From: Nitrospirota bacterium
GTDB lineage: Bacteria > Nitrospinota_A > UBA7883 > JACRGQ01
Direction of reading: 5' to 3'
Assembly (NCBI GenBank): GCA_024275955.1
Contig: JAJRYD010000036.1
Span: forward strand, 1 to 64,000
DNA: 64,000 nt
Positions 1-64,000 of the stretch are shown piece by piece. The translations under genes were made by a program, and so were the position numbers. Numbering within the stretch: position 1 is the first letter of the stretch; every line of letters starts with the position of its first letter. The notes beneath the pieces are model-generated. The model made no database searches. It was not told the origin of the DNA and was given only the letters and a program-made list of their open reading frames with translations.

Positions 1-65
1 CCGTCAATAACCAGACGAACGGCCTCCTGCTTGAATTCCGAGTCGAACTTCCTGCGACTTCTCAT
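1..65 (-). mobile_element. IS3-family transposase OrfA, N-terminal 22 codons only (gene continues left of the window edge)
   Basis: The minus-strand ATG (complement of 63-65) is preceded by a GGAGGTG SD. The translation MRSRRKFDSEFKQEAVRLVIDG matches the conserved N-terminus of IS3/IS911/IS150 OrfA (RR.FS.EFK.EAVRLV), recalled from memory. The putative IS end lies at about 105-120. Confidence 0.5.
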
Positions 66-183
66 ATCTACACCTCCAAGTCATAAATGATTTCAACAAT
101 TCTAACCTTTCGGTGTGTCCATAAAAATGGGGGAAGATCACTTCTGATTCTAGTACATCAAGTATTAATTTCATCTTTCTTTA

Positions 184-193
184 CCCCCCCCCC
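184..193. repeat. C10 homopolymer tract (potential slipped-strand or phase-variation site; intergenic)
   Basis: Ten consecutive C residues seen directly in the sequence. Confidence 0.9.
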
Positions 194-481
194 ATTAGTT
201 GTATTGTTCAAAATTTGAACGGTTTTCCTATATTCTAATTCCTTTATCAGTGCATTTATAGGTGTATTGGATTTTAAATACTCTAAGCTGACATCGATGG
301 GTAGAAAGTTAAGAGCAGTAGCGTCCATCAAGAGCTAACGGTATGGTGGCTCACTCAATCTCAGCTCAGTAGAATCGTTCTGAAAAGTAGGGGGATAAAT
401 AGCTGGCACAAACTGGCACAGCGAATATTTGGCGAATATTCATTTTAAAGTGTATAAAAACAGATAGTTAAAAACTAAAAA

Positions 482-527
482 TGGTCGGGGCGGTAGGATT
501 CGAACCTACGGTCTTCTAGTTCCAAAA
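482..527 (-). tRNA. tRNA 3'-half fragment on the minus strand: T-arm GTAGG-TTCGAAT-CCTAC, acceptor 3' strand CGCCCCG, discriminator A and CCA. No matching 5' half lies within 100 nt. Probably an att-site remnant or partial duplication
   Basis: The reverse complement of 482-509 reads gtaggttcgaatcctaccgccccgacca, which has a canonical T-loop. The complementary 5' acceptor strand (cgccccg on the plus strand) is absent downstream. Confidence 0.4.
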
Positions 528-701
528 CTTTGCATAAGCTACTTTCAGTTCGTTTAGCGGGATCTATGAAGTGGAGCTGAACAGGTATTGGAATTTTCTT
601 AAATTTGGGATTTGCCACACGTTGCCACACGCTTTTCATAGGTCAACTAATTGAAAGGAAAAGTCTTTTGCTCTCAGAAAACGTTATGGTAGGATAATCG
701 T

Positions 702-1367
702 ATGAAAAAAAGCAAAAGATTCGCGGTTCTAGGGCTCGGCAAGTTCGGCTTCTATCTTGCCACGCACCTCTTTCAGAGGGGGCATGAAGTGATGGCGGTT
801 GATGTCGATAAGGAGATAGTTCAGGAGATTAAGAACTTTTCTACGCAGGCGATAGTCGCCGACGCGACAAATAAGGAAACCCTTTTGTCTATCGGAATAG
901 AGAACATGGACAGCGTTATAGTAAGCCTCGGTACGCGGATGGATCACTCCATACTGACAACTCTGAGCCTTAAGGAGATAGGGATAAAAGAGATTGTCGT
1001 AAAGGCGATTACCGAAGATCATAGAAAAATTTTGGGAATAATAGGCGCTACCGAGGTTATATTTCCAGAACGGGATATGGCCGAAAAAGTGGCCCATAAC
1101 CTTTCTTCCCCAAATCTTTTGGACTACCTTCCTCTTTCCGAAGGGTATTCCATTATGGAGCTTGTGCCACAGAAATCGTTTATAGGTAAAACCATTAAAG
1201 ATATACAGTTGCGCAATGTATATGGAGTGCAGATTATCGCTATAAAAGAGCTGGTTCCAGAACGGATGAACCTTCTTCCTTCTTCTGACACAATGGTAAA
1301 GGAATCCGACGTTCTTGTCGTGATAGGTAGCGATGAAGATCTTCGAAACTTGGAAGAAGAGACCTAA
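702..1367 (+). CDS. TrkA/KtrA-like K+ transport regulatory protein (TrkA-N NAD-binding plus TrkA-C)
   Basis: 221 aa with a GLGKFG Rossmann motif at the N-terminus and a C-terminal RCK_C-like region. An AGGAT SD precedes the start. Confidence 0.8.
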   Translation: MKKSKRFAVLGLGKFGFYLATHLFQRGHEVMAVDVDKEIVQEIKNFSTQAIVADATNKETLLSIGIENMDSVIVSLGTRMDHSILTTLSLKEIGIKEIVVKAITEDHRKILGIIGATEVIFPERDMAEKVAHNLSSPNLLDYLPLSEGYSIMELVPQKSFIGKTIKDIQLRNVYGVQIIAIKELVPERMNLLPSSDTMVKESDVLVVIGSDEDLRNLEEET

Positions 1368-1520
1368 CCGTCAACTTTATCCAGCCAAGAAGAGTGCTTA
1401 GCCAAAACTGCTCACGGCATCGCCGCCATTCTCAAAAGCTGAAAGTTCGGTAGTGGTTAGTTGAATTCCGGTTGCTTCCCATCCTTATTACAAAGGAGTG
1501 GACTGAGGCACCCCCTTAAC

Positions 1521-1650
1521 GGGCCTGTTGCCAAAAGAGTTTTTTTGGGCATTTTAAAGAAAAACCCATTTTCTAACTTCGTAAAAACAGAGGCTTTAGA
1601 GATTGCCGATTTGTAGCAAAATCGAATTTGTGCCATTCGGCAACAGCCCC
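1521..1650 (+). repeat. Type-1 MITE-like repeat (about 130 nt, TIR GGGCCTGTTGCC...GGCAACAGCCCC), copy 1 of 5
   Basis: Shares the core aaaagagttttttgggcattttaaagaaaa...gattg.cgatttgtagc.aaatc.aattt...ggcaacagcccc with copies at 5695, 7515, 42837 and 18104(-). Confidence 0.8.
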
Positions 1651-1656
1651 TCAATG

Positions 1657-1762
1657 GCACCCCCTCCGTCCCATACTCGCGCGGGGGAGGAGAGAGACCT
1701 CCCCTTCCGCTTCGCAAAGGGAAGACAAAGGCAACTGTAATTTTAAAACTGATACACTAACC
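1657..1762 (+). repeat. Type-3 repeat (about 105 nt), copy 1 of 2 (second copy at 22372-22502)
   Basis: ccgtcc...gcgggggagg...ctcccc.tccgc.tcgcaaagg.aaga.aaag..aactgtaattttaaaa is shared with 22420-22500. Confidence 0.65.
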
Positions 1763-1777
1763 AGAAATTTTGTCAGC

Positions 1778-2137
1778 TTACTTTAAATCAGCTTTTCCTT
1801 TGTTCATCGCGCGGGCAAAATCGGCTTTAAATTTGTCTAGCCCGCTTTTTGGTTCCTGCTTCATCCACTTTTTCGCTATGTTGACGATGATGTCGATTCT
1901 TTCCGTGCCGATAATCTTAATGGTCTTCAAGTTTTTTGGCACTCCCTGTGGAAGCACCCATCTGTTTGCGCGGGCCGGTACGATATGGGGAGAGTTTTCT
2001 TTTTTTACACTCTTTGCGGGCTTGTCGGCCTTTGGAGCTGTTTTTGTTTTTTTACTTTCCTCTCCTCTGAAGTAGGCGAATAGAGCGGCGGTAAGGCAAG
2101 CGGTGCCGACAAGCATAGCGGCTAATGCTAGTTTCAT
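1778..2137 (-). CDS. Hypothetical secreted/lipoprotein-like protein (119 aa) downstream of the recombinase gene
   Basis: N-terminal signal peptide MKLALAAMLVGTAC followed by a lysine-rich region. An AAGAGGA SD is formed by the last codons of the upstream gene. Confidence 0.5.
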   Translation of the reverse strand: MKLALAAMLVGTACLTAALFAYFRGEESKKTKTAPKADKPAKSVKKENSPHIVPARANRWVLPQGVPKNLKTIKIIGTERIDIIVNIAKKWMKQEPKSGLDKFKADFARAMNKGKADLK

Positions 2138-2144
2138 TTTTTAT

Positions 2145-3041
2145 CTATCCTCTTGGATGGTTTTTTTCTATTATTTTTGAGAGTCGTCCTCTGTCAAGGT
2201 GCGTGTATATTTCTGTAGTTGTCAGGGTTGCGTGTCCCAGCATCATCTGTATCGCCCTTAGGTCGGCACCGCCCTCCAGCATATGCGTGGCAAAGGAGTG
2301 TCTTAATAGGTGGGGAGATACCGTTTGTGCTATTCCTGCTTTTTGCGCGTACTTTTTTATTATCTGCCAGAACATCTGCCTGCTCATAGGCTTTCCAAGC
2401 CTTGTGAGGAAAAGTTCTTCAGGATTTTCTTTTTTTATAAACTTATGCCTTGCCTCTTTTATGTAAGAGGAGATCATGTCGTTGGCTCTTTGTCCTATCG
2501 GTATAACTCTTTCTTTAGAACCTTTTCCAAAAGTTATCATATATCCAGAAGTAAGGTTGAGGTCTTCGATTTTTACCCTCACAAGTTCGGAGGCGCGCAT
2601 CCCTGTGGAGTAAAGCAGTTCCATCATCACCGCGTCACGCGCCCCGTTGTGTGTCGCTTCATCCGGCTGTGAGAGAAGTTTTTCCAGTTCTTTCACGGTG
2701 AGGTATTTTGGCAGACGTTTTGTCCGTACAGGCAGTTCTATGTTTTGTGTCGGGTCGGCTGTTATTTTTCCTTGCAAAACAGAGAAGCGGTAGAACATTC
2801 TTAACGCCGAAAGTTTTCTCGCCGATGAGCGTGGAGATATCCCTTTCTTGCGCAGATAGGCCAGCCAGCCTGTTATATCTGTCGGCTTAAGGAAGTTTAG
2901 TGTTTTGTCGCTGTTAATTTTATGAAAGTCTAGATAGCCGGCAAGGTCTCTGCTGTAGGCTGTAATAGTATTTTCGGAAAGGTTTTTTTCCACCGCAAGG
3001 TGGGCGAGCCATTCGTCAGGCAGGCTTAACGTCTTAGGCAT
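2145..3041 (-). CDS. xerD: Tyrosine site-specific recombinase, XerC/XerD family
   Basis: 298 aa. The C-terminus LLRHSFATHMLEGGADLRAIQMMLGHATLTTTEIYTH carries the R..H..R..Y catalytic signature typical of XerC/XerD. I cannot tell C from D. Confidence 0.8.
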   Translation of the reverse strand: MPKTLSLPDEWLAHLAVEKNLSENTITAYSRDLAGYLDFHKINSDKTLNFLKPTDITGWLAYLRKKGISPRSSARKLSALRMFYRFSVLQGKITADPTQNIELPVRTKRLPKYLTVKELEKLLSQPDEATHNGARDAVMMELLYSTGMRASELVRVKIEDLNLTSGYMITFGKGSKERVIPIGQRANDMISSYIKEARHKFIKKENPEELFLTRLGKPMSRQMFWQIIKKYAQKAGIAQTVSPHLLRHSFATHMLEGGADLRAIQMMLGHATLTTTEIYTHLDRGRLSKIIEKNHPRG

Positions 3042-3675
3042 ATCCTTCTGTTTGTCTTAAAAACGGGTTACGCGCCTTTTCCAGCCCTATTGTCGTGGTA
3101 CCCCCGTGGCCGGGGTATATAACGGTTTCATCAGGTAGTATGAATAGTCTGGTTTTTATTGATTTTATAAGAGTGTCGTGGTTGCTGTACTCCCAGTCGG
3201 AGCGTCCTATAGACTGCTGGAAGATGGTGTCGCCCGATATCAGCTTTCCATCGCCGTAAAGGCATATCCCGCCCTTCGTGTGACCCGGAGTATGTATTAC
3301 TTCCAGAGCAAGACAGTCGCAAAGATCTACAATCTCTCCGTCGCTTACCGTAGCGTCATTTAGCGGTGGTGCTTTGAGTCCCATATATTCGGCTGTGTCG
3401 AGCTGTTCCTGCGAGGAGAGCATCCATACATCTTCCTCGTGGCAGAGGAAGGGGATATCAAAATGCTCTACAATGGTTTTTATTGCGCCTGTGTGGTCGG
3501 AGTGGCAGTGGGTATTTAGGACAAGTTTAGGTATAAGCTCATTCGCCTCGATAAACGAGATTATTTTCTTTCCACTATCGCCCGGGTCTACAACGATTGC
3601 CGACTTGTGCCTATCGCAATAGGCAACGATGCAGTTTTCTTCTATAGGGCCAACAGTAATCACTTCAAACTTCAT
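3034..3675 (-). CDS. MBL-fold metallo-hydrolase (hydroxyacylglutathione hydrolase-like)
   Basis: 213 aa with an HCHSDH (HxHxDH) metal-binding motif. Confidence 0.8.
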   Translation of the reverse strand: MKFEVITVGPIEENCIVAYCDRHKSAIVVDPGDSGKKIISFIEANELIPKLVLNTHCHSDHTGAIKTIVEHFDIPFLCHEEDVWMLSSQEQLDTAEYMGLKAPPLNDATVSDGEIVDLCDCLALEVIHTPGHTKGGICLYGDGKLISGDTIFQQSIGRSDWEYSNHDTLIKSIKTRLFILPDETVIYPGHGGTTTIGLEKARNPFLRQTEGYA

Positions 3676-3758
3676 AGCCCTTAGATATTACAATGACTTT
3701 TCGTTATTGCAAACTAACCGGCATTGCCGGCTGAAAGCAGGTGCTAGAGTGTAAAGTG

Positions 3759-4667
3759 ATGATAATAAGTGTAAGCAGACGTACAGATATACCAGCTTTG
3801 TATACGGAGTGGTTTATGAACCGGATAAGAGCTGGCTACTGCGTTACGAGGAACCCATATAACCCGAATCAGGTTAGGAGAGTTTCGCTTTTACCGGACG
3901 ATATCTTTGCGTTAGTTTTCTGGAGCAAAAACCCGGAACCGCTAATCCGGCATCTGCCGGAACTCGATAAGCTCGGCTACCGATACTACTTTCAATTTAC
4001 GCTAAACGATTACCCTGCCGAACTTGAGCCGGCTGTTCCGCCGGTTGAGACGCGGGTAGATACATTTAAAAAGCTTTCGGGATTGATTGGAAAAGAAAGA
4101 GTGGTTTGGCGGTATGACCCGATAATTATCTCCAACCTTACCGATGCCGGCTATCACCTTACTAGGTTCAAAGCTCTTGCCAGAGATCTGGAAGGCTATA
4201 CCGAGCGGGTTATGGTGAGCGTTGTTTCGTGGTACCGGAAAACCGCGAAAAACCTCGCTGTGTTACTGCGCCGGGGGTATCGGTTTGATGAGGGGGCGGT
4301 AGAGAGCGAGGCGACCGACAGTCTGCTTGAATCTATCGCAAAAGCTGGTCAAAAGCGCTCGATTGATATGTTTGCCTGCTCAATGGAAAAAGATTACAGC
4401 TCTATCGGGATTAAGCCGGGGAGATGTTTAGACGAGTCGCTCCTCTCACAGCTTTGGCCGGAGCTTAGCGATCTCTCTGGCAAAAAAGACCGAGGGCAGA
4501 GGAAAGAGTGTGGATGTGCCGTAAGCAGAGATATCGGGATAAATAACAGCTGTATTTATGCCTGCCGTTATTGCTACGCGACTGCCAGCGATGAAAAGGC
4601 AAAGCTAAGGCACAAAAAGCATGACCCTACGGGAGATGAGCTGTTTTCGGTCAGTCTGCCGGTATAG
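3759..4667 (+). CDS. DUF1848-like Fe-S/cysteine-rich protein (C-terminal CxC...CxxxCxxC cluster)
   Basis: About 300 aa. The C-terminal ECGCAVSRDIGINNSCIYACRYCYA resembles the DUF1848 family (from memory). The start is ambiguous between GTG 3741 and ATG 3759. Confidence 0.5.
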   Translation: MIISVSRRTDIPALYTEWFMNRIRAGYCVTRNPYNPNQVRRVSLLPDDIFALVFWSKNPEPLIRHLPELDKLGYRYYFQFTLNDYPAELEPAVPPVETRVDTFKKLSGLIGKERVVWRYDPIIISNLTDAGYHLTRFKALARDLEGYTERVMVSVVSWYRKTAKNLAVLLRRGYRFDEGAVESEATDSLLESIAKAGQKRSIDMFACSMEKDYSSIGIKPGRCLDESLLSQLWPELSDLSGKKDRGQRKECGCAVSRDIGINNSCIYACRYCYATASDEKAKLRHKKHDPTGDELFSVSLPV

Positions 4668-4805
4668 TTTGAGCGGAAGATTTTTGCGATGACAGGCTTT
4701 CATGGTATAGAATCGACAGGTATTACAAAGCTGTAGAAATAAATGGCGTTGCTGTGGCTCGCTGGCATATAATGTGCCGGTATTAACAAGGGGGTACTAG
4801 ATTTA

Positions 4806-5597
4806 ATGTTTTCGGGATTTCAGACAGCTTTAATAGTTGATGACGATTTTGACGCGAGAAAGTTTGTTGACGGTCTCTTGACGACTCAAATGGGGTTTGC
4901 ACGGGTTAAACAGGCGCAAAGCCCAGAAGTGGCGCTGGAGATGCTTGGCGAAGGCGAAAAGTTTGATATCATTTTCAGCGGGGACGAGTTTTCCCGTATG
5001 AAGGGGGACGAGTTTCTTGGTGAAATCCGCAAGAACCCTGAAACAGTAAAGACTCCGTTCATAATGATGAGCATAAAGAAAGATAAAGAATCTCTTGTTG
5101 CCGCTATCAGAGCCGGCGTTACCAACTACCTTGTAAAGCCGCTTACCGCTGGTCCTTTCATGCAGAAGATGAAAAAAACCTTTACAGATATTATCAGAAA
5201 GGAAGTCGAAAGATTTAACTCAGGCATAACAAACCATGCGGAAATATACCTTACGGGTGACAAGACTTTGATTGGCGAGCTGGTAGATGTTAGTGACAGC
5301 GATTGCGTAATCAGAACACCTATAATCGGCAGAGGGGTAGTTTATATATATGACTTGGTCGACGTGGGAATAAAATTTGAGGGTAGTCTGTTTAAGGTAC
5401 ACGGTGAAATAAAGAAAATAGAAGAAGATACGGTAGATACATCAATACGCTACTTCAATATGCTCTCTATACAGTTTAGCGACCTCGACCACAAGGCAAA
5501 GGGCAAGCTAGAGAGGCTTGTGACAAGCGTCCATGTGCAGAAGGTGGAAGCGGCGAAGGCTCAGCAAGGTTCTAAAGCTTCTTCCGAGCCAGCCTAA
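4806..5597 (+). CDS. Response-regulator receiver domain fused to a PilZ-like C-terminal domain
   Basis: N-terminal REC-like region (LIVDDD...IMMSIKKD...YLVKPL) with an atypical acceptor region (IIFSGDEF). The C-terminal beta-rich region is PilZ-like. An AAGGGGG SD precedes the start. Confidence 0.6.
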   Translation: MFSGFQTALIVDDDFDARKFVDGLLTTQMGFARVKQAQSPEVALEMLGEGEKFDIIFSGDEFSRMKGDEFLGEIRKNPETVKTPFIMMSIKKDKESLVAAIRAGVTNYLVKPLTAGPFMQKMKKTFTDIIRKEVERFNSGITNHAEIYLTGDKTLIGELVDVSDSDCVIRTPIIGRGVVYIYDLVDVGIKFEGSLFKVHGEIKKIEEDTVDTSIRYFNMLSIQFSDLDHKAKGKLERLVTSVHVQKVEAAKAQQGSKASSEPA

Positions 5598-5694
5598 GAA
5601 TAGGCCTATACCTACTTATAGTTTTTCCGCGTTCCGGCGGTATAACGACTGCGGGCCATCACTGTTCACGCGTGGTTGAGGTAAAAGCCGAGCT

Positions 5695-5825
5695 GGGACT
5701 GTTTCTGAAAAGAGTTTTTTTGAGCATCTCAAAGAAAAGTTTATTTTCTAGCTTCCGTAAAATAGAGATGTCAGAGATTGGCGATTTGTAGCGAAATCAA
5801 ATTTACGCGATTTGGCAACAGCCCC
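5695..5825 (+). repeat. Type-1 MITE-like repeat, copy 2 of 5
   Basis: GGGACTGTT...AACAGCCCC termini with the conserved core. Confidence 0.8.
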
Positions 5826-5951
5826 GAGCTGAACCTTCCCGAACCACCAAACAGTTTACAGCCACCAGCCGGATTCACATTTATGGCAACCGGCCCTCAT
5901 ACGCTTATCGAAACAGTTTGTGAAACAATAAGTCCAAAGAGCGTTAATCGT

Positions 5952-6243
5952 TAGCCGTCTCTCAAAAAGTTGTTTCATACTGCGAATAAAGGTTAATATC
6001 GGTTTTTAACTCTTTGGAAATCGCAAGAAGAATGAAGAAGTAACCAAAAACATAGTCATTAAACTCAAGGTTATTTGCAAGAACCTCCTCCTTAGCAAAG
6101 CGGAAAGAGGGGTCGCCCAAAGGGCGGGGGTGGTTCTTAGCCGGTAAGCCTTCCGGCATTCGACAGGCTCACGCCGCCTTCCCTTCTTAAAAAGGGAAAG
6201 GTTTTTATAATCGTTTAAACAGTAAATTTTTCAGGGACGACTA
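5952..6243 (+). repeat. Type-2 structured repeat (about 290 nt), copy A of 3
   Basis: tagccgtc.ctc.aaaaa...ttgtttcata...ctctttggaaatcgcaagaagaatgaa...ggtaagccttccggc.ttcgacaggctcacgcc...tttttcagggacgacta; imperfect terminal inverted repeat. Confidence 0.85.
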
Positions 6244-6278
6244 GTTAGGGTTTTGGGTAGGTGAGTTAGGTATGGCAG

Positions 6279-7454
6279 TTAATCATCTCTATTTTTCAGG
6301 TATTGTTGGACAGCCGAGAATTGTCCAGTCCGCTTTAGCATTTTTTTCGCGCGGTATGATTTTTCGGCCTGTTCAATCAGTTTTGTTATCATCTCTTTGA
6401 AGCTTATGCCGCTCTCTTCCCATAGATAAAAAGAAAGAGAGCCTGGGATGGAGTTTAGTTCGGTTATTGTAATCTCTCCGCTTTGGCTTAAAAGAAAATC
6501 TACCCGCGCGGAGCCGGAGCAGTCGAGCAGGTTGAACACTTTTACAGCAAGCTCTTTGATTTTTTTTGTCGTTGTTTCATCAATTTTCGCTGGTAAAGCC
6601 CGAGAGACGTTTGCCATTCCGCCGCCTGTTCCTTTTTTGCCGCCTTTCATATATTTTTGCTCGTAGTCAAGGAAGCCTTCGCTGAAAACCTCTTCACAAA
6701 CCGAAGCGACAGCATCTCCATCGCCTCCCATCACGGCGCAGTTTATCTCCCTCGGGTTTATCACTCCTTCTTCCACTATAAGCTTGCGGTCAAAACGGGA
6801 TGCCTCATCGAGAGCGGCAGAGAGGAGGTCGGCAGAATCTACTTTTGTAATCCCGACCGATGAGCCGGCAGAGGAAGGCTTTACAAATATAGGGAACCGG
6901 AAGCTGTCGGTTATCTCTTTTCGCACTTCAGCATTTTTATTTTCGATTCTACTTTTCAAAAAACCTTTAAACCTTACGATAGGCAAACCTTCTGCCTTTA
7001 GTATTAGCTTTTGAAATAGCTTGTCCATCCCGACTGCGCTTGATGCTACTGGTGAGCCTGTGTACGGTATATCGGCAAGCTCGAAAAGCCCCTGCAGGGA
7101 GCCATCCTCACCGCCGGAGCCATGAATAAGCGGGAAGGCGATATCTATTTTTAGATTGGTGTCTATCAGTTTTTGAAAGAACCGACCTGTATCGTGCCGT
7201 AAAGGGTAGGGCGGCAGTACCTTGCGGTTGAACTTTGCAAGGCCGCTTTTGTTGCCGGTAAAAATCTCTTTGTAGCGCGTCACATCTTTCAGCCGGTCGT
7301 CTACTATCCAGTCGCCATCCTCGGTTATGTAAACCGGCAGTGGGTCGTATTTTTCCTTATCAATGTTTTTGTAAACCTGATCGAAAGTTATTATAGAAAC
7401 TTCATGCTCGGCGCTTACCCCTCCGAATATAAGACCGACCCTCTTTTTTTGCAT
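6279..7454 (-). CDS. ddl: D-alanine--D-alanine ligase (ATP-grasp)
   Basis: N-terminus MQKKRVGLIFGGVSAEHEVS is the canonical Ddl start, followed by an ATP-grasp fold. The track ORF extends 13 codons further upstream; I chose the conserved Met. Confidence 0.8.
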   Translation of the reverse strand: MQKKRVGLIFGGVSAEHEVSIITFDQVYKNIDKEKYDPLPVYITEDGDWIVDDRLKDVTRYKEIFTGNKSGLAKFNRKVLPPYPLRHDTGRFFQKLIDTNLKIDIAFPLIHGSGGEDGSLQGLFELADIPYTGSPVASSAVGMDKLFQKLILKAEGLPIVRFKGFLKSRIENKNAEVRKEITDSFRFPIFVKPSSAGSSVGITKVDSADLLSAALDEASRFDRKLIVEEGVINPREINCAVMGGDGDAVASVCEEVFSEGFLDYEQKYMKGGKKGTGGGMANVSRALPAKIDETTTKKIKELAVKVFNLLDCSGSARVDFLLSQSGEITITELNSIPGSLSFYLWEESGISFKEMITKLIEQAEKSYRAKKMLKRTGQFSAVQQYLKNRDD

Positions 7455-7514
7455 CGGGTAAATATACCATACGGTTTTGGGCCAAGTCTCCAATGGAGGG
7501 GCTTAGCCCAAAGT

Positions 7515-7643
7515 GGGATTGTTTTCCAAAGAGATTTTTGAGCATTTTAAGGGAAAGCTCACTTTCTCACTTCTTTAAAGTGGAGCTGTCCGAGATCGGC
7601 AATTTTCAGCAAGATCAAACTTATCGCATTTGCCAACAGCGCC
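7515..7643 (+). repeat. Type-1 MITE-like repeat, copy 3 of 5 (more diverged)
   Basis: GGGATTGTT...caacagcgcc termini; the core is recognisable. Confidence 0.65.
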
Positions 7644-7949
7644 AAAGTGCCAAGATATGGTGCTGATAACTGACAGCGGGAGTGCCGGAGCTAAGCTTGG
7701 CTATATTCTAACGCCTCTCTTCTCCCAGCCTCCTTGACAGAAAATAGCTGTAGCGAAAGGGGAAATTATGCAGTCATAAGGCACACTTTGGCTCAGCTTG
7801 AAGGCTACTTTACCTATCTTCTTTTAAATCAATATGATATAAATAACCTAACTGTCTAACCCCTAAAAAAAATATCTTGACTATATGGGTAGGGTTTAGT
7901 TAGTATAACCCTATATTCAACGATTGGTTTTATTAGAGGAGCGGTTGCT

Positions 7950-8180
7950 ATGCAGATTGAAACAAGCCCACAGAGGCTTTTCCTAAAGGCATTTTCATGG
8001 CGCATTCTTGCTACTCTAACCACTATGGTTATCGCTTACCTTGTTACCGGCAAGATAGATTTGGCGATAGAGATAGGCTTTATCGAGTTTTTCCTTAAAA
8101 TGGCTATCTATTCTTTCCATGAGCGTGTTTGGGACAAAGTACGGTTCGGCATTGAGATTAAAAGGCTGACGGCCGACTAG
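7950..8180 (+). CDS. DUF2061-like small membrane protein (76 aa)
   Basis: SWRILATLTTMVIAYLVTG...HERVW resembles the DUF2061 family (from memory). A GGAG SD precedes the start. Confidence 0.55.
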   Translation: MQIETSPQRLFLKAFSWRILATLTTMVIAYLVTGKIDLAIEIGFIEFFLKMAIYSFHERVWDKVRFGIEIKRLTAD

Positions 8181-8321
8181 CCTTACCCGGTTCCTAAAGA
8201 CCCTATATACAGCAAACGCTTTTCATTCTGGTTGCTTTTACCTCGACTGTTTTTTCATTTGTGAATTATCTGGAAGAATCTCTGCTTATCGGAATATCTG
8301 TTTTAATTTAGGTATACTGCC

Positions 8322-8705
8322 GTGATGAAAAAAATTTTCGTTAACACCGATAAAGCTCCAAAGCCGATAGGGCCTTATTCGCAGGCTGTGAGGGTGGGGG
8401 ATACGCTTTACCTCTCTGGGCAGATAGCACTCGACCCGCAAACGATGCAGATGATAGACGGCGGAATTAAAGAGCAGACAAGAAAGGTTCTTGAAAACCT
8501 TACGGCAGTCTTAAAGGAAGCAGGGGCAGATATAGGCAGTGTGGTGAAAACTACTGTTTACCTCGCCGATATGGCGCAGTTCCCTGAGATGAATGCGGTT
8601 TACGAGGAGTTTTTCGGCACCAGTAAGCCGGCTAGAGCCGCTATAGAGGCTAGCGCGCTTCCTAAAAACGCTTTGGTAGAGATAGACGCTATCGCACTCT
8701 TTTAG
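8322..8705 (+). CDS. ridA: RidA/YjgF reactive-intermediate deaminase
   Basis: 127 aa; PIGPYSQA...GQIALDP...ARAAIEA..LP are the conserved RidA motifs. Confidence 0.85.
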   Translation: MMKKIFVNTDKAPKPIGPYSQAVRVGDTLYLSGQIALDPQTMQMIDGGIKEQTRKVLENLTAVLKEAGADIGSVVKTTVYLADMAQFPEMNAVYEEFFGTSKPARAAIEASALPKNALVEIDAIALF

Positions 8706-8726
8706 AGCTTAACTTTAGGACGCAGG

Positions 8727-9371
8727 CTACGGTTCCTTCGGCGTTGGTTTTGCGGCGGAGCTTGGGGCAGGCTGTTTATCTTTGTTGGGCGTGTATTGCC
8801 GCTTCTTGATAGGCTTTTTTTCTACTCCTCTGCTTGGATGGCTTGGAGCTGTTTTTCTTCTGCTCCTCGAATTTTTGGTAGCATTATCTTTGATGAGGTA
8901 TTTCTCGTCTATGGCGTAAAAATAGTCGGCCGCGTCTACTATCATCTGCGAGCAGGTTTCCCTATATGTCCAGACCTCCACTTTACAGCCGCGTGACTTT
9001 ACATACCAGATAAGGGGAAGGTAATCTTTGTCGCCCCCGACAATTACTATAACGTCCAGTTTGTCGGCCATTGTCACAGCGTCGATTATTAACCATGGAT
9101 CGGCATTTTTCATAGGTTGCTTGATTTCGCCACCCAGCTCAGCCCAGAACCGTCTAAAATCGTCGCTTATCTCTTTGTGTACCGGCTTGTAATAGAGGTT
9201 TCTGATTACCTGTCGAACACCGCCTACGCCCTCTATAAGCTTCTTATAGTCGGTTCTGCCTCCGTAGTAGTTGTAGCCGGACATCTCTACGTTCTCGGCA
9301 TCGATAAAAATGCCTATTTTTTGGTTGGATAGCAGTTTGGAACCGTTGTTTTTCACTTTCTTTTCGCTCAT
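8727..9371 (-). CDS. NYN/LabA-like (PIN-like) domain protein
   Basis: IGIFIDAENV...IVGGDKDYLPL is the NYN (PF01936) signature. The start is uncertain (TTG at 9419, ATG at 9389 or 9371). Confidence 0.65.
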   Translation of the reverse strand: MSEKKVKNNGSKLLSNQKIGIFIDAENVEMSGYNYYGGRTDYKKLIEGVGGVRQVIRNLYYKPVHKEISDDFRRFWAELGGEIKQPMKNADPWLIIDAVTMADKLDVIVIVGGDKDYLPLIWYVKSRGCKVEVWTYRETCSQMIVDAADYFYAIDEKYLIKDNATKNSRSRRKTAPSHPSRGVEKKPIKKRQYTPNKDKQPAPSSAAKPTPKEP

Positions 9372-10145
9372 TGGAGTGCATACTAACATGGCATATTTTA
9401 AAAATGAGAAATAAAACAACGAGAATTTGTAATTATTCGGTTTTTACTACAAAAATTGTAGCTCAGGTATATCGCAGATTAATGACCAGATGCAACTCAT
9501 TGTAAAAGCACAGCTTTCTAAAGTATCTATTTTGGTATCCAATTTGCAACAACTGTAGTTACCGGCGGGTAATGTTGCCGGGGTTTGGGGGCGATGGTTC
9601 GCCCACCATAAAAGCCTGTATGCCTCCACCGCTAGGCTGATAAAGCGAACCATGGTGTCATGACTGTTTACCCCCATAAATTTTTTGACACCGTCGCCCC
9701 CATCTTTTTTAATACTCCACCCTTCGTCACCTGCTTTAAATAAATTACAAAAAACTTTATGTTAGGGCTAAAGATTTTGTGGCTACAGTCCGATAAGGCA
9801 ACTAGGAAGGTATTTTTAGGTAAATTATGATTATAGTTGATTTGAGCGGAATGGGAAACGGTATAAGACCTATGTCCAGCTCCAGCCCTATGGGATCTGC
9901 CCAAGTGGCAGGGCGGCTGGAGAAAACTGGTGCCAACGTAGCACGTTCCGGCAGGGCTGTAGAGCGTTCTGTTTCCCAGATGAAGTCGCAGTATGCGCGT
10001 CCTTCCGGCAATTCGCGGATAGATATCAAAGCCTGAGTGAATCTGGCTTACTGTTTGCTCCGCGCTTGTTCCGGCTTTTTTCCGGTTCAGACCTACGAGG
10101 GATAGTCTTTTTAAGTTTTTTAAAGTAGCCGCGCGTGTCGGCTCT

Positions 10146-12707
10146 CTATCCCCAAAGAATGAGGCCCGGAATATATTTGGAGACCATATCTTTGTGGCTC
10201 GGCATTACTCTTATGGCAAAACCATGCGGGCCGGCGTTGTCGCACGGTATCTCTCCGCCAAAGCGGTATTCTCCTTCTTCGTTTTTATCTTCGCATTTTA
10301 GCGTTACTGTCTCGCCTTCAAGCAGTTCATCATGGCTCAGCGCTCCAAAATAGCATTCTACTACCAGCTCATCCGGTGATAGCCCGGCAAGCTGAATAAC
10401 AGTAGAGATACGTTTTCTTTGCCCCACTTTCAGGCTTTTAGGGGCTACACCCTCGTCAACGCTTATTACTTTAAGCTTGCTCCAGTCGTTTTTCAGCTTC
10501 AGCTTCCATTTTGCGAGCGATTTTATTATTTCCGGCTGTTCCACTACATACTTTTCCCAACGCCGGCCCAAAGGCAGGTAGAAACTTTTGGCATACTCCC
10601 TTACCATTCTGTTTGTATTAAACACAGGGTTAAGGGTTGTCATGCTCGACTTCATTTTGCTCACCCATTCTCTCGGCAGGCCGTCGGAACCTCTATTGTA
10701 AAAAAGCGGAATGATATCTTTTTCTATTACGTCGTAGAGGTTTTTGCTTTCCACAGCGTCCTGCACGGAGTGGTCTTCATAATCCTCACCATGCCCTATG
10801 GCCCAGCCTGTTTCTGGCGTGTATCCTTCATCCCACCATCCATCCAGTACCGAAAGGTTAAGCACGCCGTTGGCGGCCGCTTTCATTCCGCTTGTTCCGC
10901 TTGCTTCCAAAGGCCTTCTGGGGTTGTTAAGCCATACATCGCACCCTTGGACAAGGTATCTGGCAACATCTATATTGTAGTTTTCTATAAACACAAGGCG
11001 GTGGCCAAGGCCGTTTATTCTTGCGGCATGAATGATATCCTTGATAAGGTTTTTACCTTCCATATCTTTTGGATGGGCTTTTCCAGCAAAAATTATCTGA
11101 ACCGGCATATCTTTGCTACCAAGAATTTTAGTGAGCCGTTCGATATCTCTTAAAATAAGCGTTCCCCGCTTGTAGGTGGCGAAACGTCTCGCAAAGCCTA
11201 TCGTAAGAGTTTCAGGGTCCAGCACTTCGCTCGCGGTCTTTAGTTCGGATTCGGAAGCCCCTCTTCTTTTGAGTTGTTCCACAAGCCGCTTGCGGGTAAA
11301 CGCCACCAGCCTTTCCCTCCTCACCTCGTGCGCGCGCCATAGCTCCGAGTCTGGTATCTTTGAAATTTTTTTCCATATTGTGTCGTCGCCAGGTTTGTTT
11401 ATCCAGCTTACGCCGAGGTATCTTTCAAAAAGGTTTCTCAAGCCTTTGGATATCCATGTTCTTATATGTATTCCATTGGTTATGGAAAGTATAGGAACAA
11501 GGTCGATAGGAACATCTTTCCAGATATCTTTCCACATATGGCGGGAAACGTTTCCATGCAGTTTGGAAACTCCGTTGCTTCCGGCGGAAAGCCTCAGCGC
11601 GAATACCGTCATACAGAAAAGCTCTTCGTTGTCGCTGGGGTTTATACGGCCCAGAGCGATAAGCCTGTTTAAATCTATATCGGTATCCTTTATTACCGGC
11701 GTAACATAGGCCTGTACTATAGCTTTTTCAAATCTGTCGTTTCCTGCCGGCACGGGGGTATGGGTGGTAAAGACTGTCGAGGCTATGCAGGCTTCCTTCG
11801 CCTCGAAAAAAGTAAAACCTTTGTCACGCATAAGGTGTACTATCCGTTCGATATTCAGAAATGCCGAATGACCCTCGTTCATATGGAACGCGCTGACATC
11901 CACCCCTAGTTTGTGAAGAGCTTTTACCCCGCCGATGCCTATCAGTATCTCTTGTCTTATACGCATGTCAAGATCTCCTCCGTATAGCTGGGAGGTAATC
12001 TGCTGATCGTCCGGCCTGTTTTCTGGAATGTTGGTGTCGAGAAGATAAAGTGGAACCCTCCCAACCTCGGCCTTCCATATCTGGGCCTGTACGGTACGGT
12101 TCGGGTATGGAACTTTAACCTTGATAGGATTGCTATCGGCATCCATCTGTAGTTTTAGCGGAAGCAGATCAAAATTGTTGTCGTGCTGAACTTCCTGTTG
12201 CCAGCCGTCTGGGTTAAGGTATTGCTCAAAGTAGCCATGAGAGTAAGCAAGCCCAATGCCAACAAGCGGCAGGCCCAAATCGCTGGCTGACTTTAGATGG
12301 TCTCCAGCAAGAACGCCAAGCCCTCCAGAGTATATAGGGAGGCATTCATCTATGCCGAACTCAAGCGAGAAATAGGCGATATTGCTTTTTGGGTTCCATT
12401 CGTTTTGAGATGTCTCTTTAAACCATGTTTCTCCATTCAAGTAGTCTTTCAGCTGGAGAAGCACTCTTTTAGTGTGCGTAAGAAAACCATCGTCTTCCTC
12501 CAGCTCTTTTAACCGTCTCTGCGACGCCACGCCGAGGATATGCACAGGGTTGTGGTTAAGTTCGTCCCAAAGATCTGGTTCAATTCGACGTAGAAGATTT
12601 ACCGCGTCAGGGTTCCATGTCCACCAGAGGTTGTACGCGATATCTTCAAGAGGCGCTAGCTTTTTTGGAAGTGATGGCTCTACTATAAATTTGCGATATG
12701 TCGGCAT
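10146..12707 (-). CDS. glgP: Alpha-glucan (glycogen/maltodextrin) phosphorylase, GT35 family
   Basis: 853 aa with GT35 motifs (EGHSAF, FTTHTPVPAGNDRF, GTSGMKAAANG). Confidence 0.8.
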   Translation of the reverse strand: MPTYRKFIVEPSLPKKLAPLEDIAYNLWWTWNPDAVNLLRRIEPDLWDELNHNPVHILGVASQRRLKELEEDDGFLTHTKRVLLQLKDYLNGETWFKETSQNEWNPKSNIAYFSLEFGIDECLPIYSGGLGVLAGDHLKSASDLGLPLVGIGLAYSHGYFEQYLNPDGWQQEVQHDNNFDLLPLKLQMDADSNPIKVKVPYPNRTVQAQIWKAEVGRVPLYLLDTNIPENRPDDQQITSQLYGGDLDMRIRQEILIGIGGVKALHKLGVDVSAFHMNEGHSAFLNIERIVHLMRDKGFTFFEAKEACIASTVFTTHTPVPAGNDRFEKAIVQAYVTPVIKDTDIDLNRLIALGRINPSDNEELFCMTVFALRLSAGSNGVSKLHGNVSRHMWKDIWKDVPIDLVPILSITNGIHIRTWISKGLRNLFERYLGVSWINKPGDDTIWKKISKIPDSELWRAHEVRRERLVAFTRKRLVEQLKRRGASESELKTASEVLDPETLTIGFARRFATYKRGTLILRDIERLTKILGSKDMPVQIIFAGKAHPKDMEGKNLIKDIIHAARINGLGHRLVFIENYNIDVARYLVQGCDVWLNNPRRPLEASGTSGMKAAANGVLNLSVLDGWWDEGYTPETGWAIGHGEDYEDHSVQDAVESKNLYDVIEKDIIPLFYNRGSDGLPREWVSKMKSSMTTLNPVFNTNRMVREYAKSFYLPLGRRWEKYVVEQPEIIKSLAKWKLKLKNDWSKLKVISVDEGVAPKSLKVGQRKRISTVIQLAGLSPDELVVECYFGALSHDELLEGETVTLKCEDKNEEGEYRFGGEIPCDNAGPHGFAIRVMPSHKDMVSKYIPGLILWG

Positions 12708-12893
12708 GTAATATTAACCCCAAAATAAACTATTCGAAACAGGTCCGGCGCTAAAAAGCACCCAGCCATGCAATTTTACAGTGTTCGCGCCGGTTTCTAT
12801 AGTTATTTTATCTCTACAATACCGTTAGCGGCACCCAATAGTAACGGCAAAACGTAAGCGTTAAGCATAACGTGGAAATGGAGTGCCGGTTTG

Positions 12894-13568
12894 CTACATT
12901 GAAAGGTACTCGTTGGTGAACTTCTGGTAATTAAGGAGGACAGACTTGGAATATTTAGGATTTAACTTTTTGCCTTTCCTTATCGCTTTGCGTACGGCGT
13001 TTGGGCCTCGGTTATAAGCTTCCAGCGCAAACTCGATATTTTCAAATTTTCCTATCAGCTTGGATAGGTAGTGGATACCAAGCGTTATGTTTACCCTGCC
13101 GTCATTAAGGCTTCCTGTCTCATAGCCGGCCAGCTTTATTTCCCGCGCAACTTCCTCGCCGGTAGGGGCCATCAACTGCATAAGGCCCCTTGCCCCTTTG
13201 TTGGAAACGGCATAGCGGGAAAAAGAGCTCTCGGTTTTTATAACTCCCATCACCAAAAGGGGGTCAAGGTTGTACGCTCTGCTTTTTTTAAGTATCAGCT
13301 TGGCAATTTCTCTGGGGCTGTGTCCGAGCCTTTTCTCAAACTTGGAAAGTAACCCTTCAATTTTCGTCAAAATTTCGGCCTCACGTTTCATTTCCCTTGT
13401 TTTGGACTTAAGGTAGATAAGCTCCGAGTCGAGCCAGAGCTTCTCTTGCTCAAAATCGAGTGCTTTCGCACGGTAGTACTCAGTCGCTTGCAGGCAGACA
13501 AAGCCTACAAGCAGGCTCAGAGACAAAAATCTATAGAAAGAGCTTTTTTTACTCATCTGTTTCTCCAT
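12894..13568 (-). CDS. Lytic transglycosylase (SLT domain) with an N-terminal membrane anchor
   Basis: ESSFSRYAVSNKGARGLMQLMAPTG is the SLT catalytic motif. Confidence 0.8.
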   Translation of the reverse strand: MEKQMSKKSSFYRFLSLSLLVGFVCLQATEYYRAKALDFEQEKLWLDSELIYLKSKTREMKREAEILTKIEGLLSKFEKRLGHSPREIAKLILKKSRAYNLDPLLVMGVIKTESSFSRYAVSNKGARGLMQLMAPTGEEVAREIKLAGYETGSLNDGRVNITLGIHYLSKLIGKFENIEFALEAYNRGPNAVRKAIRKGKKLNPKYSKSVLLNYQKFTNEYLSM

Positions 13569-13755
13569 ATATTCCGTAAAGACGGTTATGGTTGTTTGGG
13601 AGACTAATCGAATAACGAAAACGCAACATCGCCTATTAGGCTGTCTACAATTTACGTTTGGAACAAATCTTGTCTAATGTATAGGCTATGTTGATAATCC
13701 CACCGGCTTTTCGGTGTAGATTAGAGTGTATTTGACGGAAAAGGTCAATAGATTT

Positions 13756-13783
13756 TTGGATTTTAAAAGTAATGTGCTATAAT
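13756..13783 (+). promoter_or_regulatory. Putative sigma-70 promoter of the giant acidic protein gene: -35 TTGGAT, 16-nt spacer, extended -10 TGcTATAAT
   Basis: Motifs are seen in the sequence about 70 nt upstream of the ATG at 13855. Confidence 0.45.
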
Positions 13784-13854
13784 ATCAACAGGTTATACTG
13801 TGGCTGGAATGAGGAAGAATTTTTTATGACCGTCAAAATATTGGCTGATATATC

Positions 13855-16800
13855 ATGCTGTTAAGCTGTCCCAAGTGTCGTAGCGGCTACGAAGTTGATA
13901 GTGAGTCAATTCCTAAGGAGGGTACTTACGCCCATTGCACTTCGTGCGAGAATATATTTTTTGTAAAGCACAAAACAACCTCTGGCACTAGCGAAGATAA
14001 GCCTCCCTCCGACAAGCCCGAGCCTTCCCAAACGCTCGGCGAAGAGGGCTCTTTTCCTGATTCTCACGATACCAGCGAAGGCGAAACAATAGCAAAATCC
14101 TTAGAGTCAGATTCGGACGATGGTGACGATTCGGATATTAATGATATCTCTACTAAAGCTTTCTTTTCTGAAGATATTGAAGATGACAAAGAAGATTTTA
14201 GCAGAACTCAGTCACTCTCTGCCCAAGCGGCCGAAGAGGCTTTGGGTGAAACCGAAAAATATATACTTGGAGAGAGAGGCGGTATAGAACCTGATGAGAG
14301 CCTTCAAGACGATACGGGGCAGGAGGAAGCAGAAGTTGAGTATCTTGAGAATGATGTTCTGCTGGAAGCCGATGACGACGATATCCTCATTAGCGATGGC
14401 GGAGATGACGGGCTAGAGGTTGACAGCAGTTTAGATTTTGGCGAAGGGGTAGATGTAGTAGATGAAAATGCGGGAGACGACGATTCTATCAAACTTCTCG
14501 ATTCCCAAATTGGTGAAATAGTACCCGAGGAGGTTTGGACAAAAGATTCTGCTAAAGCCGAACCTGACGACGATGTAATCTTAGAAAACTCCGACGATAA
14601 AATAGTCGAGACCATTCTGCAGGCCGATTCGGACCAGCCGGAGCCTGCCCAAACCGGCTCAGAAGTGTCAAGCTCCTCTGAATCCTCCTCAATGAAACCT
14701 GAGGCAATAAGGGACCCAAGCGATATTGATACTCTTTTCCTTGACGTGCAGGATGCTTTTGATGACGCGGATGAGGAGAACCCGGCCGCCTTAATAGAAA
14801 ACATGGACGATGTAGATGAAACTCCTCAAGAAAGTGTTGTGGAGGAAGAAACTGTTTTGGCTATCGCCCAAACTGTAGATGAAAGCGGGACGAAACAGGC
14901 CGAAGATGAAGCAGTTTCCACAGGTGATGGTTCACCGGCAGTTGAGACTGCCGGCAATAATACCGATAGCGAAGTAGATATCGAAGATATCGGCGCTGTA
15001 GCCGCGGATATTTCGGGTGAAATCGAAGTTGAGGACGGGTCGGAGGAGCTTGACACTAACGAACTGGAGTCAATTTTTGAGAGTGTAAATAACGCCGAAC
15101 CAGAGCCTGTTCCAGACGAATTGATAGATGAAATGCTTAGCGAAGATAAACAAGGTGGAGGTCTGCTCGACGAAATACTCGACGAAGGTTCTGCCGCCGA
15201 GGAGGGTAAAACTTTTGAGGTTCCAGAGCCAATAGATGACGAGGTCGACTCCAAGCTTTTCGGCATTAAGGGTAATGAGGGTACAAGTGTTCTTCCAGAA
15301 GATGCGATCGACTCTGTTCTTCAACATGCCGGTGACGGAAAAAGTGAAGATATCGAATCTGTCTTTGAACCGGGTTCCGATGAAGATGAAGATATTACAA
15401 GCTTTCTAGATGAAACTATGTCCGGCGAAGACGACGATGCGAACTTGCTGGATAGCGACATGGAAGCTATTTTTAGTGAAGGAGAGTTAGAGGCGGCTGT
15501 GCAAAAAGATGGCGTGGAAAAACCTCAAGCACCTGAAAAGCCCAAACCGAATCTTCAAGACGGCATAGATGCTCTTTTTGAGTCAAGCGTCAGTGGGCAG
15601 GAAACCGATGCCGAAAAAGAGGAAACGGTAGGCGACTTGGAGGCTATTGTAGATGCCGGAAGCGAAAAAGCTGTCGACGCGCAAAGCGAGATAGACGCTC
15701 TTTTCGAATCTTCGGCAAAGGAAGCTGAAAAATTACCTCAAGACGATCTCGAGGCATTTATTGACTCCGAGAGCAGTCTAAGCGAATCTTCCGTAGCGGA
15801 TGAAATACTAGGCGGCAATTCAGCTAAAGAGGAGCCTGCAAAAGAAGCGTCTGGTCAGGACGATATAGACGCGATATTTTCTGCCAACGCGCCAGAGGCA
15901 GAAGCGAAAGCAGATGATGGCGGTTCAGCCTCTGGTCAGGACGATATAGACGCGATATTTTCTGCCAACGCACCGGCGACAGAAGCGAAAGCAGATGATG
16001 GCGGTTCAGCCTCTGGTCAGGACGATATAGATGCGATACTTTCTGCCAACGCACCGGCGACAGAAGCGAAAGCAGATGATGGCGGTTCAGCCTCTGGTCA
16101 GGACGATATAGATGCGATATTTTCTGCCAACGCGCCAGAGGCAGAAGCGAAAGCAGATAATAGTGGTTCAGCGTCTGGTCAGGACGATATAGATGCGATA
16201 CTTTCTGCCAACGCGCCAGAGGCAGAAGCGAAAGCAGATGATAGTGGTTCAGCGTCTGGTCAGGACGATATAGACGCGATACTTTCTGCCAACGCACCAG
16301 AGGCAGAAGCGAAAGCAGATGGTAGTGGTTCAGCGTCTGGTCAGGACGATATAGACGCGATACTTTCTGCCAACGCGCCAGAGGCAAAAGCGAAAGCAGA
16401 TGATAGTGGTTCAGCCTCTGGTCAGGACGATATAGACGCGATACTTTCTGCCAACGCGCCAGAGGCAAAAGCGAAAGCAGACGAACCGCAGGAAGAGGCT
16501 CCTGCTGGAGATGGGTTAGTCTCTCAGGGCGATCTTGATGCTCTTTTTGCATCGGATGACCCTGCAGAGGAGAGTAGCTTGGCCGAAGATACCGCTGGAG
16601 CCGATGGTGCCGATTTAACAGAATCTGTAGGAATCGACACTGGTGATGAGCTGGAGGATCTTCTTTCTGAAACAGTCGATGTAGGTGCTGATGCTGGGTT
16701 GCCTGATGATGAAGCTGGTGTGTCAGTCTCTCAGGATGATCTTGATGCCCTGTTTGAATCCGAAGGTGGCGGGGATGCCGGTTCTAGTCAATCGGAAGAT

Positions 16801-17793
16801 GATGACCTTTTTAGCGAGGATGCCCAAGGGGACGGCGATATAGAATCTCTTATAGGTTCGGAAGCCGATACGGCGGATGAAGGTTCTGGCGAGGATGAGA
16901 GCATAGGCATAGATACTTCCATGCTGGAGTCGCTCGATGATGAACTGGGGGATGAAAAAGAGGCAGAATCTTCAGATGATGTTATGTCAGAAGAAGAGGC
17001 CGCCGCTTTGGTTGATCAAGGTGAAGATGGTGATGGAGAAGCTAAAAAGATAAGCTTCGGCACTCTTTTTTCTGGAAGCAGAAAAAAGAAAGCGGTGATG
17101 GCTGGTGTCGCTCTGTTGCTGGTAGCGCTTGGCGTAACTTTTTTCTACTACAAAGATACCTTTTTGCCTTCCGATAGCGAAGATATAGTTGCTCAAACAG
17201 GTGAGATAGTCGGCACCATAATTGAGCAGCCTGCTGTAATGGACGAACCTCTAGATGAGGCGGGGGAGGCTGTTGCCGAGAAACCAGCGGAATTTGCAGA
17301 AAGCGTTGAAGACGATTTTGCGGTTGTCGATGATGATTTTGTGGCTGTCGATGACGATGTAAAAGCGGAAGCGAAAGTAGCCCCCCAAAAGGAGGCAGGA
17401 AGAACAGCTCAAAAAAATGAGCAGGCAAAAGAGACCGCTTTTGCCCAGACTGGCAAAGCAGATGATGAGACTGTAGATTTTGCGGAAGGTAAAGATGTGA
17501 AGTTTGGGATAATAGTACCTGTCGATTACAATGCTCAGGCAGTTAGAGTAATGACAGCCGATGTAATGATAACCTTTAAAAGCTCGCAGGAGCGTGTTTC
17601 TGCCGAGAAGAAAAGGTTTTTATATGAAATGGCTATTGAAGACGAAATAGAAAAGTTTTTTCTGGAAAAATTTTATGAAGATACCCATTACGTTCAGGAC
17701 AAAATAATCGCCGACCTTAACAGCAAGTTTAAAAAGCGCCGCGATATGGGGAAAATTGCTGAAATAGATATTCAGAACTTCAAGCTTCGTTAA
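13855..17793 (+). CDS. 1312-aa hyper-acidic protein. It has an N-terminal MJ0042/AgmX-type zinc ribbon (CxxC-x19-CxxC), about 1000 aa of D/E-rich low complexity with 8x27-aa tandem repeats, one TM helix and a C-terminal globular domain
   Basis: CPKC-x19-CTSC at residues 5-31. The repeat unit is SGQDDIDAI[FL]SANAPEAEAKADDGGSA. The TM helix is VMAGVALLLVALGVTFFYY, and the C-terminal roughly 200 aa are non-acidic. Confidence 0.8.
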   Translation: MLLSCPKCRSGYEVDSESIPKEGTYAHCTSCENIFFVKHKTTSGTSEDKPPSDKPEPSQTLGEEGSFPDSHDTSEGETIAKSLESDSDDGDDSDINDISTKAFFSEDIEDDKEDFSRTQSLSAQAAEEALGETEKYILGERGGIEPDESLQDDTGQEEAEVEYLENDVLLEADDDDILISDGGDDGLEVDSSLDFGEGVDVVDENAGDDDSIKLLDSQIGEIVPEEVWTKDSAKAEPDDDVILENSDDKIVETILQADSDQPEPAQTGSEVSSSSESSSMKPEAIRDPSDIDTLFLDVQDAFDDADEENPAALIENMDDVDETPQESVVEEETVLAIAQTVDESGTKQAEDEAVSTGDGSPAVETAGNNTDSEVDIEDIGAVAADISGEIEVEDGSEELDTNELESIFESVNNAEPEPVPDELIDEMLSEDKQGGGLLDEILDEGSAAEEGKTFEVPEPIDDEVDSKLFGIKGNEGTSVLPEDAIDSVLQHAGDGKSEDIESVFEPGSDEDEDITSFLDETMSGEDDDANLLDSDMEAIFSEGELEAAVQKDGVEKPQAPEKPKPNLQDGIDALFESSVSGQETDAEKEETVGDLEAIVDAGSEKAVDAQSEIDALFESSAKEAEKLPQDDLEAFIDSESSLSESSVADEILGGNSAKEEPAKEASGQDDIDAIFSANAPEAEAKADDGGSASGQDDIDAIFSANAPATEAKADDGGSASGQDDIDAILSANAPATEAKADDGGSASGQDDIDAIFSANAPEAEAKADNSGSASGQDDIDAILSANAPEAEAKADDSGSASGQDDIDAILSANAPEAEAKADGSGSASGQDDIDAILSANAPEAKAKADDSGSASGQDDIDAILSANAPEAKAKADEPQEEAPAGDGLVSQGDLDALFASDDPAEESSLAEDTAGADGADLTESVGIDTGDELEDLLSETVDVGADAGLPDDEAGVSVSQDDLDALFESEGGGDAGSSQSEDDDLFSEDAQGDGDIESLIGSEADTADEGSGEDESIGIDTSMLESLDDELGDEKEAESSDDVMSEEEAAALVDQGEDGDGEAKKISFGTLFSGSRKKKAVMAGVALLLVALGVTFFYYKDTFLPSDSEDIVAQTGEIVGTIIEQPAVMDEPLDEAGEAVAEKPAEFAESVEDDFAVVDDDFVAVDDDVKAEAKVAPQKEAGRTAQKNEQAKETAFAQTGKADDETVDFAEGKDVKFGIIVPVDYNAQAVRVMTADVMITFKSSQERVSAEKKRFLYEMAIEDEIEKFFLEKFYEDTHYVQDKIIADLNSKFKKRRDMGKIAEIDIQNFKLR
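15850..16497 (+). repeat. Eight near-identical 81-nt tandem repeats inside the CDS
   Basis: Period of 81 nt (tctggtcaggacgatatagacgcgata...), varying at only a few positions. Confidence 0.9.
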
Positions 17794-17826
17794 TTCTTTA
17801 GAAATTTTCATACACTTTTTTGTATC

Positions 17827-18257
17827 TAGCCGTCCCTGAAAAAATTGTTTCATGCCTCAGACAAAGTTTAATATCGGTCTTAAACTCTTTGGAAATCGCA
17901 AGAAAAATGAAAAAGTAATCAAAAACATAGTTATTAAACTCAAGGTTATTTATAAAAATCTCCTCCTTAGCGAAGCGGAAGGAGGGGGAACTCGAAGGGC
18001 GGGGGGTGCTTCTTAGTCAGGTAAGCCTTCCGGCGTTCGACAGGCTCACGCCGTCTTCCCTTCTTAAAAAGGGAAAGATTTTTATAATCGCTTAAACAAT
18101 AAAGGGGCTGTTGCCGAATGGCATAAATTCGATTTTTCCACAAATCGCCAATCGCTAAAACCTCTCTTTTAAAGAAGTCAGAAAATAAACTTTTCTTTAA
18201 AACACTTAAAAACTCTTTTGGAAACAGTCCCATAAACAGCTTTTTCAGGGACGACTA
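17827..18257 (+). repeat. Type-2 structured repeat, copy B, carrying a nested type-1 element
   Basis: Termini are tagccgtccctgaaaaaa ... tttttcagggacgacta. The interior is about 90% identical to copy A. Confidence 0.85.
18104..18233 (-). repeat. Type-1 MITE-like repeat, copy 4 of 5, inserted inside type-2 copy B in inverted orientation
   Basis: The reverse complement gives gggactgtttccaaaagagttttt...ggcaacagcccc. Confidence 0.8.
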
Positions 18258-18354
18258 TTTAAGATTAAGTTCTTGGATTTCAGTTTCCATACACTTTTTT
18301 CTACCTAAGATTAAGTTCTTGAACTTTTGCGGCTTTGATGGGAGTATCTTATGA

Positions 18355-19020
18355 ATGCCGAAAATAATGATCGTTGATGATGACCCAAACATAGCATTAC
18401 TGCTGGAGCTTACCCTTAAAAAGGATTCTGGGTTTGAAGTGGTCAAGTTCATAAACGGTCAGGACGCTTTGGACAACATAGAAAAAGAGAAGCCAGATCT
18501 CATTTTACTTGACGTGATGATGCCGGGCTTAGACGGCTACGAAGTTTGTCGGCGTATTAAATCTTCAGAGAAGACTAGATATGTATCTGTCATAATTCTT
18601 TCCGCCAAAAGGGAGCTGGAAGACAAAATTAAAGGAATGAGCATCGGAGCCGATGATTACATAGTAAAACCGTTTAACCCTGAGGAATTGCTTGTAAGGG
18701 TGTATGTTCAGCTTCGGATGAGAAAGCTGGAAGTGGAGCTGGTCGACAAGAAAAAACTGGAAACCGTTCTTGCTATGTCTGTAACGATGCAACACGAAAT
18801 AAACAATCCGCTGGCTGGAATACAAGGCAATGCTGACCTGCTGAGAGATTGGCGCGACATGGAGGAAAGTGAAGTGGATGATCTGGTGAATATAATCCGT
18901 GAACAGACAAAAAGGATCAATGTGATAATGAAGGAGATGTCATCTGCTACAAAAGTGGCGGAAACGTCGTACCTCGGCTCTACCAAAATGATAAATTTAA
19001 AAAAATTAAAAGATGATTAG
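18355..19020 (+). CDS. Orphan receiver (REC) domain fused to a HisKA/DHp phosphoacceptor domain with no HATPase domain
   Basis: Canonical REC (IMIVDDD...LLDVMMPGLDG...ILSAK...IVKPF) followed by an H-box (MQHEINNPLAGIQGNADLL). The protein ends 60 aa later with no ATP-binding N/G boxes. Confidence 0.75.
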   Translation: MPKIMIVDDDPNIALLLELTLKKDSGFEVVKFINGQDALDNIEKEKPDLILLDVMMPGLDGYEVCRRIKSSEKTRYVSVIILSAKRELEDKIKGMSIGADDYIVKPFNPEELLVRVYVQLRMRKLEVELVDKKKLETVLAMSVTMQHEINNPLAGIQGNADLLRDWRDMEESEVDDLVNIIREQTKRINVIMKEMSSATKVAETSYLGSTKMINLKKLKDD

Positions 19021-19051
19021 GAAGAATAACCGGAGGTGGCGAGCCTGTAAA

Positions 19052-19345
19052 TAGTCGAAGCTGAGAAAGTTGTTTCATACTGCAAATAAAGCTTAATAGT
19101 CGGTTTTTAACTCTTTGGAAATCGCAAGAAGAATGAAAAAGTAAGCAAAAACATGGTTATTAAACTCAAGGTTATTTACAAAAATCCCCTTGCATAGCAT
19201 AAGGAGGGGCCACCCGAAGGGTGGGGGGGCTTCTTAGTCAGGTAAGCCTTCCGGCGTTCGACAGGCCCACGCCGTCTTCCCTTTTTAAAAAGGGAAAGGT
19301 TTTTATAATTGTTTAAACAATAAACAGCTTTTTCAGGGACAACTA
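19052..19345 (+). repeat. Type-2 structured repeat, copy C
   Basis: Same architecture as copies A and B, with compensatory substitutions in two hairpins. Confidence 0.85.
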
Positions 19346-19570
19346 AATAATTCCGTGTAACTGTCCGTTCCATTTTTTTCGATACCATATCGGCACACTC
19401 AATCATAAACCTGTTGAGCGCAGGTTTTTAGTTAGCCCTGCAATCAAATTGTGTAACTGTTTTTTTGCGGTAGCCGCTATCCGCGCTTGTAGCTAGCACC
19501 CTGCCGTAACGGTTAAGCTGTTTTTACACTATCCACCTTCCCAAAAAAATGAGCCGAAATCTGCAAACGC

Positions 19571-20017
19571 TTATTGTGCCTTAGCCGGCTTACCCAAGTA
19601 GCTCTTCCTGTTTTTTCTGCCGTTGTCGACAGCGGCGTAAAAATAAGGGCCGGCCAGCTTAGCTTTTGTTGCCTCAAGTTTTCCCTCGTCCGGTTGCGAA
19701 ACAAGCGCGATTGCCAAAAAACCTTTTTTACCAAAAATTTCCCTCAAGCTGTAAGACCACTCAAGAAGTTTTCGCGCTATCTCGACATCATCTTTGTAGA
19801 AAAATATAAGAACCACCTTTCCGTTAGTCTTTTCCATATCAAGGGGCAGGGTAACCCATTGCTCGGTTTTTATAGCTGGCCACTGTTGGCCCAGCATTAG
19901 TGATGCCTGACGAATGTTGAATTTAACCGCGGTGATAAAAAAGAGAATCAGTACGGTAGAGATAAAGAAGAGCCGCAGGTTTGCGACTTGTACTTTTTTT
20001 TGAACAGTGTCCATCAT
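19571..20017 (-). CDS. Hypothetical membrane-anchored protein (148 aa) downstream of gatA
   Basis: N-terminal TM helix. Co-directional with gatCA and tightly spaced. No recognisable motif. Confidence 0.45.
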   Translation of the reverse strand: MMDTVQKKVQVANLRLFFISTVLILFFITAVKFNIRQASLMLGQQWPAIKTEQWVTLPLDMEKTNGKVVLIFFYKDDVEIARKLLEWSYSLREIFGKKGFLAIALVSQPDEGKLEATKAKLAGPYFYAAVDNGRKNRKSYLGKPAKAQ

Positions 20018-20103
20018 TCGTAAAGATAGCGTGGTTCGGTATACAGCTTCAACCAGAAAGAATTCGGCGTAGCCATTCTTTTTTAGGCAGGCTCAAAAAG
20101 ATA

Positions 20104-21570
20104 TTAGACTGCCGGTTTTTTTGCGGAGAGTTCTGCTCCGTGCAGTTTTTCGTAGGCCGATGCGGCGGAGAAAAGGGCCGGCTCTCCAAAGTGCGGCGCA
20201 AGCAGTTGAACGCCGACAGGCAGACCGCTTGGAGTAAAGCCCCCCTGCACAGAGATTGCCGGAATGCCGCTAAGGTTCGCGCTTATTGTAAATATATCGT
20301 TAAGGTACATCTGCAATGGGTCGTCTATTTTTTCTCCGATATTGAAAGCCGCTGTAGGAGTAGTCGGCGTGAGGAGCAGATCGCACTTTTTGAAAGCTTC
20401 TTTAAAATCGTTTGTTATAAGTGTTCTCACTTTTTGGGCTTTCAGGTAATAGGCATCGTAGTAGCCGCTTGAAAGAGCATAGGTGCCGAGCATGATGCGT
20501 CTTTTTACTTCGGCGCCAAAACCCTCGGTACGGGTATTTAGGTACATCTCGCTGAGGCTGGAGGCGTTATCGCTTCTAAAGCCGTACTTTACGCCGTCGT
20601 AACGCGACAGGTTAGAGCTCGCCTCGGCAGGAGCTATCACATAATAGACGGCGACAGCGTACTTGGTGTGGGGCAGGGAGACCTCCTCAATTTTGGCCCC
20701 CTCGTTTTCCAGCTTTTTTGCCGCGTCGGTGACGATTGCCGCTATTGCAGTGTCCACTCCGCCTACGAAGTATTCTTTTGGAAGGCCGATGACCGTTCCT
20801 TTCACTCCTTCATCTAGGCTTTTGGAATAATCGGGAACAGGTATATCTGCCGAAGTGGAATCCATAGAATCGTATCCGGCGATAGCCTGTAGTATCAACG
20901 CACAGTCTTCGACGTTGCGGGCAAAAGGCCCTATCTGGTCAAGCGAGGACGCGAAGGCGATAAGGCCGAAGCGTGAGACTCTGCCGTATGTAGGCTTAAG
21001 GCCTGCCACACCGCAAAAGGCGGCTGGCTGGCGGATAGAGCCGCCGGTATCGGAGCCAAGTGTTCCCGGGCAAAGTCGTGCCGCCACTGCCGCCGCAGAG
21101 CCGCCGCTAGAACCTCCCGGAACGGTATCAAGGTTCCACGGGTTTTTGCATCGGCCGAAATAAGATGTCTCGTTAGATGAACCCATAGCAAATTCGTCCA
21201 TATTGGTTTTACCCAGCAAAACCGCGCCGGCTTCCCTAAGCTTTTCTATAACTGTCGCAGAGTATGGAGATTTGAAGTTTTCAAGTATTTTTGATCCGCA
21301 GGTTGTTAGTCCGTCTTTGATAACTATAAGATCTTTTATTCCAAGAGGGATGCCGAGAAGCTTTTCCGTGCCGCCGTCGGCTATTCTTTTGTCAGCCTCG
21401 TCTGCTTCCTTTAGGGCCGTTTCTTTTTCTACTCTTATAAAAGCGTTTATCTTGGGGTTGAGCTTTTCAATACTTTTAAGGAAAGATTCTGTAATTTCTC
21501 TAGAGGAAACTTCGCCAGCCTGAAGCTTTTTCGATAATGATGCTATTGATTCGTCTGAGAAATCCGCCAT
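20104..21570 (-). CDS. gatA: Glutamyl-tRNA(Gln) amidotransferase subunit A (amidase signature)
   Basis: 488 aa with the amidase signature [13 protein letters not shown] and the GatA N-terminus. Confidence 0.9.
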
Positions 21571-21581
21571 ATTTTTTTAGC

Positions 21582-21875
21582 CTATTCTATGACGCGTGGA
21601 ACAGAGAAGTAATTTTGGTCTCTCGCGGGGGCATTATCAAGAAGCTTTCCCCCTTTTTCAAATATCGCTTTTACTTCATCTTCCCTGAAAACATTTTTGC
21701 TTTCTATCGCATGGCTCGTAGGCATAACATTTCTTGTATCGAGCTTTTGAAGCTGGGCGATATGGTCCAGCACGTTGGAAAGTGTCTTTGCCATCTCTTT
21801 AATTTCGTTTTCCGGGATTTTAATATTCGCAAGTCCCGCGACATTTCGGACTTCGTCCTCTGTTATTTCCGCCAT
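21582..21875 (-). CDS. gatC: Glutamyl-tRNA(Gln) amidotransferase subunit C
   Basis: MAEITEDEVRNVAGLANIKIPENEI...DTRNVMPTSH is the typical GatC. Start chosen at the conserved Met; the track ORF begins at an upstream GTG. Confidence 0.75.
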   Translation of the reverse strand: MAEITEDEVRNVAGLANIKIPENEIKEMAKTLSNVLDHIAQLQKLDTRNVMPTSHAIESKNVFREDEVKAIFEKGGKLLDNAPARDQNYFSVPRVIE

Positions 21876-22253
21876 TAACGCCTGTGGGATGCCTTTTTTG
21901 AGCGCCACCTTTTTTTCTGTTTTTTCTTTTTAGTATTGCTTGCCATAATTCCTCCGGTTAATCTCTTTCATAAATCAGTACGTTGCCAACGACTGTCAAG
22001 TTTAAAGTCTTTCGAGATTTTGTGCAAGGCTTCCGCGTATCCCATTTACAGAACAACCGAACGAAACCACGTTTGCGAAAATCTCTTTAGCAACTTGTCT
22101 CTTGGTATCGAGAGGGAAGTATATCATCAGATTCAGGCGGTAAACTAGGTCAAAATCGCAAATCTTCCTATGTTTTTTAAATCTCTGTGAGGTTTATCTT
22201 TTTAAATATTAGTAGGAAAGCATTGAGCTGTTAACTTTAAAGTCGAAGCTGAA

Positions 22254-22295
22254 GGTTTTAACAAGCTTAATAGTCAACATTGTGGACGAATAAGC
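22254..22295 (+). repeat. Partial 5' end of a type-2 repeat
   Basis: agtcgaagctga...gtt..aagcttaatagtc matches the start of copy C. Confidence 0.5.
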
Positions 22296-22371
22296 TGAAA
22301 TTATAGCTGGCGGTAGATTTTTTAAGCCTAAACCTGCGGTGTGTCAGTTTGAGTTCCAGCGGCTTCCCCTC

Positions 22372-22502
22372 TTTTCTCAAAAGAGGGGACTTAAAGGGGT
22401 GTCGCCCCTTTTTAAGGGTAACCGTTCCGTCCAGCACTAGCGGGGGACAGCTCCCATCGCATTTCGCAAAGGTAAGAGAAAGATTACTGTAATTTTCAAG
22501 CG
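22372..22502 (+). repeat. Type-3 repeat, copy 2 of 2, preceded by two GC-rich hairpins
   Basis: Hairpins cccctcttttctcaaaagagggg and aggggtgtcgcccct, then the conserved ccgtcc...gcggggga...tcgcaaagg...actgtaatttt block. Confidence 0.6.
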
Positions 22503-22752
22503 GAGACACTACCCCTAGGTTACAGGTCTTTAGCCGTGAAGAATTTTCTTTTACAACCTTCCGGCATCTTCGTGGATGCTGTACCGATGATAGAGCCTTC
22601 GGTCGCCATTTTTAACTTGCAAGACCGATATTATATACAGCTTCTTATCCGTTTTTGAGCATAGGCGACGCAGGCTGTTTCTAAAAATATCACCCGGCTT
22701 CGTTTTTTTCTCATGCTGTTGACACCACTTGCCAAATCGGTAGAATGTAGAA

Positions 22753-23235
22753 ATGTTTGAAAAGACGATAATAAAACTTGAGGCCGAGCTGAAAGAGCTT
22801 GATCGACAGCTAAGGGTAGAGATTCCCAAAGAGATAGGTACGGCGGCCGCTTTGGGCGATTTGAGCGAGAACGCGGAGTATCACGCCGCCAAAGAGAGGA
22901 AACGGAACACCGAGGGAAGGATATCCAAGCTTCAGGGCAGGATTCGCGACCTTAAGAGCATAGACCTAAGCAAGGTTTCAAAAACAGGCGTAGGGCTTGG
23001 GAGCATAGTTACACTGGAGGATGTCAACAGCGGGGCCGAGGTTACATACGAGCTTGTGATGGCCGATCAGGTCGATATCGACTCTGGCAGGATATCTCTT
23101 CAAGCGCCGATCGGCAGGGCGTTGATGGGCAAAGTAGAGGATGACGATGTGCTGGTCAACCTTCCTGCCGGAAAAAAGGAATACACCATAAATAAAGTTG
23201 TCACGCTACATGAGCGCGGCGATATTGACGAGTAG
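22753..23235 (+). CDS. greA: Transcription elongation factor GreA
   Basis: GDLSENAEYHAAKE motif plus a C-terminal FKBP-like domain. Confidence 0.8.
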   Translation: MFEKTIIKLEAELKELDRQLRVEIPKEIGTAAALGDLSENAEYHAAKERKRNTEGRISKLQGRIRDLKSIDLSKVSKTGVGLGSIVTLEDVNSGAEVTYELVMADQVDIDSGRISLQAPIGRALMGKVEDDDVLVNLPAGKKEYTINKVVTLHERGDIDE

Positions 23236-24933
23236 TTAGTCACCTATCATCTCTCTCGCGTGCTGGCGCGCGGCATGGGTTATCTCTTTACCTGCCTGCA
23301 TCCGCGCAAGCTCTTCTACCCGTTCTTCGCTGTCTAAGAGGCTGATTGAAACGATCGTATTGTTCCGCGAGCTTTCCTTTTTCACGACATAGTGGTGGTC
23401 CGCCTGTCTGGCAATCTGCGGCAGGTGGGTTATGCACAAAATTTGGCAGTTTTTCGATAGTTTTTTAAGCTTTTCACCGACAAGGTCGGCGGTTTTTCCG
23501 CCTATACCGCTATCTATTTCGTCGAAGACCAGCACAGGTACCGGCTGAACCTTGCCTGTCGCGCATTTAAGCCCCAGCATTACCCGAGAAATCTCCCCGC
23601 CAGAGGCAACCTTCGTAAGCGGCATCGGCTTTTGCCCTTCGTTTGTGGAGATAAGGAACCTAAAATCCCCAAACCCTCTTTGAAAAATTTTTGTCTGTTT
23701 TTTGTTAAGCATAAGGCCGTCTGTCGCATCGGCCAAAGTTACCTCTATCTCGAACTTTGCGTTTTCCATATTCAGGCCTTTTAGTTCGGTCTCAACAGCC
23801 TGCTTAAACTCTTTTACTCCGTCTATTCTTTTTTCGTGAAGCTTCCCCGCCATTTCTGTCAGATTTTTTTTAATACTTTCAAATTCGTTTTCAAGAATCT
23901 CTTTTTTTGCATCTGCGGATTCGATTAGGGAGAGTTCTGTTTTTGCCTCTTCGGCCATCTTAATCAAACCTGCTAGGCTAGCGCCGTACTTTCTTTTTAG
24001 CTTTTCTATAAGCGACTGCCGTTCCTCCACTGTTTCCAGCCGTTGGCTGTCGTTTTCGAGAGACGAGCAGTAGGACTGGATCTCCATCGCCGCGTCCGAA
24101 ACAGCCGATGCCGCGCCCGAAAAGATGCCGGCATATTTTTCAAAAAACGGGTCGGTTTCTTTTAGCCGTTCCATTTTGCCTGCCGCCTCTTCTATGCGGG
24201 AAATGGCAGAATTGTCCGATTCGTAAAGTTTTGTAAAAACCTCTCCGCCCGCCTCTTTTATCTTTTCCGCGTTGGCAAGAATTTTTTGCTCTGCCTCAAG
24301 CTCGCCTTCCTCTTTTTCTTTTAACTCCGCTTTTTCAAGTTCCGATAGTTTAAATTCGAGAAATTCTTTTTTGACAGCCGCTTCTTTCTGTTTCTCATTG
24401 AGTAAGTTTATTTCCTCTTTTTTCTTTTTAAGCTCCGTAAAGATAGCGGAAACCTTGCTTGCCTCATCTTCAAGACTAAGGTACCCGTCAAGCCATCTGA
24501 GATGAGTCTCTTTTTTTAAAAGCGCCTGATGCTCATGCTGTCCATGTATGTCGACCATTTTTTCTCCGCCGTTTTTAAGCGTCGATAGAATTATTGAGGA
24601 GCCGTTTACAAACGCTCGGCTTTTGCCCTCTTTTTGTAAAAGCCTGCGTATTATAAACGCCCCGTCTTCCGGCTCGATACCTTCTTTCTCAAAGTCTAGT
24701 ATCGGCAGGGCGGTATCTTCTGCGTTTTCAAAGACAGCTTCGGCGGAACCGTTTTTCTCGTGGTTTTTGAGTATGGAATAGTCGGCCCTCTCTCCAAGTA
24801 TAAGCTGAAGGGCAGAGAGTATCATAGATTTGCCTGCCCCTGTTTCGCCGGTAAGGATGTTAAGACCGCTGTTAAACTCTATCGAAAGGTCATCTATAAG
24901 GCCTATATTTTTGAGCTTGAGCCTTTTTAACAT
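23236..24933 (-). CDS. recN: DNA repair protein RecN
   Basis: 565 aa with an N-terminal Walker A GETGAGKS, a long coiled coil, and C-terminal VFDEIDSGIGG. Confidence 0.9.
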   Translation of the reverse strand: MLKRLKLKNIGLIDDLSIEFNSGLNILTGETGAGKSMILSALQLILGERADYSILKNHEKNGSAEAVFENAEDTALPILDFEKEGIEPEDGAFIIRRLLQKEGKSRAFVNGSSIILSTLKNGGEKMVDIHGQHEHQALLKKETHLRWLDGYLSLEDEASKVSAIFTELKKKKEEINLLNEKQKEAAVKKEFLEFKLSELEKAELKEKEEGELEAEQKILANAEKIKEAGGEVFTKLYESDNSAISRIEEAAGKMERLKETDPFFEKYAGIFSGAASAVSDAAMEIQSYCSSLENDSQRLETVEERQSLIEKLKRKYGASLAGLIKMAEEAKTELSLIESADAKKEILENEFESIKKNLTEMAGKLHEKRIDGVKEFKQAVETELKGLNMENAKFEIEVTLADATDGLMLNKKQTKIFQRGFGDFRFLISTNEGQKPMPLTKVASGGEISRVMLGLKCATGKVQPVPVLVFDEIDSGIGGKTADLVGEKLKKLSKNCQILCITHLPQIARQADHHYVVKKESSRNNTIVSISLLDSEERVEELARMQAGKEITHAARQHAREMIGD

Positions 24934-24945
24934 ATACTTTTCAGC

Positions 24946-25998
24946 TTACTCGGTATGAACTTGGTTCCGCCCGTTTTCCTTCGCGTGGTAAAGAGCCTTA
25001 TCGGCTCTGCCTATCGCGGTTTCTGCCGTATCTCCAGAGATTAGCTCTGTAACTCCGGTGCTTAATGTAACCGAAACAGCTTTGCCCCGCACTGTTATTG
25101 CCGTTTTGTCAATAGCTTTGCGGATTTTTTCAGCCTCTGTTTCGCACGCGGCAAGGTTGGAGCCATGCAGTATGACGGCAAACTCTTCTCCGCCGTAACG
25201 GCATGGTATAGCTTCTTTTGGCAATACCTGTTTTAGTTCCATCCCGAATGTGGTGAGTAGCCTGTCACCCATAAGGTGGCCGTAGGTATCGTTGAATTTT
25301 TTAAAATAATCTATATCAAGCATCATAAGCGAGCAGGCTTTTCCCGTGGAATTTCTTTCGAAATGCTCAATAAGCTTTTCATCAAAATGCCTTCGGTTGC
25401 CCAGCTGAGTAAGGTTATCTGTATGAGCCTCTTTTTTCGCTTCGGCAAGTTCATCACCGAGCTGGCTCAACTGCTGGGAAGATTTCAGTAACTTCTCTCT
25501 TATGGAATCATTGGTTTTAGTTGCCTCAGCGGTGTCCTTTACAAGCAGGCTTAGGACATCTCCGATGTCCTCGATCTTTTCGGCGCTTTCTATCTCGGTC
25601 AGGTAGTTCTGGAGTTTATCTCCGTAACCGGAAGTCGATTGACTGCTATTGATAATTTCTTTCAGCGCGTTGGCCAGAAGGTTCGCCGCTCTTTTGCTTG
25701 CCGCTTGAGTCGCCTTTATTTCAGTAGCCAGTTTTTTCCTTGCCTCCGTGGTCAAATCGCGCGTGTAATGCCGTTTATACAGCCCTTCCATTACGGCCGG
25801 CGTGAAGGCAGATTTTTTGTTAAGCAGGTCGTCCAGCTCTTTTCTTATCTCCTCATGGTCGTTTTTAAAATAGTCGTACCAGATTCGATAGTTGTCGGGA
25901 GTCATCGGAATCCTTTTTTCCGAAAGAAACGAAATCGCCTGCTTTACTGTTTTACGACTGCTTAAAGCTGTTTTTTTAGAATTTTCATTGTTAGTCAT
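24946..25998 (-). CDS. Diguanylate cyclase (GGDEF domain) with an N-terminal coiled-coil region
   Basis: RYGGEEF active-site motif. Overlaps the nadK 3' end; the start is uncertain. Confidence 0.8.
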   Translation of the reverse strand: MTNNENSKKTALSSRKTVKQAISFLSEKRIPMTPDNYRIWYDYFKNDHEEIRKELDDLLNKKSAFTPAVMEGLYKRHYTRDLTTEARKKLATEIKATQAASKRAANLLANALKEIINSSQSTSGYGDKLQNYLTEIESAEKIEDIGDVLSLLVKDTAEATKTNDSIREKLLKSSQQLSQLGDELAEAKKEAHTDNLTQLGNRRHFDEKLIEHFERNSTGKACSLMMLDIDYFKKFNDTYGHLMGDRLLTTFGMELKQVLPKEAIPCRYGGEEFAVILHGSNLAACETEAEKIRKAIDKTAITVRGKAVSVTLSTGVTELISGDTAETAIGRADKALYHAKENGRNQVHTE

Positions 25999-26860
25999 GG
26001 TGGCTTGAAGAGCCTCCCCACCCAAGCTTGCCTCTTAGCGTGTCAAAATGTGTTCTACCGGGAACTTTTAACAGCTGGGTTGTATGCCGGGACTTATAAA
26101 TGGTCAAATGGTCATGTTCGTTTATGTCGATACTCTCCTGCCCATCCAGTGTTGCTATAACCTCGTCTTGCTCTTCGCAGATATCGATCTCTATTATCGA
26201 ATCGCCCGGTATTACCAACGGTCTGTTAGAGAGCGTGTGCGGGCAGATGGGGCATATTGCCATAGCGTCAATAGTAGGGTAGAGAATTGGGCCACCGGCG
26301 CTTAAAGCGTATGCCGTAGACCCTGTAGGGCTAGAAATTATCAGCCCGTCCGCTTTATACCTTGTAACATATTTTTTATTTACAGATATCGTAAGCTCTA
26401 TCATTTTGGCGATGTTCTTGCGGCTAAGCACAACGTCGTTTAGCGCTAGGTTTGTGCTGGTGGTGTGGTCGTTTTCTATTTTTATATCGATCATCGCCCT
26501 TTCCTGTATTTCGAAGTCGCCGTCCTTTATTTTTACAAGAGCTTCTTCCAGCTCATCAAGTGAAACTTCCGTAATAAATCCAAGACTTCCAAGATTTACT
26601 CCCAATAGCGGTATCGAATGAGAGGTAGCCTTGCGGGCAGTGGCCAGAAACGTGCCGTCTCCGCCAAGTACGATAAGGGCGTCTATAGATTCAAGAAGCT
26701 TGGAATGCTCCAGCCCTTCTCCCTTTATAAGCTTTGCGGAGGTTCGGTCGATGAGAATTTTTATGCCGTTTTTCTCTCCCCATCTCATTACCTGACGGAT
26801 AGCGTCGGGCGCAAGAGGGTTTTGCGGTTTTACCACAAGTCCAAGCGTCGATATTTTCAT
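25991..26860 (-). CDS. nadK: NAD kinase
   Basis: GGDGT motif, NDVV, DGLIISSPTGSTAYALSAGGPI. Confidence 0.9.
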   Translation of the reverse strand: MKISTLGLVVKPQNPLAPDAIRQVMRWGEKNGIKILIDRTSAKLIKGEGLEHSKLLESIDALIVLGGDGTFLATARKATSHSIPLLGVNLGSLGFITEVSLDELEEALVKIKDGDFEIQERAMIDIKIENDHTTSTNLALNDVVLSRKNIAKMIELTISVNKKYVTRYKADGLIISSPTGSTAYALSAGGPILYPTIDAMAICPICPHTLSNRPLVIPGDSIIEIDICEEQDEVIATLDGQESIDINEHDHLTIYKSRHTTQLLKVPGRTHFDTLRGKLGWGGSSSHHD

Positions 26861-26887
26861 TAATGCGCAACTCCGATATTTTTTCAG

Positions 26888-27856
26888 TTAGGCTAGTAGT
26901 GATAGTATCAGGTCGGTATCTTTCTCCAAACCGTTTATTTTGCTGATGTTTGACCTTATGTAGCTTACCGTGGCAGGAATATATTTGAGGTAGGTCTCAT
27001 TTTTTTGGGAAACCGCCTGAAAACCAAAGGTTCCCAATGCCTTAAGGTTGCGTTGTAAGGCGACCCTGTAAAGCATATCTAAAAAATCTTTACTCTGGGC
27101 GGTTTCCCTGCTCTTAAACTTGAGCCGGCCCAGATAGTAGTCCAGCAGGTCATCCCTGTCGGCATCGTCCAGCTTTACATACGAGTCGAACATAAGTGAG
27201 GCGAGGTCGTACTGTAAAGGCCCCATACGGGCATCCTGAAAATCGAGTACGAAATATCTGCCGTTTTTAATCATTATGTTGCGCGCGTGGTAGTCTCTGT
27301 GGGTAAATACCGTCGGCTCTTTCGCAATCGGCCTCACCAGATTTTGAAAAGCTGTTTCAAGTTTTTCCTTTTCATTTTGCGTTAGTTTCTTTTTGTTAAG
27401 GCCCTCAATAAACCAGTAGGTAGTAAAGTTCATTTCGTACATCAGTTTTTCCATGTCGAAACTGCGGTTTGCCGCTGGGGCGGAGCTGTCTATCCTCTTT
27501 GTTCCTTCCACCTGCATCGTTACCAGCGTGTCGAGCGCCCTTGGATAGTGTTCCATTATTTTCTCTCTGTTTCCGTCGGCCACGGTATCTTCCAGCAAGG
27601 TATCACCGCAGTCTTCAAGGTATATAAGGCCTTCGTCGGGGTTTGTGAAGTAAACGGCAGGCACAGTAACACCGCATTCCTCAAGAAAATCCCTTAGCAA
27701 AAGAAAATCGTCGGTATCCTCACTGTAAGGCTCTTTTTTCATCATAATTAGATTTTTGGGAACGGAATTTTCGTCTTCAAACGTTAGACGATAGTACGAC
27801 CGGCCGGAGGCATCTCCGGTTAATTTTTTAAGCGTAAAATCGTTGCTATCGTGCAT
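26888..27856 (-). CDS. Protein-kinase-like phosphotransferase (APH/choline-kinase fold) adjacent to waaA; possibly a sugar or Kdo kinase
   Basis: HRDYHARNIM catalytic loop and a DFQD metal-binding motif. Confidence 0.6.
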   Translation of the reverse strand: MHDSNDFTLKKLTGDASGRSYYRLTFEDENSVPKNLIMMKKEPYSEDTDDFLLLRDFLEECGVTVPAVYFTNPDEGLIYLEDCGDTLLEDTVADGNREKIMEHYPRALDTLVTMQVEGTKRIDSSAPAANRSFDMEKLMYEMNFTTYWFIEGLNKKKLTQNEKEKLETAFQNLVRPIAKEPTVFTHRDYHARNIMIKNGRYFVLDFQDARMGPLQYDLASLMFDSYVKLDDADRDDLLDYYLGRLKFKSRETAQSKDFLDMLYRVALQRNLKALGTFGFQAVSQKNETYLKYIPATVSYIRSNISKINGLEKDTDLILSLLA

Positions 27857-29117
27857 TGAGTTTTGCTATCTCGTCTACCGTTTTGCCTAGCGACCCTTGG
27901 TTTTGGAGGATAGCTTTTCGGCCAGATTCGCCCATTTTTTTTCTAACGTTTTCATCAGAAAGAATGGTTGCAATAGCTGTTTCCAGCTCGCTACTATCGG
28001 CAAGCTGTAGCGCGCCGTCTGCCGTAATAAGGGTTGAGGAAATATCACGAAAATTGTGCATATACGGCCCAAAAAGCACCGGCAGTTCCCAGCTTGCCGG
28101 CTCTAGCGGGTTCTGTCCGCCGTGAGGGATGAAGCTTCCTCCCATTACCGCCAAATCGGCCCCCCCGTAAAGAGTGCCAAGCTCGCCTACGGTGTCGAGT
28201 ACCAGCACTTTATCTGGGCTTTCGCTTTTTGAGCGTTGCGCTGGAAGCAGGTCGAACTTGGTGCAGAGCATCGCTATCTCTCTTCCGCGCTCCGGGTGGC
28301 GGGGGGCTATGATGGTAAACAATCCGGGAAATTTCTTTTTTAAGCTGATAAATGTTTTTATAAAAAGCTCATCTTCCCCGAAATGAGTGCTGGCAAAAAT
28401 AATTACGCACGCACTCTCGGGCAGTTCGAACTTTTTTCTAATTTCATTTCTATTAGCTGTCGATACCTCCGGCAAAGGTATGTCGAACTTTATGCTTCCC
28501 GCTATTTCTATCGCTTCCTTTTTCGCGCCGAGAGAGGCTATTCTTTTCGCGTCGATTTCCGACTGCATCAAAAGCTTATCAATGCCGGATATCGCTGGCG
28601 AGAGGATGCTTTTTGCCTTAAGATATTTGTTGTAAGAGTTGTCCGATATCCTTCCGTTTATCAGCATGGTAGGGATATAGGCCTGTTTACAGTTTTTTAG
28701 GAAGTTCGGCCATATTTCCGTTTCCATAAAGATGAATTTTGACGGTTTAAAAAAGGCAAGCGCCGACTTGACGGCGAAAGGAAAATCATACGGATAAAAA
28801 AATAGGATTACTTTTTCGGTAAGTTTTTTCCGCGCCACTTCCATTCCTGTCATAGTGCTTACGGAAAAGATAATTTTTGTTTCTGTGTTTTCTGCCAAAA
28901 GCCTATCTACTAACGGAACCGCCGTATTGGTCTCGCCGACAGATACGGCATGAACCCATATCGCCCCGGGGGGAGGCTTTGGGATTGTGTATATGCCGAA
29001 CTTTTGCTTCAGGCTTTTGCAGGTTTCTTTGCCCCGTATTATCCGATAGACAAAATACGGCCATCCTACTAGGAGGATTAGGTACGAAGCTAGATTTAAA
29101 AAGAGCATCGCCCTCAC
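27846..29117 (-). CDS. waaA: 3-deoxy-D-manno-octulosonic acid (Kdo) transferase
   Basis: 423 aa with an N-terminal TM, then IWVHAVSVGE and other KdtA motifs. Confidence 0.85.
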   Translation of the reverse strand: MRAMLFLNLASYLILLVGWPYFVYRIIRGKETCKSLKQKFGIYTIPKPPPGAIWVHAVSVGETNTAVPLVDRLLAENTETKIIFSVSTMTGMEVARKKLTEKVILFFYPYDFPFAVKSALAFFKPSKFIFMETEIWPNFLKNCKQAYIPTMLINGRISDNSYNKYLKAKSILSPAISGIDKLLMQSEIDAKRIASLGAKKEAIEIAGSIKFDIPLPEVSTANRNEIRKKFELPESACVIIFASTHFGEDELFIKTFISLKKKFPGLFTIIAPRHPERGREIAMLCTKFDLLPAQRSKSESPDKVLVLDTVGELGTLYGGADLAVMGGSFIPHGGQNPLEPASWELPVLFGPYMHNFRDISSTLITADGALQLADSSELETAIATILSDENVRKKMGESGRKAILQNQGSLGKTVDEIAKLNAR

Positions 29118-29815
29118 TAGAAAGATTTCCCAGCCAGTTTTGTTATCCGGTTAAGCTCTGCTTCTAGTTCCATATTTTTTGCTTCCAGCTCATCTTTATC
29201 GGCTTTGCGCCCCACTGTTATTGTTTTTCCTACAGCCATGTTTATTTTCGAAAACGGAAGAGGGAAAATTGTCTTGTCCCAGCTGTTGGCCTCTTTTTTC
29301 CATTGTGCGTCGTATGCTACAGGTATTATAGGCGCCCCGGTCAGCCTTGCGACGTAAACGGAACCCATTTGCGCTTTTCGTGCGGGGCCTCTAGAGCCGT
29401 CGGCTACTAGTGCCGCGCTAAACCCAAGCTTTACTTTTTTCGCGATGGCGATAAGCGAGCCGCGCGGGTTCTCAAATGTTGAGCCTCTGGCGGTAGATAT
29501 ATTAAATATCTTTTGCACGCCGTTTAGAATATTGCCGTCGGCGCTTGGAGAGACAAGCACTACCCACTCTTTTCCCTGAGCGAAACCGCGCAGTATAAGT
29601 TTTAGCCATCTCCCGCGTGTCGCATACCGAGAGGTGATATAGACCATATCGCCATGCCACATCGGCATTACGCATGTCTGGTCCAAAAGTGCCGAATCGT
29701 CCCGTTCGCCGACGATTTTTACCCTAACGGTAAGCGCTATTATCATGAGATAGAGCGAGATTATAGGCGGGACTATGATTCCGGTAATAAACTGTCCAAA
29801 CTGTTTTTTATTCAC
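29117..29815 (-). CDS. DUF374-type lysophospholipid-acyltransferase-like protein, commonly paired with waaA
   Basis: 232 aa with an N-terminal TM. Family assignment is from memory of the DUF374 architecture and its kdtA adjacency. Confidence 0.55.
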   Translation of the reverse strand: MNKKQFGQFITGIIVPPIISLYLMIIALTVRVKIVGERDDSALLDQTCVMPMWHGDMVYITSRYATRGRWLKLILRGFAQGKEWVVLVSPSADGNILNGVQKIFNISTARGSTFENPRGSLIAIAKKVKLGFSAALVADGSRGPARKAQMGSVYVARLTGAPIIPVAYDAQWKKEANSWDKTIFPLPFSKINMAVGKTITVGRKADKDELEAKNMELEAELNRITKLAGKSF

Positions 29816-29824
29816 TGCCGAGCG

Positions 29825-30595
29825 TTATGTTTCCTTTTTTGTCGGGGGTAGAGCGTCGGCAATCTTTTTGAAAGGTTCAAAAAGATCCATCGGTATCGGG
29901 AAGATGGTGGTGCTGTTATTTTCTGCCGCTATCTCTTTAAGGGTTTGAAGGTACCTGAGCTGAAGCGATACCGGATGTTTGCCCATCATCTGCGCCGCTT
30001 CGAGAAGCTTTACCGAAGCTTGCAGTTCGCCCTCTGCGTTTATTATCTTTGCGCGTCTTTCACGCTCCGCTTCGGCCTGCTTTGCCATCGCCCGTTTCAT
30101 TTCGTCCGGCAGGTCGACATGCTTGATAGCTACCGATGTTACTTTTATTCCCCATGGATCTGTGTGTCTATCTAGAACTGCCTGAATAAGAGGGTTTATT
30201 TTTTCCTGCTCGGCCAGCAGTTCGTCCAGCTCCGATTTGCCGAGTATCTCCCGCAAGGTAGTTTGTGCCATCAGCGAAGTGTTGTAGTGATAACCCTCGA
30301 CTTTTATTATAGCTTTCTCGGCCTCCATCACCCGGTACATAACTACGGCGTTAACCGTAATGGAGACATTGTCTTTGGTTATTATATCTTGCGGTGGAAC
30401 ATCAAGAGCTACGATTCTTATGTCTACCCTGTCCATCGTTTGCAGAAACGGTATTACCAGCTTAATCCCTTCGGAATAGGTGGTGGTGTACTTGCCGAGA
30501 GTAAAAATAACTCCCCTCTCATACTGCTTTATAATTTTGACGGAACTGGCAATGAACATCAGAATTAATACTGACACACCGAATAATGAGAACAT
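29825..30595 (-). CDS. SPFH/Band-7 (stomatin/HflC-like) membrane protein
   Basis: N-terminal TM and the SPFH core ([12 protein letters not shown]...). Confidence 0.8.
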
Positions 30596-30640
30596 AGCGA
30601 ACCTCCAAATTCTTTAATTCGGCTACATCATATCCTATTT

Positions 30641-31306
30641 TCAGCTACGGCTCTCCATTAAAACGTGCAGAATACCTTTGCCGTCCTCGTTTATCTCGGT
30701 TATTTTAAATTTTTTACCGAAAATTGCCCTTATCTCTTTTTTTGAGGAAAAGCGGTCGTAATGATTTTTGTGCAGTACGAATCCTCTTCCATACTTTTTT
30801 CCGTCGCTATGCGTAAAGTTTTCGCCGAAGCATGAAAGCATATAGTACCCGCCGCGCGCCATCATGCGGGAGATAAAACCTAGGTAGGCGCCTGTATCGT
30901 TCCTTCTGATATGGTGAAAAACACCGTAATCTATTATCAGACCGAACCGACCCTCTTTAAAAGGGAACCTAAAGATATCTCCGTTTATGTAGAGCGGTTT
31001 TTTGCCCTTCCCCCGCTTCGCCGTTCTTAAAGCCCTCTTTTGGTATTCGATTCCTATTACCATAAAGCCTATGTTATGTATAAAAACCGAGTGTCGCCCA
31101 TCTCCGCACCCAAGATCCAGCGCGGTCTTGGTTTTGACGCGCCGCGCTACTTTTTTGGATTGCCTTATAACAAACGGGTCAGGCTTTCCGTCTATCGACC
31201 ATGGAGTATTTTGGGTATCGTATGCTTTCTCATAAAAACTGTTCTGCCTGTTGTAAAGCTTTTCCCCTGAAAGAGCGAATATCGGCTTTTGTTTCTTCAT
31301 GCGCAA
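30641..31306 (-). CDS. Class I SAM-dependent methyltransferase
   Basis: LDLGCGDGRH is the SAM-binding motif I. Confidence 0.75.
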   Translation of the reverse strand: MRMKKQKPIFALSGEKLYNRQNSFYEKAYDTQNTPWSIDGKPDPFVIRQSKKVARRVKTKTALDLGCGDGRHSVFIHNIGFMVIGIEYQKRALRTAKRGKGKKPLYINGDIFRFPFKEGRFGLIIDYGVFHHIRRNDTGAYLGFISRMMARGGYYMLSCFGENFTHSDGKKYGRGFVLHKNHYDRFSSKKEIRAIFGKKFKITEINEDGKGILHVLMESRS

Positions 31307-31479
31307 ATTAGCAGTTTAAATATTTTTTGATAAATTATCTCTGGCTGTTATTATAGCTTGTGTGAATCGTAAATGCTTTTTTAACTGGCTGGACGCGACA
31401 TCTGTTTTTCCAGCCGACACAGTTTGATTAGGCCTTTTTTGCCGGAAAGACCTGATTGATTTTTCTACTCTGAGTTGCT

Positions 31480-33084
31480 ATGAAAAACCTGAAGATTGAC
31501 GCTGTGATGACCGATAATGTGATTACGGCAAAACCTGCCGAGTCTCTTTGCGATGTTATTTCAAAAATGGCGCGAAATAGAGTCAGCTGTGTCGTCATAG
31601 CGGAAAATTCCACTCCTCTCGGCATACTCTCCGAGGCAGATGTAATCTTTCTTCTAAAAAGCGGAATAGACCAGAGTACGCCGGTCAAAGAGATTAAAAT
31701 AAGCCCTGTCGAGAAAATAGGTGCCGATCAGTCGATAGTAGACGCTGTGATTATGATGGAGAAAAAAGCTCTTGGGTCGGTGGTGGTTCTTGGTTCCAAA
31801 GCGGAGCTAAAGGGGATACTGACAATTACCGATATAGTGAAAAAAGTCGATGACATGGATTTTGTTTCGAGGCAGAAGGTTAAATATTCAATGTCGAAAA
31901 GCATTATTCTTGTGGGCGAGATGGACAGTGTCGGCGACTGCATAATGAAGATGGGCGAGATGAACATTGACAATGTAATTGTTACCGCCCAGAAAAAAGG
32001 TGTCGGCATATTTACAAGGCGTGACGCTATAAAAGCGGTAGGCAACTGCGCAGATTTCGAAAAAGGCACCTGCGGTTTAGATACCTCCGACCATCGCTGT
32101 ACCGCTTCTGATCCTGTTTATAAGTATATGACTACATCACTCATCACGATAAGCCCGGAGAGTTTTATCTTCGAGGCGTGCCAGCTTATGGTAGACAACA
32201 ATGTCAGGCGTGTAATTATCGTAAATTCCAAAGGTCATCCAAACGGTATTATCTCCCAAAAGGAGTTACTAAGGCGGCTCGACTCTAATTATTCGGAGCT
32301 TATGTCTTTGGCGGTAAGCGAGTCTGAAAACAAAACAAACAGCAGAGATGAGGGGGAGCTAAAGAATTTACGGGAAAAGGCAGGGGAGGCAGAGCGGATA
32401 AAGACGGCGTTTTTGAGCAGTGTTTCGCATGAGCTTCGCACGCCGCTTACCGCCATAATCGGGTTTGGAAAACTTATTCATGCTAAGAACGGTCTGCCTG
32501 AAGATGTTAAAAAGCAGAGCGGCGTTATAGTTAAGCAGGGGAAGAACCTGCTTTCGATGGTAAATAAAATGCTGGGAATAGCCGGTGCCGATAAAGAGTA
32601 TGGCGAAACCGTAGCGCAGGAACTGCTTGTTATCGATATTTTAGACGATGCCGTTTTTACCTGTTGCGAAGCGGTGAAATGCAAAAACCTGAAGGTAGAA
32701 ACCGGCATCGACCCAGCTTTGCCGAGAACTGTTATGGTAGACAGAGAGTCTCTCTTGCTCTCTCTTGAACAGCTTGTAGACAACGCGGTGAAGTTTTCTA
32801 ACGAAGGCGCAAAGCTTGCGGTATCGGCAAAGCTGGACGGCGATAAAATTCTTTTTGAAGTGAAAGATTTTGGGATAGGGATGGAGCGTGGCAACCTAGA
32901 GTCGGTATTCGAAAATTTCACTCAACTCGATGATTCTATATGCAGGGAGTATGGCGGAGCAGGTCTTGGTCTGCCGTTTGCCAAGGCTATGGTTATAGGG
33001 ATGGGCGGCACTATTTGGGGGGAGAGTAGTTTGGGGGAGGGAAGCTCTTTCTTTATTTCTATCCCTTTTTATAAAGCTGGCTAG
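31480..33084 (+). CDS. Sensor histidine kinase with four N-terminal CBS domains (HisKA plus HATPase_c)
   Basis: CBS pairs, then an H-box SHELRTPLTAI, then N, G1 and G2 boxes (GGAGLGL). Confidence 0.85.
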   Translation: MKNLKIDAVMTDNVITAKPAESLCDVISKMARNRVSCVVIAENSTPLGILSEADVIFLLKSGIDQSTPVKEIKISPVEKIGADQSIVDAVIMMEKKALGSVVVLGSKAELKGILTITDIVKKVDDMDFVSRQKVKYSMSKSIILVGEMDSVGDCIMKMGEMNIDNVIVTAQKKGVGIFTRRDAIKAVGNCADFEKGTCGLDTSDHRCTASDPVYKYMTTSLITISPESFIFEACQLMVDNNVRRVIIVNSKGHPNGIISQKELLRRLDSNYSELMSLAVSESENKTNSRDEGELKNLREKAGEAERIKTAFLSSVSHELRTPLTAIIGFGKLIHAKNGLPEDVKKQSGVIVKQGKNLLSMVNKMLGIAGADKEYGETVAQELLVIDILDDAVFTCCEAVKCKNLKVETGIDPALPRTVMVDRESLLLSLEQLVDNAVKFSNEGAKLAVSAKLDGDKILFEVKDFGIGMERGNLESVFENFTQLDDSICREYGGAGLGLPFAKAMVIGMGGTIWGESSLGEGSSFFISIPFYKAG

Positions 33085-33257
33085 GCTTTGGATAGTCTGT
33101 TAGTTCAAAAAAATCGCTTTTGCTAGCAAAGTTATCATTGCAAAGAATGCGCCAGTATTCCGCGGCAATCTATCATCGCTACCACGCTACGCTCACGGCA
33201 GGCTGTAGCGGCTCCTCGTGACGACATTAAAGCAGACTCATAATTCAAACTGAGGCA

Positions 33258-33875
33258 CTACATACTTTGCGTAGTTTTCTTTTCTGCCTCGAAGAGCTTT
33301 ACCATATCGAGGTATATATTGTATTCCCTCGTTATTCTAAACCCTGCTTCGCGGATGTTATCTGCCGTGCGTCTGTTTATGTTCGGCCCGAAAAGGTTTA
33401 CAAAAGGGTTCATCGCGTCCATCATAGCCCCCAATAGAAAATTAGAGACTCTTACATGCTCAAACATTAAAAGCCTGCCATCGTGCTTTAATACTCTATT
33501 AATCTCCTCTAAACCTTTCAGAGGGTCTGGAACCGAGCAGAAGGTGCAGGAAGTGACCACTGTGTCGAAAGTTTCGTCGGGGAACTCCATATTGGTTACA
33601 TCGGCTTCCTTTAAAATAATATCTCCTTTGTATTCTTTCGCCCTTTTCTTTGCCTTTTCCAGCATCATAGGCGAAAAATCTATGGCGGTTATCTCAAGCC
33701 CGCTGGGGAACTGTTTAAAGTCTTGGCCGGTACCTGCGGCAACCATCATAATTTTGCCTTTCGCTTTCGCGAAAAGGTGCCGTTTATAACTGCCGTACCT
33801 TGCCTCCTCGCCCCTCTCGCCAAAGTCAAAACATTTTGACGCGCTGTTCCATTTCTTTATGGCATCGGAGCTCAT
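33258..33875 (-). CDS. Class I SAM-dependent methyltransferase (UbiE/COQ5-like)
   Basis: VAAGTGQD motif I. 205 aa. Confidence 0.75.
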   Translation of the reverse strand: MSSDAIKKWNSASKCFDFGERGEEARYGSYKRHLFAKAKGKIMMVAAGTGQDFKQFPSGLEITAIDFSPMMLEKAKKRAKEYKGDIILKEADVTNMEFPDETFDTVVTSCTFCSVPDPLKGLEEINRVLKHDGRLLMFEHVRVSNFLLGAMMDAMNPFVNLFGPNINRRTADNIREAGFRITREYNIYLDMVKLFEAEKKTTQSM

Positions 33876-33955
33876 ACGCTTTTATCTTCCAGCAGGTCAA
33901 CTTCGCCGTGTAGCTGTCTGTCGTAAATATGCAGTGCGAGCTGGATGCCAAGCCC

Positions 33956-34261
33956 CTACAGAGCGCCGTAAACTGCCAGCGATGACAATGTTTTTCCATC
34001 GGCCATCCCAGCGCCCATGCCGATGGTCATTCCTGTTATCATGCCGAGCATTACAAGCTGAAGCCCGCCAAACATAGTGGAGAAAAGGAGTAGCATAGGG
34101 AATACTATAGCCATTCCAAGAATCATCCCTAGAAGCATCGCTGGGATCATAGGCCACCCGTCGGGAACGGTAAAGCCGGCAAAAACAGCGGCGACGGTAC
34201 CGTAGAGCAGGGCGACTATATAATCAAACATTCTTAGAAGAGCAGTGTTGTCTGGTTCCAT
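33956..34261 (-). CDS. Small glycine-zipper membrane protein (101 aa)
   Basis: Starts at the internal Met MEPDN of the track ORF. Three TM segments rich in GMxxGM repeats. The longer track ORF would overlap rnpB. Confidence 0.4.
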   Translation of the reverse strand: MEPDNTALLRMFDYIVALLYGTVAAVFAGFTVPDGWPMIPAMLLGMILGMAIVFPMLLLFSTMFGGLQLVMLGMITGMTIGMGAGMADGKTLSSLAVYGAL

Positions 34262-34295
34262 CTTCAAGATGATAAACCATTTAAGCGAATAAAAA

Positions 34296-34668
34296 AACGA
34301 AGGCGGACTATAAGCCGGATTCTGTACCCTCAATGGGGCGACGGTCATCCATCTAGCCGATCCGTTGCCGGAACGGTCAAGCAACCAACCCGAAGGTAAA
34401 AGGCGAGCAACCTTCATCCCGTTTAAGGGAAACACCTTCCTATTTGGTCTTGCACCGGGCAGGGTTTACCATGCGACCCGCGTCGCCGCAGGCCCGGTGA
34501 GCTCTTACCTCACCATTTCACCCTTACCTGACAAAAAGTCAGGCGGTATATTTTCTGTGGCACTTTCCCTAGGATTACTCCCGCTCCCCGTTAAGGAGTG
34601 CCGTACTCTGCGGTGTCCGGACTTTCCTCCAGACCTTTAAAAGGCCTGGCAACCGTCCGTCCGCCCTC
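34296..34668 (-). ncRNA. rnpB: RNase P RNA (bacterial type A)
   Basis: The minus strand carries GGAGGAAAGUCCGG..., AGGGUGAAAUGGUGAGGUAAGAGCUCACC, and the 3' ACAGAAUCCGGCUUA. P1 pairs ggcggac with gtccgcc, followed by a U-run. Confidence 0.9.
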
Positions 34669-34675
34669 AGTTTTT

Positions 34676-35392
34676 TTAAACTTTTTCTGTGGCAGGCGAA
34701 TAGAGGAACCTGGTGCATTGAGGACAGTGATGCACCTTTTCGCCCACTCGTATTTCCACCGCCATCTGCTTTCGCACAGTGGTATGACATTCTTCGCAGT
34801 AGCCTTCTTTAAGTTTCGAAATGGCGATGCCATCCCTTGCCGTGGCCAGTTTCTCATACTTGTCGAGGTAGCTTTTTTCCAGAAGTGAAACAGTCTCATT
34901 CCTGAATACTACTAGAGATTCCTTTTCAGCTTTTATCGTATCTATTTCCGCTTCTTTTTCCGCTTTTATGAGGGCGAACTCTTTTTCTTCTTTGGCTACC
35001 TTTTCCTTGTACTCGCCTTCGTCCTTCATGCTTTTCTCTAGGTTTTCCATAATTTCAAGCTGTTCGTCTTCCAGCTTTGAAATCGCCGTTTTCATGTTGT
35101 CGGTCTCTTTTATCGCGGCGGTATATTCTTGGTTGGTTTTTATCTCGTGGAGCTTCGCGTTCGCTTTGCGTATAGCTTCCTCTGTTGCCTCCACATCTTT
35201 TTCCTTTTGCTGTCTTAGCTTTCTGGCATCCTCCAGTTTCTTTTTGTACTCTTCGTACTCGGCCTTCGCCGTGTTTAAGCTTGCGGCAAAGTTTTCGATT
35301 TCAGATGGGAGCCTTTCCAACAGCTCGTCTATTTTGGCTATCTCCCTGTCAGTTCCCTGCAGGCTGACCATTAACTCAAGATTTTTATTCAC
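34676..35392 (-). CDS. COG1579/zf-RING_7 zinc-ribbon coiled-coil protein (partner of Nif3)
   Basis: Long coiled coil, then CEECHTTV...CPQC, which is a C4 zinc ribbon. The adjacency to the Nif3 gene is conserved. Confidence 0.75.
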   Translation of the reverse strand: MNKNLELMVSLQGTDREIAKIDELLERLPSEIENFAASLNTAKAEYEEYKKKLEDARKLRQQKEKDVEATEEAIRKANAKLHEIKTNQEYTAAIKETDNMKTAISKLEDEQLEIMENLEKSMKDEGEYKEKVAKEEKEFALIKAEKEAEIDTIKAEKESLVVFRNETVSLLEKSYLDKYEKLATARDGIAISKLKEGYCEECHTTVRKQMAVEIRVGEKVHHCPQCTRFLYSPATEKV

Positions 35393-35401
35393 TTCAAATT
35401 C

Positions 35402-36172
35402 CTATAAAGTGTGGAAGCTCTCCTCCACATCGAAACCGATGATACTAACCTGTTTTGGCCGTTTTGTCAGACTCTTTTTTAGGTGGGCAACAACCAGCGG
35501 TACCATAGGCCTCTCTGTGCCGCAATGGCCAGCGTCTATTATCGGCACGTCAAGTGCTATCGCTTCAATCCCATTATGGTGCCTAACATCGCCTGTTACA
35601 AGTAGTTGCGCTCCTTTTTTAACCGCTTCGGAAAGCAGGTCGGCGCCTGACCCTGTACAAAGCGCAATTTTCTTTACTTTTTTTGGTTTGCCGTAATGCC
35701 GTACAGAGCAAAGAGAAAGTTTTTTCCTAACGCTCAGGGCAAATGCTTTAGAACCGATAGCTTTCGGCAGTTCGCCGATTCTATATTTAATACCTGACGA
35801 GGTTACGCTCTTTAGTTTTTTAAGTCCTATCATTCCTCCGACGTAATGGTTCAAACCTTTTGGAGCCGAATCGAGGTTGGTATGCATCACAAAAACCGAA
35901 ATTCCGCTTTTCATCAGCCGTTTTATCAGCTTTCCTTTGGCCGATGCTGTATCTATTTTTTTTGTCGGCTCGAATATCGGCGGATGGTGGACGATTATGA
36001 GGTTTGCTTTAGACTTTTCGGCGAGGTCGATAACTTTTTGGGTAACGTCGAGAGCTACCACTATTCCTTTAATCTTTTCCGACGCGTCGCCGATTATCAG
36101 GCCGATGTTGTCCCATTCTGCCGCCAGACGTTTTGGGGCCAACTTTTCGCAAAGGCCGATTATCGACTTCAT
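35402..36172 (-). CDS. Nif3-family dinuclear metal-centre protein (GTP cyclohydrolase 1 type 2 homologue)
   Basis: MKSIIGLCEKLAPKRLAAEWDNIGL is the Nif3 N-terminus. Start taken at this Met rather than the upstream track start. Confidence 0.75.
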   Translation of the reverse strand: MKSIIGLCEKLAPKRLAAEWDNIGLIIGDASEKIKGIVVALDVTQKVIDLAEKSKANLIIVHHPPIFEPTKKIDTASAKGKLIKRLMKSGISVFVMHTNLDSAPKGLNHYVGGMIGLKKLKSVTSSGIKYRIGELPKAIGSKAFALSVRKKLSLCSVRHYGKPKKVKKIALCTGSGADLLSEAVKKGAQLLVTGDVRHHNGIEAIALDVPIIDAGHCGTERPMVPLVVAHLKKSLTKRPKQVSIIGFDVEESFHTL

Positions 36173-36341
36173 GCTAAAGAGTTTAACCGCTTTGGGGGGG
36201 TGTTGGAAGAGCATTAGATAGCTAAACCTGTCTTGGCAAGGGGGGTAGGGTGCTTTGGCCAAGCTTGTATCCGCTCTTGAGTAGACAGCATCGCTTTACT
36301 ATCTCTGCTCCGGCTCTCTACCGTGCTTGCCATGCGCTCTT

Positions 36342-38669
36342 TTAAGAAAGCGGTTCCGGTGGTTCGTAGCTTTCTGGAAGTTCGCTTAAAGGGAGTTCGT
36401 TTTCTCTATAAAGCTCAAAGAAGCTGTTTGGATTATCAGGTGTGGCAAGCGCGCCGGTTACTTTGTCTGTCCGCACAAACACTATATCATTTGGCGGTGT
36501 GAACGGGGTGATAGGTGTATCTTTCACAACCCGCTTCATATACTCGCGCCATATAGGCGCCGCAGTACGGGAGCCGGTTTCGTACTTGCCTAGTCTTTCT
36601 TCTTTATCTTTTCCTATCCATACTCCGCAAACTATTCCGGGAGTAAAGCCCACAAACCACGCGTCCATATAGTTGTTGGTGGTTCCTGTCTTGCCGCCTG
36701 TCGGCACGCCGACAGAGCGAACCGCCGCTCCCGTTCCTTCCTTTACCACCGACTGGAGGATGCTGGTGATAATATAGGCGGTACTTTCAGGAATTGCATC
36801 AAAAGGGCTTGGTTGATGTTCTTCGAGTATCTTGCCGTCGGCATCTTCTATTCTTTCTATAAAGTACGGTTCGTTGCTTACCCCCTTGTTCGGGAATATG
36901 CCGTACGAAGAGACTATCTCTTTTAGCGTTACGCTTGAGGCGCCAAGTGCTAGTGAAAGGTTTTCGTCCAGTGGAGATTCTATACCGAGCCTTTTTGCGT
37001 ATTCCACGACATACTTTATTCCTATTTTCTCAAGCAGTTTTATCGTAACGATATTGCGTGAGTGGGTTACTGCGGAGCGGACGGTCGTCGGCCCAAAAAA
37101 CTTTTGGTTAAAGTTTACCGGCTTCCAGTTTTTATATTCGCCTATATCGTCTTCGTATATGATAGGCGAATCTATGACAATCGTGGCTGGAGTAATTCCT
37201 TTGTCGATTGCGGCGGAGTATATTATCGGCTTGAACGACGAGCCGGGCTGTCTTCTCGCCTGCACAGACCTATTGAAAGAACTTTTAGTGAAATCGTAAC
37301 CTCCTACCATCGAGCGCGTGGCTCCGTTTTTGTAGTCTAAGCTTAGAATAGCCCCCTGGACAGCTGGAAACTGATCAAGATGGTACTCTACGGTTTTGGT
37401 TTTTCGGTTTTCCACAGCTCTTACTTCAATTATGTCTCCTCTCTTTAGACCGATGTCGTTCGCGTCCTTGATTTTCTTGAAAGCTTTGCCGTCTTTTTTC
37501 GGGTCTACTTCATGCGCCCAGGCGAAACCGTTAGGCTCGATACTTTGTTTGCTTCCATTTATTTCGAAGGTGATTGATTCTTTCGCAACTTCGAGAACAA
37601 TGCCCTTTAGCCGTCGGTTTTCGGTGAACCATTCAAACTCGGAGGTCGTTTCTATTGTTGGATTAAGCTTTTTCCAGTCTGCTTCCTTTTCTGGGTCTTG
37701 CCATCCTATCGGCCCCCTGTACCCAAGCCTGCGGTCGGCAATTTCTATCCCATCTTTCAATGATTTTTGGGCCTGTTTTTGCCACTCAAGATTCAGCGTG
37801 GTGTAGATCTTCAACCCACTGTGGTACAGAGTCTCAGAGCCGTACTTTTTTTCAATATAACGTCTGACATGTTCGGAGAAAAACGGCGCATAGTTAAGAG
37901 CCGATTTTTTGGGAGCGAGGCTTAGCGATTCGCTTAACGCCACGTTTCCATCTTTCGCGCTTATGAAACCGAGGTCCATCATCCGTCTTATTACAAGGTT
38001 TCGTCTTTTTAGAGCCGCTCTTGGGTTCTTATACGGCGAAAAATGGTTTGGCGATTTTGGTATGCCGGCAAGGAGCGCCATTTCGGATGTCGAAAGCTCT
38101 GCTATGGTTTTCTCAAAAAAGTGCTGGGCGGCCGCCTCTACGCCGTACGCCCCATGACCGTAGTAAATCTGGTTCAGGTATATCTCCAGTATCTCCGCTT
38201 TGGAAAAGTTCTTTTCTATCTCCAGTGATAGGAACAGCTCGTTAAATTTTCTTGTAAAAGTTCTCTCGCGCGAGAGAAAAAGGAGCTTGGCTACCTGTTG
38301 GGTTATAGTACTGCCTCCTTGCACTATCCCGCCGGCTTTAAGGTTTACAACCGCCGCTCTGGCGATGCCGAGTAGGTCTACTCCGTTGTGGCGGTAGAAG
38401 TTGTCGTCTTCTATCGCCATAGTCGCCATTTTCATCAGTTCCGGTATTTCTGTTATTTTGCGCAGTATCCGCTTTTCGATGTAGAACTCCGCTATAAGTT
38501 CGCCGTTCATATCGTAGAGGTTTGTTATTAGAGAAGGGGAGTAGTTCTTCATTTTCTTGAGGTCGTGTATGCGGGAACTTCCCTTATAGAAAATATATCC
38601 TGCCGCTATCGAGCCGACAAAGAGGAAAAGGAGGAAGATGTATCCGCTTATCTTGAAAAACTTTTTCAC
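36342..38669 (-). CDS. mrcA: Penicillin-binding protein 1A (bifunctional glycosyltransferase/transpeptidase)
   Basis: GT51 motifs (EDDNFYRHNGVD, GGSTITQQ) and a transpeptidase SxxK/KTG. A GTG start with an AAGGAGAT SD overlaps the UDG stop (GTGA). Confidence 0.85.
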   Translation of the reverse strand: MKKFFKISGYIFLLFLFVGSIAAGYIFYKGSSRIHDLKKMKNYSPSLITNLYDMNGELIAEFYIEKRILRKITEIPELMKMATMAIEDDNFYRHNGVDLLGIARAAVVNLKAGGIVQGGSTITQQVAKLLFLSRERTFTRKFNELFLSLEIEKNFSKAEILEIYLNQIYYGHGAYGVEAAAQHFFEKTIAELSTSEMALLAGIPKSPNHFSPYKNPRAALKRRNLVIRRMMDLGFISAKDGNVALSESLSLAPKKSALNYAPFFSEHVRRYIEKKYGSETLYHSGLKIYTTLNLEWQKQAQKSLKDGIEIADRRLGYRGPIGWQDPEKEADWKKLNPTIETTSEFEWFTENRRLKGIVLEVAKESITFEINGSKQSIEPNGFAWAHEVDPKKDGKAFKKIKDANDIGLKRGDIIEVRAVENRKTKTVEYHLDQFPAVQGAILSLDYKNGATRSMVGGYDFTKSSFNRSVQARRQPGSSFKPIIYSAAIDKGITPATIVIDSPIIYEDDIGEYKNWKPVNFNQKFFGPTTVRSAVTHSRNIVTIKLLEKIGIKYVVEYAKRLGIESPLDENLSLALGASSVTLKEIVSSYGIFPNKGVSNEPYFIERIEDADGKILEEHQPSPFDAIPESTAYIITSILQSVVKEGTGAAVRSVGVPTGGKTGTTNNYMDAWFVGFTPGIVCGVWIGKDKEERLGKYETGSRTAAPIWREYMKRVVKDTPITPFTPPNDIVFVRTDKVTGALATPDNPNSFFELYRENELPLSELPESYEPPEPLS

Positions 38670-39367
38670 CCTTTTATCTCCTTGTATCGGTCTCTTAGCG
38701 TCTGGAGGTCTTCCCACGCAAGTTTTTTAAACTGGGGAGACCTGTTGAGGAAAGATGGGTGGTAGGTGGGAAGCAGTGGTACGCCGTTGTAGTCGTAAAA
38801 ATTGCCCCTCAGTCTTCCTATCGGCTCTTTTGTCTTAAGAAGTGTCTGCGCCGCGTGCGTGCCGAGAGCGCAGATGAGCGCCGGTTTTATAATTCTTATC
38901 TGGTCTATAAGGAAATGTTCGCAGGCATCTTTTTCCTGCGTGGTGGGCGGGCGGTTATCCGGTGGTCTGCATTTAAGCACATTTGCTATAAACACCTCTT
39001 CACGTCTGAACTGTATAGCCTCTATCATTTTGGTAAGCAGTTTGCCGGCGCGTCCGACGAACGGTTTGCCCTGCGCGTCCTCTTGCGCTCCGGGCGCTTC
39101 GCCGACGAACATAAGGCCGGCGTTTGGGCTACCTGTTCCAAAAACAGTTTGGGAGCGTGTTTTGTGAAGGGCGCATGCCTTGCAGGCCGCTACATCTTCG
39201 TTGAGTTCTTTTAATGTTCGTCTTGCTGTCAAATCTTCTTCCTTTTCGCTTGCAATCACGGCTGTTGCCTCTGCCGGTTCGACAAAATCAATTCCTATAG
39301 ATTTTAAATATTCGAAATAGGCTAGAGCTGTGCCTCCCGTTATCTCTTGCGGTATATCTTCAGGCAT
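38666..39367 (-). CDS. Uracil-DNA glycosylase, family 4
   Basis: [23 protein letters not shown] plus a C-terminal HPS motif. Confidence 0.85.
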
Positions 39368-40589
39368 TCCTATTCACTGCGGTTTTATCTTTCGTTGTCT
39401 TAAATTTAAGAACCTTGTTGAGTAGTTCAAAGGCAAGCCTCTTTTTTGTAAGCCTTGACGATTTTTCTGGCTCGCCTGTTCGGTTTATGAAAACTATTTC
39501 ATTGTACTCGTTATCAAAGCCTATGTCGTTCCTGCTGACATCGTTGACGCAGATAAGATCTATATTTTTTCGCAACATTTTTTCTCTGCCGTTTTTTATC
39601 CAGTTTTCAGTTTCTGCCGCGAAGCCTACCAGTATTTGTCCCTGTTTTTTCCGTCCGAGAGTTTCCAATATGTCGCGGTTTTCAACCAGCGCGATAGACC
39701 TCTCGGTTCCCTTGGCATGTTTTTTTATTTTCCCGTTTATTACCGTTGCAGGCTTGAAGTCGGCTACGGCGGCGGTCATTATAAGTACGTCGCAGTTGTT
39801 AAAATGTTTTTCTACTTCCTTAAACATTTCATCCGCCTGCCGTACAGATATGTTGCGCGTTGTCTCCGGCAAAGTTTCGCTTACAGGGCCATGTATGAGA
39901 GTAACCTTCGCACCAAGCTCCGCGGCGGCGCAAGCGATAGCTATTCCCATTTTGCCGGATGAGCGGTTCGATATGTAGCGGACAGAGTCTATCGGCTCTT
40001 CCGTTCTGCCGGCGGTGACGAGTACCTGCATGCCGTCCATATCGTTTCTAAGGCCGAGAACCTGTTCGACTACCGCCATCAGTCTGTCGAGTTCCGGCAG
40101 CCGTCCTTCGCCCTTTTCACCGCAGGCTGTATCGCCCTCGTCCGGGTTTATCACAAGGAGGTTTCTCCTTTTTAGTCTCTCTAGGTTTTCCGTGACTGCC
40201 GGATTTGCAAACATCCGGGGGTTCATAGCCGGCACTATAAAAATGGGGCAGGTGAGGCTTAATATTAAAGTGGAAAGCAGGTCGTCAGCCAGCCCGCCGG
40301 CCATTTTGCCGATGAAATTTGCCGTTGCCGGCGCTATCAATGCCATGTCGTAGCTCTCTCCCTCGGTTAAATGCTCTAACGGGTTTTTTTGGTTTTGCCA
40401 GTCGGCTCTCCATACCTTTTGGCCTGATACCGTTTCAAGGGTCATCGGGGTTACGAACATCTCGGCGCCTTTAGTCATAGCTATCCGTACCTTTATCTTT
40501 CGTTTGTGCATCATCCGCACAAGCTCTGGGATTTTGTATGCCGCTATCCCCCCGGTAACACCTATCAGTACGCTTTTTGCTTTTCCCAT
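39360..40589 (-). CDS. coaBC: Bifunctional phosphopantothenoylcysteine decarboxylase / phosphopantothenate-cysteine ligase
   Basis: N-terminal flavoprotein domain GVTGGIAAYK; C-terminal CoaB domain. Confidence 0.9.
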   Translation of the reverse strand: MGKAKSVLIGVTGGIAAYKIPELVRMMHKRKIKVRIAMTKGAEMFVTPMTLETVSGQKVWRADWQNQKNPLEHLTEGESYDMALIAPATANFIGKMAGGLADDLLSTLILSLTCPIFIVPAMNPRMFANPAVTENLERLKRRNLLVINPDEGDTACGEKGEGRLPELDRLMAVVEQVLGLRNDMDGMQVLVTAGRTEEPIDSVRYISNRSSGKMGIAIACAAAELGAKVTLIHGPVSETLPETTRNISVRQADEMFKEVEKHFNNCDVLIMTAAVADFKPATVINGKIKKHAKGTERSIALVENRDILETLGRKKQGQILVGFAAETENWIKNGREKMLRKNIDLICVNDVSRNDIGFDNEYNEIVFINRTGEPEKSSRLTKKRLAFELLNKVLKFKTTKDKTAVNRNA

Positions 40590-40692
40590 ATGCCCTTTTG
40601 TTCCTGTAAGCTATTGTTTTTTTTCAACAATTTAACTAAGCATTATACATCAAATATATGAATATTGAGCAGATTAGCAGTTTTTGCCGGAA

Positions 40693-40727
40693 TAAAAAAA
40701 GGGCGGCCAATAGGGGCCGCCCTTTGG
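40693..40727 (-). terminator. Rho-independent terminator for the 40782-41129 gene (hairpin GGGCGGCC-loop-GGCCGCCC plus U-run on the minus strand)
   Basis: aaaaaaagggcggccaataggggccgccctttggg, seen in the sequence. Confidence 0.7.
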
Positions 40728-40781
40728 GGGAGAGTATTCAACCCTTAGTCTGGTATTGCGGCACAGACTAAAACTTTGTCA

Positions 40782-41129
40782 TTAACTTATAGCTTTATCA
40801 AAACCTGCAATCGCGAGTTCATCGCGGCTTCGTGTAGATTTAGGCAAAGTCTTATAGCTACCGCCTAAAAGCCTGTTGAACGAAAGGCTTACTAGCACGT
40901 CGTAGTTTCCCGGGACTATTACGACAGCGGTATTCTCTTCGATGAACCTCTCCCAGGGAGCTGTTATCGAATCGTAGCCGGTAGCCGTTTTGGCAAGAAA
41001 GTTTTCCCACCCAGCGTCAATCGCCTCTACCTGCACCTTTACAGGTGCTAGCACCGCCACAGCATTTTGGGCAGTGAAGATTGTTCCTACTATTGCCGCT
41101 ATTGCAAATATTTTTGTTAAATTTTTCAT
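40782..41129 (-). CDS. Hypothetical secreted protein (115 aa, signal peptide)
   Basis: MKNLTKIFAIAAIVGTIFTAQNAVA signal peptide. Its own terminator is present. Confidence 0.55.
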   Translation of the reverse strand: MKNLTKIFAIAAIVGTIFTAQNAVAVLAPVKVQVEAIDAGWENFLAKTATGYDSITAPWERFIEENTAVVIVPGNYDVLVSLSFNRLLGGSYKTLPKSTRSRDELAIAGFDKAIS

Positions 41130-41418
41130 TATCGTTCTCCTTTCAATCTAATAATAGTTGCTAGAATCTTTCTATTTGTTGACTATACAGGTCAAGTTTT
41201 ATGCCAAAACTGCTATTATTGTAATATGCTGAAAAGATGAGAGATACTTAGCTAGAGGTAGCTGTGCAAATAAAACTGAGTAAATTTTGCAACTTAATGT
41301 TGTGCTGTATGCATCGTTAGGTGCAACAAATGCAACGCTAAATGCATCATGCCCGACTAATTTGCTATGGAGTGTGGCCAGCTTTGTGAGCTACTTTTTT
41401 AGGCTGTCGGCAGGTTGG

Positions 41419-42771
41419 CTATATCTGCATCTCTTTCATTTTGCGCCAGAGAGTTGTGCGGTCTATTCCGAGTATTTTGGCCGCTTTAGTTTTTTGGCCA
41501 CCTGTTTGTCTTAATGCCTCGGCTATTTTCTCCCGCTCATCGGAGGTTTCCAAATATATGGCAGGGCTGTCGTGATGGTTTTTGTATGCCATAAGCGGTT
41601 TTTCCGTAATCTCTTCCGGCAGATGCTCCGGCAGTATCGGCCCTTCATCACATAGCACGAATGCTTGGGCGATAGCATTTTCAAGTTCTCTCACGTTTCC
41701 AGGCCAGCGGTGCTTTACAAGGAGCTTCATCGCCATGTCGGTTATTCCGCTTATCGGCTTTTCTGTTATTGCCAGTTGCCGTTCTATGAAATGGTTGGCA
41801 AGCGGCGGTATATCGTCCACCCGTTCCCTGAGCGGGAGTATCCGCATTCTTACAACCTTTACACGGTAATAAAGATCCTCACGGAACGACCCTTCTTTAA
41901 CCATCTCGGCTAACGACCTGTTTGTGGCGGTGATTACCCGTATGTCAACTTTTCGCTGTTTGGTGTCGCCTACAGCCTCTATTGTTTTATCCTGCAGAAC
42001 CGTAAGAAGTTTTACCTGTGTAGCATGCGATATTTCTCCAATCTCATCGAGAAATATGGTGCCGCCTCTTGCAAGCTCGAAACGGCCTATACGGTCTTTC
42101 ATCGCTCCTGTAAAAGCGCCTTTAACATGGCCGAACAGTTCCGATTCAAGCAGGTTTTCCGAAAGCGCCGCACAGTTTACTTTTACGAAAGGGGCATCTT
42201 TGCGTTTTGATTTTTTATGTATCGCTTCCGCCACAAGCCCTTTACCTACGCCCGATTCCCCTTCAAGAAGTACAGCCGCGTTAGAGTCGGCCACTTTGTC
42301 TATCATGGTGTACATCTCGATCATCTGTTTGCTCTTGCCTATAAGACGGTGATAGGCATATTGCGATTTCAATATCTGCTGAAGCCTTTGCCTTGCGGAG
42401 ATGTCGTGAAGTATTGCCACCACTCCGCCTTGCTTCTCATTTTCGTCGTAGAGTATCGACGTGGAGAGTATTATTGTTTTTTCGTCGCCAGCGTAATCGG
42501 TGAACTTCATGGAGTAATCTTTTATCGGTTCCTGTTTTTTTACCGTCTCTAGCAGTAGGTCTTTTATGTCGGCAAGCATCTCGTTGCAGAAACAGTATTT
42601 GCCTATTACATGTCCCTTTTTTCGGCCAAAAAACCTTTCGGCCGCTTCGTTCATGCTTACAATCTTAAGATCGTTATTGAGCGATATTATTCCGTCATGG
42701 ACAGAGTTGAATACAGCTTCGAGATTTTTTTTAAGCCTTAGGCAGGAATCTATTTTTTTGGCTCTTTCCAT
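41419..42771 (-). CDS. Sigma-54-dependent transcriptional activator (PAS sensor, AAA+ with GAFTGA, Fis-type HTH)
   Basis: GESGVGKG Walker A, GAFTGA, ESELFGH, and a C-terminal HTH. Confidence 0.9.
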
Positions 42772-42836
42772 ACGACGATTCTATCATGCTAGCCGGCAGG
42801 GGAGGGTATGACAAAGAGCAATGTTTGTCAGATGTA

Positions 42837-42965
42837 GGGACTGTTTCCAAAAGAGTTTTTTGAGCATTTGAAGGAAAAGTTTATTTTCTAACTTCTTCTA
42901 AAATAGAGCGGCTAGAGGTTGGCAATTTGCGGCAAAACCAAGATTGTGTTATTCCGCGACAGCCC
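42837..42965 (+). repeat. Type-1 MITE-like repeat, copy 5 of 5
   Basis: gggactgtttccaaaagagttttttgagcatttgaagg...cgcgacagcccc. Confidence 0.8.
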
Positions 42966-42976
42966 CATGTAAGAAA

Positions 42977-43004
42977 GCCCCGGCAGTTTTTACGCTACCG
43001 GGGC
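42977..43004 (-). terminator. Putative terminator hairpin downstream of groEL (GCCCCGG-loop-CCGGGGC, followed by a weak U-run on the minus strand)
   Basis: Seen in the sequence. Confidence 0.4.
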
Positions 43005-43030
43005 CTTTAAGAACTATTAGTGGGTGATGG

Positions 43031-44692
43031 CTACATCATGCCGGGCATACCGCCCATGCCGCCCATTCCACCCATGCCGCCCATATCCGGCATACCGCCG
43101 CCTGCCGGTTTTTCTTCCGGTGCTTCGGTTATTATTACTTCGGTGGTAAGCATAAGGCCTGCCACGCTTGCCGCGTTCTGTATGGCGGAGCGTGTTACCT
43201 TCGCAGGGTCGATGATGCCGGCTTTCACCATATCGACAGACTTTTCAGCCTGCGCGTCAAAGCCGTTATCGCCTTTTTGCTTTTTCACTTCGTTGATTAT
43301 TACAGAGCCTTCAAGCCCAGCATTCTCGACTATCTGGCGCAAAGGCTCTTCTAAAGCTCTTGCTATGATGGCAACGCCGACTTCCTGATCGTGGTTGTCG
43401 CATTCTACTTTTTTAAGGGAATCAATACAGCGGACAAGAGTTACGCCGCCGCCAGCGACTATACCTTCTTCGACAGCTGCGCGGGTAGCATGAAGGGCGT
43501 CTTCTACTCTGGCTTTCTTTTCCTTCATTTCGATTTCGGTAGCGGCGCCTACATTAATAACCGCGACACCGCCTACAAGCTTGGCGAGCCTTTCCTGAAG
43601 CTTTTCGCGGTCGTAGTCGGAGCTGGTCTCTTCTACCTGCGTGCGAATCTGCTTTACTCTTGCCTGTATATCTTTGCCAGTGCCTTTGCCTTCGATAATC
43701 GTGCTGTTATCTTTGTCTATAACGACACGCTTGGCGGTACCGAGGTCGGCGATTTCGACATTCTCAAGCTTTAGGCCGATATCTTCGGATATTGTTTTTC
43801 CGCCGGTGAGGACTGCTATGTCGTTGAGCATTTCTTTTCTGCGGTCGCCAAAGCCCGGAGCTTTAACAGCTGAAACATTGATGGTGCCTCTAAGCTTGTT
43901 TACAACAAGAGTGGCAAGAGCTTCGCCTTCGATATCTTCGGCTATGATAAGAAGCGGTTTGCTCATCTTCGCGATTTTTTCGAGAAGCGGAAGCATATCT
44001 TTCATGTTGGAAATCTTTTTCTCGTAAATGAGGATTAGCGGGCTGTCCATCACGCATTCCATCCTGTCTGCATTGGTAACGAAATACGGCGAGAGGTAGC
44101 CTCTGTCGAACTGCATACCTTCCACAACGTCGAGCGATGTATCCATGCTTTTGGCCTCTTCAACGGTTATAACGCCGTCTTTGCCGACCTTTTCCATAGC
44201 TTCGGAAATAAGCACTCCGATGGTGGCATCGCTGTTGGCGGAGATTGTTCCTACCTGAGCTATCTCTTTTGGCTCTTTGGTAGGCTTGGCAACTCTTTTG
44301 ATTCTAGCAACTACCGCTTCAACAGCTCTGTCTATCCCGCGCTTTACATCCATAGGGTTCGCGCCAGCAGATATGTTTTTAACACCTTCTCTAAGTATTG
44401 CCTGTGCAAGCACTGTAGCAGTGGTTGTGCCGTCGCCTGCCACGTCGGAAGTTTTGCTCGCTACTTCGTTTATCATCTGAGCGCCCATGTTTTCGTATGG
44501 GTCGGACAGCTCTATCTCTTTGGCAACGGTTACGCCGTCTTTGGTTACGAGCGGCGAGCCGAATTTTTTGTCAATAATAACGTTTCTACCTTTAGGTCCA
44601 AGCGTAGCTTTGACGGCGTTTGCCATCTGGTTTACTCCGCTGAGAATTTTGGCCCTTGCGGCCTCGTCAAAGAGCATCTGTTTACCGGCCAT
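43031..44692 (-). CDS. groL: Chaperonin GroEL
   Basis: 553 aa with a GGM-repeat C-terminus. Confidence 0.95.
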
Positions 44693-44733
44693 TTAAAGCG
44701 TCTCCTTTAATTTTTAAGAATTTTTTTATAAAT

Positions 44734-45027
44734 CTATCCAGTGATTCCAAGAATGTCGTCTTCCCTGAGAAGGAGGTACTCTTCTCCGTCGAACTTGAGC
44801 TCCGTGCCGGAATACTTACCGTAGATTATCTTGTCGCTCACTTTTACGTTCATTTTAGCTATACTGCCGTCGTCTCTGGTTTTGCCAGGTCCAACAGCTA
44901 CAACTTTGCCCTCGTGCGGCTTCTCTTTGGCCGAATCTGGAATGATTATTCCGTTGCTCGATACTTCCTCGGCCTCCAAAGGCTTGACGAGTACCCTGTC
45001 GCCTAACGGTTTTATCTTGATCGCCAT
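44734..45027 (-). CDS. groS: Co-chaperonin GroES
   Basis: 97 aa; the typical [11 protein letters not shown] start. Confidence 0.95.
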
Positions 45028-45158
45028 TAACTCTCCTCCAAAAAATTTGTCTCTAAATCTGAGAGGGATTTACCCCCTCCCTTATCCAAAATAAAGGCTT
45101 GGCTAACTTAAAGCGTGAGCCTGCCAAACCTTTTTAAAAACCAGCACCAAGCTAGTTG

Positions 45159-45185
45159 TTAGCACTCTGGTACGACGAGTGCTAG
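45159..45185. promoter_or_regulatory. CIRCE element (HrcA operator) TTAGCACTC-N9-GAGTGCTAG upstream of groESL
   Basis: Near-perfect match to the CIRCE consensus TTAGCACTC-N9-GAGTGCTAA, about 130 nt upstream of the groES start. Confidence 0.8.
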
Positions 45186-45371
45186 AAAGTAAATATAACC
45201 GATTTTTGGTAAGTCAAGCTATCTATAAAAAAAAACTGCTTTTTATACAGTTTAGATAATTAAGGCCGGCCTGCTCTTTTGGGTGGCGACGCTAAAGTGT
45301 GACAGTCATCGGCCTGTCTTTAGAAGGCGGTGTAGCATTTTGCCGCTATCGCCGCAGATATTGGAAGCAGG

Positions 45372-45740
45372 TTATTCCATCGCTTTTTGGCGGATGATTT
45401 CCATAGGGTCTATAACGTCTGTAACCCTTATGCCGAACCGCTCGTTGACAACGACAACCTCTCCACGCGCTATAAGAAGCCCGTTGATGAAGATTTCCAT
45501 AGGCTCGCCGACAAGCTTTTAAAGCTCTATGACGTTACCGTCTTGGAGTTTTAGAATCTCTCTTATGCTTGTTTTTGCCCGTCCAAGCTCAGCGTTTAGG
45601 TTTAACGGTATATCTAGGTATTCGTGTAGCTCATCTTGTATTTTCTGGAGAGCCTGTTTTTCTTCGTCGCTTTTCTCGACAATCTGGGTAACTTCGGATT
45701 CTTCATCCTCATCAGGGTTATTATCGAATTCGTCTGCCAT
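45372..45740 (-). pseudogene. fliN-like (SpoA domain) flagellar/T3SS C-ring gene interrupted by one in-frame TAA (codon 74 of 123)
   Basis: The 73-aa track ORF ends ...ELGRAKTSIREILKLQDGNVIEL. After the TAA the same frame continues KLVGEPMEIFINGLLIARGEVVVVNERFGIRVTDVIDPMEIIRQKAME*. This reproduces the FliN C-terminus (cf. E. coli ...[45 protein letters not shown], from memory). Confidence 0.6.
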
Positions 45741-46202
45741 TTACCCTTTCTTCACCTCTTCTACATATTTCATTCTCAGCTCGTATAGTGCCGATTCTAA
45801 GAGAGATTTCTCTTCCCCTGTAAGGTTCCCTTCTGTCTTTTCGTGCAGTATAGCCAAAATGTCAATAGACTGCTTGGCCAGCTTAAGGTTTCTCGGCAGA
45901 TGCCCTGATACAGGGTCTTGATATCCTCCAAAGTTTATCGCCGCGGAAGAGCTGAGAGAAAGTATGAATGTCGAGAAATTTAGTGGAGGGGCAGGTTTTT
46001 TTTCGCTGTCTGAGGGTTGGGGAGATTTGTTTTCCAGCGACTTTTTTTCGGTTTCCGCAGACGCAGGATTGTCTGAATCGGGAGAGAGGGCGTTATCAAT
46101 ATTAGCCATCATTTCCTCTACAGATTTAGGTTCTTCTGAACCTCCCTGACTGCTTGAGCTTCTTTTGTCGCGGACAGTAAAAGATTTGTCTTTTTCAGCC
46201 AT
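45741..46202 (-). CDS. DUF1844 domain protein (acidic N-terminal part)
   Basis: NFSTFILSLSSSAAINFG...NLKLAKQSIDILAILHEKTEGNLTGEE resembles the DUF1844 consensus (from memory). Confidence 0.55.
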   Translation of the reverse strand: MAEKDKSFTVRDKRSSSSQGGSEEPKSVEEMMANIDNALSPDSDNPASAETEKKSLENKSPQPSDSEKKPAPPLNFSTFILSLSSSAAINFGGYQDPVSGHLPRNLKLAKQSIDILAILHEKTEGNLTGEEKSLLESALYELRMKYVEEVKKG

Positions 46203-46212
46203 GCCCCGTATC

Positions 46213-46446
46213 TTACAGGTTTTCGTTGGATAAAGTAAGGGTTTGAGCGTTTCCTTGCTGTTTAACTTCTATTTTCTGCTCCACGATCTCTTTTAGTGCT
46301 ATATCGAAAAGGGAGAGGTTTTCAGGGTTTACAAGCGGCTCAACCCCGCCCTGTAGCTGGCGTATTCTCATCGCCATAGCGTTTACCAGCATATAATGCT
46401 CGGGGATAACCTCTAAAGCTTCGCTGTACAATTCCATATCGAACAT
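46213..46446 (-). CDS. rpoZ: DNA-directed RNA polymerase omega subunit
   Basis: HYMLVNAMAMRIRQLQGGVEPLV matches the omega core (NRF.LV..AA.RARQ...G..PLV). Confidence 0.65.
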   Translation of the reverse strand: MFDMELYSEALEVIPEHYMLVNAMAMRIRQLQGGVEPLVNPENLSLFDIALKEIVEQKIEVKQQGNAQTLTLSNENL

Positions 46447-46468
46447 ATCTTTCTCCTAACCTTAGTTG

Positions 46469-46861
46469 TTACTCAATATTATCAAATTTCATCGAAACAG
46501 AAGATGTCGAGTCACCTTCGGATTTTTCCATCTCCTCTTGGCACTCTAAGCAGTATTTCACAAAAGGCCTAGCTTTAAGCCTTTTTGTTTCAATTATCTC
46601 TTCGCAACTTTCGCAAGCGCCATACATGCCGGAGTGCATCTTGCCCAAAGCTTCATCTATCAGCTTGATTTCGTTGGTATGACGAAGCCTCATAGCGATG
46701 CTTCTTTCCTGTTCGGTATTCCTCTCGGCAATATCGAGCGCATCTCCATGGGCCAGTTCGGCGTGGGTCATATCTTCTAGGCTGGTGGTAGATTGGTTGG
46801 AAATCAGCTCGCCTTTCCTTTCCAGCATCGTCTTCATCAGCGTTTCATACTTTTTTTTCAA
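46469..46861 (-). CDS. DksA/TraR-family C4 zinc-finger protein
   Basis: C-terminal CESCEEII...YCLEC C4 finger preceded by a coiled-coil region. Confidence 0.7.
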   Translation of the reverse strand: MKKKYETLMKTMLERKGELISNQSTTSLEDMTHAELAHGDALDIAERNTEQERSIAMRLRHTNEIKLIDEALGKMHSGMYGACESCEEIIETKRLKARPFVKYCLECQEEMEKSEGDSTSSVSMKFDNIE

Positions 46862-47195
46862 TGGTCTGTAAGCTCTCCAAAGTAAGAAAATATCGGTTAT
46901 AAACCTAGTTTTTACTACGCCTGCAATATGCGCAAGCCCGCTATCCTAGCATACGGTTTTTGAAAAAATCAACATGATAGAGACAGTTTTTTTTAAAAAA
47001 TATGACCACAAGCTACGGCATACAGCAACTATATGTTTTTAAATGAATTATGCTTCATGGAAAAGGCAAAGTTTTTGTCAAATTGCTTCAATCTGCCTTA
47101 CAGTCGAAACTTTTTCTTCATGTCGGTATCTAACCTAATAACATGAAGATAGTAAAATTAACATTTCACCAGTCGTTTGTATGTGAGGGCTACCG

Positions 47196-47978
47196 ATGAA
47201 AAATAGAGCTTTTTTTCTTGTCTTGGTTTTGCTCGGTTCTTATCTGCAGGCTTTTGCCGCTCCTCCTGTGATGGAGGTAAAACGGCTTTCGACAGGTGTT
47301 GTAGTGCCGAACCGTTTGGTTATTTTGTCTGTAAAATTGATGGGACGTGTGGAAAGCATTACACGCGTGGAAGGGGAAAAAATCAAAAAAGGTGAACTTC
47401 TGCTTGCCATTGCCGACAGAGAGTATGTAGCAGATCTCAAATCGGCAGAGGCTTCGCTCGGGCTGGCGGAGGCCGACTATGCCTACAAGGCAAAAAAAGA
47501 GAGGCGGATCGAAAAACTCTTTAGAGAAAAATCGGTTTCCGAAGATGCTATAGATAGGGCGAGGCTCGGCGAGGCTGTGGCAGGTGAAAATGTAAAAAAG
47601 GCGAAGGCCGCTGTCGAAAGGGCGCGGGCTGTACTTCGTGAGTCGAGAATAATCGCCCCGTTTGACGCGGTGGTGGTGAACAAGAGCGTGGAGATAGGGC
47701 AGATGACCACGCCCGGCGTTCCGCTTTTTGTGCTTGAAGACCACTCAAGCCTAAAGTTTAAAACATCCGTAAAGGAAAAAGATATAACCCACATCAATGT
47801 GGGCGACAAGGTTAGGGTGAAGATAGATGCTATAGGCGACATTGAGCTTGCGGGAAAGGTTGCTAAAATTATTCCTTCGGGCGATACGAAGACCCACTCG
47901 TTCGCGGTGGAAGTTCTTTTGCCTCGTCACGAAAAACTTTATGTCGGCATGTTTGGGAAAGCTGAGTTTGAAAAATGA
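47196..47978 (+). CDS. RND efflux periplasmic adaptor (membrane fusion protein)
   Basis: Signal peptide, then biotinyl-lipoyl-like, coiled-coil and beta-barrel motifs. A 4-nt overlap with the downstream pump gene. Confidence 0.8.
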   Translation: MKNRAFFLVLVLLGSYLQAFAAPPVMEVKRLSTGVVVPNRLVILSVKLMGRVESITRVEGEKIKKGELLLAIADREYVADLKSAEASLGLAEADYAYKAKKERRIEKLFREKSVSEDAIDRARLGEAVAGENVKKAKAAVERARAVLRESRIIAPFDAVVVNKSVEIGQMTTPGVPLFVLEDHSSLKFKTSVKEKDITHINVGDKVRVKIDAIGDIELAGKVAKIIPSGDTKTHSFAVEVLLPRHEKLYVGMFGKAEFEK

Positions 47979-50900
47979 AGCATCCAGTGCCAAAGCTCAA
48001 CCTTGCAGGGAGCGTGGCAAAATATTTTATCGACTCCAAGCTTACCATTTTGATAATAGTCGCCATTATGCTCTTTGGTTTTTTTGCGCTTCTCGCAACG
48101 CCCCGCGAGGAAAACCCGCAGATAACGGTTCCTGCCGCTAATGTTTTCGTGCAGTATCCCGGCGCTTCGGCAAAAGAAGTGGAAGAGCATATATCAAAAC
48201 CGCTTGAGGCGAAGCTGTGGGAAATTCCAAGAGTCGAAGAGGTTTACTCTGTTTCGCGAGATTCGTTTTCAATAGTCACCGTAAAATTTTACGTTGGAGA
48301 GAATAAGGAAGAGTCGCTGATAAAACTTTACGACAAGCTGATGTCTAATATGGATATAAAGCCTGCGGGAGCATCGGACCCGATAGTCAAGCCTATAGAT
48401 GTGGACGACGTGCCGCTTGTTGCCGTTACGCTTTATTCCGACAGCGCTGACTCTGTAGATATAAGAAAGACGGCAGACGACGTTTTGGACTTTTTGCGCA
48501 GAATTCCCGGTACCGCTAATCCCCATATCATAGGCGGACAGTCGAGGCAGGTAAACGTGGTGATGGACCCCGAAAAGCTCGCGGCATACTCGCTAAGCAC
48601 GGCAGAGATAGCGAGCCGGATACAGATGTCCAATGCTAACCTCCCTGTAGGCGATTTTGAACATGAAACGATAAAATATTTTGTCGAAACCGGCGACTTT
48701 TTGCGGACAGCGGAAGATGTGGGGAATGTTGTCGTATCTTCTGTTGATGGGCGCACGATACTCCTTAGCGATGTGGCGGAAGTAGAGGACGGTGCCGAGG
48801 AGGTTGTCCATACCACCCGTATCGGTTTTGGCAAGAGCCAGAAAAACAGCGGCAGGGAGTTCAGCGCGGTAACTGTTGCGATAGCCAAAAAACGCGGGCT
48901 AAACGCCGTCGATATAGCGGGCAAGATTCTTGAAAAGGTAGAAGAGCTTAAAAAGAATGTTATACCAGCAAACATTAAAGTGGCTATCACAAGGAACGAC
49001 GGCGCGAAGGCGGACCACGCGGTAAACGAACTTGTGTTTCATCTTGTAATATCAATCGTGATAGTGGTGGCGCTTCTTGCCTTTTCGCTTGGGAAGCGCG
49101 AGGCGGCGATTGTCGCTATAGCTATTCCGCTCACGCTGTTCCTTACGCTCGGCATCGGTATGCTGGTAGGGCAGACTATAAACAGGATTACGCTCTTCGC
49201 GCTGATACTCTCGCTAGGGCTTCTGGTTGACGACGCTATAGTAGTAGTCGAAAATATACATAGGCATTACGCGCGTAAGATGAAAGACAGATTTACATCT
49301 GCCGTCGCGGCGGTGCATGAAATAGGCTCGCCGACCATACTGGCCACACTCACGGTTGTGGTAGCTTTTGTGCCTCTTTCGTTTGTGAGCGGGATGATGG
49401 GGCCGTATATGGCTCCGATTCCGTTTAATGTTCCGGTAGCTATGCTTGTATCGCTGATGGTCGCGTTTATCGTTACGCCGTGGGCTTCCGCCAAGTTCCT
49501 CAAGACGGACGGGCATGCCGACATTGTTCCTATAGCCGAGACACCGCTTTTTAAAAACTATAAGAAGGTAGTAATGCCGTTTTTGCTTAGCTCCAAAAAA
49601 CGAAAGGTTCTTTACGCCTCTGCCGTTGCCGCCTTTTTATTTGCTCTGTCATTCGTGGCGTTTGGCTGGGTAGAGTTTAGGATGCTACCAAAGGCGAACA
49701 AAAACACTTTTCTGATAACCGTAGATATGCCGAGCGGCACAACGCTTGAGCGCACGGACCAGCTTGTAAAAGAGGTTGGGCTGTTTCTTCAAAATATTCC
49801 AGAGGTAAACGATTACGAAACGTTTACAGGTGTTTCATCGGTTATAGATTTTAACGGGCTGTTAAGAGGAAGCTTTTTTAGAAACAGGGAAGACCTTGCC
49901 GATATAAGGGTAAACCTTCTAGATAAGAAAGATAGAAAGAAAACCAGCACCGACCTTGTGGAAGAGCTGAGGCCTATCTTGCATAAAATGGCAGAGAAAT
50001 ACGGAGCTAACCTAAAACTAGTGGAAGACCCGCCCGGCCCGCCGGTGAGGTCTACTGTGCTTGCCGAGATTTACGGGCCGGACTACTCGGTTCAGCGGAA
50101 ACTGGCAGAAAAAGTGAGGAAAGTTTTCTCTGCCGCAAAAGGGGTCAGCGATATTGACGACTCCGTTTCCGGTTCGGTCAATAAGTACTATTTCCGTGTT
50201 GATAAGGAAAAGGCAACCTTGTCGAAAATATCTACTATGGATATCGTCAAAAACCTCCGTATAGGCATTGACGGCGCGGTAGTGAGTACTTTGCATGTTA
50301 CAGACGCCAAAACCCCCGTTGGTATTTCCCTTCGCTTTACCGAGGATTCTAGGTCTAAGCCGGAAGATATTAACAAGCTTTATATCAACAGCCCTACGGG
50401 CGAGGTTATACCTATATCGGAACTTGTCGAAATGGTTCCGGGACATCTTGAAAAGCCTATCTACCACAAAAATCTAGAGCCTGTCGTTTATGTCTACGGC
50501 GAGATGCACAAACGGCCGGTTACATACGCGGTTATCGACATGATGATAGATTTGCAAAAAGAACCTCTGCCGGAGGGGTACAAAATAGTTTGGGACGGTG
50601 AATGGGACCTCCAGTGGGATGTTATGTATGACCTCGGTCTTGCTATGGTTGTCGCCGTGGTTTTTATTTACCTTATACTTGTAGGGCGGTTCCAGTCGTT
50701 TGCTATACCGCTTGTGATAATGGGTTCCATACCGCTTTCGGTAATCGGCATTATGCCGGGCTTTGCCGCTGTCGGTGCCTACCTCTCGGCAACATCTATG
50801 ATAGGCATCATCGCGCTTGCCGGAATAGTTATCAGAAACTCAATAGTTCTGCTTGAATTTCTTATGGACAAAGAAAAGGAGCAGATGCCTATTAAAGAAG

Positions 50901-51121
50901 CGATCATAGAAGCAGGAGCCGTTCGGTTTAGGCCTATACTGCTCACGGCGTTAGCGGCGATACTAGGCTCGCTTGTTATAGTGGCAGACCCTGTATGGAG
51001 CGGTCTCTCTCTTGCCCTCATCTTTGGAATGACCGCGTCGACAGCGTTGACTCTGCTGATAATCCCTGTGCTTTTTTATTCTGTCTATGCCAAGCAATGG
51101 GGGGCCAATGTCGGCTCTTGA
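47975..51121 (+). CDS. RND-family efflux permease (AcrB/HAE1-like)
   Basis: 1048 aa and 12 TMs with two large periplasmic loops. Confidence 0.9.
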   Translation: MKHPVPKLNLAGSVAKYFIDSKLTILIIVAIMLFGFFALLATPREENPQITVPAANVFVQYPGASAKEVEEHISKPLEAKLWEIPRVEEVYSVSRDSFSIVTVKFYVGENKEESLIKLYDKLMSNMDIKPAGASDPIVKPIDVDDVPLVAVTLYSDSADSVDIRKTADDVLDFLRRIPGTANPHIIGGQSRQVNVVMDPEKLAAYSLSTAEIASRIQMSNANLPVGDFEHETIKYFVETGDFLRTAEDVGNVVVSSVDGRTILLSDVAEVEDGAEEVVHTTRIGFGKSQKNSGREFSAVTVAIAKKRGLNAVDIAGKILEKVEELKKNVIPANIKVAITRNDGAKADHAVNELVFHLVISIVIVVALLAFSLGKREAAIVAIAIPLTLFLTLGIGMLVGQTINRITLFALILSLGLLVDDAIVVVENIHRHYARKMKDRFTSAVAAVHEIGSPTILATLTVVVAFVPLSFVSGMMGPYMAPIPFNVPVAMLVSLMVAFIVTPWASAKFLKTDGHADIVPIAETPLFKNYKKVVMPFLLSSKKRKVLYASAVAAFLFALSFVAFGWVEFRMLPKANKNTFLITVDMPSGTTLERTDQLVKEVGLFLQNIPEVNDYETFTGVSSVIDFNGLLRGSFFRNREDLADIRVNLLDKKDRKKTSTDLVEELRPILHKMAEKYGANLKLVEDPPGPPVRSTVLAEIYGPDYSVQRKLAEKVRKVFSAAKGVSDIDDSVSGSVNKYYFRVDKEKATLSKISTMDIVKNLRIGIDGAVVSTLHVTDAKTPVGISLRFTEDSRSKPEDINKLYINSPTGEVIPISELVEMVPGHLEKPIYHKNLEPVVYVYGEMHKRPVTYAVIDMMIDLQKEPLPEGYKIVWDGEWDLQWDVMYDLGLAMVVAVVFIYLILVGRFQSFAIPLVIMGSIPLSVIGIMPGFAAVGAYLSATSMIGIIALAGIVIRNSIVLLEFLMDKEKEQMPIKEAIIEAGAVRFRPILLTALAAILGSLVIVADPVWSGLSLALIFGMTASTALTLLIIPVLFYSVYAKQWGANVGS

Positions 51122-51323
51122 GTCTATGCCGTGGCTTTTATTAATCGCACTAGCACTGCTTATGGCGCTCGCACCGTTTGGGCAGACCCCGCACCTTGTG
51201 GAAAAGCTTGGAATGCTTTTCAATGGCACCCTTACAAAACCGCTTGATATTTTCGACCTTTTTCTGCATATCGCCCCAATTTTTGCGGTAGTGATAAAAG
51301 GGTGGGGAGAGTTCGGCAGTTAA
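51108..51323 (+). CDS. Small membrane protein translationally coupled to the RND pump (about 72 aa)
   Basis: The ORF overlaps the pump's last codons. A GGGGGG SD lies 5 nt upstream of ATG 51108. The hydrophobic N-terminus is MPWLLLIALALLMALAPFGQTPHL. Confidence 0.4.
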   Translation: MSALESMPWLLLIALALLMALAPFGQTPHLVEKLGMLFNGTLTKPLDIFDLFLHIAPIFAVVIKGWGEFGS

Positions 51324-51329
51324 AGCTGT

Positions 51330-51713
51330 TTAGCCTGAAGAAAAGTTTAGGCTTACCGAGTTTATGCAGTATCGTTTTCCGGTTGGCCGAGGGCCGTCGT
51401 CGAAAAGATGCCCAAGATGGGCGCCGCAATTACTGCACCGCACTTCGGTTCTTTTTGTGAAAAGCTTATTGTCTTCATGGCAGTCAATTTTGCCGGTAGC
51501 TTCGTAAAAACTTGGCCATCCGGTGCCGGAGTCGAACTTTGTATTGGATAAAAAAAGCTTTTGTCCACAGCATGAACAGCTGTAAATCCCTTTTTTCTTT
51601 TGGTCGTGGTATTTGCCGGAAAAAGGTTTTTCTGTTCCGCTTTTTATGCATACCTCAAACTGCAATCCGCCAAGACGTTCTTTCCAGAAAGAGTCTGGTT
51701 TATCTTTTATCAT
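51330..51713 (-). CDS. msrB: Peptide-methionine (R)-S-oxide reductase MsrB
   Basis: Two CxxC pairs, GTGWPSF, and RYCINS. Confidence 0.9.
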   Translation of the reverse strand: MIKDKPDSFWKERLGGLQFEVCIKSGTEKPFSGKYHDQKKKGIYSCSCCGQKLFLSNTKFDSGTGWPSFYEATGKIDCHEDNKLFTKRTEVRCSNCGAHLGHLFDDGPRPTGKRYCINSVSLNFSSG

Positions 51714-51791
51714 CGCTCATGCTTCAATTCTACCGCAACCGGAGCTGTTTAGCCAAAGCTATAGCGGGAGTAAATGGAGAGATGGGCGGAG

Positions 51792-52517
51792 TTATGACGC
51801 GAGGCCAAGCGCCATATCTTTGCGGTGTTTTATGTACGACGCGAGCGACTCTTCTGCCGTCTCATCGAGGTGATAATGTTTTACGCCAACGATAAAAGCG
51901 CCGTCAGCTTTTCGATGAACGCTTCGCACTATGCCGGTCATTTTAAGAAGCTTGTTTTCTCCCTCCTCAACCGCCTGTATGAAGTACTCGATCTTGTCGT
52001 CCTCCCTCAGTAAATCCAAGCTGATAGCTATCGAGCAACCGTTTATGCTCAGGTTTTTTACTTTGCCTCTGCCGTAATGCTTTCCGTGCAGGATGGTATT
52101 TTCTCTCTTGTAAAGTGTGACGATGGTGTCGAGGCTGGTTTCAAACCGTTCTTCTGAGCGTTTGAGTTTTTTCTTTTCGCCTTCAGGGAAGGTTAGCAAA
52201 ATACGCGGCATTTTGGCTGTTATGATTTTTACCGGAAATTCTTTAGCCATGCCGCCGCTGGTGATAAGGCGTAGCGAAATAAAGCTGTGTCCGTGATAGA
52301 TACCAAGCAGGTTCTGGTCGATATTATTTACTTTAAAAACCACCAGCTTGCCTGCTTTTAAGCTCTCTACCTTGCCTTTATATTCCCTGTTGTTTGCCGC
52401 CAGCCGTACCTCTTTGGCAAGGCTGATGCGGTTAGCCAGTTCGACGTAGCTGGAGGTTTCTTTCGCCGGCCTTTCCTGCTTTTTTGCCAGATAATTTTCA
52501 CTCAGTTCAATCGCCAT
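51792..52517 (-). CDS. PilZ-domain (c-di-GMP-binding) protein
   Basis: The C-terminal region has a (D/N)xSxxG-like NLSINGCSI and an upstream arginine-rich motif. Confidence 0.6.
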   Translation of the reverse strand: MAIELSENYLAKKQERPAKETSSYVELANRISLAKEVRLAANNREYKGKVESLKAGKLVVFKVNNIDQNLLGIYHGHSFISLRLITSGGMAKEFPVKIITAKMPRILLTFPEGEKKKLKRSEERFETSLDTIVTLYKRENTILHGKHYGRGKVKNLSINGCSIAISLDLLREDDKIEYFIQAVEEGENKLLKMTGIVRSVHRKADGAFIVGVKHYHLDETAEESLASYIKHRKDMALGLAS

Positions 52518-52638
52518 AATTTCCTCTTGTTTACTGCTTATCGGGAAAAATAGAAAAGAGCATTACGGTTTTTTTAAAGCCGGAAAGTTCGTCATTCTCA
52601 TCTAGTCTGCCGTTCTCTTAGGTAGTACAATCGTCCTC

Positions 52639-53268
52639 ATGTTTATGGAAAGAAAAGAAACCGATAATGGCGGTTACGGCCTTTTTATCGTACTCGAGGG
52701 TGTAGACGGCGGAGGCAAAAGCACGCAGGCCAAACTGCTGGTAGAGAGGCTTAATAATTCAGGTCATAAGGCTATATACCTACGCGAGCCGACCAGCGGA
52801 GAGTGGGGACAAAAGATACGGCGTATAGCTGTAGACGGGCGGGAGGGAATAACCTTAGAGGATGAGCTTGAATATTTCATCAACGACCGTGCCGAGGATC
52901 TTGAGAAAAACATTTTGCCGGCGCTTGAGCGCGGCGAAGTGGTGGTGATGGACAGGTACTATTTTTCCAACATGGCGTATCAAGGGGCGCTGGGGCTTGA
53001 TGTGCAGGATATTTTCGATAGAAACAAAAAATTCAAAACGCCCGATATCGTCATCTTTCTTGACATTAAGCCAAGCGATGGTTTAAACCGGATAGGCGAG
53101 AGGGAAGGCGGCGCGAACATCGGCTACGAAAAACTAGATTACCTAGAAAAGGTTTATGAAGTTTTTGGCGGCCCGCTTTTTAACTCGATGAAGCGTCTTG
53201 ATGCTACTGGTTCCGTGGAAGAGGTCAGCGCGCTCATTTGGGCCGAAGTCTCGCCGCTTTTTGGATAA
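52639..53268 (+). CDS. tmk: Thymidylate kinase
   Basis: P-loop EGVDGGGKST, a DRY motif, and an LID region. Confidence 0.9.
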   Translation: MFMERKETDNGGYGLFIVLEGVDGGGKSTQAKLLVERLNNSGHKAIYLREPTSGEWGQKIRRIAVDGREGITLEDELEYFINDRAEDLEKNILPALERGEVVVMDRYYFSNMAYQGALGLDVQDIFDRNKKFKTPDIVIFLDIKPSDGLNRIGEREGGANIGYEKLDYLEKVYEVFGGPLFNSMKRLDATGSVEEVSALIWAEVSPLFG

Positions 53269-53287
53269 GTTGGATTTGTCTTACCGT

Positions 53288-53701
53288 ATGCAGGAAAATA
53301 TACCCGATGAACAGGTCGGCGAACTGCGTTTTTTGCTTCAGCAGTTGTGGTGGTGCAAAGAAAGGCGAGACGACGGTATACGCAAGATGCTTGATGAAAG
53401 CGATGTTACCTTTTTCGTCATCGAGCAAAAGACAGGAAAGCTTGTAGGTTTTGCGAGAGTTCTTACAGATTTTGTCTACAGGGCTTTACTGCTGGATGTG
53501 GTGGTCGAAAAAGGGCATCGAGGCAAACTGCTCGGCAGGTTGTTGATAGATTCAGTAATGCGCCATCCGAGGCTTGAGCAGGTGGAAGGGTTTATTCTTT
53601 TCTGTCTTCCAGAGATGTTCCCTTTTTACCGCAGGTGGGGGTTCGATGAAAATCTTAAAGTCAGCCTTATGGTTAAAGGGAAAGAAAAGGATAACCTGTA
53701 A
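53288..53701 (+). CDS. GNAT-family N-acetyltransferase
   Basis: VVEKGHRGKLLGRLL is the acetyl-CoA-binding motif A. Start taken at the internal Met to avoid a 70-nt overlap with tmk. Confidence 0.65.
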   Translation: MQENIPDEQVGELRFLLQQLWWCKERRDDGIRKMLDESDVTFFVIEQKTGKLVGFARVLTDFVYRALLLDVVVEKGHRGKLLGRLLIDSVMRHPRLEQVEGFILFCLPEMFPFYRRWGFDENLKVSLMVKGKEKDNL

Positions 53702-53704
53702 GCA

Positions 53705-54184
53705 TTATATCTCTTCAAACGGAAGGCGAGTTTTTTTGCCTGTTATTTGGCTACTTGTTTCTTTCAGGTGTTCGGCAAGGTTTATAGCGAGTTGTTTGTA
53801 CAGCTTTTCTCTTGTCTCCACGCTTAGCTCGGCAATCTTGTTGCCATGTATCCTGAAAACCGTTACCTCACCGCCAGCTATCACACTTGCGCTTCTCGGC
53901 TCGTTTAGCAATACTGCTATCTCTCCAAAGCATTCGCCGGCAGGCAGAGAGGTGATGGTTTTTTTTCCCTTTACGCCGGTTTCTTTAACTATATTTACGT
54001 TTCCCTTAAGAACAACGTAAAAAGAGAAGTTCTTCTCTCCTTCCTTTATGATGTAGCTGTGTAGCTGAAACTTTCTGACTTCCGAGAAGTTAAGCAGTTC
54101 GTCGAGATGTTCGTCAGCGAAGCCAGAAAAGAATTTAATAGATTTTAAAAGAAGCTTCCACTTAGGCCTGTCATCACTTTCCAC
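53705..54184 (-). CDS. Stand-alone cyclic-nucleotide-binding (CAP effector) domain protein
   Basis: FGEIAVL...RSASVIA is the cNMP-binding signature. Confidence 0.75.
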   Translation of the reverse strand: MESDDRPKWKLLLKSIKFFSGFADEHLDELLNFSEVRKFQLHSYIIKEGEKNFSFYVVLKGNVNIVKETGVKGKKTITSLPAGECFGEIAVLLNEPRSASVIAGGEVTVFRIHGNKIAELSVETREKLYKQLAINLAEHLKETSSQITGKKTRLPFEEI

Positions 54185-54412
54185 CCGTACAGCTTAGCAC
54201 ATTGTGAGGGTGGGCTGTAAATCGGCCACACAGTGCGTGGAGCGGGTAGTCGAGCTACCTTCTTTAACTTATCTTCGCTTGCGAGAAACTTGGGCTAATT
54301 AAAAGAGTGGCGGCACCTCGTTTTCGTATACGGCAGATACAGCCTTTTTGAATTTTTTTTTAAAAGTTTGTTTAACGCTTTGCGAAAGGCAAACCTGCGG
54401 TGCGGGTGCGGG

Positions 54413-56749
54413 CTACTCTTCGCTACCGCTTTTTATAGAGTTGTCTTCTCTTGTTATTATTTTGGTGTTGGGGCATTCTTTGTCTTTGCATTTGAGTTGC
54501 AGAGTTTTTAGGTCTATCGCTTTGGCAAAAACCATGTATGGGCTTCCGCATTCATCGCATTTCATGTCGAACGGTTTTTCCCAGCTGGTAAAGTCGCAAT
54601 CTGGGTAGCCTGTGCATCCGTAAAAGGTGCGCCCCTTTTTTGTTCTGCGCTCCAAAAGCTCGCCGCCGCATCCTTTGGGACATTTTATACCCATAGTAAA
54701 TGGTTTCGTGTTTTTGCACTCGGGGTAGGATGAGCAGGCGATGAACCTGCCGAAGCGTCCGCTTCGTATTATCATATCGCCTGTTTTGCACTTGTCGCAT
54801 TTCTCTCCGGTTTTCTCCGGCTCAGAGGAGGATACAGCCCCGTTTTTCCCTATCTGTTTTGTGGTTTTACATTCCGGGTATCCAGCGCAGGCAAGAAACT
54901 TTCCAAAACGGCCGAACTTGACCACCATATGTTTGCCACATTTATCGCAAATCTCGTCGGAAGATACTTCCGATTTGTAGTTTTTCATATTCTTTTGAGC
55001 CGCTTCAAGAGCTTTGCTGAAAGGCCCGTAGTAGTCGCGCATAAGTTCTATCCAGTCCTTTTTACCTTCCTCTATCTCGTCGAGGTGCTCTTCAAGGCTG
55101 GCGGTAAAGCCGATATCCATAACTTTTGGAAAATGCTCGATAAGAGCATCGGTTATTATTTTGCCAAGTTCAGTAGGGTGGAGTTTGCGGTCAAGAGCTT
55201 CGGCATATTCCCTGTTCTGTATAGTTCCTACTATAGAGGCGTAGGTGCTTGGTCTGCCGATTCCTTTGTCTTCCAGCTCCTTTATAAGTGCCGCCTCGGT
55301 ATAGCGCGGCGGCGGCTGGGTGAAATGCTGTTTGGGAGTTATCTTCTCAAGCTCTATCGCCTCTCCCTCTTTAACATCGGGTATTATGTTTTCCTTCTCT
55401 TTACTGTCTACAGGCTCTTCGTCTTTGTAGACTTTTAGGAAGCCTTCAAACTTTATGTTGGACCCAGTGGCGCGTATGGTGTATTTCCCAGCATTGGTAT
55501 CTACAGTCAGAGTCGAGATAACAGCCGAAACCATCTGGCTCGCCACGAACCGTTTCCAGATTATTTCGTACACCTTATGTTCTTCCGCCGTAAGCCGGTT
55601 TTTTAGAGATTCCGGTGTTCGGTGTACCGATGTCGGGCGGATAGCTTCATGCCCCTCTTGCGCCGATTTCTTTACCTTGTATACATTCGGCTTTTCCGGC
55701 AGAAAATCTTTCCCGATATTGGTTTCTACATATCCTCTTAGCTCGGCGATAGCCTCATCGGCAATTCTGGTGGAATCGGTTCTCATATAGGTAATCAAAC
55801 CTACCGTTTCGCCATCTCCAACATCGACACCCTCGTAAAGCTTTTGGGCAAACCGCATAGTTCTCGATGCCGAATAGCGGAACCTTTGCGAGCAGACCTG
55901 CTGGAGAGTGCTTGTTATGAACGGCGCCGCGGAGTTTCGCTTTTTGTCTTTTCTTGTAACTGCCGCTATAGACAGTTTTTCATTTTTTATTTCGTCAACG
56001 GCAATGCTGGCTTCGGTTTCGTTGTTAAGCTCAAGTTTCTTCCGGTCTATCTGGTGGAGTCTTGCCTCGAAAGGCTCTTCGTTGTCGGGCTTTAAAATAC
56101 ATTTTACCGACCAATATTCTTTTTTGACGAAAGCTTCTATCTCTTTTTCACGCTCTAAGATTATCCGCATAGCGACCGACTGCACACGGCCGGCAGAGAG
56201 GCCGCTTCTTACCTTCTCCCAGAGAAGCGGGCTTAACTTGTACCCAACGATTCTGTCGAGTACCCGTCTTGCCTGTTGTGCGTGAACTCTGTTCAGGTCT
56301 ATTTCGTGCGGATTTTCTATAGCTTCCTGTACAGCTTTTTTTGTTATTTCGTTGAACATTATCCTGTAAATCTTCCCCGGGGCATCAAGTACATCGTAAA
56401 TATGCTGGGCTATCGCTTCGCCCTCTCTATCCGGGTCAGGGGCGAGGAATATTTTCTCGGCTTTTTTTGCCGCCGCTTTCAGGCTCTTTATTATGGGAGC
56501 CTTTCCTTTAATCGTTACAAGCTGTATAGAGAAATCGTTATCGACATCGACACCAAGTTTGCTTTTGGGAAGGTCGCGCACATGACCGACGCTCGATAGC
56601 ACTTCAAAATTCCGGCCAAGATATTTTCTTATCGTCTTCGCCTTCGCCGGCGACTCGACTATTACAAGGCTTTTGCCGCTTTTCTTCGCGCTCGTTTTGG
56701 CCTTTTTTTTCACGCTTTTCTTTTTTGCCGTTTTTTTAGTAACTGCCAT
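54413..56749 (-). CDS. topA: DNA topoisomerase I with C-terminal zinc ribbons
   Basis: TOPRIM IVESPAKAKTI, an active-site Tyr region, and 3-4 C4 zinc ribbons. Start at MAVTKK, 14 codons inside the track ORF. Confidence 0.9.
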   Translation of the reverse strand: MAVTKKTAKKKSVKKKAKTSAKKSGKSLVIVESPAKAKTIRKYLGRNFEVLSSVGHVRDLPKSKLGVDVDNDFSIQLVTIKGKAPIIKSLKAAAKKAEKIFLAPDPDREGEAIAQHIYDVLDAPGKIYRIMFNEITKKAVQEAIENPHEIDLNRVHAQQARRVLDRIVGYKLSPLLWEKVRSGLSAGRVQSVAMRIILEREKEIEAFVKKEYWSVKCILKPDNEEPFEARLHQIDRKKLELNNETEASIAVDEIKNEKLSIAAVTRKDKKRNSAAPFITSTLQQVCSQRFRYSASRTMRFAQKLYEGVDVGDGETVGLITYMRTDSTRIADEAIAELRGYVETNIGKDFLPEKPNVYKVKKSAQEGHEAIRPTSVHRTPESLKNRLTAEEHKVYEIIWKRFVASQMVSAVISTLTVDTNAGKYTIRATGSNIKFEGFLKVYKDEEPVDSKEKENIIPDVKEGEAIELEKITPKQHFTQPPPRYTEAALIKELEDKGIGRPSTYASIVGTIQNREYAEALDRKLHPTELGKIITDALIEHFPKVMDIGFTASLEEHLDEIEEGKKDWIELMRDYYGPFSKALEAAQKNMKNYKSEVSSDEICDKCGKHMVVKFGRFGKFLACAGYPECKTTKQIGKNGAVSSSEPEKTGEKCDKCKTGDMIIRSGRFGRFIACSSYPECKNTKPFTMGIKCPKGCGGELLERRTKKGRTFYGCTGYPDCDFTSWEKPFDMKCDECGSPYMVFAKAIDLKTLQLKCKDKECPNTKIITREDNSIKSGSEE

Positions 56750-56856
56750 AGGGGGAATTGTATAGTGAACTTGTGCTTGTTTTGCAAGCATAAACTTATT
56801 TCTATGACACTTTAGGGCAATAAAAACAAAGCACTATCTAGTTTATTTTTTTCTCA

Positions 56857-58365
56857 TTAAGGGGTGCTGTCAGGCTTGCTTTCCTGTTTTTTCTGTTTCT
56901 TAAGCTGTGGGAACAGTATAACTTCTCTTATCGACTCGTTGTTCGTAAGTAGCATCGTAAGCCTGTCAATTCCTATCCCTTCGCCGCCGGTAGGAGGCAT
57001 GCCGTATTCCAGTGCTCTTACATAGTCTTCATCCATCCATTGCGCTTCGGAGTCGCCGGCATCTTTTAACGCCACCTGTTCTTCGAACCGCCTGTGCTGG
57101 TCTTCCGGGTCGTTAAGCTCGGTATAGGCGTTTGCTATCTCCCTTGCGCCTATCATCAGCTCGAACCGTTCTACCAGCTCAGGGTTGTCATCTTTTTTCT
57201 TGGCGAGTGGAGATAGGGCGAGAGGATAGTCGTATATAAAAGTAGGCTGAATGAGCTTTGGCTCCACGGCAAAGTCGAAAAGTTTTTCCAAAACTTTTGC
57301 GCCATGTTCTGTTTTCTCTGTCTTAACGCCATGCTCCTGCAACCATGCTTTTGCTTTTTCAAAATCGCTTATCACATCTTCGGGGATGCCGCCTATCTTG
57401 AAAAGCGATTCGTGGAAAGTGTACCGCTGGTATTTGCCGCCGAGTTCTATCTCGTTTTCGCCCCATTTTACTTTTGTGGTTCCGCACACATCGATCGCAA
57501 GCTCCGAAAACATCTTCTCCGTAAGCTCCATAAGCGAGTTGTAATCGGCGTACGCCATGTAAAACTCCACCATAGTGAACTCGGGGTTGTGCGATGTAGA
57601 TATCCCTTCGTTGCGGAACGATTTGTTGATTTCGTACACTCTGTCGAAACCGCCTACTATAAGCCGCTTTAGGTACAGTTCCGGCGCTATCCGCAGGTAG
57701 AGATCCATATTAAGAGTGTTGTGGTGCGTTATGAACGGCTTTGCTGTAGCGCCTCCAGGCACTTCCTGCATCATAGGCGTTTCTACTTCGAGGAAATCCA
57801 TCTTTTCCAAAAAACGCCTGATGCCGTTTATTATTTTTGCCCGCTTTTTAAAGGTTTCCCTTACACCTTCGTTTACTATCAGGTCTACATACCTCTGGCG
57901 GAACCTTGTCTCGACATCTTTAAGGCCGTGCCATTTCTCAGGCAATGGCCTTAGCGATTTTGTGAGCAGGGTAACCTTTTTTGCATGTACGGTAAGCTCG
58001 CCGGTTCTGGTTATGAACATAAATCCTTCAACCCCGATGATATCTCCGATATCGAGTTTCTTAATTTCGGCGTAATCTTCGCCGATCTCATCTCTTTTTA
58101 TATAAACCTGCATTTTGCCTTTACCGTCCTGCAGGTGTGCGAACATCGTTTTGCCGTGCCCTCTTTTTGTCATTAACCGACCGGCAATAGTTACTAACGG
58201 TTTTTCTAATTCGAGCTGTTCGGCTGTTTTTTCGCCATGTTTACCCCGTATTTCTGTGCTGTTATCGGTCGGTTTAAAGCGGTTTATATATGGGTTTGGG
58301 CCGTTTTCCCTCAGCTCCCTCAGCCGCTCTCGTCTGCTTTCAATCTGCTCATTTTCCTGAGACAT
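56857..58365 (-). CDS. lysS: Lysyl-tRNA synthetase, class II
   Basis: Class II motifs 1-3 ([10 protein letters not shown]). Start at MSQENEQ with an AAGAGGA SD. Confidence 0.9.
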
Positions 58366-58527
58366 TAAAGTAATTCCTCTTAAAGTCCGATTAAACAAAG
58401 GCGACAGTATAGCCTAATTAGCTCTGCAGTCTGCCTGATATCTCCAGATATGGCGATATTAGTCGCACTTGTATATTTGTGCCTGTATAAATATACTATA
58501 ACCAGAGATGATGAAAGGTATCGTAAC

Positions 58528-58860
58528 ATGCTGAATGTAAGTGTCCAAACAGTTTTGAGTATGAGTAACGCCGCGGAGCGTGTTCAGGCTGTTGCTCAGT
58601 CTGGCTCTACCCTTGCTTCCGAGCAGGCGAAAGAACTTTTGGAAAAACAGCACGAGTTGCGCAAGGAAAAGGTTTTGGAAACTCAAGATATCGAGGAGGC
58701 CAAAATCCGTGAGGAAGACCAGCGTAAAAAGGACCAACAGAAACGCGAAGACACTTCTGAGCAAAAGGAACGGGAAGATGGTGACCCATCTGTTGTTGCC
58801 GAGGCCTCTGCTTCGGTGGGACAGCTTGAGAGTGGTCAGCTTCTCAATATAAAGGTCTAG
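58528..58860 (+). CDS. Hypothetical coiled-coil, highly charged protein (first gene of a 4-gene flagellar-type operon)
   Basis: A GAAAGG SD lies 8 nt upstream of ATG 58528. K/E-rich predicted helix. Confidence 0.4.
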   Translation: MLNVSVQTVLSMSNAAERVQAVAQSGSTLASEQAKELLEKQHELRKEKVLETQDIEEAKIREEDQRKKDQQKREDTSEQKEREDGDPSVVAEASASVGQLESGQLLNIKV

Positions 58861-58884
58861 AGCCTTTTTAGATTTCACAAAAAT

Positions 58885-59346
58885 ATGGGTGGGTGGCTGG
58901 TATTTCAGTTAGCGGTTGACCTGCTCATTTTCTTTGTCCTTGTTTTTCTTATTGTCAAAGGTGTAGCTAAAGATAAGCCGGAAGCGAAAGATATCGGTTT
59001 GATGCTGGACGAAATTAAAAAGGCAACCGAAGAAAACCGGAAACTGGCATCCAAAATAGAAATCGACTTGAAAGAGGCCGGCAACCTTATCGCCGTACAA
59101 GAAGCTGTCCGCAGAAAAAAAGCTACAGCTTCTATTAAAAGACCGGAACAGCTAGACCTCAGCGAGAAGCCGGTTTCGGCAGAGGCTGAACCGCTTCCTC
59201 CTATAAGCGTCTTGAGCGACAGAAAACGGAACGTTAAAACGCTCTATAGGCAAGGGGTTTCAAAAGACGGCATAAGCGAACGGCTTTCTATCCCTCTGCC
59301 TGAAGTAGATCTTATCGTCGCGATGATTGGCGACGAAGATAAATGA
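58885..59346 (+). CDS. Membrane-anchored protein with a C-terminal HTH-like motif (DUF2802-like architecture?)
   Basis: N-terminal TM (LIFFVLVFLIV). The C-terminal LYRQGVSKDGISERLSIPLPEVDLIV resembles a sigma-70 region-4-type HTH. Confidence 0.45.
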   Translation: MGGWLVFQLAVDLLIFFVLVFLIVKGVAKDKPEAKDIGLMLDEIKKATEENRKLASKIEIDLKEAGNLIAVQEAVRRKKATASIKRPEQLDLSEKPVSAEAEPLPPISVLSDRKRNVKTLYRQGVSKDGISERLSIPLPEVDLIVAMIGDEDK

Positions 59347-60434
59347 TCAACCTTTCCGAAGTAGCTCCTTCCATTTTTAAGGCTATCCTCAAGGGAGAAA
59401 CAGGTAAAGTTGAAAGCCGGTTTTCCACTGGCGAGCTAGTACAGGGAAAAGTGATAAAAGCGCTTGGACGGGATGGAGCGGTTGTAAGGCTAAGAGGGCT
59501 TGATCTTATAGCCGCGACAGCAAAACCTTTAGTAAACGGGCAGTCTATATTGGTAAAGGTGGAGCAGGTAAAGCCGCAGTTCCAAGTATCACTTTTGCTC
59601 AACGAAACAGCGGCGCAGGAAAAGAAGGCGGCAATGCTTAGGCTTTATCTTCCGCAGGCTATGCCAGCCGGAAAAATGACAGGAGAGTTGGCAAAACTAG
59701 TAGCTTTACTTCCAAAGTCTCTCTTAAAAGGAACCGAGCTGGATGAAATACTCTCTAAACTTTTGCGTAAAAGCGGGACAGAAAGGGAGGCAGGAAAAAG
59801 CGGCGCCGGAAAAGGCTACGCGAAAGCGGAACAGAGCAACCTGTTAAAGCTTCTTGGTTTTTCGCACGAGTCGGATATAGCAAAAGGTAAGCCGACGGCG
59901 AACCTTAAAAGCGCACTGCTCCTGTTGAAGCAAAATATGGAAAAAATGGGAGAGAAAACCTTCTCTAAATATAGCGAACCGATGGAAAAGGTTACCCGCG
60001 CAATTCAGAATATAGAACTAAAGCAACTGATGAACATTGATGAAAAACTTAAGAACTGGGAGATCCCTTTCTGGAACGGAGAAAAAACAGCTACGGCGAG
60101 GCTGTACGTTAGGCGTGAAAAAAAACAAGGCAAAGAGAAAAATGAAAAAGAGGGCGGGACAGCTGTTTCGCTTATGGTCGAGATGAGCAGGCTCGGCCCT
60201 GTCCGTGTCGAAGCGCGGGTAAAAGGCAAAAAGATTACGGGAGATATCTACATTGGCGATGGAGAAAAGGCCGAGAAGGTTCAGGAGAGTTTGCCGTTGC
60301 TTATTCAAGGCTTGAAAAAGGCAGGTTTTACAGCCAAGTTTCAGGTGCAGACGGCAAAAAGCTATTTTCTTACCGAAAAACTGGAAAAAGAAAGCCCTCC
60401 AGCCGTAAAGGGGCTGTTAAACATAAAGGCTTAA
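59343..60434 (+). CDS. FliK-like hook-length-control-type protein (C-terminal Flg_hook-like domain)
   Basis: The C-terminal 120 aa (ARLYV...VSLMVEMSRLGPVRVEARVKGKKITGDIYIGDGEKAEKVQESLPLLIQGLKKAGF) follow the FliK C-terminal pattern. A 4-nt overlap with the upstream gene. Confidence 0.55.
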   Translation: MINLSEVAPSIFKAILKGETGKVESRFSTGELVQGKVIKALGRDGAVVRLRGLDLIAATAKPLVNGQSILVKVEQVKPQFQVSLLLNETAAQEKKAAMLRLYLPQAMPAGKMTGELAKLVALLPKSLLKGTELDEILSKLLRKSGTEREAGKSGAGKGYAKAEQSNLLKLLGFSHESDIAKGKPTANLKSALLLLKQNMEKMGEKTFSKYSEPMEKVTRAIQNIELKQLMNIDEKLKNWEIPFWNGEKTATARLYVRREKKQGKEKNEKEGGTAVSLMVEMSRLGPVRVEARVKGKKITGDIYIGDGEKAEKVQESLPLLIQGLKKAGFTAKFQVQTAKSYFLTEKLEKESPPAVKGLLNIKA

Positions 60435-60437
60435 AAT

Positions 60438-60722
60438 ATGGGCAACGATAAACGTAAAAAAGCTGTCGCTCTTGGGTACAAAGCGGGGGTCGATACCGCT
60501 CCCAAAGTGCTTGCTAGCGGTGGGGGGCTGGTTGCCGAAAAGGTTATCGCTATAGCGAAGGAACATGGCATACCGATTCATAAAGATTGCGACCTTGTGG
60601 AAGTTCTATCCGGCCTTGACCTAGATGAAGAGATACCGGCCGATCTTTACACAGCGATAGCCGAGATTCTTGCCTTTATCTACAAGTTAAACAAGGATGT
60701 CACAGATAAAATTAATAGATAG
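60438..60722 (+). CDS. FlhB C-terminal-domain-like small protein (EscU/YscU/FlhB family, COG2257; YlqH-like)
   Basis: KAVALGYKAGVDTAPKVLASGGGLVAEKVIAIAKEHGIPIHKD...EIPADLYTAIAEILAFIYKL matches the stand-alone FlhB-C paralogue family. Confidence 0.75.
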   Translation: MGNDKRKKAVALGYKAGVDTAPKVLASGGGLVAEKVIAIAKEHGIPIHKDCDLVEVLSGLDLDEEIPADLYTAIAEILAFIYKLNKDVTDKINR

Positions 60723-60752
60723 ATAATTAACAGGCAGACAATAGCTTGAAAT

Positions 60753-60781
60753 TGACTTATAAGTGTGATTCTGTTAATATA
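60753..60781 (+). promoter_or_regulatory. Putative sigma-70 promoter for dnaN (TTGACT, 17 nt, TAATAT)
   Basis: Seen in the sequence about 85 nt upstream of the dnaN ATG. Confidence 0.4.
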
Positions 60782-60863
60782 TTCCAATCGAAATAGTAGT
60801 ATTTAATACATTGTTTTTAAGGGGGTTGCCGGTTTCTAGTAGAGAGAAAGCCGGATTAGAAAA

Positions 60864-61970
60864 ATGGAATTTAAGATTAACCAAAAAGAAATTCTGCTCT
60901 GTTTTCAACGGGTTCAAGGCTTTATAAATCTTAAAGGGGCAAATCCTGTTTTAAGCAATGTCCGTATCGAGGCAAAAGGGAGCGGCATAGAGGTATTTGC
61001 GACCGACTACGATGTTGGCCTTAGTGGTTCCTACGAGGCGACTGTCGTCGAAGAAGGTGTTGTGGCGCTTCACGGCAAGATGCTATTTGATATCGTTCGA
61101 CAGCTTCCAGAGGATGAGATAATGTTTAGGTACTCCGGTACCGGCAGGTGCGAAGTTGCCTGCGGCAAGTCAAACTTTAAACTTGCTACCATAGACTCCG
61201 AAGAGTATCCAGAGAACCCCGGCTACCCTGACGAGAAATTAATAACTGTCGATAAATCTATATTCAAAAATATGCTCGATAAAACTATCTATGCCGCCAG
61301 CCAGAACGAATCTCGGATGGCTCTCAATGGCATATATTGCCAGTTTTACCCAAACGCCTTCAAGGTTGTAGCTACCGACGGGCATCGGCTTGCGTATGTA
61401 AGCCGAAGTGTCGATTTTCCGGTAACAGAAACTGTCTCGGTTATAATTCCGAGGAGAGCCGTAATAGAGCTTAAAAAACTTATCGACGAAGACGGCGATG
61501 GAGAGACTCTTGGTATTGTGCGGGCAGATAATAGAATATTCGTAAAAATCGGTTCGCTCCTGTTTTTCTCTAGGGAGGTGGAAGGCTCCTATCCTAATTA
61601 CGATCAGGTAATTCCCTACAAAAACAGCAAAGAAGCGGTAATCGATGTTGAAAGCGTGAAGATGGCTTTACGGAGGGTCTCCACAGTGGCGGCGGAAAAG
61701 TCGAAACTTATAAGCTTCAACTTCAAGCCGGATAAGCTTGAGATATCTTCGGAATCGTCGGAGATTGGTGAAGCGTTTGAAGAGGTTGAAATAGAGTATT
61801 CCGGTGATGTTACAAAAATCGGCCTAAACTCGCAGTACACGCTTGAGACATTAAGCCACATAAACAGCGGGAAAGCTGTTTTAAAGTTTGAAGGGCAAGA
61901 GGACGCGCTGATGGTAAAACCGTCAGACGACGATGACTGTGTCTCGGTTATAATGCCGATGCGTATCTGA
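60864..61970 (+). CDS. dnaN: DNA polymerase III beta sliding clamp
   Basis: 368 aa in three-domain beta-clamp organisation; typical N-terminus MEFKINQKEILL... Confidence 0.85.
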   Translation: MEFKINQKEILLCFQRVQGFINLKGANPVLSNVRIEAKGSGIEVFATDYDVGLSGSYEATVVEEGVVALHGKMLFDIVRQLPEDEIMFRYSGTGRCEVACGKSNFKLATIDSEEYPENPGYPDEKLITVDKSIFKNMLDKTIYAASQNESRMALNGIYCQFYPNAFKVVATDGHRLAYVSRSVDFPVTETVSVIIPRRAVIELKKLIDEDGDGETLGIVRADNRIFVKIGSLLFFSREVEGSYPNYDQVIPYKNSKEAVIDVESVKMALRRVSTVAAEKSKLISFNFKPDKLEISSESSEIGEAFEEVEIEYSGDVTKIGLNSQYTLETLSHINSGKAVLKFEGQEDALMVKPSDDDDCVSVIMPMRI

Positions 61971-62282
61971 GCTTTTCACCTAACTTCGTTAATCGCTTCT
62001 TTTGCCAGAGGTTCGTCGCTAAAACTTTTCTAAAGTCTTTTCACCAGCTTTAGCTTTGCGAGCGTGCTGTTAGGCTTATCGGGTCGTTGCCAGATAGCAT
62101 AAATTTGGCTTTGCTATAAATTGCCAATCTCTAATGGCTCTGTTTTTAAGAAGCTAGAAAACAAACTCCCCCTCCTTAAATGTTCAAAAAAACTCTTTTC
62201 AAAAACAGCTCTCTCACGGGAGGCGGCCGAGTGGAAAGGCCGGAAACATAACAGCATATTTCCGGCCGTAAAATTTAATGGT

Positions 62283-63239
<957 letters not shown>

Positions 63240-63265
63240 TCAAATAATATAAATAGAGAAACTGC

Positions 63266-63877
63266 CTAGCTCTGGCGCGCGTAGCCCAAAGCGCCTCCAG
63301 CTTTAACGATATCTTTAGCCCTCTCCGCAAGACCGTGTGCAACCTCTATATCTATCCCTTTGCTCTTGTTCTTAAGAATAAGGGTATCGCTCTTAAGGCC
63401 GCCGAGAGATAGGCTAAGCTTGTCTCCCTGCTCTATTTTACCGTAGTCCTTCTCGTTGACAAAAGTAAGCGGAAGAATGCCGAAGTTTATCAGGTTCGCG
63501 CGGTGGATTCTTGCGAACGATTTGACGATAACAGCTTTTACGCCAAGATACATAGGTGCCAGCGCCGCATGCTCGCGCGAGGAGCCTTGCCCGTAGTTCT
63601 GACCGCCAATGACAAACCCTCCGCCCGCTTTCTTTGCTCTCTCGGGGAAGGTAGGGTCGATACCTTCAAAAACAAATTCGGAAATGGCAGGTACGTTAGA
63701 GCGGAGCGGTAGAATTCTCGCCCCCGCCGGCATGATATGGTCGGTAGTTACATTGTCTTGCGTTTTAAGAAGCACCTCGCCACTGAGCGAAGTGGAAAGA
63801 GGCTCGCTTATCGGCAGTGGCTTGATATTTGGTCCGCGGACAACCTTCGTCTTTTTCTTGGTAGGCCTGATTATCAT
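63266..63877 (-). CDS. leuD: 3-isopropylmalate dehydratase small subunit
   Basis: 203 aa; aconitase swivel-domain motifs (GQNYGQGSSREHAALAP). Confidence 0.8.
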   Translation of the reverse strand: MIIRPTKKKTKVVRGPNIKPLPISEPLSTSLSGEVLLKTQDNVTTDHIMPAGARILPLRSNVPAISEFVFEGIDPTFPERAKKAGGGFVIGGQNYGQGSSREHAALAPMYLGVKAVIVKSFARIHRANLINFGILPLTFVNEKDYGKIEQGDKLSLSLGGLKSDTLILKNKSKGIDIEVAHGLAERAKDIVKAGGALGYARQS

Positions 63878-64000
63878 GTTGTCGTTGATGGTAAAGCTTT
63901 TGGGCCATGCGATTTTTGGAGCTGTTTTGGCAAGCTTTCGCGGGTCGGTCAGTACCCCTTTAAGAGCGGTCGCTACCGCTGTTTCGGGAGAGACAAGGTA
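63874..64000 (-). CDS. leuC: 3-isopropylmalate dehydratase large subunit, C-terminal end (partial; continues beyond the window)
   Basis: The upstream ORF ends ...FTINDNMI* with its stop overlapping the leuD ATG (ATGATAA). Assignment is by gene order only. Confidence 0.45.

Follow-up and report, generated by a model that had tools for sequence, protein, structure and literature searches.

A giant zinc-ribbon protein of Nitrospinota with arrays of a FliM/CheZ-like peptide and a predicted FliL/SPFH-like domain

The 64,000-nucleotide stretch of DNA that was analysed (the window) encodes a protein of 1312 residues that appears to define a Nitrospinota-specific family. Along its cytoplasmic tail recurs a short amphipathic peptide that closely resembles, at the level of sequence, the peptides with which FliM (LSQAEIDALL) and CheZ (ASQDQVDDLL) dock phosphorylated CheY (CheY~P), and for the last 107 residues a fold like that of the periplasmic FliL/SPFH domain is predicted. 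The arrays of the peptide have expanded independently in different lineages, with different spacers. The combination of a zinc ribbon, CheY-peptide-like repeats and a FliL-shaped outer domain led us to propose a docking platform at the flagellar motor: the protein could be a giant, previously undescribed FliL paralogue (or the local form of FliL) that is associated with the stator and whose tail docks CheY~P, or alternatively FlhG, in many copies. We put this reading forward tentatively, as plausible rather than probable.

Architecture of the protein and the family

The features that are relevant to the argument are the following.

13855..17793, + strand: whole open reading frame (zinc ribbon, acidic disordered region, transmembrane (TM) helix, acidic periplasmic linker and FliL-like domain)
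13855..13962, + strand: MJ0042-type zinc ribbon, aa 1-36, cytoplasmic (matches to PF13717 and TIGR02098)
13963..17049, + strand: acidic low-complexity cytoplasmic region, aa 37-1065, about 28% D+E, with 16-17 copies of S-Q-D-D-[IL]-D-A-[IL]-[LF]
15445..15708, + strand: three degenerate motif copies 5' of the array, DSDMEAIF at aa 531 (12.2 bits on the family matrix), QDGIDALF at aa 566 (16.0 bits) and QSEIDALF at aa 608 (21.5 bits)
15850..16497, + strand: tandem array of eight 81-nt (27-aa) units, SGQDDIDAI[FL]SANAP plus a variable spacer (TRF and in-frame reading)
16519..16857, + strand: five membrane-proximal motif copies, SQGDLDALF at aa 889, GDELEDLL at aa 928, SQDDLDALF at aa 958, EDDDLF at aa 977 and GDIESLI at aa 991
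16903..16935, + strand: single copy of a second short motif, IGIDTSMLESL (G-[IV]-D-TSM-[LF]-E), common to P0002, P0008 and L001
17086..17154, + strand: single TM helix, aa 1078-1100, a hydrophobic segment after SGSRKKK
17155..17469, + strand: acidic periplasmic linker, aa 1101-1205 (30 D/E, 8 K/R), holding a 21-nt repeat (17311-17358)
17470..17790, + strand: predicted periplasmic FliL/SPFH-like domain, aa 1206-1312 (strand-strand-helix-helix-strand)
12894..13568, - strand: divergently transcribed partner gene, membrane-anchored SLT-domain lytic transglycosylase, 224 aa (PF01464, 93 bits)
18355..19020, + strand: REC + HisKA protein without ATPase domain, a possible partner, downstream and conserved only in the closest relative, L002

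The gene is genuine and intact, a single frame from its ATG to the stop codon, uninterrupted over 1312 codons; most of the anatomy given in a preliminary description of this DNA (an MJ0042-type zinc ribbon, a long acidic stretch, eight 81-nt units and one TM helix) stood. An exhaustive phmmer search with the C-domain yielded 45 clusters, in which this domain is always located at the extreme C-terminus. In all members with a complete N-terminus (21 of 21) a zinc ribbon comes first and a single TM helix is present, and every full-length member pairs the ribbon with a disordered region; in distant subfamilies the ribbon is kept, whereas the motif is rare or absent. The named members all belong to Nitrospinota, and their annotation says nothing beyond "zinc-ribbon domain-containing protein".

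The acidic tail and its recurring peptide

The composition is strongly acidic (D 14.9% and E 13.3%, versus 6.1% for K+R), with a net charge of -15 to -35 in each block of 100 residues up to residue 1200, and the D/E-rich low-complexity stretch, estimated before at some 1000 residues, measures about 1030 residues with 28% Asp+Glu. For the tandem array, TRF gave an 81-nt unit in 7.9 copies (15846-16481) and in-frame reading gave eight 27-aa units at exactly 15850-16497. The presence and position of eight units agree with the preliminary description, but the repeats are near-identical and not, as had been claimed, perfect: units 1-7 show 2-9 differences per 81 nt (89-98% identity at the DNA level), the last 17 nt of unit 8 have diverged, and all eight protein units are distinct, with only SGQDDIDAI[FL]SANAP invariant. 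Across the family the units measure 20, 21, 24, 27, 30, 31 or 41 aa, where the motif is kept and the spacers differ.

The family consensus of the recurring peptide is l-I-S-Q-D-D-I-D-A-L-L. The strict pattern D[ILV][DE]A[LI][FL], of which 14 or more copies had been reported, occurs 10 times in the ORF; 17 copies are reached only with a looser pattern, compared with an expectation of 0.26 when this region is shuffled (10 compared with 0.30 once the array is collapsed to one unit). A position-weight matrix found 16 copies of at least 12 bits in the ORF and only one elsewhere in the six frames of the 64-kb window. The copies are spaced 20-40 residues apart along the tail, those close to the membrane align with equivalents at conserved positions in orthologues, and the motif is retained across orthologues with just ~30% identity in the C-domain. 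Among 159 unique instances in the family, Q is found at position -3 in 104 and S at position -4 in 54, neither of which was demanded by the search pattern. This strong enrichment, the conservation across orthologues and the independent re-expansion speak for an acidic scaffold that presents a docking peptide multivalently, as had been suggested.

On the family matrix, the N-terminus of Salmonella FliM scored 18.1 bits and the C-terminus of E. coli CheZ 17.7 bits (per-site P of ~4e-7, within the family's own score range), and both peaks fall exactly on the CheY-binding peptides. The C-terminal peptide of FtsZ, to which the motif had been likened earlier, scored -5 bits. With HMMER, a profile of the motif aligned the correct FliM and CheZ peptides at only 6-9 bits (E of 12-28 for a PDB-sized database), and the matches of an unbiased PDB scan with this profile were unrelated (a PKS docking domain, an aminotransferase and the paxillin LD motif), so that the resemblance should be read as the outcome of a test on one short motif that was targeted and made after the fact. 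A core S-Q-x-x-[IV]-D-x-L-L is common to FliM, CheZ and the window protein. FliM and CheZ carry one copy each, whereas the window protein carries 10-17, in tandem arrays on a membrane protein; moreover, the conserved Glu of FliM is Asp in the motif and many of its copies run on as [AS]-A-N-A-P, unlike FliM and CheZ. In FliM, LSQXEIDALL binds CheY-P (PMC6700473; PMC6946799) and is necessary and sufficient for binding of FlhG (bioRxiv 10.1101/2022.04.21.489128).

The zinc ribbon

The cysteines of the ribbon (C5-P-K-C8, x19, C28-T-S-C31) are evident from the sequence, and the MJ0042-type assignment was borne out by matches above the curated cut-offs to both TIGR02098 (MJ0042_CXXC, 22.6 bits versus 20.9) and Pfam Zn_ribbon_4 (PF13717, 34.6 bits versus 30.3), the former having been proposed as a check. 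AgmX, given before as the founder of TIGR02098, is not the source of its name, which comes from MJ0042. The best solved relative is 2nb9_A, a 49-aa zinc ribbon in the PDB (E of 4e-5), which we take to be ZitP; the AgmX ribbon 7zok_A matched more weakly (E of 0.28). ZitP is a polar targeting module of Caulobacter that binds PopZ (PMC5182065), and in GltJ (AgmX) of Myxococcus the ribbon works as an on/off switch with two ligands, an 18-residue stretch of the protein's linker and the helix at the C-terminus of MglB (PMC11135422). Like the window protein, both are bitopic: a CxxC...CxxC ribbon of ~36 aa forms the cytoplasmic N-terminus, and a disordered linker, a TM segment and a periplasmic domain follow in the same order. 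In both the ribbon is a protein-binding module. Differences from the window protein are the short linker and the extracytoplasmic DUF3426 of ZitP, the GYF domain of GltJ and, in both, the absence of a FliL-like domain and of EIDAL-like arrays; their partners (PopZ and MglA/MglB, respectively) are lineage-specific.

The membrane anchor and the FliL-like domain

One hydrophobic segment was found, at the place given before (about aa 1080-1100), and the RKKK that precedes it indicates by the positive-inside rule a cytoplasmic N-terminus, consistent with the topology predicted in the preliminary description (N-terminal part inside, C-domain outside). What follows is not a non-acidic domain of some 200 residues, as stated there, but the ~105-aa acidic linker and then a folded domain of 107 aa with balanced composition. 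The suggested search for DUF3426 (PF11906) gave no match in the window protein at E<=1. The suggested structure prediction, an AlphaFold2 model of the C-domain (pLDDT 85), points to a FliL/SPFH-like fold. Foldseek with this model returned FliL of three species (H. pylori, Vibrio and C. jejuni) as top matches, hhalign against H. pylori FliL gave an E of 4.3e-5, and Pfam FliL is the most frequent match among the C-domains of the family (13 of 33, best E of 9e-8). FliL ranked first in three independent comparisons of the C-domain, with general SPFH proteins (HflK, flotillin and stomatin) as close structural seconds. The C-domain of the window protein itself gave no match to the FliL models of Pfam and NCBIfam.

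Both FliL (PF03748) and the window protein have a single TM helix with the N-terminus inside, followed by a periplasmic strand-strand-helix-helix-strand domain of SPFH type (predicted in the latter). Canonical FliL has a cytoplasmic tail of just a few tens of residues, in contrast to the tail of ~1075 residues with zinc ribbon and motif arrays found here; also unlike FliL, the window protein lies below detection by the Pfam model and has a strongly acidic periplasmic linker. The FliL/SPFH-like nature of the domain had been missed before.

Genomic context

The only neighbour conserved over most of the family is the divergent lytic-transglycosylase gene, which adjoins the family gene in 10 of the 13 contexts having upstream sequence; the arrangement is repeated in L002, L003, L004, L006, L007, L010, L011, L019 and the P0034 locus. 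The best NCBIfam match of the enzyme is NF047373, the model of the flagellar assembly lytic transglycosylase of Borrelia (PMC8517470), with 106.9 bits (versus 50.9 for Slt70) that come from the catalytic domain only and lie far under the whole-protein cut-off of 234 bits. This partner had been overlooked in the preliminary description.

A REC-domain gene is located immediately downstream in the window and in L002, where CheR is also found 3 kb from the family gene. In L015 the family gene follows fliK-flgD-flgE-maf on the same strand, which gives this relative a flagellar position in common with FliL. That a relative lies inside a flagellar hook operon had likewise escaped notice. Upstream of the family gene in L006 there is a sigma-28-like box at ~30 nt, but most upstream regions have sigma-70-like TGnTATAAT boxes and not sigma-28. 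A flagellar context was found in only one of ~14 genomic contexts, the rest being housekeeping, and unlike FliL the gene is mostly located outside flagellar clusters.

Possible functions

In the stator-associated reading that we favour, the FliL-like domain would oligomerise in the periplasm beside stator units, next to its peptidoglycan-cutting partner enzyme, and many tails would then hang near the switch ring of the rotor. The repeats might bind CheY~P multivalently and, by buffering, absorbing or concentrating it locally, adjust the motor's reading of the chemotaxis signal, with FlhG (a MinD-like ATPase that docks on an EIDAL-type peptide) as a second candidate ligand. The zinc ribbon could provide an extra protein contact, for targeting or, by analogy with GltJ, as an intramolecular switch, and the repeat copy number could be a fast-evolving tuning parameter. 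ChePep of Helicobacter is similarly highly acidic and of low complexity; it is soluble, starts with a receiver domain and is not known to carry a zinc ribbon, a TM segment, a FliL domain or an EIDAL-like array. It is described as a polar regulator of chemotaxis, located at the flagellar pole and acting at the level of CheY/CheZ (PMC3143842). FliL rings surround stator units (PMC8794807, PMC8931381, PMC6426602) and FliL paralogues exist, e.g. MotF (PMC9541039). The core genome of Nitrospina encodes flagella and chemotaxis, and motility of cultured Nitrospina was never observed (PMC5029188).

Alternatively, the repeats could dock FlhG/MinD/ParA/ParC-like ATPases and not CheY, making the protein a polar hub for ParA/MinD-type ATPases that is functionally similar to HubP/FimV, which we consider unlikely. 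The ribbon would then target the pole, and the protein would control how many flagella or other polar machines there are and where they stand, not chemotactic signalling. The peptides of the ParB N-terminus that stimulate ParA also contain L-[DE]-A-L-[LF]. For binding, FlhG needs the EIDAL motif of FliM/FliY, and this motif suffices; FlhG also requires HubP to act at the flagellar pole, where HubP organises FlhG/FlhF along with components of chemotaxis. The closeness of the ribbon to 2nb9 (and so, presumably, to the PopZ-binding polar module) would likewise suit a polar hub, and the housekeeping promoters and contexts a constitutive landmark protein. HubP/FimV and the window protein are both single-pass membrane proteins with a large, very acidic, repeat-rich cytoplasmic region. 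The analogy with inverted topology drawn in the preliminary description is still reasonable as a functional one, but homology was not detected by sequence; the repeat motifs differ, HubP/FimV have the opposite topology (periplasmic N-terminal LysM, cytoplasmic C-terminus), and the window protein has no LysM, no FimV C-terminal motif and no match to the FimV-type NCBIfam models. Furthermore, the conserved S-Q before the helix is common with CheZ, which binds CheY and not FlhG, the neighbourhoods that were sampled contained no ParA/MinD gene, and the FliL-like domain points to a stator and not a landmark role.

The conserved lytic transglycosylase and the high scores of general SPFH proteins would also fit an envelope scaffold unrelated to flagella, in which an SPFH-type periplasmic oligomer and the transglycosylase remodel peptidoglycan, e.g. 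during growth of the cell or for type IV pili. The acidic tail would then serve mostly as a spacer or as a brush that binds cations, and the FliM/CheZ likeness would be coincidental. For instance, in L003 the SLT gene comes first in a row of genes for type IV pili (T2SSE, T2SSF and a PilS-like kinase), the P0034 locus has an M23 peptidase gene after the family gene, and the promoters are sigma-70-like. We regard this as unlikely, as it leaves unexplained a motif of 9-11 residues that is conserved, kept in position and re-expanded while spacers drift, and as FliL came out on top in the three comparisons and the L015 member lies within the hook operon.

The zinc ribbon of the protein could also bind the repeats themselves, in the same molecule or in a neighbouring one, much as the GltJ ribbon binds a linker peptide in competition with a partner, such that a membrane-attached network or condensate scaffold, or an autoinhibitory switch, is built from these multivalent contacts. 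The homologous GltJ ribbon does bind a peptide of its own linker, ribbon and disordered region are paired in all full-length members, and proteins of other architectures (P0050-P0056) bear similar motif arrays without a flagellar domain. Still, a simple switch would hardly need 16 peptides per ribbon, and either element occurs without the other (the ribbon without the motif in distant subfamilies, the arrays without a ribbon in P0050-P0056), and we find self-association improbable.

An orthologue of Myxococcus AgmX/GltJ, a component of gliding-motility focal adhesions, shares the layout of N-terminal MJ0042-type ribbon, disordered linker and TM segment (PMC11135422), but this identity is hardly credible and membership of that family, along with the earlier AgmX/GltJ-like label, is effectively refuted, since no GYF domain is matched, the AgmX ribbon matches less well than 2nb9, the neighbourhood contains no Glt, Agl or Mgl genes, the C-domain is FliL-like and the family is confined to Nitrospinota.

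We give almost no credence to the idea that misassembly has produced a wrong number of units or a falsely intact ORF. In short-read MAGs, relatives are frequently cut within arrays, L001, L013 and L014 run off contig ends, and the N-terminus is missing in 24 of 45 representatives, several of which begin inside a repeat. Against this, the units of the array differ from each other and keep a consistent frame, an identical 1312-aa protein is present in a public library of 1.84 billion proteins (representative P0001), and the closest relative, P0002, on a 197-kb contig, has the same architecture with arrays of its own.

Architecture of the zinc-ribbon protein

The giant open reading frame is intact, as the preliminary description had it, and the features of its repeat array are:

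13855-17793 (+), single uninterrupted frame with an ATG start, encoding 1312 aa (the window protein)
15846-16481, 81-nt unit in 7.9 copies (Tandem Repeats Finder)
15850-16497 (+), the array read in frame, exactly eight 27-aa units
15860-16454 (-), antisense sigma-70-like hexamer pair TTGGCA-N16-TATCGT in every 81-nt unit, eight in register

Asp and Glu make up 14.9% and 13.3% of the window protein and Lys and Arg together 6.1%, and the net charge is -15 to -35 in each 100-residue block up to residue 1200. The eight repeat units (e.g. ASGQDDIDAILSANAPEA) had been described as perfect; their number stands, but units 1 to 7 differ pairwise at 2-9 of the 81 nt and unit 8 departs from the others over its final 17 nt. 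The eight unit peptides are all distinct, the constant part being only SGQDDIDAI[FL]SANAP. The antisense hexamer pairs are almost certainly a by-product of the repeat, and they inflate promoter-scan counts.

Hydropathy analysis gave one hydrophobic segment (aa 1078-1100), in agreement with the single transmembrane (TM) helix proposed before, with SGSRKKK on its N-terminal side, indicating that the long N-terminal part should be cytoplasmic. The part beyond the membrane had been taken for a non-acidic domain of about 200 aa; a charge-balanced domain is indeed present, but it comprises 107 aa, and the first 105 aa after the membrane are an acidic linker (30 D/E). The layout is of the FliL type (a single N-in TM helix before a periplasmic domain), but with this linker in between. 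FliL spans the membrane once, and its periplasmic domain assembles into rings that surround the stator units (PMC8794807, PMC8931381, PMC6426602).

A Nitrospinota family with a predicted FliL-like domain

Searching a word index for homologues of the C-terminal 249 aa (TM helix and C-domain) gave no matches. In an exhaustive phmmer search with the last 131 aa against 1.84 billion cluster representatives (E<=1e-3) we found 45 proteins, one of them identical to the 1312-aa window protein, and in all 45 the match lies at the extreme C-terminus. The 21 members with a complete N-terminus all start with the same zinc ribbon and contain a single TM helix. The N-terminus is incomplete in the other 24, several of which begin inside a repeat array. 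The family is restricted to Nitrospinota among the members with a named source, which are annotated only as "zinc-ribbon domain-containing protein". Among the GTDB species genomes there was one match, in a Nitrospinota MAG of which the contig ends inside the acidic region. A metagenome scan with the single window C-domain gave no matches, and one with a seven-sequence alignment as query did (L-numbers denote genomic loci outside the window).

The AlphaFold model of the C-domain made from the single sequence was too poor for use (pLDDT 49). The AlphaFold2 model made from a 33-sequence family alignment has the order strand-strand-helix-helix-strand (pLDDT 85, pTM 0.75), a predicted periplasmic SPFH-like fold equivalent to that of solved FliL structures, and its best Foldseek matches were FliL from H. 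pylori, C. jejuni and Vibrio. The Pfam family FliL (PF03748) was by far the commonest match among the family C-domains (13/33 at E<=10, best E 9e-8), and the family profile matched FliL in the PDB with an E of 0.16-0.3 and, using hhalign, an H. pylori FliL fragment with a probability of 69% (E 4.3e-5). The window's own C-domain had no Pfam FliL match even at E<=10 and did not reach the gathering score for PF03748. The modelling thus predicts a FliL/SPFH fold for a protein that is not a member of Pfam FliL by sequence. A canonical SPFH/Band_7 protein is also encoded in the window (29825-30595 (-)); we saw no link to the present finding.

A repeated peptide resembling the CheY-docking peptides of FliM and CheZ

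The acidic cytoplasmic region had been described as carrying at least 14 copies of D-[ILV]-[DE]-A-[LI]-[FL]. The motif does recur, but the strict pattern has 10 occurrences. With a looser pattern there are 17 in the cytoplasmic region versus 0.26 expected (5000 shuffles), and 10 versus 0.30 expected when the array is collapsed to one unit. On a weight matrix built from the motif throughout the family (the family matrix), 16 sites of at least 12 bits lie inside the ORF, and the rest of the 64-kb window, read in all six frames, has 1. The consensus over 159 unique instances in the family is l-I-S-Q-D-D-I-D-A-L-L-a, with Gln at -3 in 104 and Ser at -4 in 54 of these, neither of which was demanded by the search pattern.

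This consensus comes close to L-S-Q-x-E-I-D-A-L-L of FliM, with 8 of 10 positions in common, but with Asp in place of the conserved Glu of FliM. The FliM N-terminus with its "well conserved LSQXEIDALL sequence" binds CheY-P (PMC6700473; PMC6946799), and the same sequence is necessary and sufficient for binding the MinD-like ATPase FlhG (bioRxiv 10.1101/2022.04.21.489128). In a targeted test of the short motif on the family matrix, with reference peptides checked in PDB sequences (Salmonella FliM MGDSILSQAEIDALLNG, 8umd_C; E. coli CheZ ...VVASQDQVDDLLDSLGF, 1kmi_Z), the top 11-mers were LSQAEIDALLN for FliM (18.1 bits) and ASQDQVDDLLD for CheZ (17.7 bits). Both coincide exactly with the CheY-docking peptides (per-site P ~4e-7), and their scores fall within those of the family itself (10th percentile 12.4, median 23.8 bits). 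HMMER with its filters off aligned the same peptides at 6-9 bits, too low for significance in a database the size of the PDB, and an unbiased PDB scan with the motif profile did not retrieve FliM or CheZ, its top matches (a PKS docking domain, an aminotransferase and the paxillin LD motif) being at chance level. The paxillin LD motif scored below zero on the family matrix, and the likeness to the FtsZ C-terminal peptide and clamp-binding peptides that was suggested initially did not hold (-5 bits for the FtsZ peptide).

Evolution of the arrays

The arrays of the orthologues have the same motif core and unrelated spacers, and their units differ in length (27 aa in the window protein, ~30 in P0002, the closest relative, 21 in P0003, 41 in P0014, 24 in P0015, 20 in P0031 and 31 in P0038). 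Two or three membrane-proximal motif copies (one in the window protein being VSQDDLDALFES) are conserved in position and are followed by an E-x-L-F-E element and, among the closest relatives, also by G-[IV]-D-T-S-M-[LF]-E. In most motif-bearing relatives there is a hydrophobic, possibly amphipathic stretch before the TM helix, which is not clear in the window protein. The common core between unrelated spacers, together with the conserved membrane-proximal copies, indicates selection on the peptide and its number and not on the intervening sequence. With its arrays rebuilt independently around different spacers, the family is a clean natural example of bacterial short linear motifs under copy-number selection.

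Distant subfamilies have kept the ribbon, the acidic tail, the TM helix and the FliL-like domain, with one motif copy or none (one, ILSQEEMDKLLAG, in the member at metagenome locus L015). In three proteins of a distant subfamily (P0032, P0040 and P0045) we observed Trp-containing acidic repeats in place of the SQDDIDALL motif, with units such as PSWE[ED]AF.DQSEVE.GWKKAQEQDR.QEEQQLAEA and LTDEELWQQAFP, suggesting that the tail swaps short motifs between lineages.

A homology search with the motif-rich residues 1-209 of family member P0017 gave weak matches only (E>=0.1), with arrays of a similar peptide in proteins of unrelated architecture (P0050-P0056, loci L008 and L009). In one group of these, encoded on metagenome contigs of the human gut, a globular N-domain of ~140 aa (a faint match to DUF8432) precedes 4-5 copies of GGKMSQD[DE]IEKLLA[GA]; in another, three copies of LGQDDIDALLAEMNG stand before a TM helix. 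The genes around them offered no hint of a function.

Genomic context

Two genes flank the giant ORF:

12894-13568 (-), lytic-transglycosylase (SLT) gene
18355-19020 (+), REC+HisKA gene

The divergent SLT gene, encoding a membrane-anchored SLT-domain protein of ~220 aa and located 240-390 nt upstream of the family gene, is the one neighbour kept across most of the family, being present in the window, at loci L002, L003, L004, L006, L007, L010, L011 and L019 and at the locus of P0034; in the P0019/P0033-type subfamily (L015, L017 and L018) we did not find it. The best NCBIfam model for the SLT protein was NF047373, "flagellar assembly lytic transglycosylase" (106.9 bits versus 50.9 for Slt70), which is the model of Borrelia BB0259 (PMC8517470); since the match covers the catalytic domain only, the score is far under the whole-protein cut-off of the model. 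Housekeeping genes make up the rest of the neighbourhood (glycogen phosphorylase, gatCA, obg, L21/L27 and secA). The REC+HisKA gene lies directly downstream in the window and elsewhere only at L002, where cheR follows 3 kb further on. This cheR gene lies between gatC and greA (18055-18888 of L002); the equivalent ~850 nt in the window (21908-22753) contain no long ORF, so that cheR was apparently lost or degraded there.

A flagellar gene cluster is absent in the window and 13 other contexts and present at L015, where fliK, flgD, flgE, an MptE-like/Maf gene, one unknown gene and then the family gene (683 aa, Zn_ribbon_4 at 38.9 bits) lie on one strand. The family gene there occupies the position that fliL has in fla/che-type operons of Bacillus and spirochaetes. 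Sigma-28 and sigma-54 boxes were searched in eight upstream regions, yielding one good sigma-28-like site (TAAA-N16-CCGATAA, in TAAAGTCGGATGCCAAAATATCCGATAA, about 9944-9971, upstream region position 286), which precedes the family gene of L006 by ~30 nt and has one mismatch to TAAA-N16-GCCGATAA, and none in the other seven. The upstream regions of other relatives have sigma-70-like TGnTATAAT boxes. A sigma-28 box was rejected as a conserved feature of the family, being found at L006 only.

One alternative reading is a non-flagellar envelope scaffold with the transglycosylase as its partner, which would be consistent with the persistence of the SLT gene and has to be weighed against the operon of L015 and the predicted FliL-like fold.

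At L003 (1570-8311, from a Nitrospinota MAG) the SLT gene heads a same-strand series that continues with T2SSE, a second small Zn_ribbon_4 protein (198 aa), a cNMP-binding protein, T2SSF and a PilS-like kinase. The product of a FliN-like (FliMN_C) gene that stands alone near L003 lacks an EIDAL motif.

The zinc ribbon and its relation to known systems

The CxxC-x19-CxxC signature noted earlier is present at residues 5-31 (CPKC-x19-CTSC; C5/C8 and C28/C31), and both CxxC pairs are kept in 21/21 full-length family members. The expected NCBIfam model TIGR02098 (MJ0042_CXXC) matched the window protein at 22.6 bits (cut-off 20.9) and Pfam PF13717 (Zn_ribbon_4) at 34.6 bits (cut-off 30.3); PF13719 stayed below its cut-off (23.1 versus 29.3 bits). 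The closest solved ribbon was 2nb9_A (E 4e-5 over residues 1-35), named 'Uncharacterized protein' in the PDB, the sequence of which fits Caulobacter ZitP. F35 of the window protein is aligned with its W35. The ZitP ribbon binds the polar organiser PopZ, an interaction abrogated by W35I (PMC5182065), and the ribbon of GltJ binds MglB and a peptide of its own linker, resulting in a switch (PMC11135422). The different partners indicate that the domain is a protein-contact module with a lineage-specific ligand.

A HubP-like hub for ParA/MinD-type ATPases would be in line with the FlhG-binding capacity of the FliM peptide; HubP and FimV have a periplasmic LysM domain and a FimV C-terminal motif, whereas LysM and FimV models are absent among the Pfam and NCBIfam matches to the window protein and its topology is inverted. 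A GltJ-like network, in which ribbon and peptide interact with each other as ribbon and linker do in GltJ, is less likely than such a hub. The AgmX-type identity proposed at first is not supported: GltJ/AgmX has a GYF domain after ribbon and linker and the window protein has none (Pfam matches at E<=1), Agl-Glt and MglA-MglB genes are absent among the annotated neighbours in the window and the relatives' loci, and the GltJ/AgmX ribbon (7zok_A) matched at E 0.28. The ribbon resembles the probable ZitP ribbon, but the C-terminal DUF3426 of ZitP is missing, Pfam profile searches, as proposed earlier for PF11906, giving no match to it. With GYF, DUF3426, LysM and FimV all without a match, membership in the GltJ/AgmX, ZitP or HubP/FimV families is not supported.

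A possible role at the flagellar motor

Our interpretation starts from what the analysis established. This comprises the architecture, the family with its named members all in Nitrospinota, a predicted fold like that of FliL, the conserved SLT partner, a motif that is enriched, conserved and independently expanded, and one flagellar-operon context. On balance we lean slightly towards a flagellar association of the family. The FliL-like domain may oligomerise near the stators, the tail would then present many FliM/CheZ-like peptides beside the switch complex, and these peptides might bind CheY~P (the preferred ligand) or FlhG. Such a multivalent dock for CheY~P (or FlhG) is a tentative reading with somewhat less than an even chance. 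A bolder version, which we consider rather unlikely, is that a FliL-type stator-ring protein has become a membrane-tethered sponge of high capacity that soaks up CheY~P (or FlhG). At least 10 subunits with 10-17 FliM-mimicking peptides each would place more than 100 decoy docking sites by the switch ring, which could set the gain, adaptation or noise of chemotactic switching, or flagellar number, with a strength tuned by repeat copy number over short evolutionary times.

The zinc ribbon, the FliL/SPFH domain and the EIDAL-type peptide are each known; their combination is not found in the literature that we searched, which contained no description of a zinc-ribbon FliL or of a multi-copy EIDAL-type array. 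The sponge, if real, would be a new mode of flagellar motor regulation and the first multivalent short-motif array to be described for the CheY-FliM interface. Binding of CheY~P or FlhG by the repeats would turn the protein into a multivalent decoy tethered at the motor of the flagellum, in which case the effect of local response-regulator buffering on motor switching would be directly testable, and would provide a molecular handle on the motility of Nitrospinota. The members of this group are marine nitrite oxidisers of global importance with flagella in their genomes (in Nitrospina, flagella and chemotaxis), in which swimming motility has never been observed (PMC5029188).

Other elements in the window

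17814-18270 and 19046-19350, repeated element of ~300-440 nt on both sides of the REC+HisKA gene
34295-34668 (-), RNase P RNA, bacterial class A
51792-52517 (-), PilZ-domain protein
58450-58860 and 58885-59346, two unannotatable ORFs upstream of the FliK-like ORF
59343-60434 (+), FliK-like ORF of 363 aa beside dnaN

The two copies of the repeated element share blocks of 74-94% identity. Terminal inverted repeats of 37 nt are present in the first (17814-17850 and 18234-18270), and the window has four occurrences of the end word AAACAGCTTTTTCAGGGAC, one of them at 5957. The element looks like a miniature inverted-repeat transposable element and had no Rfam match; it explains the gap of 560 nt after the giant ORF, versus 103 nt in L002. 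The FliK-like product is a lone C-terminal domain (Pfam FliK/Flg_hook 30.2 bits, cut-off 29.8) with no flagellar cluster around it, and for the PilZ-domain protein no link to the finding was seen. Apart from RNase P RNA (319.5 bits), no Rfam family exceeded its gathering score in the window.

Follow-up and report, generated by a model that had tools for sequence, protein, structure and literature searches.

Which kind of sequence flanks the REC-HisKA response-regulator gene of this Nitrospinota-like chromosome, where repeats of about 290 nt lie on either side of the gene and on the same strand, and is its secondary structure kept by selection? In the window, i.e., the whole stretch of 64,000 nucleotides analysed here, the surroundings are those of an ordinary chromosome, carrying ddl, gatA, recN, the genes for NAD kinase, groEL, dnaN, mdh and tmk as well as the RNase P RNA. 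Based on the letters alone, a structured RNA or a MITE had been proposed. Our analysis speaks for the latter: the repeats, termed type-2 copies, are very probably gene-less MITEs, namely non-autonomous derivatives of an ISGlo4-like insertion sequence (IS) of the IS5 family. This reading draws on terminal inverted repeats (TIRs) held in common with IS5-family elements, on target duplications, a paralogous empty site, a distant homologue and the absence of any conserved reading frame. The type-2 element is a previously unnamed MITE family of a known type and represents common selfish DNA.

A nhmmer profile built from all three copies (A, B and C; Table 1) recovered each of them at E = 1e-97 to 1e-103 and gave no further full-length type-2 copy in the window, which, together with inspection of the sequence, confirms the three plus-strand copies described in the sequence-only reading. 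The 5′ fragment which had been proposed in addition scores below the nhmmer threshold and is nevertheless real, as two of its blocks (AGTCGAAGCTGA, AAGCTTAATAGTC), 12 and 13 nt long, are exact and feature the left-end variant bases of copy C. The pairwise identity of A, B and C amounts to 87.8–88.4%, each pair being about 12% diverged, and such equal values are expected from independent decay after an insertion burst. The ends are indeed imperfect inverted repeats, as suspected (TAGCCGTCCCTGAAAAA / TTTTTCAGGGACGACTA), with five matches of the TIR pattern in the window vs. 0.9 expected; the TIRs of A and B span 17–24 nt with one or two mismatches and the left TIR of copy C is degenerate (TAGTCGAAGCTGAGAAAG). 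The suggested size of about 290 nt applies to A and C and fails for B, which reaches 431 nt with a nested type-1 MITE. Without this insert, all copies measure 292–298 nt, i.e., less than the MITE limit of about 600 bp, and have no functional coding capacity.

Table 1. Positions of the repeat copies, their duplications and neighbouring features in the window.
Feature	Position	Strand	Remarks
MITE copy A	5952-6243	+	292 nt
Copy A target duplication	TCGTTA 5948-5953 / TAGTTA 6242-6247		5/6 identical; element delimited G...C
MITE copy B	17827-18257	+	431 nt with nested insert, 298 nt without
Copy B target duplication	TATCTA 17823-17828 / TATTTA 18256-18261		5/6 identical
MITE copy C	19052-19345	+	294 nt
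Copy C target duplication	TAAATA 19048-19053 and 19344-19349		perfect 6 bp; read from sequence
Type-2 remnant	22254-22295	+	degenerate, about 40 nt, C-type left end: AGTCGAAGCTGA ... AAGCTTAATAGTC
Uninterrupted paralogue of copy B target	18288-18323	+	CATACACTTTTTTC-TACCTA-AGATTAAGTTCTTGAA; internal empty site
REC-HisKA response-regulator gene	18355-19020	+	Pfam; bracketed by copies B and C
Nested type-1 MITE in copy B	18104-18231	-	flanked by ATAAA at 18099-18103 and 18232-18236
Type-1 MITE copies	1533-1650, 5708-5825, 7526-7643, 42849-42966	+	
Type-1 MITE copies in opposite orientation	18104-18231 (within copy B), 62081-62167		
Terminator-like hairpin + T-run, copy A	6179-6208	+	consensus scan
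Terminator-like hairpin + T-run, copy B	18056-18085	+	consensus scan
Terminator-like hairpin + T-run, copy C	19277-19306	+	consensus scan

The location of all three copies on one strand within 13.4 kb, and the ORFs of 65–88 aa which overlap each of them, could also be explained by local segmental duplications or by a small protein-coding gene family that is not mobile. We consider this extremely improbable. The copies occupy different intergenic sites with mutually unrelated flanks and every copy has its own target duplication; moreover, another genome contains a homologue at an unrelated site, and a known IS group has these TIRs. The ORFs follow one frame in B and C and a different one in A, none of them contains a Pfam domain, and a search among 5.8 billion proteins yielded no homologue of the ORF of copy C or of that of the distant element L063 described below. 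As judged from these comparisons, the short ORFs are spurious, frame-inconsistent repeat artefacts. They had been called spurious before, which stands, while the peptide said to be shared by all copies lies within the ORF only in B and C, as the 65-aa ORF of A runs in the other frame.

The unusual length of copy B is due to the insertion of a second MITE family. The nested element of 128 nt is unrelated to the type-2 sequence and is accompanied by a 5-bp duplication (ATAAA); copy B minus the insert and one ATAAA is exactly copy C's AAACAATAAACAGC. The type-1 family to which it belongs comprises elements of about 121 nt with the TIR GGGACTGTTTCC/GGCAACAGCCCC and is represented by six copies in 64 kb, whose 5-bp duplications vary in sequence (GAGCT, ATGTA, AAAGT, ATAAA).

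With the type-2 element delimited as G...C and six bases compared on each side, the target-site duplications that had been suggested as a check were found, reading TAAATA/TAAATA for copy C and agreeing at 5/6 positions for A and B. Copy B in addition provides an internal empty site, since an uninterrupted paralogue of its target is located 30 nt downstream of the copy, and the twin of this paralogue is cut by copy B exactly at the six bases into 17809–17828 and 18256–18277. The two form a 46-nt intergenic tandem duplication upstream of the REC-HisKA gene, with one unit split by B and one intact.

A hint to the origin of the family came from its termini. The type-2 TIR (TAGYCGTCCCTGAAAAA) is the TIR of full-length IS5-family insertion sequences of 1.4–1.6 kb from many phyla. 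A scan with TTTTTCAGGGACRRCTA, covering one genome per species, retrieved at least 120 loci, which among the matches listed belong to Planctomycetota, Cyanobacteria, Desulfobacterota, Nitrospinota, Pseudomonadota and other phyla. Among these listed matches, the TIR was often found near a contig end, at a distance of about 120 nt, as is usual for a repeat that breaks assemblies. An IS5-family transposase adjoins the TIR at at least 35 of the loci listed. At one of them (L028), two ends enclose an element of 1420 bp, whose 426-aa ORF matches NCBIfam NF033578 (IS5 family transposase; E = 4e-151) as well as Pfam DUF772 and DDE_Tnp_1. Annotated plasmids carry relatives of this transposase, among them one named “IS5-like element ISGlo4 family transposase” in Trichlorobacter lovleyi and one belonging to an IS5-family element in Leptospira interrogans. 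Both ISGlo4 itself (pGLOV01; L127, 358–1826) and the Leptospira plasmid IS (L128, 380–1842) are bounded by the type-2 TIR.

The window elements have in common with the ISGlo4-like group the TIR TAGTCGTCCCTGAA(A/G)(A/C)A, the TA-rich TANNTA flanks and the 6-bp duplication. With about 290 bp compared to 1.42–1.58 kb, they are much shorter than the full-length ISs and, unlike these, encode no transposase. Their interior is likewise unrelated to every full-length IS5-family IS compared, as similarity to these ISs extends no further than about 35 nt from the termini and no parent-derived interior was detected; the true parent may lie outside the ISs compared. The search for an autonomous partner with matching TIRs, proposed in the sequence-only reading, was accordingly successful in part: IS5-family ISs of this kind exist in other genomes, and tblastn found no partner transposase in the 64-kb window. 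We infer that an ISGlo4-like transposase mobilises the copies in trans.

The same group of elements allowed a closer view on the target site. Among the matches listed, about 79% of 121 ends have TA at positions +3/+4, counted outward from the ...CTA terminus. The two bases between terminus and TA vary among copies of one IS within a genome (L058, L075, L081), which assigns them to the target sequence and not to the element. The 6-bp flanks were identical at 6/6 positions in 6 of 22 true pairs, compared to 6.5% of mismatched-pair controls, and at five or more positions in 13 of 22 vs. 29%. Plasmids of Leptospira interrogans differ in the presence of an ISGlo4-like element of the IS5 family. The filled site of NZ_CP092986.1 (L128, 27935–29397) reads TATTTA-[IS]-TATTTA, and the empty site of NZ_CP092168.1 (L131, 2494–3091), otherwise 99.7% identical to the filled one, features a single TATTTA. 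We therefore favour a target duplication of 6 bp with the consensus TANNTA, which would apply to the window copies and the ISGlo4-like ISs alike. An alternative option, which we favour less, is a duplication of only the two central bases (NN) with TA being part of the element ends; an element with TAAAAA on both sides whose left end reads AAG (L008), and another flanked by TAAAGA/TAATGA (L059), speak rather for six bases. Two further candidates were dismissed: a plain 2-bp TA duplication is ruled out by the Leptospira empty site, and a 4-bp YTAR duplication, the classic IS5 kind, by the flank base frequencies.

Short elements with the same TIR are also present in other genomes and phyla, with lengths of 168, 275, 283, 293 and 327 bp among the matches listed. 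The only one of these listed elements homologous to the window copies from end to end is a diverged, 283-bp element of a Nitrospinota MAG (L063, 3015–3297; nhmmer E = 3.7e-16), while a 168-bp MITE from Nitrospinaceae (L009) has only the left ~45 nt in common with them. In a metagenome collection, the conserved core 21-mer gave four chance matches only. The L063 element sits in the middle of a perfect 16+16-nt palindrome, GGGGACGCCATACTTA ... TAAGTATGGCGTCCCC (JBHHVT010000086.1; L063, 3003–3313), which does not fit the 6-bp duplication found elsewhere. Possible explanations would be an insertion into a hairpin or a palindrome lengthened by template switching.

How does the REC-HisKA gene relate to the two copies next to it? 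As had been noticed for what was then called the REC-DHp gene, B and C are direct repeats around it, and their distance, given as about 800 nt, is 794 nt. The best-named orthologues of the gene are from Nitrospinota; across this phylum, orthologues show 50–73% identity in varying contexts. REC-HisKA is a host gene and does not belong to the element. B and C could in principle form a composite transposon that moved the gene as a 1.5-kb unit, as REC-HisKA lies between an intact left TIR (17827) and an intact right TIR (19345) and its neighbours differ in every relative examined. This scenario appears very improbable to us, because B (TATCTA/TATTTA) and C (TAAATA/TAAATA) each have their own duplication, which marks them as separate insertions. 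Moreover, the outer flanks (TATCTA/TAAATA) match at 4/6 positions only, the copy B site has its own uninterrupted paralogue, and the order of genes around REC-HisKA varies across Nitrospinota generally, so that changed neighbours say little. In the three relatives examined, no type-2 MITE is present at the REC-HisKA orthologous loci, and as gene order is not conserved there, these loci do not provide an orthologous empty site. One related metagenome contig (JGI Ga0248673_100705; L125) has a 590-nt gap with two tiny ORFs upstream of the REC-HisKA orthologue (9411–10001), in which neither window MITE family is present.

As separate insertions, B and C could still matter for the gene between them. 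As read from the alignment, the pair has an exact run of 38 nt in common, and with this stretch a deletion of REC-HisKA by homologous recombination between B and C is plausible. The direct copies around this signalling gene would consequently represent a plausible substrate for its loss.

The hairpins within the copies raise the question of a role at the RNA level. A, B and C fold more stably than shuffled sequences on both strands (z-scores of -2.4 to -4.2), and all three of them (3/3) carry on the plus strand a predicted terminator-like hairpin, T, followed by TTTTTAT. Counting pairs across A, B and C in four local plus-strand hairpins (Ha, H4, H3, T), we observed that 95.8% of cells are paired and that in two pairs both bases have changed. 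In H3, the pair 165:175 reads G:C (A), A.C (B) and A:U (C), in line with the first compensatory change that had been reported, from cgccc/gggcg in A to caccc/gggtg in C, with the A.C of B as intermediate. The other double change is located in the terminator-like stem of A/B/C, where T 229:253 reads C:G (A), U:A (B) and U:G (C). A second compensatory change described before did not withstand inspection: the right arm in copy C still reads AAGGAGGGG, and the left arm alone has changed, with a 4-nt deletion.

Selection on secondary structure had been concluded from such changes, and our controls give no statistical support to this, although so small a set of sequences would not carry a firm negative. 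With three copies only, covariation values as high as those observed arise in 237 of 500 shuffles. Substitutions are not depleted in stem columns (10/64 vs. 51/235 elsewhere, P = 0.38), and in an alignment of the four sequences A, B, C and L063 the RNAalifold covariation term is unfavourable (+2.56). An assignment of the transcribed strand via G:U intermediates was also dismissed, as the stems contradict one another.

In principle, the copies could be MITEs with a functional RNA hairpin module, such as a mobile Rho-independent terminator, an RNA-stability cassette or a sRNA, whose structure is under selection; this option is compatible with a MITE origin and would add a function to it. In its favour, every copy has the plus-strand hairpin followed by TTTTTAT, folding z-scores range from -2.4 to -6.0, the two double changes among A, B and C each show an intermediate in the third copy, and copy B and the L063 element lie downstream of co-oriented ORFs. 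The most suggestive point comes from L063, in which overall similarity to the window copies is low, at least two hairpin pairs are changed on both sides and both hairpins are nevertheless kept at the matching positions with different sequence, namely a 10-bp hairpin at the H4 position (CCCCTCCTCG/CGAGGAGGGG) and a 12-bp hairpin with T6 at the T position (CCTCCCCTTGTG/CGCAAGGGGAGG). We regard the terminator-like hairpin kept there as a weak hint of function.

Against a selected RNA module stand, besides covariation within the shuffled controls, the undepleted stems and the RNAalifold term, several further observations. Wobble intermediates of T and H4 fit the plus strand and those of H2 the minus strand, the intermediate of the covarying H3 pair fits minus whereas another H3 change in B fits plus, and several substitutions merely break pairs. 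No Rfam family matches the copies at gathering thresholds or up to an E-value of 5, no promoter-like site was found within A, B or C, and L009 has the left end without the hairpin module. In addition, stable hairpins are typical of MITEs generally (PMC10969869, PMC3184786). Taken together, a functional RNA module under selection is unlikely, albeit not negligibly so. The more specific proposal that the GC-rich hairpin-terminator module is a host-useful terminator or RNA-stability cassette, spread by transposase and kept by selection across diverged Nitrospinota (window and L063), is to be regarded as quite unlikely. If true, it would mean that an IS5-type MITE hands ready-made 3′-end signals to genes.

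Repeats of comparable architecture are well known from other bacteria. The Correia elements (CREE) of Neisseria were the first bacterial MITE, and like the window copies they are short, TIR-bounded, intergenic and multi-copy with TA-associated ends, but unrelated in sequence and host phylum. They can affect neighbouring transcripts via promoters, an IHF site and RNase III cleavage (PMC10969869). These regulatory effects of Correia elements were shown experimentally, whereas the window copies are known from sequence alone and lack a promoter-like site. In Streptococcus pneumoniae, the RUP repeat is linked to an IS630-family element. RUP, SPRITE and BOX repeats of this species cluster and insert into one another, and SPRITE carries Rho-independent terminator-like sequences (PMC10969869). 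The mutual insertion resembles the type-1 MITE within copy B; the sequences of SPRITE, RUP and BOX are unrelated to the window copies, and the IS5-family link is specific to the window family. Nezha of cyanobacteria is IS630-related and generates a TA duplication. Nezha and Chunjie, the latter from Geobacter uraniireducens, are 130–235 bp long and mostly intergenic, with TIRs, direct repeats and a stable predicted RNA fold, Chunjie featuring 21-bp TIRs and 9-bp direct repeats (PMC3184786). As classic bacterial MITEs, both are comparable to the window copies in kind, although the latter differ from either in their TIR sequence and in duplicating 6 bp of the form TANNTA.

For the favoured MITE origin, the following course of events could be envisaged. 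A DDE transposase encoded elsewhere would recognise the TIRs of about 17–24 bp and insert the element at TA-rich sites of the consensus TANNTA, with six bases being duplicated. A, B and C represent old independent insertions into intergenic sites, each just downstream of a gene 3′ end, and a type-1 element later struck one of them (B). Cargo of the element are the GC-rich hairpins in its interior, among them the plus-strand hairpin with its T-run; when co-transcribed, they may act as terminator or RNA-stability element, a predicted role for which selection is not supported.

For annotation, it follows that repeat masking should cover the type-2 copies as well as the type-1 family and that the 65–88-aa ORFs should not be called as genes. 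With respect to genome evolution, a MITE family is now named in the poorly studied Nitrospinota and tied to a widely distributed IS5-family group, for which the filled and empty Leptospira sites document the 6-bp TANNTA target duplication. MITEs supplying promoters, RNase sites or sRNAs have already been documented (PMC10969869), and the general understanding of MITEs is unchanged by the type-2 family.

Apart from the two MITE families, the window contains further repeats. A third short repeat of 69 nt (75% identical) is found at 1694–1762 and 22446–22514, with one copy adjoining a type-1 MITE and the other the type-2 remnant, and hairpins such as CCCCTCTTTTCTCAAAAGAGGGG occur near it, at about 22366–22388. 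Moreover, eight tandem repeats of 81 nt (27 aa), 76–94% identical, are located at 15765–16631 inside a 1312-aa ORF (13855–17793), whose sole Pfam match is an N-terminal zinc ribbon.

Follow-up and report, generated by a model that had tools for sequence, protein, structure and literature searches.

The REC-DHp gene and its product

The 64-kb stretch of DNA analysed here (the window) carries on its + strand, at 18355..19020, a complete coding sequence in the ORF list, which runs from an ATG start through 221 aa to a stop codon. Its orthologues share the MPKIMIVDDD start, and a GGGAG lies at 18340-18344, 10 nt 5' of the ATG. Residues 4-116 of the product (18364..18702, +) constitute a receiver (REC) domain (Pfam PF00072, Response_reg, E 7.1e-32, 110 bits), whose signature residues are D8-D9-D10, the phospho-acceptor D53 in LLDVMMPG (codon 18511-18513, +), S83 in ILSAK and K105 in VKPF; Pfam, the orthologue alignment and an AF2 model together display the (beta/alpha)5 fold, the acidic DD pocket, the phospho-acceptor Asp, the S/T and the Lys of a receiver. 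A signalling helix, alphaS (residues 117-143; 18703..18783, +), delimited by the AF2 model, a fixed KP-to-His spacing and collinearity with the Leptospira protein LvrB (see below), leads from REC alpha5 into DHp alpha1. It is followed by a DHp/HisKA helical hairpin at residues 144-197 (18784..18945, +), as marked out by Pfam PF00512 (residues 144-195, E 1.1e-11, 45 bits, above the gathering score), an invariant H-box and the AF2 helices. The H-box, MQHEINNPLAGIQG (residues 145-158; 18787-18828, +), houses H147 (codon 18793-18795), and the same three lines of evidence (Pfam, alignment, AF2) recover all the hallmarks of a HisKA-type DHp, namely the two-helix hairpin, H147, the acidic E148 at His+1 and N151 at His+4. 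The protein closes with a short C-terminal tail, TKVxxTxY-x5-MID[IL], which is conserved in the alignment (residues 198-221; 18946..19017, +).

The initial annotation of this locus had described a receiver joined to a DHp domain without an ATPase domain, and this is borne out by Pfam, which finds Response_reg and HisKA with HATPase_c absent even at E <= 1. The receiver residues and the intact H-box (H147) that it named are all present at 18355-19020, and its estimate that the protein ends about 60 aa past the H-box agrees with the 63 residues counted after that string; the C-terminus lies 74 residues beyond H147 and 24 beyond DHp helix 2. A functional histidine kinase features a CA (HATPase_c) domain with N, G1, F and G2 boxes; as this domain is missing, autophosphorylation of the REC-DHp protein is impossible and it is not a self-sufficient kinase.

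Neighbouring genes, repeats and orthologue contexts

Upstream of the REC-DHp gene lies a giant ORF (13855-17793, +), which encodes an extremely acidic protein of 1312 aa with an N-terminal Zn_ribbon_4 as its only Pfam match. It contains an 81-nt tandem repeat of 7.9 copies at 15846-16481, encoding 27-aa units of the form GSASGQDDIDAI[FL]SANAPEAEAKADD, a hydrophobic segment near residue 1040 and a C-terminal domain of ~130 aa without a family match. The initial annotation had placed this ORF on the same strand, about 560 nt away and with repeats between, all of which holds: the spacer measures 561 nt and is filled with repeats.

These repeats belong to two types that resemble MITEs (miniature inverted-repeat transposable elements). 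Repeat A, as delimited by a repeat finder, blastn and alignments, is ~290 nt long and present in three copies that are ~87% identical, two of which bracket the REC-DHp gene as direct copies: copy 1 occupies 17829..18258 (+) in the spacer, copy 2 lies immediately 3' of the gene at 19053..19345 (+; RNA fold z = -2.97) and copy 3 is at 5952-6243 (+). The element displays ~22-nt terminal inverted repeats (GYCGTCCCTGAAAAA..TGTTT), a GC-rich internal hairpin and, in each copy, a terminator-like hairpin on the + strand, which the terminator scan places at 18056-18075 (+) in copy 1 and at 19277-19296 (+) in copy 2. Repeat B is a MITE-like element of ~125 nt with the termini GGGGCTGTT...AACAGTCCC and has six copies in the window, 73-84% identical and all outside large predicted genes. 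One of these is nested in repeat A copy 1 (18104-18231) and appears flanked by duplicated ATAAA; the others are at 1521-1651, 5694-5825, 7514-7643, 42837-42966 and 62086-62167. A search of the related loci found no copies of the flanking repeats, and Rfam assigned them to no RNA family. Rfam gave only the RNase P RNA for the whole window (bacterial class A, 34295-34668, -, 319 bits), overlapped by a mechanically called ORF (33956-34435) that is probably spurious. Just 5' of the REC-DHp start, a 43-bp unit (TTTYCATACACTTTTTTSTAYCTA + AGATTAAGTTCTTGRAYTT) is intact at 18284-18326, and its second occurrence (17805-17828 / 18259-18280) is split by the MITE-like insertion; the duplication may concern a promoter or a leader.

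Elsewhere, the window consists of ordinary housekeeping chromosome and encodes GatA, GreA, RecN, PBP1, GroEL, the RNase P RNA and others. The histidine kinase that the initial annotation reported at 31480 is real, and combines four CBS domains with HisKA and HATPase_c (31480-33084). A second receiver protein is encoded at 4806-5597 (+), with a REC domain (E 3.5e-17) ahead of a PilZ-like region that scores weakly (E 0.007) and stays below the Pfam cutoff; just 3' of its gene lies a copy of repeat A. A sigma-54 activator at 41419-42771 (-) displays the architecture PAS - Sigma54_activat - HTH_8, and with a PAS domain instead of a receiver it is not a candidate phospho-partner of the REC-DHp protein. 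Convergent with the REC-DHp gene is an ORF of 148 aa (19571-20017, -) without a Pfam or NCBIfam match; a hydrophobic N-terminal segment, recognised by eye, suggests that it may encode a small membrane or secreted protein.

Across ~15 neighbourhoods, orthologues of the REC-DHp gene occur in at least five different contexts. The orthologue of locus L001, which is 73% identical, sits between folE and an RlmI-like methyltransferase gene. In L005 and L087 the next gene is the peptide deformylase gene def (11070-11627 and 6703-7266, respectively), followed by a BcrAD/HGD-D giant gene, and in two further lineages TRAP-transporter DctP genes come next (L088, 6747-7856; L089, 6782-8955). In a Nitrospinota set of seven loci (L003/L004, L007, L008, L091, L092, L093 and L113), the orthologue lies directly 3' of a conserved cluster (5382-9901 in L003) coding for a MarR-like protein (149 aa), CheX (153 aa), a GT2 glycosyltransferase, a PIG-L deacetylase and a protein of ~506-550 aa, sometimes with a divergent PilZ gene between. 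The last of these proteins matches nothing in Pfam or NCBIfam, and a BshC-like assignment, based on a motif picked out by eye in the ~506-aa neighbour, was dropped as NCBIfam gave no match. In the clusters of the seven CheX-bearing loci, no receiver other than that of the REC-DHp protein was found, which is circumstantial evidence that fits a receiver really cycling through a phosphorylated state. The window itself holds no homologues of the five cluster proteins. No two-component partner is conserved in the ~15 orthologue contexts.

These contexts bear on the suggestion of the initial annotation that the REC-DHp protein is functionally tied to the giant gene. A partnership in which the giant zinc-ribbon acidic protein acts as scaffold and the REC-DHp protein as relay node would be in keeping with their common strand and separation of 561 nt, but we consider it very improbable. 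Searches by tblastn with the N-terminal domain, the C-terminal domain and the full length of the giant protein found no homologue in 169 related loci, ~15 of them orthologue neighbourhoods. The synteny that had been put forward as a check is likewise lacking, the pairing being seen in none of these ~15 neighbourhoods, including that of the 73%-identical orthologue beside folE. The spacer, moreover, is occupied by two nested MITE-like insertions and a terminator-like hairpin. With the orphan contexts, the repeat-filled spacer and the housekeeping surroundings, the pairing is not supported, and on this genomic evidence we propose that the REC-DHp gene is a monocistronic orphan, uncoupled from the giant gene; this result has no bearing on what the giant gene does.

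Conservation and predicted structure

A large protein search recovered full-length orthologues in ~55 clusters, with lengths of 218-261 aa, identities of 44-73% and REC and HisKA as their only domains; the best full-length matches reach E 6e-99, which is far beyond chance. All orthologues with a named source are from Nitrospinota/Nitrospinae, and the family is apparently confined to the Nitrospinota and a few unclassified MAGs such as L010, to go by the sequences collected. Among the matches listed by a contig scan with the family alignment, which included one generic REC motif pattern, there are at least three Nitrospinota loci and the unclassified CA-less locus L010. A profile search of a library of 1.84 billion representatives placed three family representatives among the best 150, which says nothing about the size of the family; this best-150 list is dominated by multi-REC hybrid proteins because their scores add up. 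Some orthologues are on contigs of up to 2.2 Mb with unrelated genes downstream, which shows the stop codon to be genuine.

In an alignment of 35 orthologues D8, D9, D10, D53, K105 and the stretch H147-E148-I149-N150-N151-P152-L153 are invariant, and S/T83 and Y102 of the receiver are conserved; the H-box His, whose conservation had been named in the initial annotation as a point to verify, thus passes that comparison. DHp helix alpha1 is the most conserved segment, with a mean pairwise identity of 74% versus 59% for REC. In 59/59 CA-less relatives that carry the H-box motif, exactly 42 residues (six heptads) separate the receiver KP motif from the His, against 36, 40, 47 or 65 in CA-bearing relatives. 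Within the tail Y206 and M212 are invariant, and the next two positions, I/V and D/N, have I213 in 91% and D214 in 86% of the sequences. The tail aligns with the CA-bearing relative P0083 up to residue 215, 38 residues before the Pfam HATPase_c start at 253, and so occupies the position between the HisKA end and the HATPase_c start of that protein. The alignment gives it the appearance of a leftover from the first CA strands, and its conservation suggests that it probably has a role.

The possibility of a frameshifted HATPase_c domain downstream, which the initial annotation had raised against its own reading, was addressed by tblastn of eight REC-HisKA-HATPase_c relatives against the whole window. 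These queries matched residues 2-213 of the REC-DHp ORF and elsewhere only the receiver gene at 4806-5597 and the CBS kinase at 31480-33084, with no remnant of a CA domain in any frame 3' of the REC-DHp gene; decay of a full kinase is therefore not indicated. That the gene is a decayed or truncated histidine kinase, whether as pseudogene or assembly artefact, is next to inconceivable: the closest CA-bearing relatives are indeed 350-385 aa long and the tail bears a likeness to the first part of a CA domain, but ~55 orthologue clusters across a phylum agree in length and stop position, the catalytic residues are invariant and the DHp highly conserved, and downstream there is a repeat element and then a convergent gene in place of a CA remnant. 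The constant length and stop, the invariant residues, the fixed spacing and the conserved DHp point instead to a family that is under purifying selection and not to a pseudogene.

An AF2 monomer model built on the family alignment (pLDDT 82.6) predicts a (beta/alpha)5 receiver (pLDDT ~85-94) and one continuous helix spanning residues 109-163, which unites REC helix 5, alphaS and DHp helix 1, followed by a second helix at 171-197. The alphaS region is of modest confidence (pLDDT 68-73), and the tail is modelled as a low-confidence beta-hairpin at 203-213. Foldseek against the PDB retrieved mostly receiver domains, among them those of PhoB, VicR and RR468 at an rmsd of ~1 A. The best match spanning both domains, over ~220 columns, was to chains of the Leptospira protein LvrB (8vc9), entered as a 'hybrid response regulator'. 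Taken by themselves, the C-terminal 102 residues again have LvrB as their best PDB sequence match (E 1.5e-6); the HEINNPL core is identical and residues 124-196 are collinear with LvrB 138-209, and the NCBIfam LvrB model recognises the same 102 residues at E 1.3e-9. A more specific assignment of the DHp as NtrB/HPK4-like, with an NtrC-type partner, was rejected, as the NCBIfam models for NtrB, ZraS and AtoS score weaker than those for CreC, LvrB and KinD.

LvrB is the prototype of the receiver-controlled histidine kinases (Rec-HKs), with the arrangement Rec-DHp-CA; phosphorylation of its Rec domain induces an alphaS coiled coil and frees the CA domain, the signal covering > 50 A to the HK core, and a symmetric state has been proposed to be phosphatase-active (PMC13269768). 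The REC-DHp protein displays the Rec-alphaS-DHp arrangement and the LvrB-like H-box of this type and lacks its C-terminal CA, which makes it a CA-less relative of the Rec-HKs and not a member. Without a CA domain, the family falls outside the definitions of both histidine kinases and Rec-HKs; judged from the alignment and the model, it is best described as an LvrB-like Rec-HK cut off just after the DHp.

Predicted function and comparison with known systems

The most reasonable reading of the REC-DHp protein, which we infer from its domains and conserved residues, is a phosphorelay node or phosphatase and not a kinase. Within that reading, we lean towards a DHp dimer that is gated by phosphorylation and acts on a separate response regulator, removing phosphate from it or exchanging phosphate with it. 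Dimerisation, allosteric gating, the phosphatase or phosphotransfer activity and the identity of the partner are each elements that we infer. An unlinked kinase would phosphorylate D53, and this phosphorylation, by analogy with LvrB, would re-pack the two alphaS helices of the dimer and alter the DHp bundle; the feature of the family that speaks for such a switch is the invariant 42-residue linker. The bundle would then bind the receiver of the separate response regulator and set the phosphorylation state of that regulator. In this last step the DHp would act mainly as an N151-dependent phosphatase; it might also take phosphate reversibly onto H147 with the help of E148, following the logic of the RedD-to-RedE-to-RedF transfers in Myxococcus. 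Isolated DHp domains of EnvZ and NtrB keep phosphatase activity toward their own regulators.

Kinase chemistry in HisKA domains requires an acidic residue at His+1, and phosphatase chemistry a T/N at His+4 (PMC3510030); in the 35 orthologues the kinase-linked Glu (E148) and the phosphatase-linked Asn (N151) are both invariant. As a pure phosphatase has no need of an invariant E148, models that involve a relay or trans-phosphorylation stay alive. The gated-phosphatase model also leaves the conserved tail (Y206, M212) unexplained. One tentative proposal that accommodates the tail is that the family represents a distinct signalling class, in which an ATP-independent, phosphorylation-gated DHp dimer might serve orphan response regulators as a dedicated hub for phosphatase action and phosphate exchange, or might be one half of a split kinase, namely its substrate; the tail (Y206, M212-I-D) would then regulate or dock in place of the CA domain. 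We hold this to be possible, though rather doubtful; if true, it would mean that an LvrB-type alphaS switch can control DHp output without a catalytic domain.

In a fused relay of the Spo0F-Spo0B kind, phosphate would pass from a kinase to D53, from there to H147 of the same dimer and on to a terminal response regulator. Such a relay accords with the invariance of D53, H147 and the His+1 acid E148, a residue tied to His phosphorylation chemistry (PMC3510030), and Asp-to-His transfer onto a histidine kinase-like protein that does not autophosphorylate is documented from RedD to RedE (PMC2755868). However, the receiver and DHp are joined by one continuous helix in the AF2 model, the distance from receiver to His in the homologous LvrB is > 50 A, and Spo0B or HPt models are unmatched in Pfam and NCBIfam. 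By analogy with LvrB, the two sites lie at the far ends of a long helix, so that in-cis transfer from D53 onto H147 looks unlikely on steric grounds unless a second dimer takes part, and we consider the fused relay improbable.

We likewise see little chance that the protein has a true kinase as its partner, either by forming a DHp heterodimer with an LvrB-like or other HisKA kinase, as its receiver-controlled modulator or inhibitor, or by providing the substrate of a split kinase that receives its CA domain in trans. In favour of this, DHp domains mediate dimerisation, the H-box is identical to those of bona fide Rec-HKs, E148 is kept, and the conserved tail, located where a CA domain would begin, could serve as a dock for a foreign one. 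RetS-GacS provides the precedent of a heterodimer that modulates or inhibits a HisKA kinase, and in vitro a separately added CA domain can phosphorylate the isolated DHp of EnvZ. Against such a partnership, neither a kinase gene nor a stand-alone HATPase_c gene is a conserved neighbour in the ~15 contexts, and the window's sole histidine kinase is encoded 12 kb off, in an unrelated region.

The gated phosphatase or exchange reading can be set beside several systems that separate DHp function from kinase activity. The initial annotation had invoked RedE of Myxococcus xanthus, a histidine kinase-like protein that does not autophosphorylate, whose His takes phosphate from a receiver and which acts as a phosphatase (PMC2755868). 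As a functional analogy, this precedent for phosphotransfer and phosphatase action stands: RedE is a non-kinase DHp node that receives phosphate from RedD and dephosphorylates RedF (PMC2755868). As an architectural one it does not, since RedE has a HATPase_c domain; its transmitter combines this conserved HATPase_c with a poorly conserved HisKA and has no REC, the reverse of the REC-DHp protein in the parts kept, from which the HATPase_c of a RedE-like HisKA + HATPase_c transmitter is missing. Spo0B and ChpT are similar as dimeric four-helix-bundle His carriers that have no kinase activity and shuttle phosphate between receivers, but they carry a degenerate CA-like alpha/beta domain and no REC. 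Sequence matches between them and the REC-DHp protein are absent, the Spo0B, ChpT and HPt models being missing from the Pfam and NCBIfam results, and the tail is too short for an alpha/beta domain.

In domain content, the protein resembles the archaeal REC-(PAS/GAF)n-HisKA regulators and the 'incomplete HK' of P2CS, which have REC and HisKA with the conserved His and lack HATPase (PMC5847659). A role as phospho-acceptor or phosphatase was proposed for these proteins, none of which has been the subject of experiments (Galperin et al. 2018, PMC5847659). The archaeal proteins differ in having PAS/GAF domains between REC and HisKA, unlike the direct fusion with a fixed 42-residue linker in the Nitrospinota, so that the likeness here is one of shared domains. 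HisKA proteins without HATPase have been catalogued for years as 'incomplete kinases' (PMC5847659; bioRxiv 10.64898/2026.02.27.708494), with none characterised, and a small soluble REC-DHp protein of 221 aa would offer a tractable first case. Our full-text literature search found no characterised protein consisting of REC and DHp only; the texts that it retrieved describe a REC-HisKA-HATPase_c hybrid kinase and LvrB. In annotation, the protein should not be labelled a kinase, nor a regulator of the PleD or OmpR family, the names that some sources give to its orthologues.

The closest characterised relative, which the initial annotation missed, is LvrB (8vc9, PMC13269768), together with other Rec-HKs such as PhcR. 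They have in common with the REC-DHp protein a phosphorylatable N-terminal REC, a continuous alphaS running into a HisKA DHp and the HEINNPL motif. Overall identity between LvrB and the REC-DHp protein is only ~25%, and LvrB has a functional CA domain and autophosphorylates H161, whereas the REC-DHp family stops ~25 residues past DHp helix 2. The mechanistic paradigm of the Rec-HKs is recent (LvrB, 2026), and here is a natural CA-less counterpart whose conservation extends over a whole phylum, that of marine nitrite oxidisers and related bacteria. With the His+1 Glu and His+4 Asn both invariant, this natural version provides a clean experiment on what a DHp does alone under receiver gating. 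The REC-DHp family would be a neat natural dissection of a Rec-HK, mildly unusual rather than surprising.

Follow-up and report, generated by a model that had tools for sequence, protein, structure and literature searches.

A conserved operon of Nitrospinota combines FliK2- and FlhX-type genes with a FipA/FlrD-like gene and may be an accessory flagellar locus

Introduction

What would a bacterium do with spare copies of both flagellar export-switch proteins, FliK and FlhB, encoded apart from the export apparatus? The question is raised by four close-packed, plus-strand open reading frames (ORFs) that span positions 58528-60722 of the window, by which we mean the whole 64-kb stretch of DNA analyzed here. 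A reading made from the letters and ORFs (the sequence-only reading) had described a four-gene operon whose last two genes resemble fliK and the 3' part of flhB, and had called such a detached pair functionally unexplained. That view needs correcting, as the pair has been named fliK2-flhX elsewhere and has regulatory and functional data attached to it, which are given below. Judged by domain content and gene order, the operon is a new form of this already known gene pair and carries copies of both switch proteins. Our analysis also went beyond the earlier reading in placing the second gene in the FipA/FlrD-type group of membrane proteins and in detecting a C-terminal peptide that is common to the first and third gene products.

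Operon organization and surroundings

The ORFs of the operon were exactly where the sequence-only reading had placed them. The features used in the argument are as follows.

45372-45740: FliN-like ORF, the sole flagellar-type gene in the window, interrupted by an in-frame stop
58469-58497, + strand: putative sigma-70-type promoter (TTGTAT, 17-nt spacer, TATACT), a prediction read from the sequence
58528-58860, + strand: g1, 110-aa charged protein
58885-59346, + strand: g2, 153-aa FipA/FlrD-like membrane protein
59343-60434, + strand: g3, 363-aa FliK2-type protein
60438-60722, + strand: g4, 94-aa FlhX-type protein
60864-61970: dnaN (TIGR00663, 302.6 bits)

The last three genes of the operon were tightly coupled, with a 4-nt overlap (ATGA) between g2 and g3 and a 3-nt gap between g3 and g4. 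An NCBI-type call starts g1 at 58450, and the 60 homologs of its product favored 58528, the start adopted here. Relatives had a better promoter match, TTGAC[CG]-N17-TA[TA]A[CA]T, in the corresponding position 5' of g1, and a search for a sigma-28 or sigma-54 motif upstream of g1 gave no convincing candidate. One invariant pentamer, CCGAT, at roughly 110-130 nt upstream of g1, resembled the sigma-28 -10 element GCCGATAA; since its place in the alignment is between the -10 box (TATACT, minus strand) and the ribosome-binding site of lysS, it is more simply read as part of the lysS leader. A housekeeping-type (sigma-70-like) promoter appears to drive the operon.

When about 40 large ORFs across the 64-kb window were scanned with Pfam, no flagellar or type III secretion (T3SS) export gene was detected, in agreement with the earlier statement that no export apparatus is nearby. 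The dnaN gene was likewise found downstream of the operon as described, but the meaning that had been attached to its position was not upheld. A replication origin near dnaN was considered and rejected: the 17 DnaA-box matches, compared with 10.7±3.2 expected, were neither enriched nor clustered, and the changes in GC and AT skew tracked gene orientation. Because dnaN lay downstream of the operon only in this window among the loci recovered, and because DnaA boxes were not enriched, the adjacency is best regarded as incidental and without functional meaning.

Conservation across Nitrospinota

The four-gene order was found again in at least 13 independent Nitrospinota loci belonging to two clades, with varying neighbors. 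The operon adjoined lysS or fusA, from which g1-g4 diverge, in all of these loci, and no flagellar structural or export genes were detected near it in the related loci examined (flanks of up to 10 kb on each side). The sequence-only reading had set one condition against itself, that these genes are no more than the distal part of a flagellar cluster broken up by rearrangement; with the operon alone beside lysS or fusA in every one of these loci, that condition does not hold. FimV_N/SPOR and PilZ genes lay close to the operon in the second clade. The loci L008 and L014 had no g2, which is therefore not obligatory. The dN/dS ratios of all four genes were between 0.02 and 0.29, which shows purifying selection. 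The repetition of the order and these ratios confirm that the operon is real and conserved in Nitrospinota, and not the product of chance.

The FlhX-type protein

The g4 product matched Pfam PF01312 with 65 bits over profile positions 262-335 of 335, and it covered the whole of the TIGR00789 (flhB_rel) model (1-84 of 84) with 106.6 bits, which is under the cut-off of 117.35. FlhB_C chains in the PDB matched g4 at E ~1e-10, and g4 residues 9-85 aligned with Salmonella FlhB residues 274-351 and with chain B of Aquifex FlhB_C. The transmembrane (TM) region, the FlhB_CN part and the NPTH motif were all lacking, and a short basic N-terminus (MGNDKRKK) replaced the cleavage loop, so the description of the fourth gene as a stand-alone FlhB C-domain without NPTH held. 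Residues A21, P22, A75 and L78 of g4 correspond to A286, P287, A341 and L344 of FlhB, which we take to line the substrate-docking pocket of FlhB_C. The dN/dS of g4 was 0.02-0.06. By these alignments, g4 duplicates, as a free and soluble protein, the portion of FlhB left after autocleavage (FlhB_CC, approximately 274-351).

B. subtilis YlqH is presumably also a stand-alone FlhB C-terminal subdomain. The g4 protein resembles H. pylori FlhX (HP1575) and the TIGR00789 proteins in being such a subdomain without a membrane part. FlhX of H. pylori partly replaces FlhB function, as cited in a preprint (bioRxiv 10.1101/2021.08.29.457346); the partial replacement is a result for H. pylori.

The FliK2-type protein

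The likeness of the third gene product to FliK was supported by both sequence and predicted structure. The match of g3 to Pfam PF02120 (Flg_hook) was marginal, 30.2 bits over residues 262-337 compared with a cut-off of 29.8; the homolog from locus L014 scored 33.0 bits, and 8 of 22 homologs had a precomputed match. The g3 profile had no significant match among PDB sequences, and a lookup of the exact g3 sequence of the window returned no record. The AF2 model of g3 had a pLDDT of 73.8 overall and of about 85-94 in the T3S4 domain, with the first 30 residues poorly ordered. An OB-like beta domain was predicted at residues 32-84 and helices across 87-230; the T3S4/Flg_hook alpha/beta domain covers 236-344, and residues 350-363 form a disordered tail. 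The best PDB match of the model in Foldseek was the SS domain of PscP (5cuk; probability 1.00, E 2.5e-3, rmsd 2.5 Å over 67 columns), and FliK-C (2rrl) was also matched with a probability of 0.98; the N-terminal domain matched S1, OB and NfeD-C folds. From the sequence and the model, g3 carries the switch (T3S4) domain of the hook-length ruler FliK. Its OB-like domain and helical bundle are predicted to lie where Salmonella FliK has its ruler region.

The tail of g3 was disordered in the model, and its last six residues were conserved as L-[LF]-[ND]-[VLI]-[KR]-[AV]-COOH in an alignment of 20 homologs. An apparent FliK2-FlhX fusion (homolog P0021, 450 aa) was rejected as evidence of interaction: one nucleotide is missing from a poly-C run, so that the frame shifts and the conserved tail is lost. 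Another frame of that DNA still reads the true g3 tail, SILNVQV followed by a stop.

The arrangement invites comparison with the FliK_C-FlhB_C switch of Salmonella. The last five residues of Salmonella FliK and a core of residues 301-350 are needed for switching, its tail is disordered, and a non-secreted FliK from which residues 2-99 have been deleted still switches. FlhB_C offers a hydrophobic pocket for early-substrate motifs. The operon encodes proteins with the same elements, a T3S4 domain with a disordered tail and an FlhB_CC fold with a docking pocket. It differs in that both partners would be separate cytoplasmic proteins, and in that FlhX is without the membrane domain, the CN part and the autocleavage site.

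A small charged protein with the same terminal peptide

The first gene encodes a protein that had been described as charged, and D, E, K and R make up 35% of it; together with Q, they make up 73% of residues 31-86. The g1 product matched no family in Pfam or NCBIfam. Its homologs (n = 60) were 105-115 aa long, apart from one long-start call of 136 aa, and the few with an organism name came from Nitrospinota/Nitrospinae metagenome-assembled genomes, a single "Nitrospirae bacterium" and a single unclassified bacterium. A charged, low-complexity middle lies between two conserved ends, M-Q-x-x-G-L-Q-T-V-L-Q-M-S-N-x-x-E-R at the N-terminus and the peptide [QH]-G-x-[LIM]-[LI]-[ND]-[IV]-[KV]-[VAI]-COOH at the C-terminus, and the dN/dS of the gene was 0.14-0.29. 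A GRM-like FxxxΦ motif was discarded as a general feature; it is found in some homologs (QFKDII) and is not conserved, the g1 of the window having QAKELL without the F.

The terminal peptides of g1 (n = 60) and g3 (n = 20) share the form ΦΦ(N/D)Φ(K/R/V)(A/V), and the shared peptide sits where Salmonella FliK has the end residues needed for switching. As judged from these alignments, g1 is a small protein that is new to description and that has the terminal peptide of FliK2.

The FipA/FlrD-like membrane protein

The sequence-only reading had seen a TM protein with a C-terminal HTH-like motif in the second gene and had pointed to PF10975. Both suggestions proved sound. A hydrophobic TM helix was found at residues 6-24 (mean Kyte-Doolittle 2.9), followed by a coiled or charged spacer and by a C-terminal, HTH-like DUF2802/DUF6115 domain that matched HTH families weakly; distant HMMER matches of g2 keep this architecture. 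All 11 g2 homologs matched DUF6115 (best E 6e-8) and eight of the 11 matched DUF2802 (best E 3.7e-7). The g2 of the window itself was below the Pfam cut-offs, with 19.7 bits compared with 27 for DUF6115 and no match to DUF2802 at E<=1. The orthologous protein of a sister-clade locus (L016) passed the DUF2802 cut-off (33.8 vs. 33.5 bits), and hhalign aligned the g2 family with it at 99.6% probability.

Three residues, G124, E140 and L143, were invariant in the 11 sequences (G-x15-E-x2-L), and their +16/+19 spacing is that of G110, E126 and L129 of Vibrio parahaemolyticus FipA, as compared by published residue positions. In FipA, these three residues (V. parahaemolyticus numbering) are kept in all homologs and mediate binding to FlhF; the one known role of FipA is to bring FlhF to the site of the new flagellum, and FipA occurs solely in genomes with FlhF and FlhG (eLife 2024, PMC11620751). 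Like FipA/FlrD proteins, which span about 140-165 aa, g2 is about 150 aa long, with a short stretch before its single TM helix, then a coiled region, and C-terminal G, E and L residues at +0, +16 and +19. FipA has been described in gammaproteobacteria only, directly downstream of the flhA-flhF-flhG-fliA-che operon (eLife 2024, PMC11620751). In contrast, g2 occupies the second place in a detached operon, and the protein of the window falls under the DUF2802 and DUF6115 cut-offs.

The same architecture is found in a "TM + HTH" protein of spirochaete and Firmicute flagellar superoperons, where its neighbors are sigma-28, FapA, FlhF and FlhG; this protein belongs to DUF6115, the best Pfam match of the g2 family (PMC11607428). 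The "TM + HTH" genes lie within a superoperon, whereas g2 lies in a detached operon with fliK2-flhX. Going by architecture, profile matches and residue spacing, g2 belongs to the FipA/FlrD (DUF2802/DUF6115, "TM + HTH") group and spans the membrane once.

Comparison with fliK2-flhX of Pseudomonas

In P. putida KT2440, a gene for a FliK C-terminal domain lies directly upstream of a small FlhB_CC-like gene (fliK2-flhX, PP_4328-PP_4329). The pair is FliA (sigma-28) dependent, lies at the edge of the flagellar cluster, is convergent with flrD and is one gene away from flrD/fipA; in some strains it is unlinked from the flagellar cluster (bioRxiv 10.1101/2021.08.29.457346). The Nitrospinota operon has the same gene pair in the same order with an flrD/fipA-type gene close by, as compared by published description. 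The differences are that the FipA-like gene is inside the operon, that g1 is added as the first gene, that the promoter is sigma-70-like and that the operon was never found near flagellar genes.

Function of the operon

Nitrospinae/Nitrospinota are reported to have flagellar assembly genes, FlgV and FliO, which makes the earlier hint that such pairs occur in non-flagellated genomes inapplicable here. For a set of phyla that contains the Nitrospinae, FlhF and FlhG are implied to be neighbors of FlgV within superoperons (PMC11607428). By analogy with this phylum literature, the source organism would have FlhA, FlhB, FlhF and a separate, canonical FliK.

On balance, we favor with modest confidence the view that the locus as a whole is an accessory flagellar operon, conserved in Nitrospinota and made up of g1, a fipA-like gene, fliK2 and flhX. 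The T3S4 domain and tail of FliK2 would bind FlhX, as FliK_C binds FlhB_C, and the FipA-like protein would tether the FliK2-FlhX pair to the membrane where a flagellar base is nascent and marked by FlhF. At that site, FlhX may replace or compete with the FlhB_CC of the export gate, in the manner of H. pylori FlhX. The g1 protein would compete with FliK2 for one site by means of the common tail and may be a modulator or a secreted sensor. Points that speak against this view are the stop in the FliN-like ORF, the sub-threshold Pfam scores of the g2 of the window, the two loci that lack g2, a promoter that is sigma-70-like where that of Pseudomonas is sigma-28 dependent, and the absence of observed motility in Nitrospina cultures.

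A more specific and rather unlikely version of this mechanism is that FlhX is a deliberately incomplete FlhB_C that is without the beta-strand supplied by CN in cleaved FlhB. The terminal peptide of g1 or FliK2 would be a strand or plug that can detach and that docks on FlhX, perhaps also on the FlhB_CC of the gate, with g1 and FliK2 competing for the slot. The boundary between g3 and g4 falls at the position of FlhB autocleavage. In an AF2 model of a g3+g4 chimera, the g4 part, for which the alignment contained only two sequences, had a pLDDT of 25-55, and the model was uninformative on docking of the tail.

The size of g3 (about 350 aa), its T3S4 domain and its FliK-like terminal tail would also fit a real fliK that has moved away from the flagellar cluster. 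In that case g3 would be the sole hook-length ruler, secreted and acting on the FlhB_C of the gate, its poorly ordered first 30 residues could be an export signal, and FlhX and g1 would be minor helpers or further secreted substrates. We consider this improbable, as a compact OB-like domain and helical bundle are predicted to replace the FliK ruler region and as g3 was always coupled to flhX and never found with flgD or flgE, both of which were absent from all loci examined. Moreover, the fliK2 of Pseudomonas coexists with the canonical fliK of the fliK-fliLMNOPQR-flhB operon (bioRxiv 10.1101/2021.08.29.457346).

The operon might instead have been recruited to a task other than motility, such as organization of the pole or division site, in which the FlhB_CC/T3S4 pair serves only as an interaction module. 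The constant detachment from flagellar genes, the housekeeping-like promoter and the FimV_N/SPOR and PilZ genes near the operon in the second clade are compatible with such a task, as are the interruption of the FliN-like gene in the window and the fact that Nitrospina in culture has never been seen to be motile. However, all recognizable domains are of flagellar or T3SS families, and conservation extends to the presumed pocket residues of FlhB and to the FipA residues for FlhF binding. The phylum is reported to have FlgV-bearing flagellar superoperons, and the neighbors of the operon differ by clade and so give no consistent non-flagellar signal. We regard a non-flagellar task as quite improbable. 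A flagellar system that was lost and left decaying genes behind, or a chance or annotation artifact, might be suspected from a Flg_hook score merely 0.4 bits over its cut-off, a TIGR00789 score under its own and the interrupted FliN-like gene, but this is very improbable and largely refuted by conservation and selection, given intact ORFs, an order kept in at least 13 loci, the dN/dS ratios of all four genes, a T3S4 fold match that is independent of the sequence match, and the PDB FlhB_C matches of g4.

Implications

For the accessory flagellar operon that we favor, the co-translation of fliK2 and flhX with a FipA-type gene would tie the spare switch pair to flagellar placement. The strict separation of the operon from flagellar clusters, together with its housekeeping-type promoter, suggests a regulatory and not a structural role. 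The peptide common to g1 and FliK2, at the position of the FliK switching residues, points to a defined peptide-docking interaction. If the docking model were false, the locus would be one more case of a known accessory operon. If the proposed mechanism were true, a three-protein competition switch tethered to the membrane would determine export specificity from within the cytoplasm, with no secreted ruler involved, and docking of the terminal peptide as a strand would explain why canonical FliK needs its last five residues. FlhX and FliK2 are widespread, and the docking model would then account mechanistically for a point in flagellar export that has long been left hanging.

Organization of the locus

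The four-gene operon proposed by the sequence-only reading at 58528-60722 was confirmed as four plus-strand open reading frames, g1 to g4, of which g2 is FipA-like, g3 is FliK2-like and g4 is FlhX-like.

54413-56791, opposite to g1-g4: topA, upstream, beyond lysS
56857-58398, opposite to g1-g4: lysS, upstream neighbor
58469-58497, 5' of g1: weak putative sigma-70-type promoter, TTGTAT-N17-TATACT
58528-58860, +: g1, 110 aa
58885-59346, +: g2, 153 aa
59343-60434, +: g3, 363 aa
60438-60722, +: g4, 94 aa
60864-61970, downstream of g4: dnaN

The g2 and g3 genes overlap by ATGA, g3 and g4 lie in the same frame 3 nt apart, and the 141-nt spacer between g4 and dnaN has its own promoter-like sites. A near-consensus TTGAC[CG]-N17-TA[TA]A[CA]T was present upstream of g1 at the equivalent position in related loci. 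The lysS-g1 intergenic region (window 58380-58440 and its equivalents in seven related loci) contained an invariant CCGAT with AAGTATAGC about 12 nt further on; this element is most simply read as the putative lysS -10 box (TATACT, minus strand) plus leader. On the plus strand, the CCGAT element also resembles a sigma-28 -10 element. The database version of g1 (P0064, 136 aa) begins at the ATG at 58450, which is probably an over-extension since all 60 g1 homologues (105-115 aa) aligned from the ATG at 58528. A start at 58450 would also engulf the predicted promoter (window 58450-58527).

The FliK2-FlhX pair

The g4 gene product matched the last 74 profile positions of Pfam Bac_export_2 (65 bits) and spanned the whole TIGR00789 flhB_rel model at 106.6 bits, under the cut-off of 117.35. 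Compared with solved structures (E ~1e-10), residues 9-85 correspond to Salmonella FlhB 274-351 and also align with the Aquifex FlhB_C CC chain; the match therefore begins four residues past the N269/P270 autocleavage site. NPTH, the CN part and the membrane domain are all absent from g4. Residues A21, P22, A75 and L78 of g4 occupy the positions of FlhB A286, P287, A341 and L344, which we take to line the hydrophobic early-substrate docking pocket (Evans et al., 2013). FlhB_C does possess such a pocket (PMC8983047).

The g3 gene product exceeded the Pfam Flg_hook cut-off by 0.4 bits, and the FliK-like/FlhB_C-like pairing seen by the sequence-only reading held for both members. An AF2 model of g3, built on an alignment of 20 homologues (pLDDT 73.8), had the following parts.

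Residues 32-84: OB-like beta domain
Residues 87-230: helical region
Residues 236-344: alpha/beta domain, well modelled
Residues 350-363: disordered tail

The top PDB match of the alpha/beta domain was the substrate-switch domain of PscP, a T3SS ruler (5cuk), and FliK-C (2rrl) was among the matches; S1/OB and NfeD-C folds matched the N-terminal domain. Only 22 relatives of g3 were found among 5.8 billion clusters, the named ones being Nitrospinota MAGs.

A terminal peptide common to g1 and g3

No family was found for g1 in Pfam or NCBIfam. Its C-terminal end, [QH]-G-x-[LIM]-[LI]-[ND]-[IV]-[KV]-[VAI] in 60 homologues, resembles that of g3, L-[LF]-[ND]-[VLI]-[KR]-[AV] in 20 homologues, with N/D invariant at position -4 in both. 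The sequence-only reading of g1 had missed this peptide, and no description of it was found in the literature searched. Salmonella FliK has a folded core (268-352) followed by a disordered tail (353-405), and its last five residues, to A405, are important for switching (PMC10965912; PMC6972891). Core, disordered tail and terminal peptide together give g3 the complete FliK_C layout, of which g1 carries the terminal peptide only.

A FipA-like membrane protein

The description of g2 as a transmembrane protein with an HTH-like domain was borne out (a single N-terminal helix and a C-terminal domain) and was incomplete in missing its likeness to FipA/FlrD. Pfam DUF6115 was matched by all 11 g2 homologues (best E 6e-8) and DUF2802 by eight of them (best E 3.7e-7). 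The orthologue from related locus L016 exceeded the DUF2802 gathering score (33.8 vs. 33.5 bits) and aligned over its full length with the g2 family (hhalign probability 99.6%). FipA (FlrD), a membrane protein of about 163 aa, combines a transmembrane helix and a coil with DUF2802; it is an FlhF-binding protein that polar flagellum formation requires, and its G110, E126 and L129 are kept in all homologues, G110 and L129 being needed for FlhF binding (PMC11620751). Identically spaced invariant residues, G124, E140 and L143, occur throughout the g2 family. An exhaustive HMMER search with g2 yielded just 28 relatives at E<=1e-3; the weakest 13, when read, kept the C-terminal G...E..L motif, and most had the N-terminal helix and coil (P0049, a database protein, being an exception). 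A "TM + HTH" flagellar-associated protein adjoins the sigma-28/FlhF/FlhG sub-modules of flagellar superoperons (PMC11607428), which fits the DUF6115 match. We call g2 FipA-like, rather than a proven member, because the window protein itself falls under both Pfam cut-offs.

Comparison with known systems

The g3-g4 pair is the counterpart of Pseudomonas putida fliK2-flhX, a single FliA-dependent operon that borders the flagellar cluster, one gene from and convergent with flrD/fipA; the pair is unlinked from the flagellar cluster in some pseudomonads, and its function in P. putida is termed "still uncharacterized" (bioRxiv 10.1101/2021.08.29.457346). The same preprint cites Pallen et al. (2005) for the name FlhX and, for H. 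pylori, a partial replacement of FlhB function by FlhX. A listing for Nitratiruptor also places a "flhX-fliK" pair away from its main cluster. Rather than an accessory protein, g3 may be the only FliK that these organisms have, or the operon may serve a non-flagellar role. Nitrospinae are reported to have flagellar assembly and chemotaxis genes, although motility was never seen in culture (PMC5029188). FlgV and FliO are also reported in Nitrospinae, and the FlgV study found FlgV only inside flagellar superoperons.

Conservation and surroundings

Scanning one genome per GTDB species gave six loci, all from Nitrospinota or Nitrospinales, and the 60 g1 homologues led to a second, more distant clade. 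The order g1, g2, g3, g4 was kept in all related loci, g2 being absent from L008 and L014; the divergently oriented neighbor is lysS in one clade and fusA in the other, and the genes 3' of the operon differ. In pairwise, unsaturated comparisons, dN/dS was 0.14-0.29 for g1, 0.17-0.25 for g2, 0.08-0.11 for g3 and 0.02-0.06 for g4. The kept order and low dN/dS therefore indicate a functional four-gene unit held together across the phylum, and the dN/dS range of 0.02-0.29 across the four genes essentially excludes that they are relics.

Detachment from the export apparatus also stood: Pfam scans of about 40 further window ORFs gave hits to genes for housekeeping, envelope and signalling functions and to no flagellar export gene, and the flanks of related loci (up to 10 kb each side) had no flagellar structural or export gene. 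Across these loci, the genes are not the broken end of a flagellar cluster. The exception in the window is a FliN-type gene (45372-45740, minus strand) that scored 85 bits against Pfam FliMN_C once its interrupting in-frame TAA (45519-45521) was read through. At that position a related Nitrospinota MAG homologue (L001:1626-1994) has Asp, and the stop may reflect a pseudogene, an error in sequencing or read-through. The FliN-type gene adjoins DUF1844-rpoZ-dksA, an arrangement kept in L001.

The weight earlier placed on dnaN was not sustained. Among related loci, dnaN follows the operon in the window only; another gene follows flhX in related Nitrospinota loci, so the adjacency is a lineage-specific rearrangement. 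DnaA boxes were neither enriched nor clustered. In the part of the window examined, dnaN has no dnaA, recF or gyrB next to it, and mdh is convergent downstream.

An apparent FliK2-FlhX fusion (P0021, 450 aa; L006:4330-4460, GCA_976013705.1) was rejected: it arises where a poly-C run towards the fliK2 end is one base shorter, another frame still encodes the conserved FliK2 tail, and the fusion is probably an assembly error.

In second-clade loci L007, L016 and L017 (at about 3.3-6.1 kb within each), only a few genes separate the operon from a FimV_N + SPOR protein that resembles the polar landmarks FimV/HubP, and in L007 and L018 a small PilZ protein adjoins it downstream of flhX; the window has a 241-aa PilZ protein at 51792-52517. 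These neighbors may hint at a pole or c-di-GMP connection or be coincidence. Elsewhere in the window are the following.

13855-17793, +: 1312-aa ORF; sole Pfam match an N-terminal zinc ribbon (Zn_ribbon_4)
34295-34668, -: bacterial RNase P RNA class A (Rfam, 319.5 bits)
34676-35392, - and 35402-36262, -: CT398/HP0958-type coiled-coil hairpin and zinc-ribbon protein beside NIF3

A 159-aa ORF (33956-34435) is probably spurious because it overlaps the RNase P RNA and has no Pfam match. In Helicobacter and Chlamydia, CT398/HP0958 family members interact with RpoN and with components of flagella or the T3SS.

Proposed function

The likeliest reading of the operon is an accessory flagellar module. 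FliK2 would bind FlhX as FliK_C does FlhB_C, the FipA-like protein would tether the pair to the membrane near FlhF-marked assembly sites, and FlhX, by competing with or substituting for FlhB_CC of the gate, would adjust when the rod/hook-to-filament switch occurs; g1 may modulate FlhX/FliK2 action through its identical tail. In Salmonella, FliK that is not secreted still switches (PMC6972891), which makes a cytoplasmic FliK2 plausible. More speculatively, the common g1/g3 peptide might supply FlhX with the strand normally given by FlhB_CN. The operon represents a Nitrospinota version of an already known accessory flagellar module, and the FipA-like g2 and the g1/g3 terminal peptide are two features that make the function of this module more testable.
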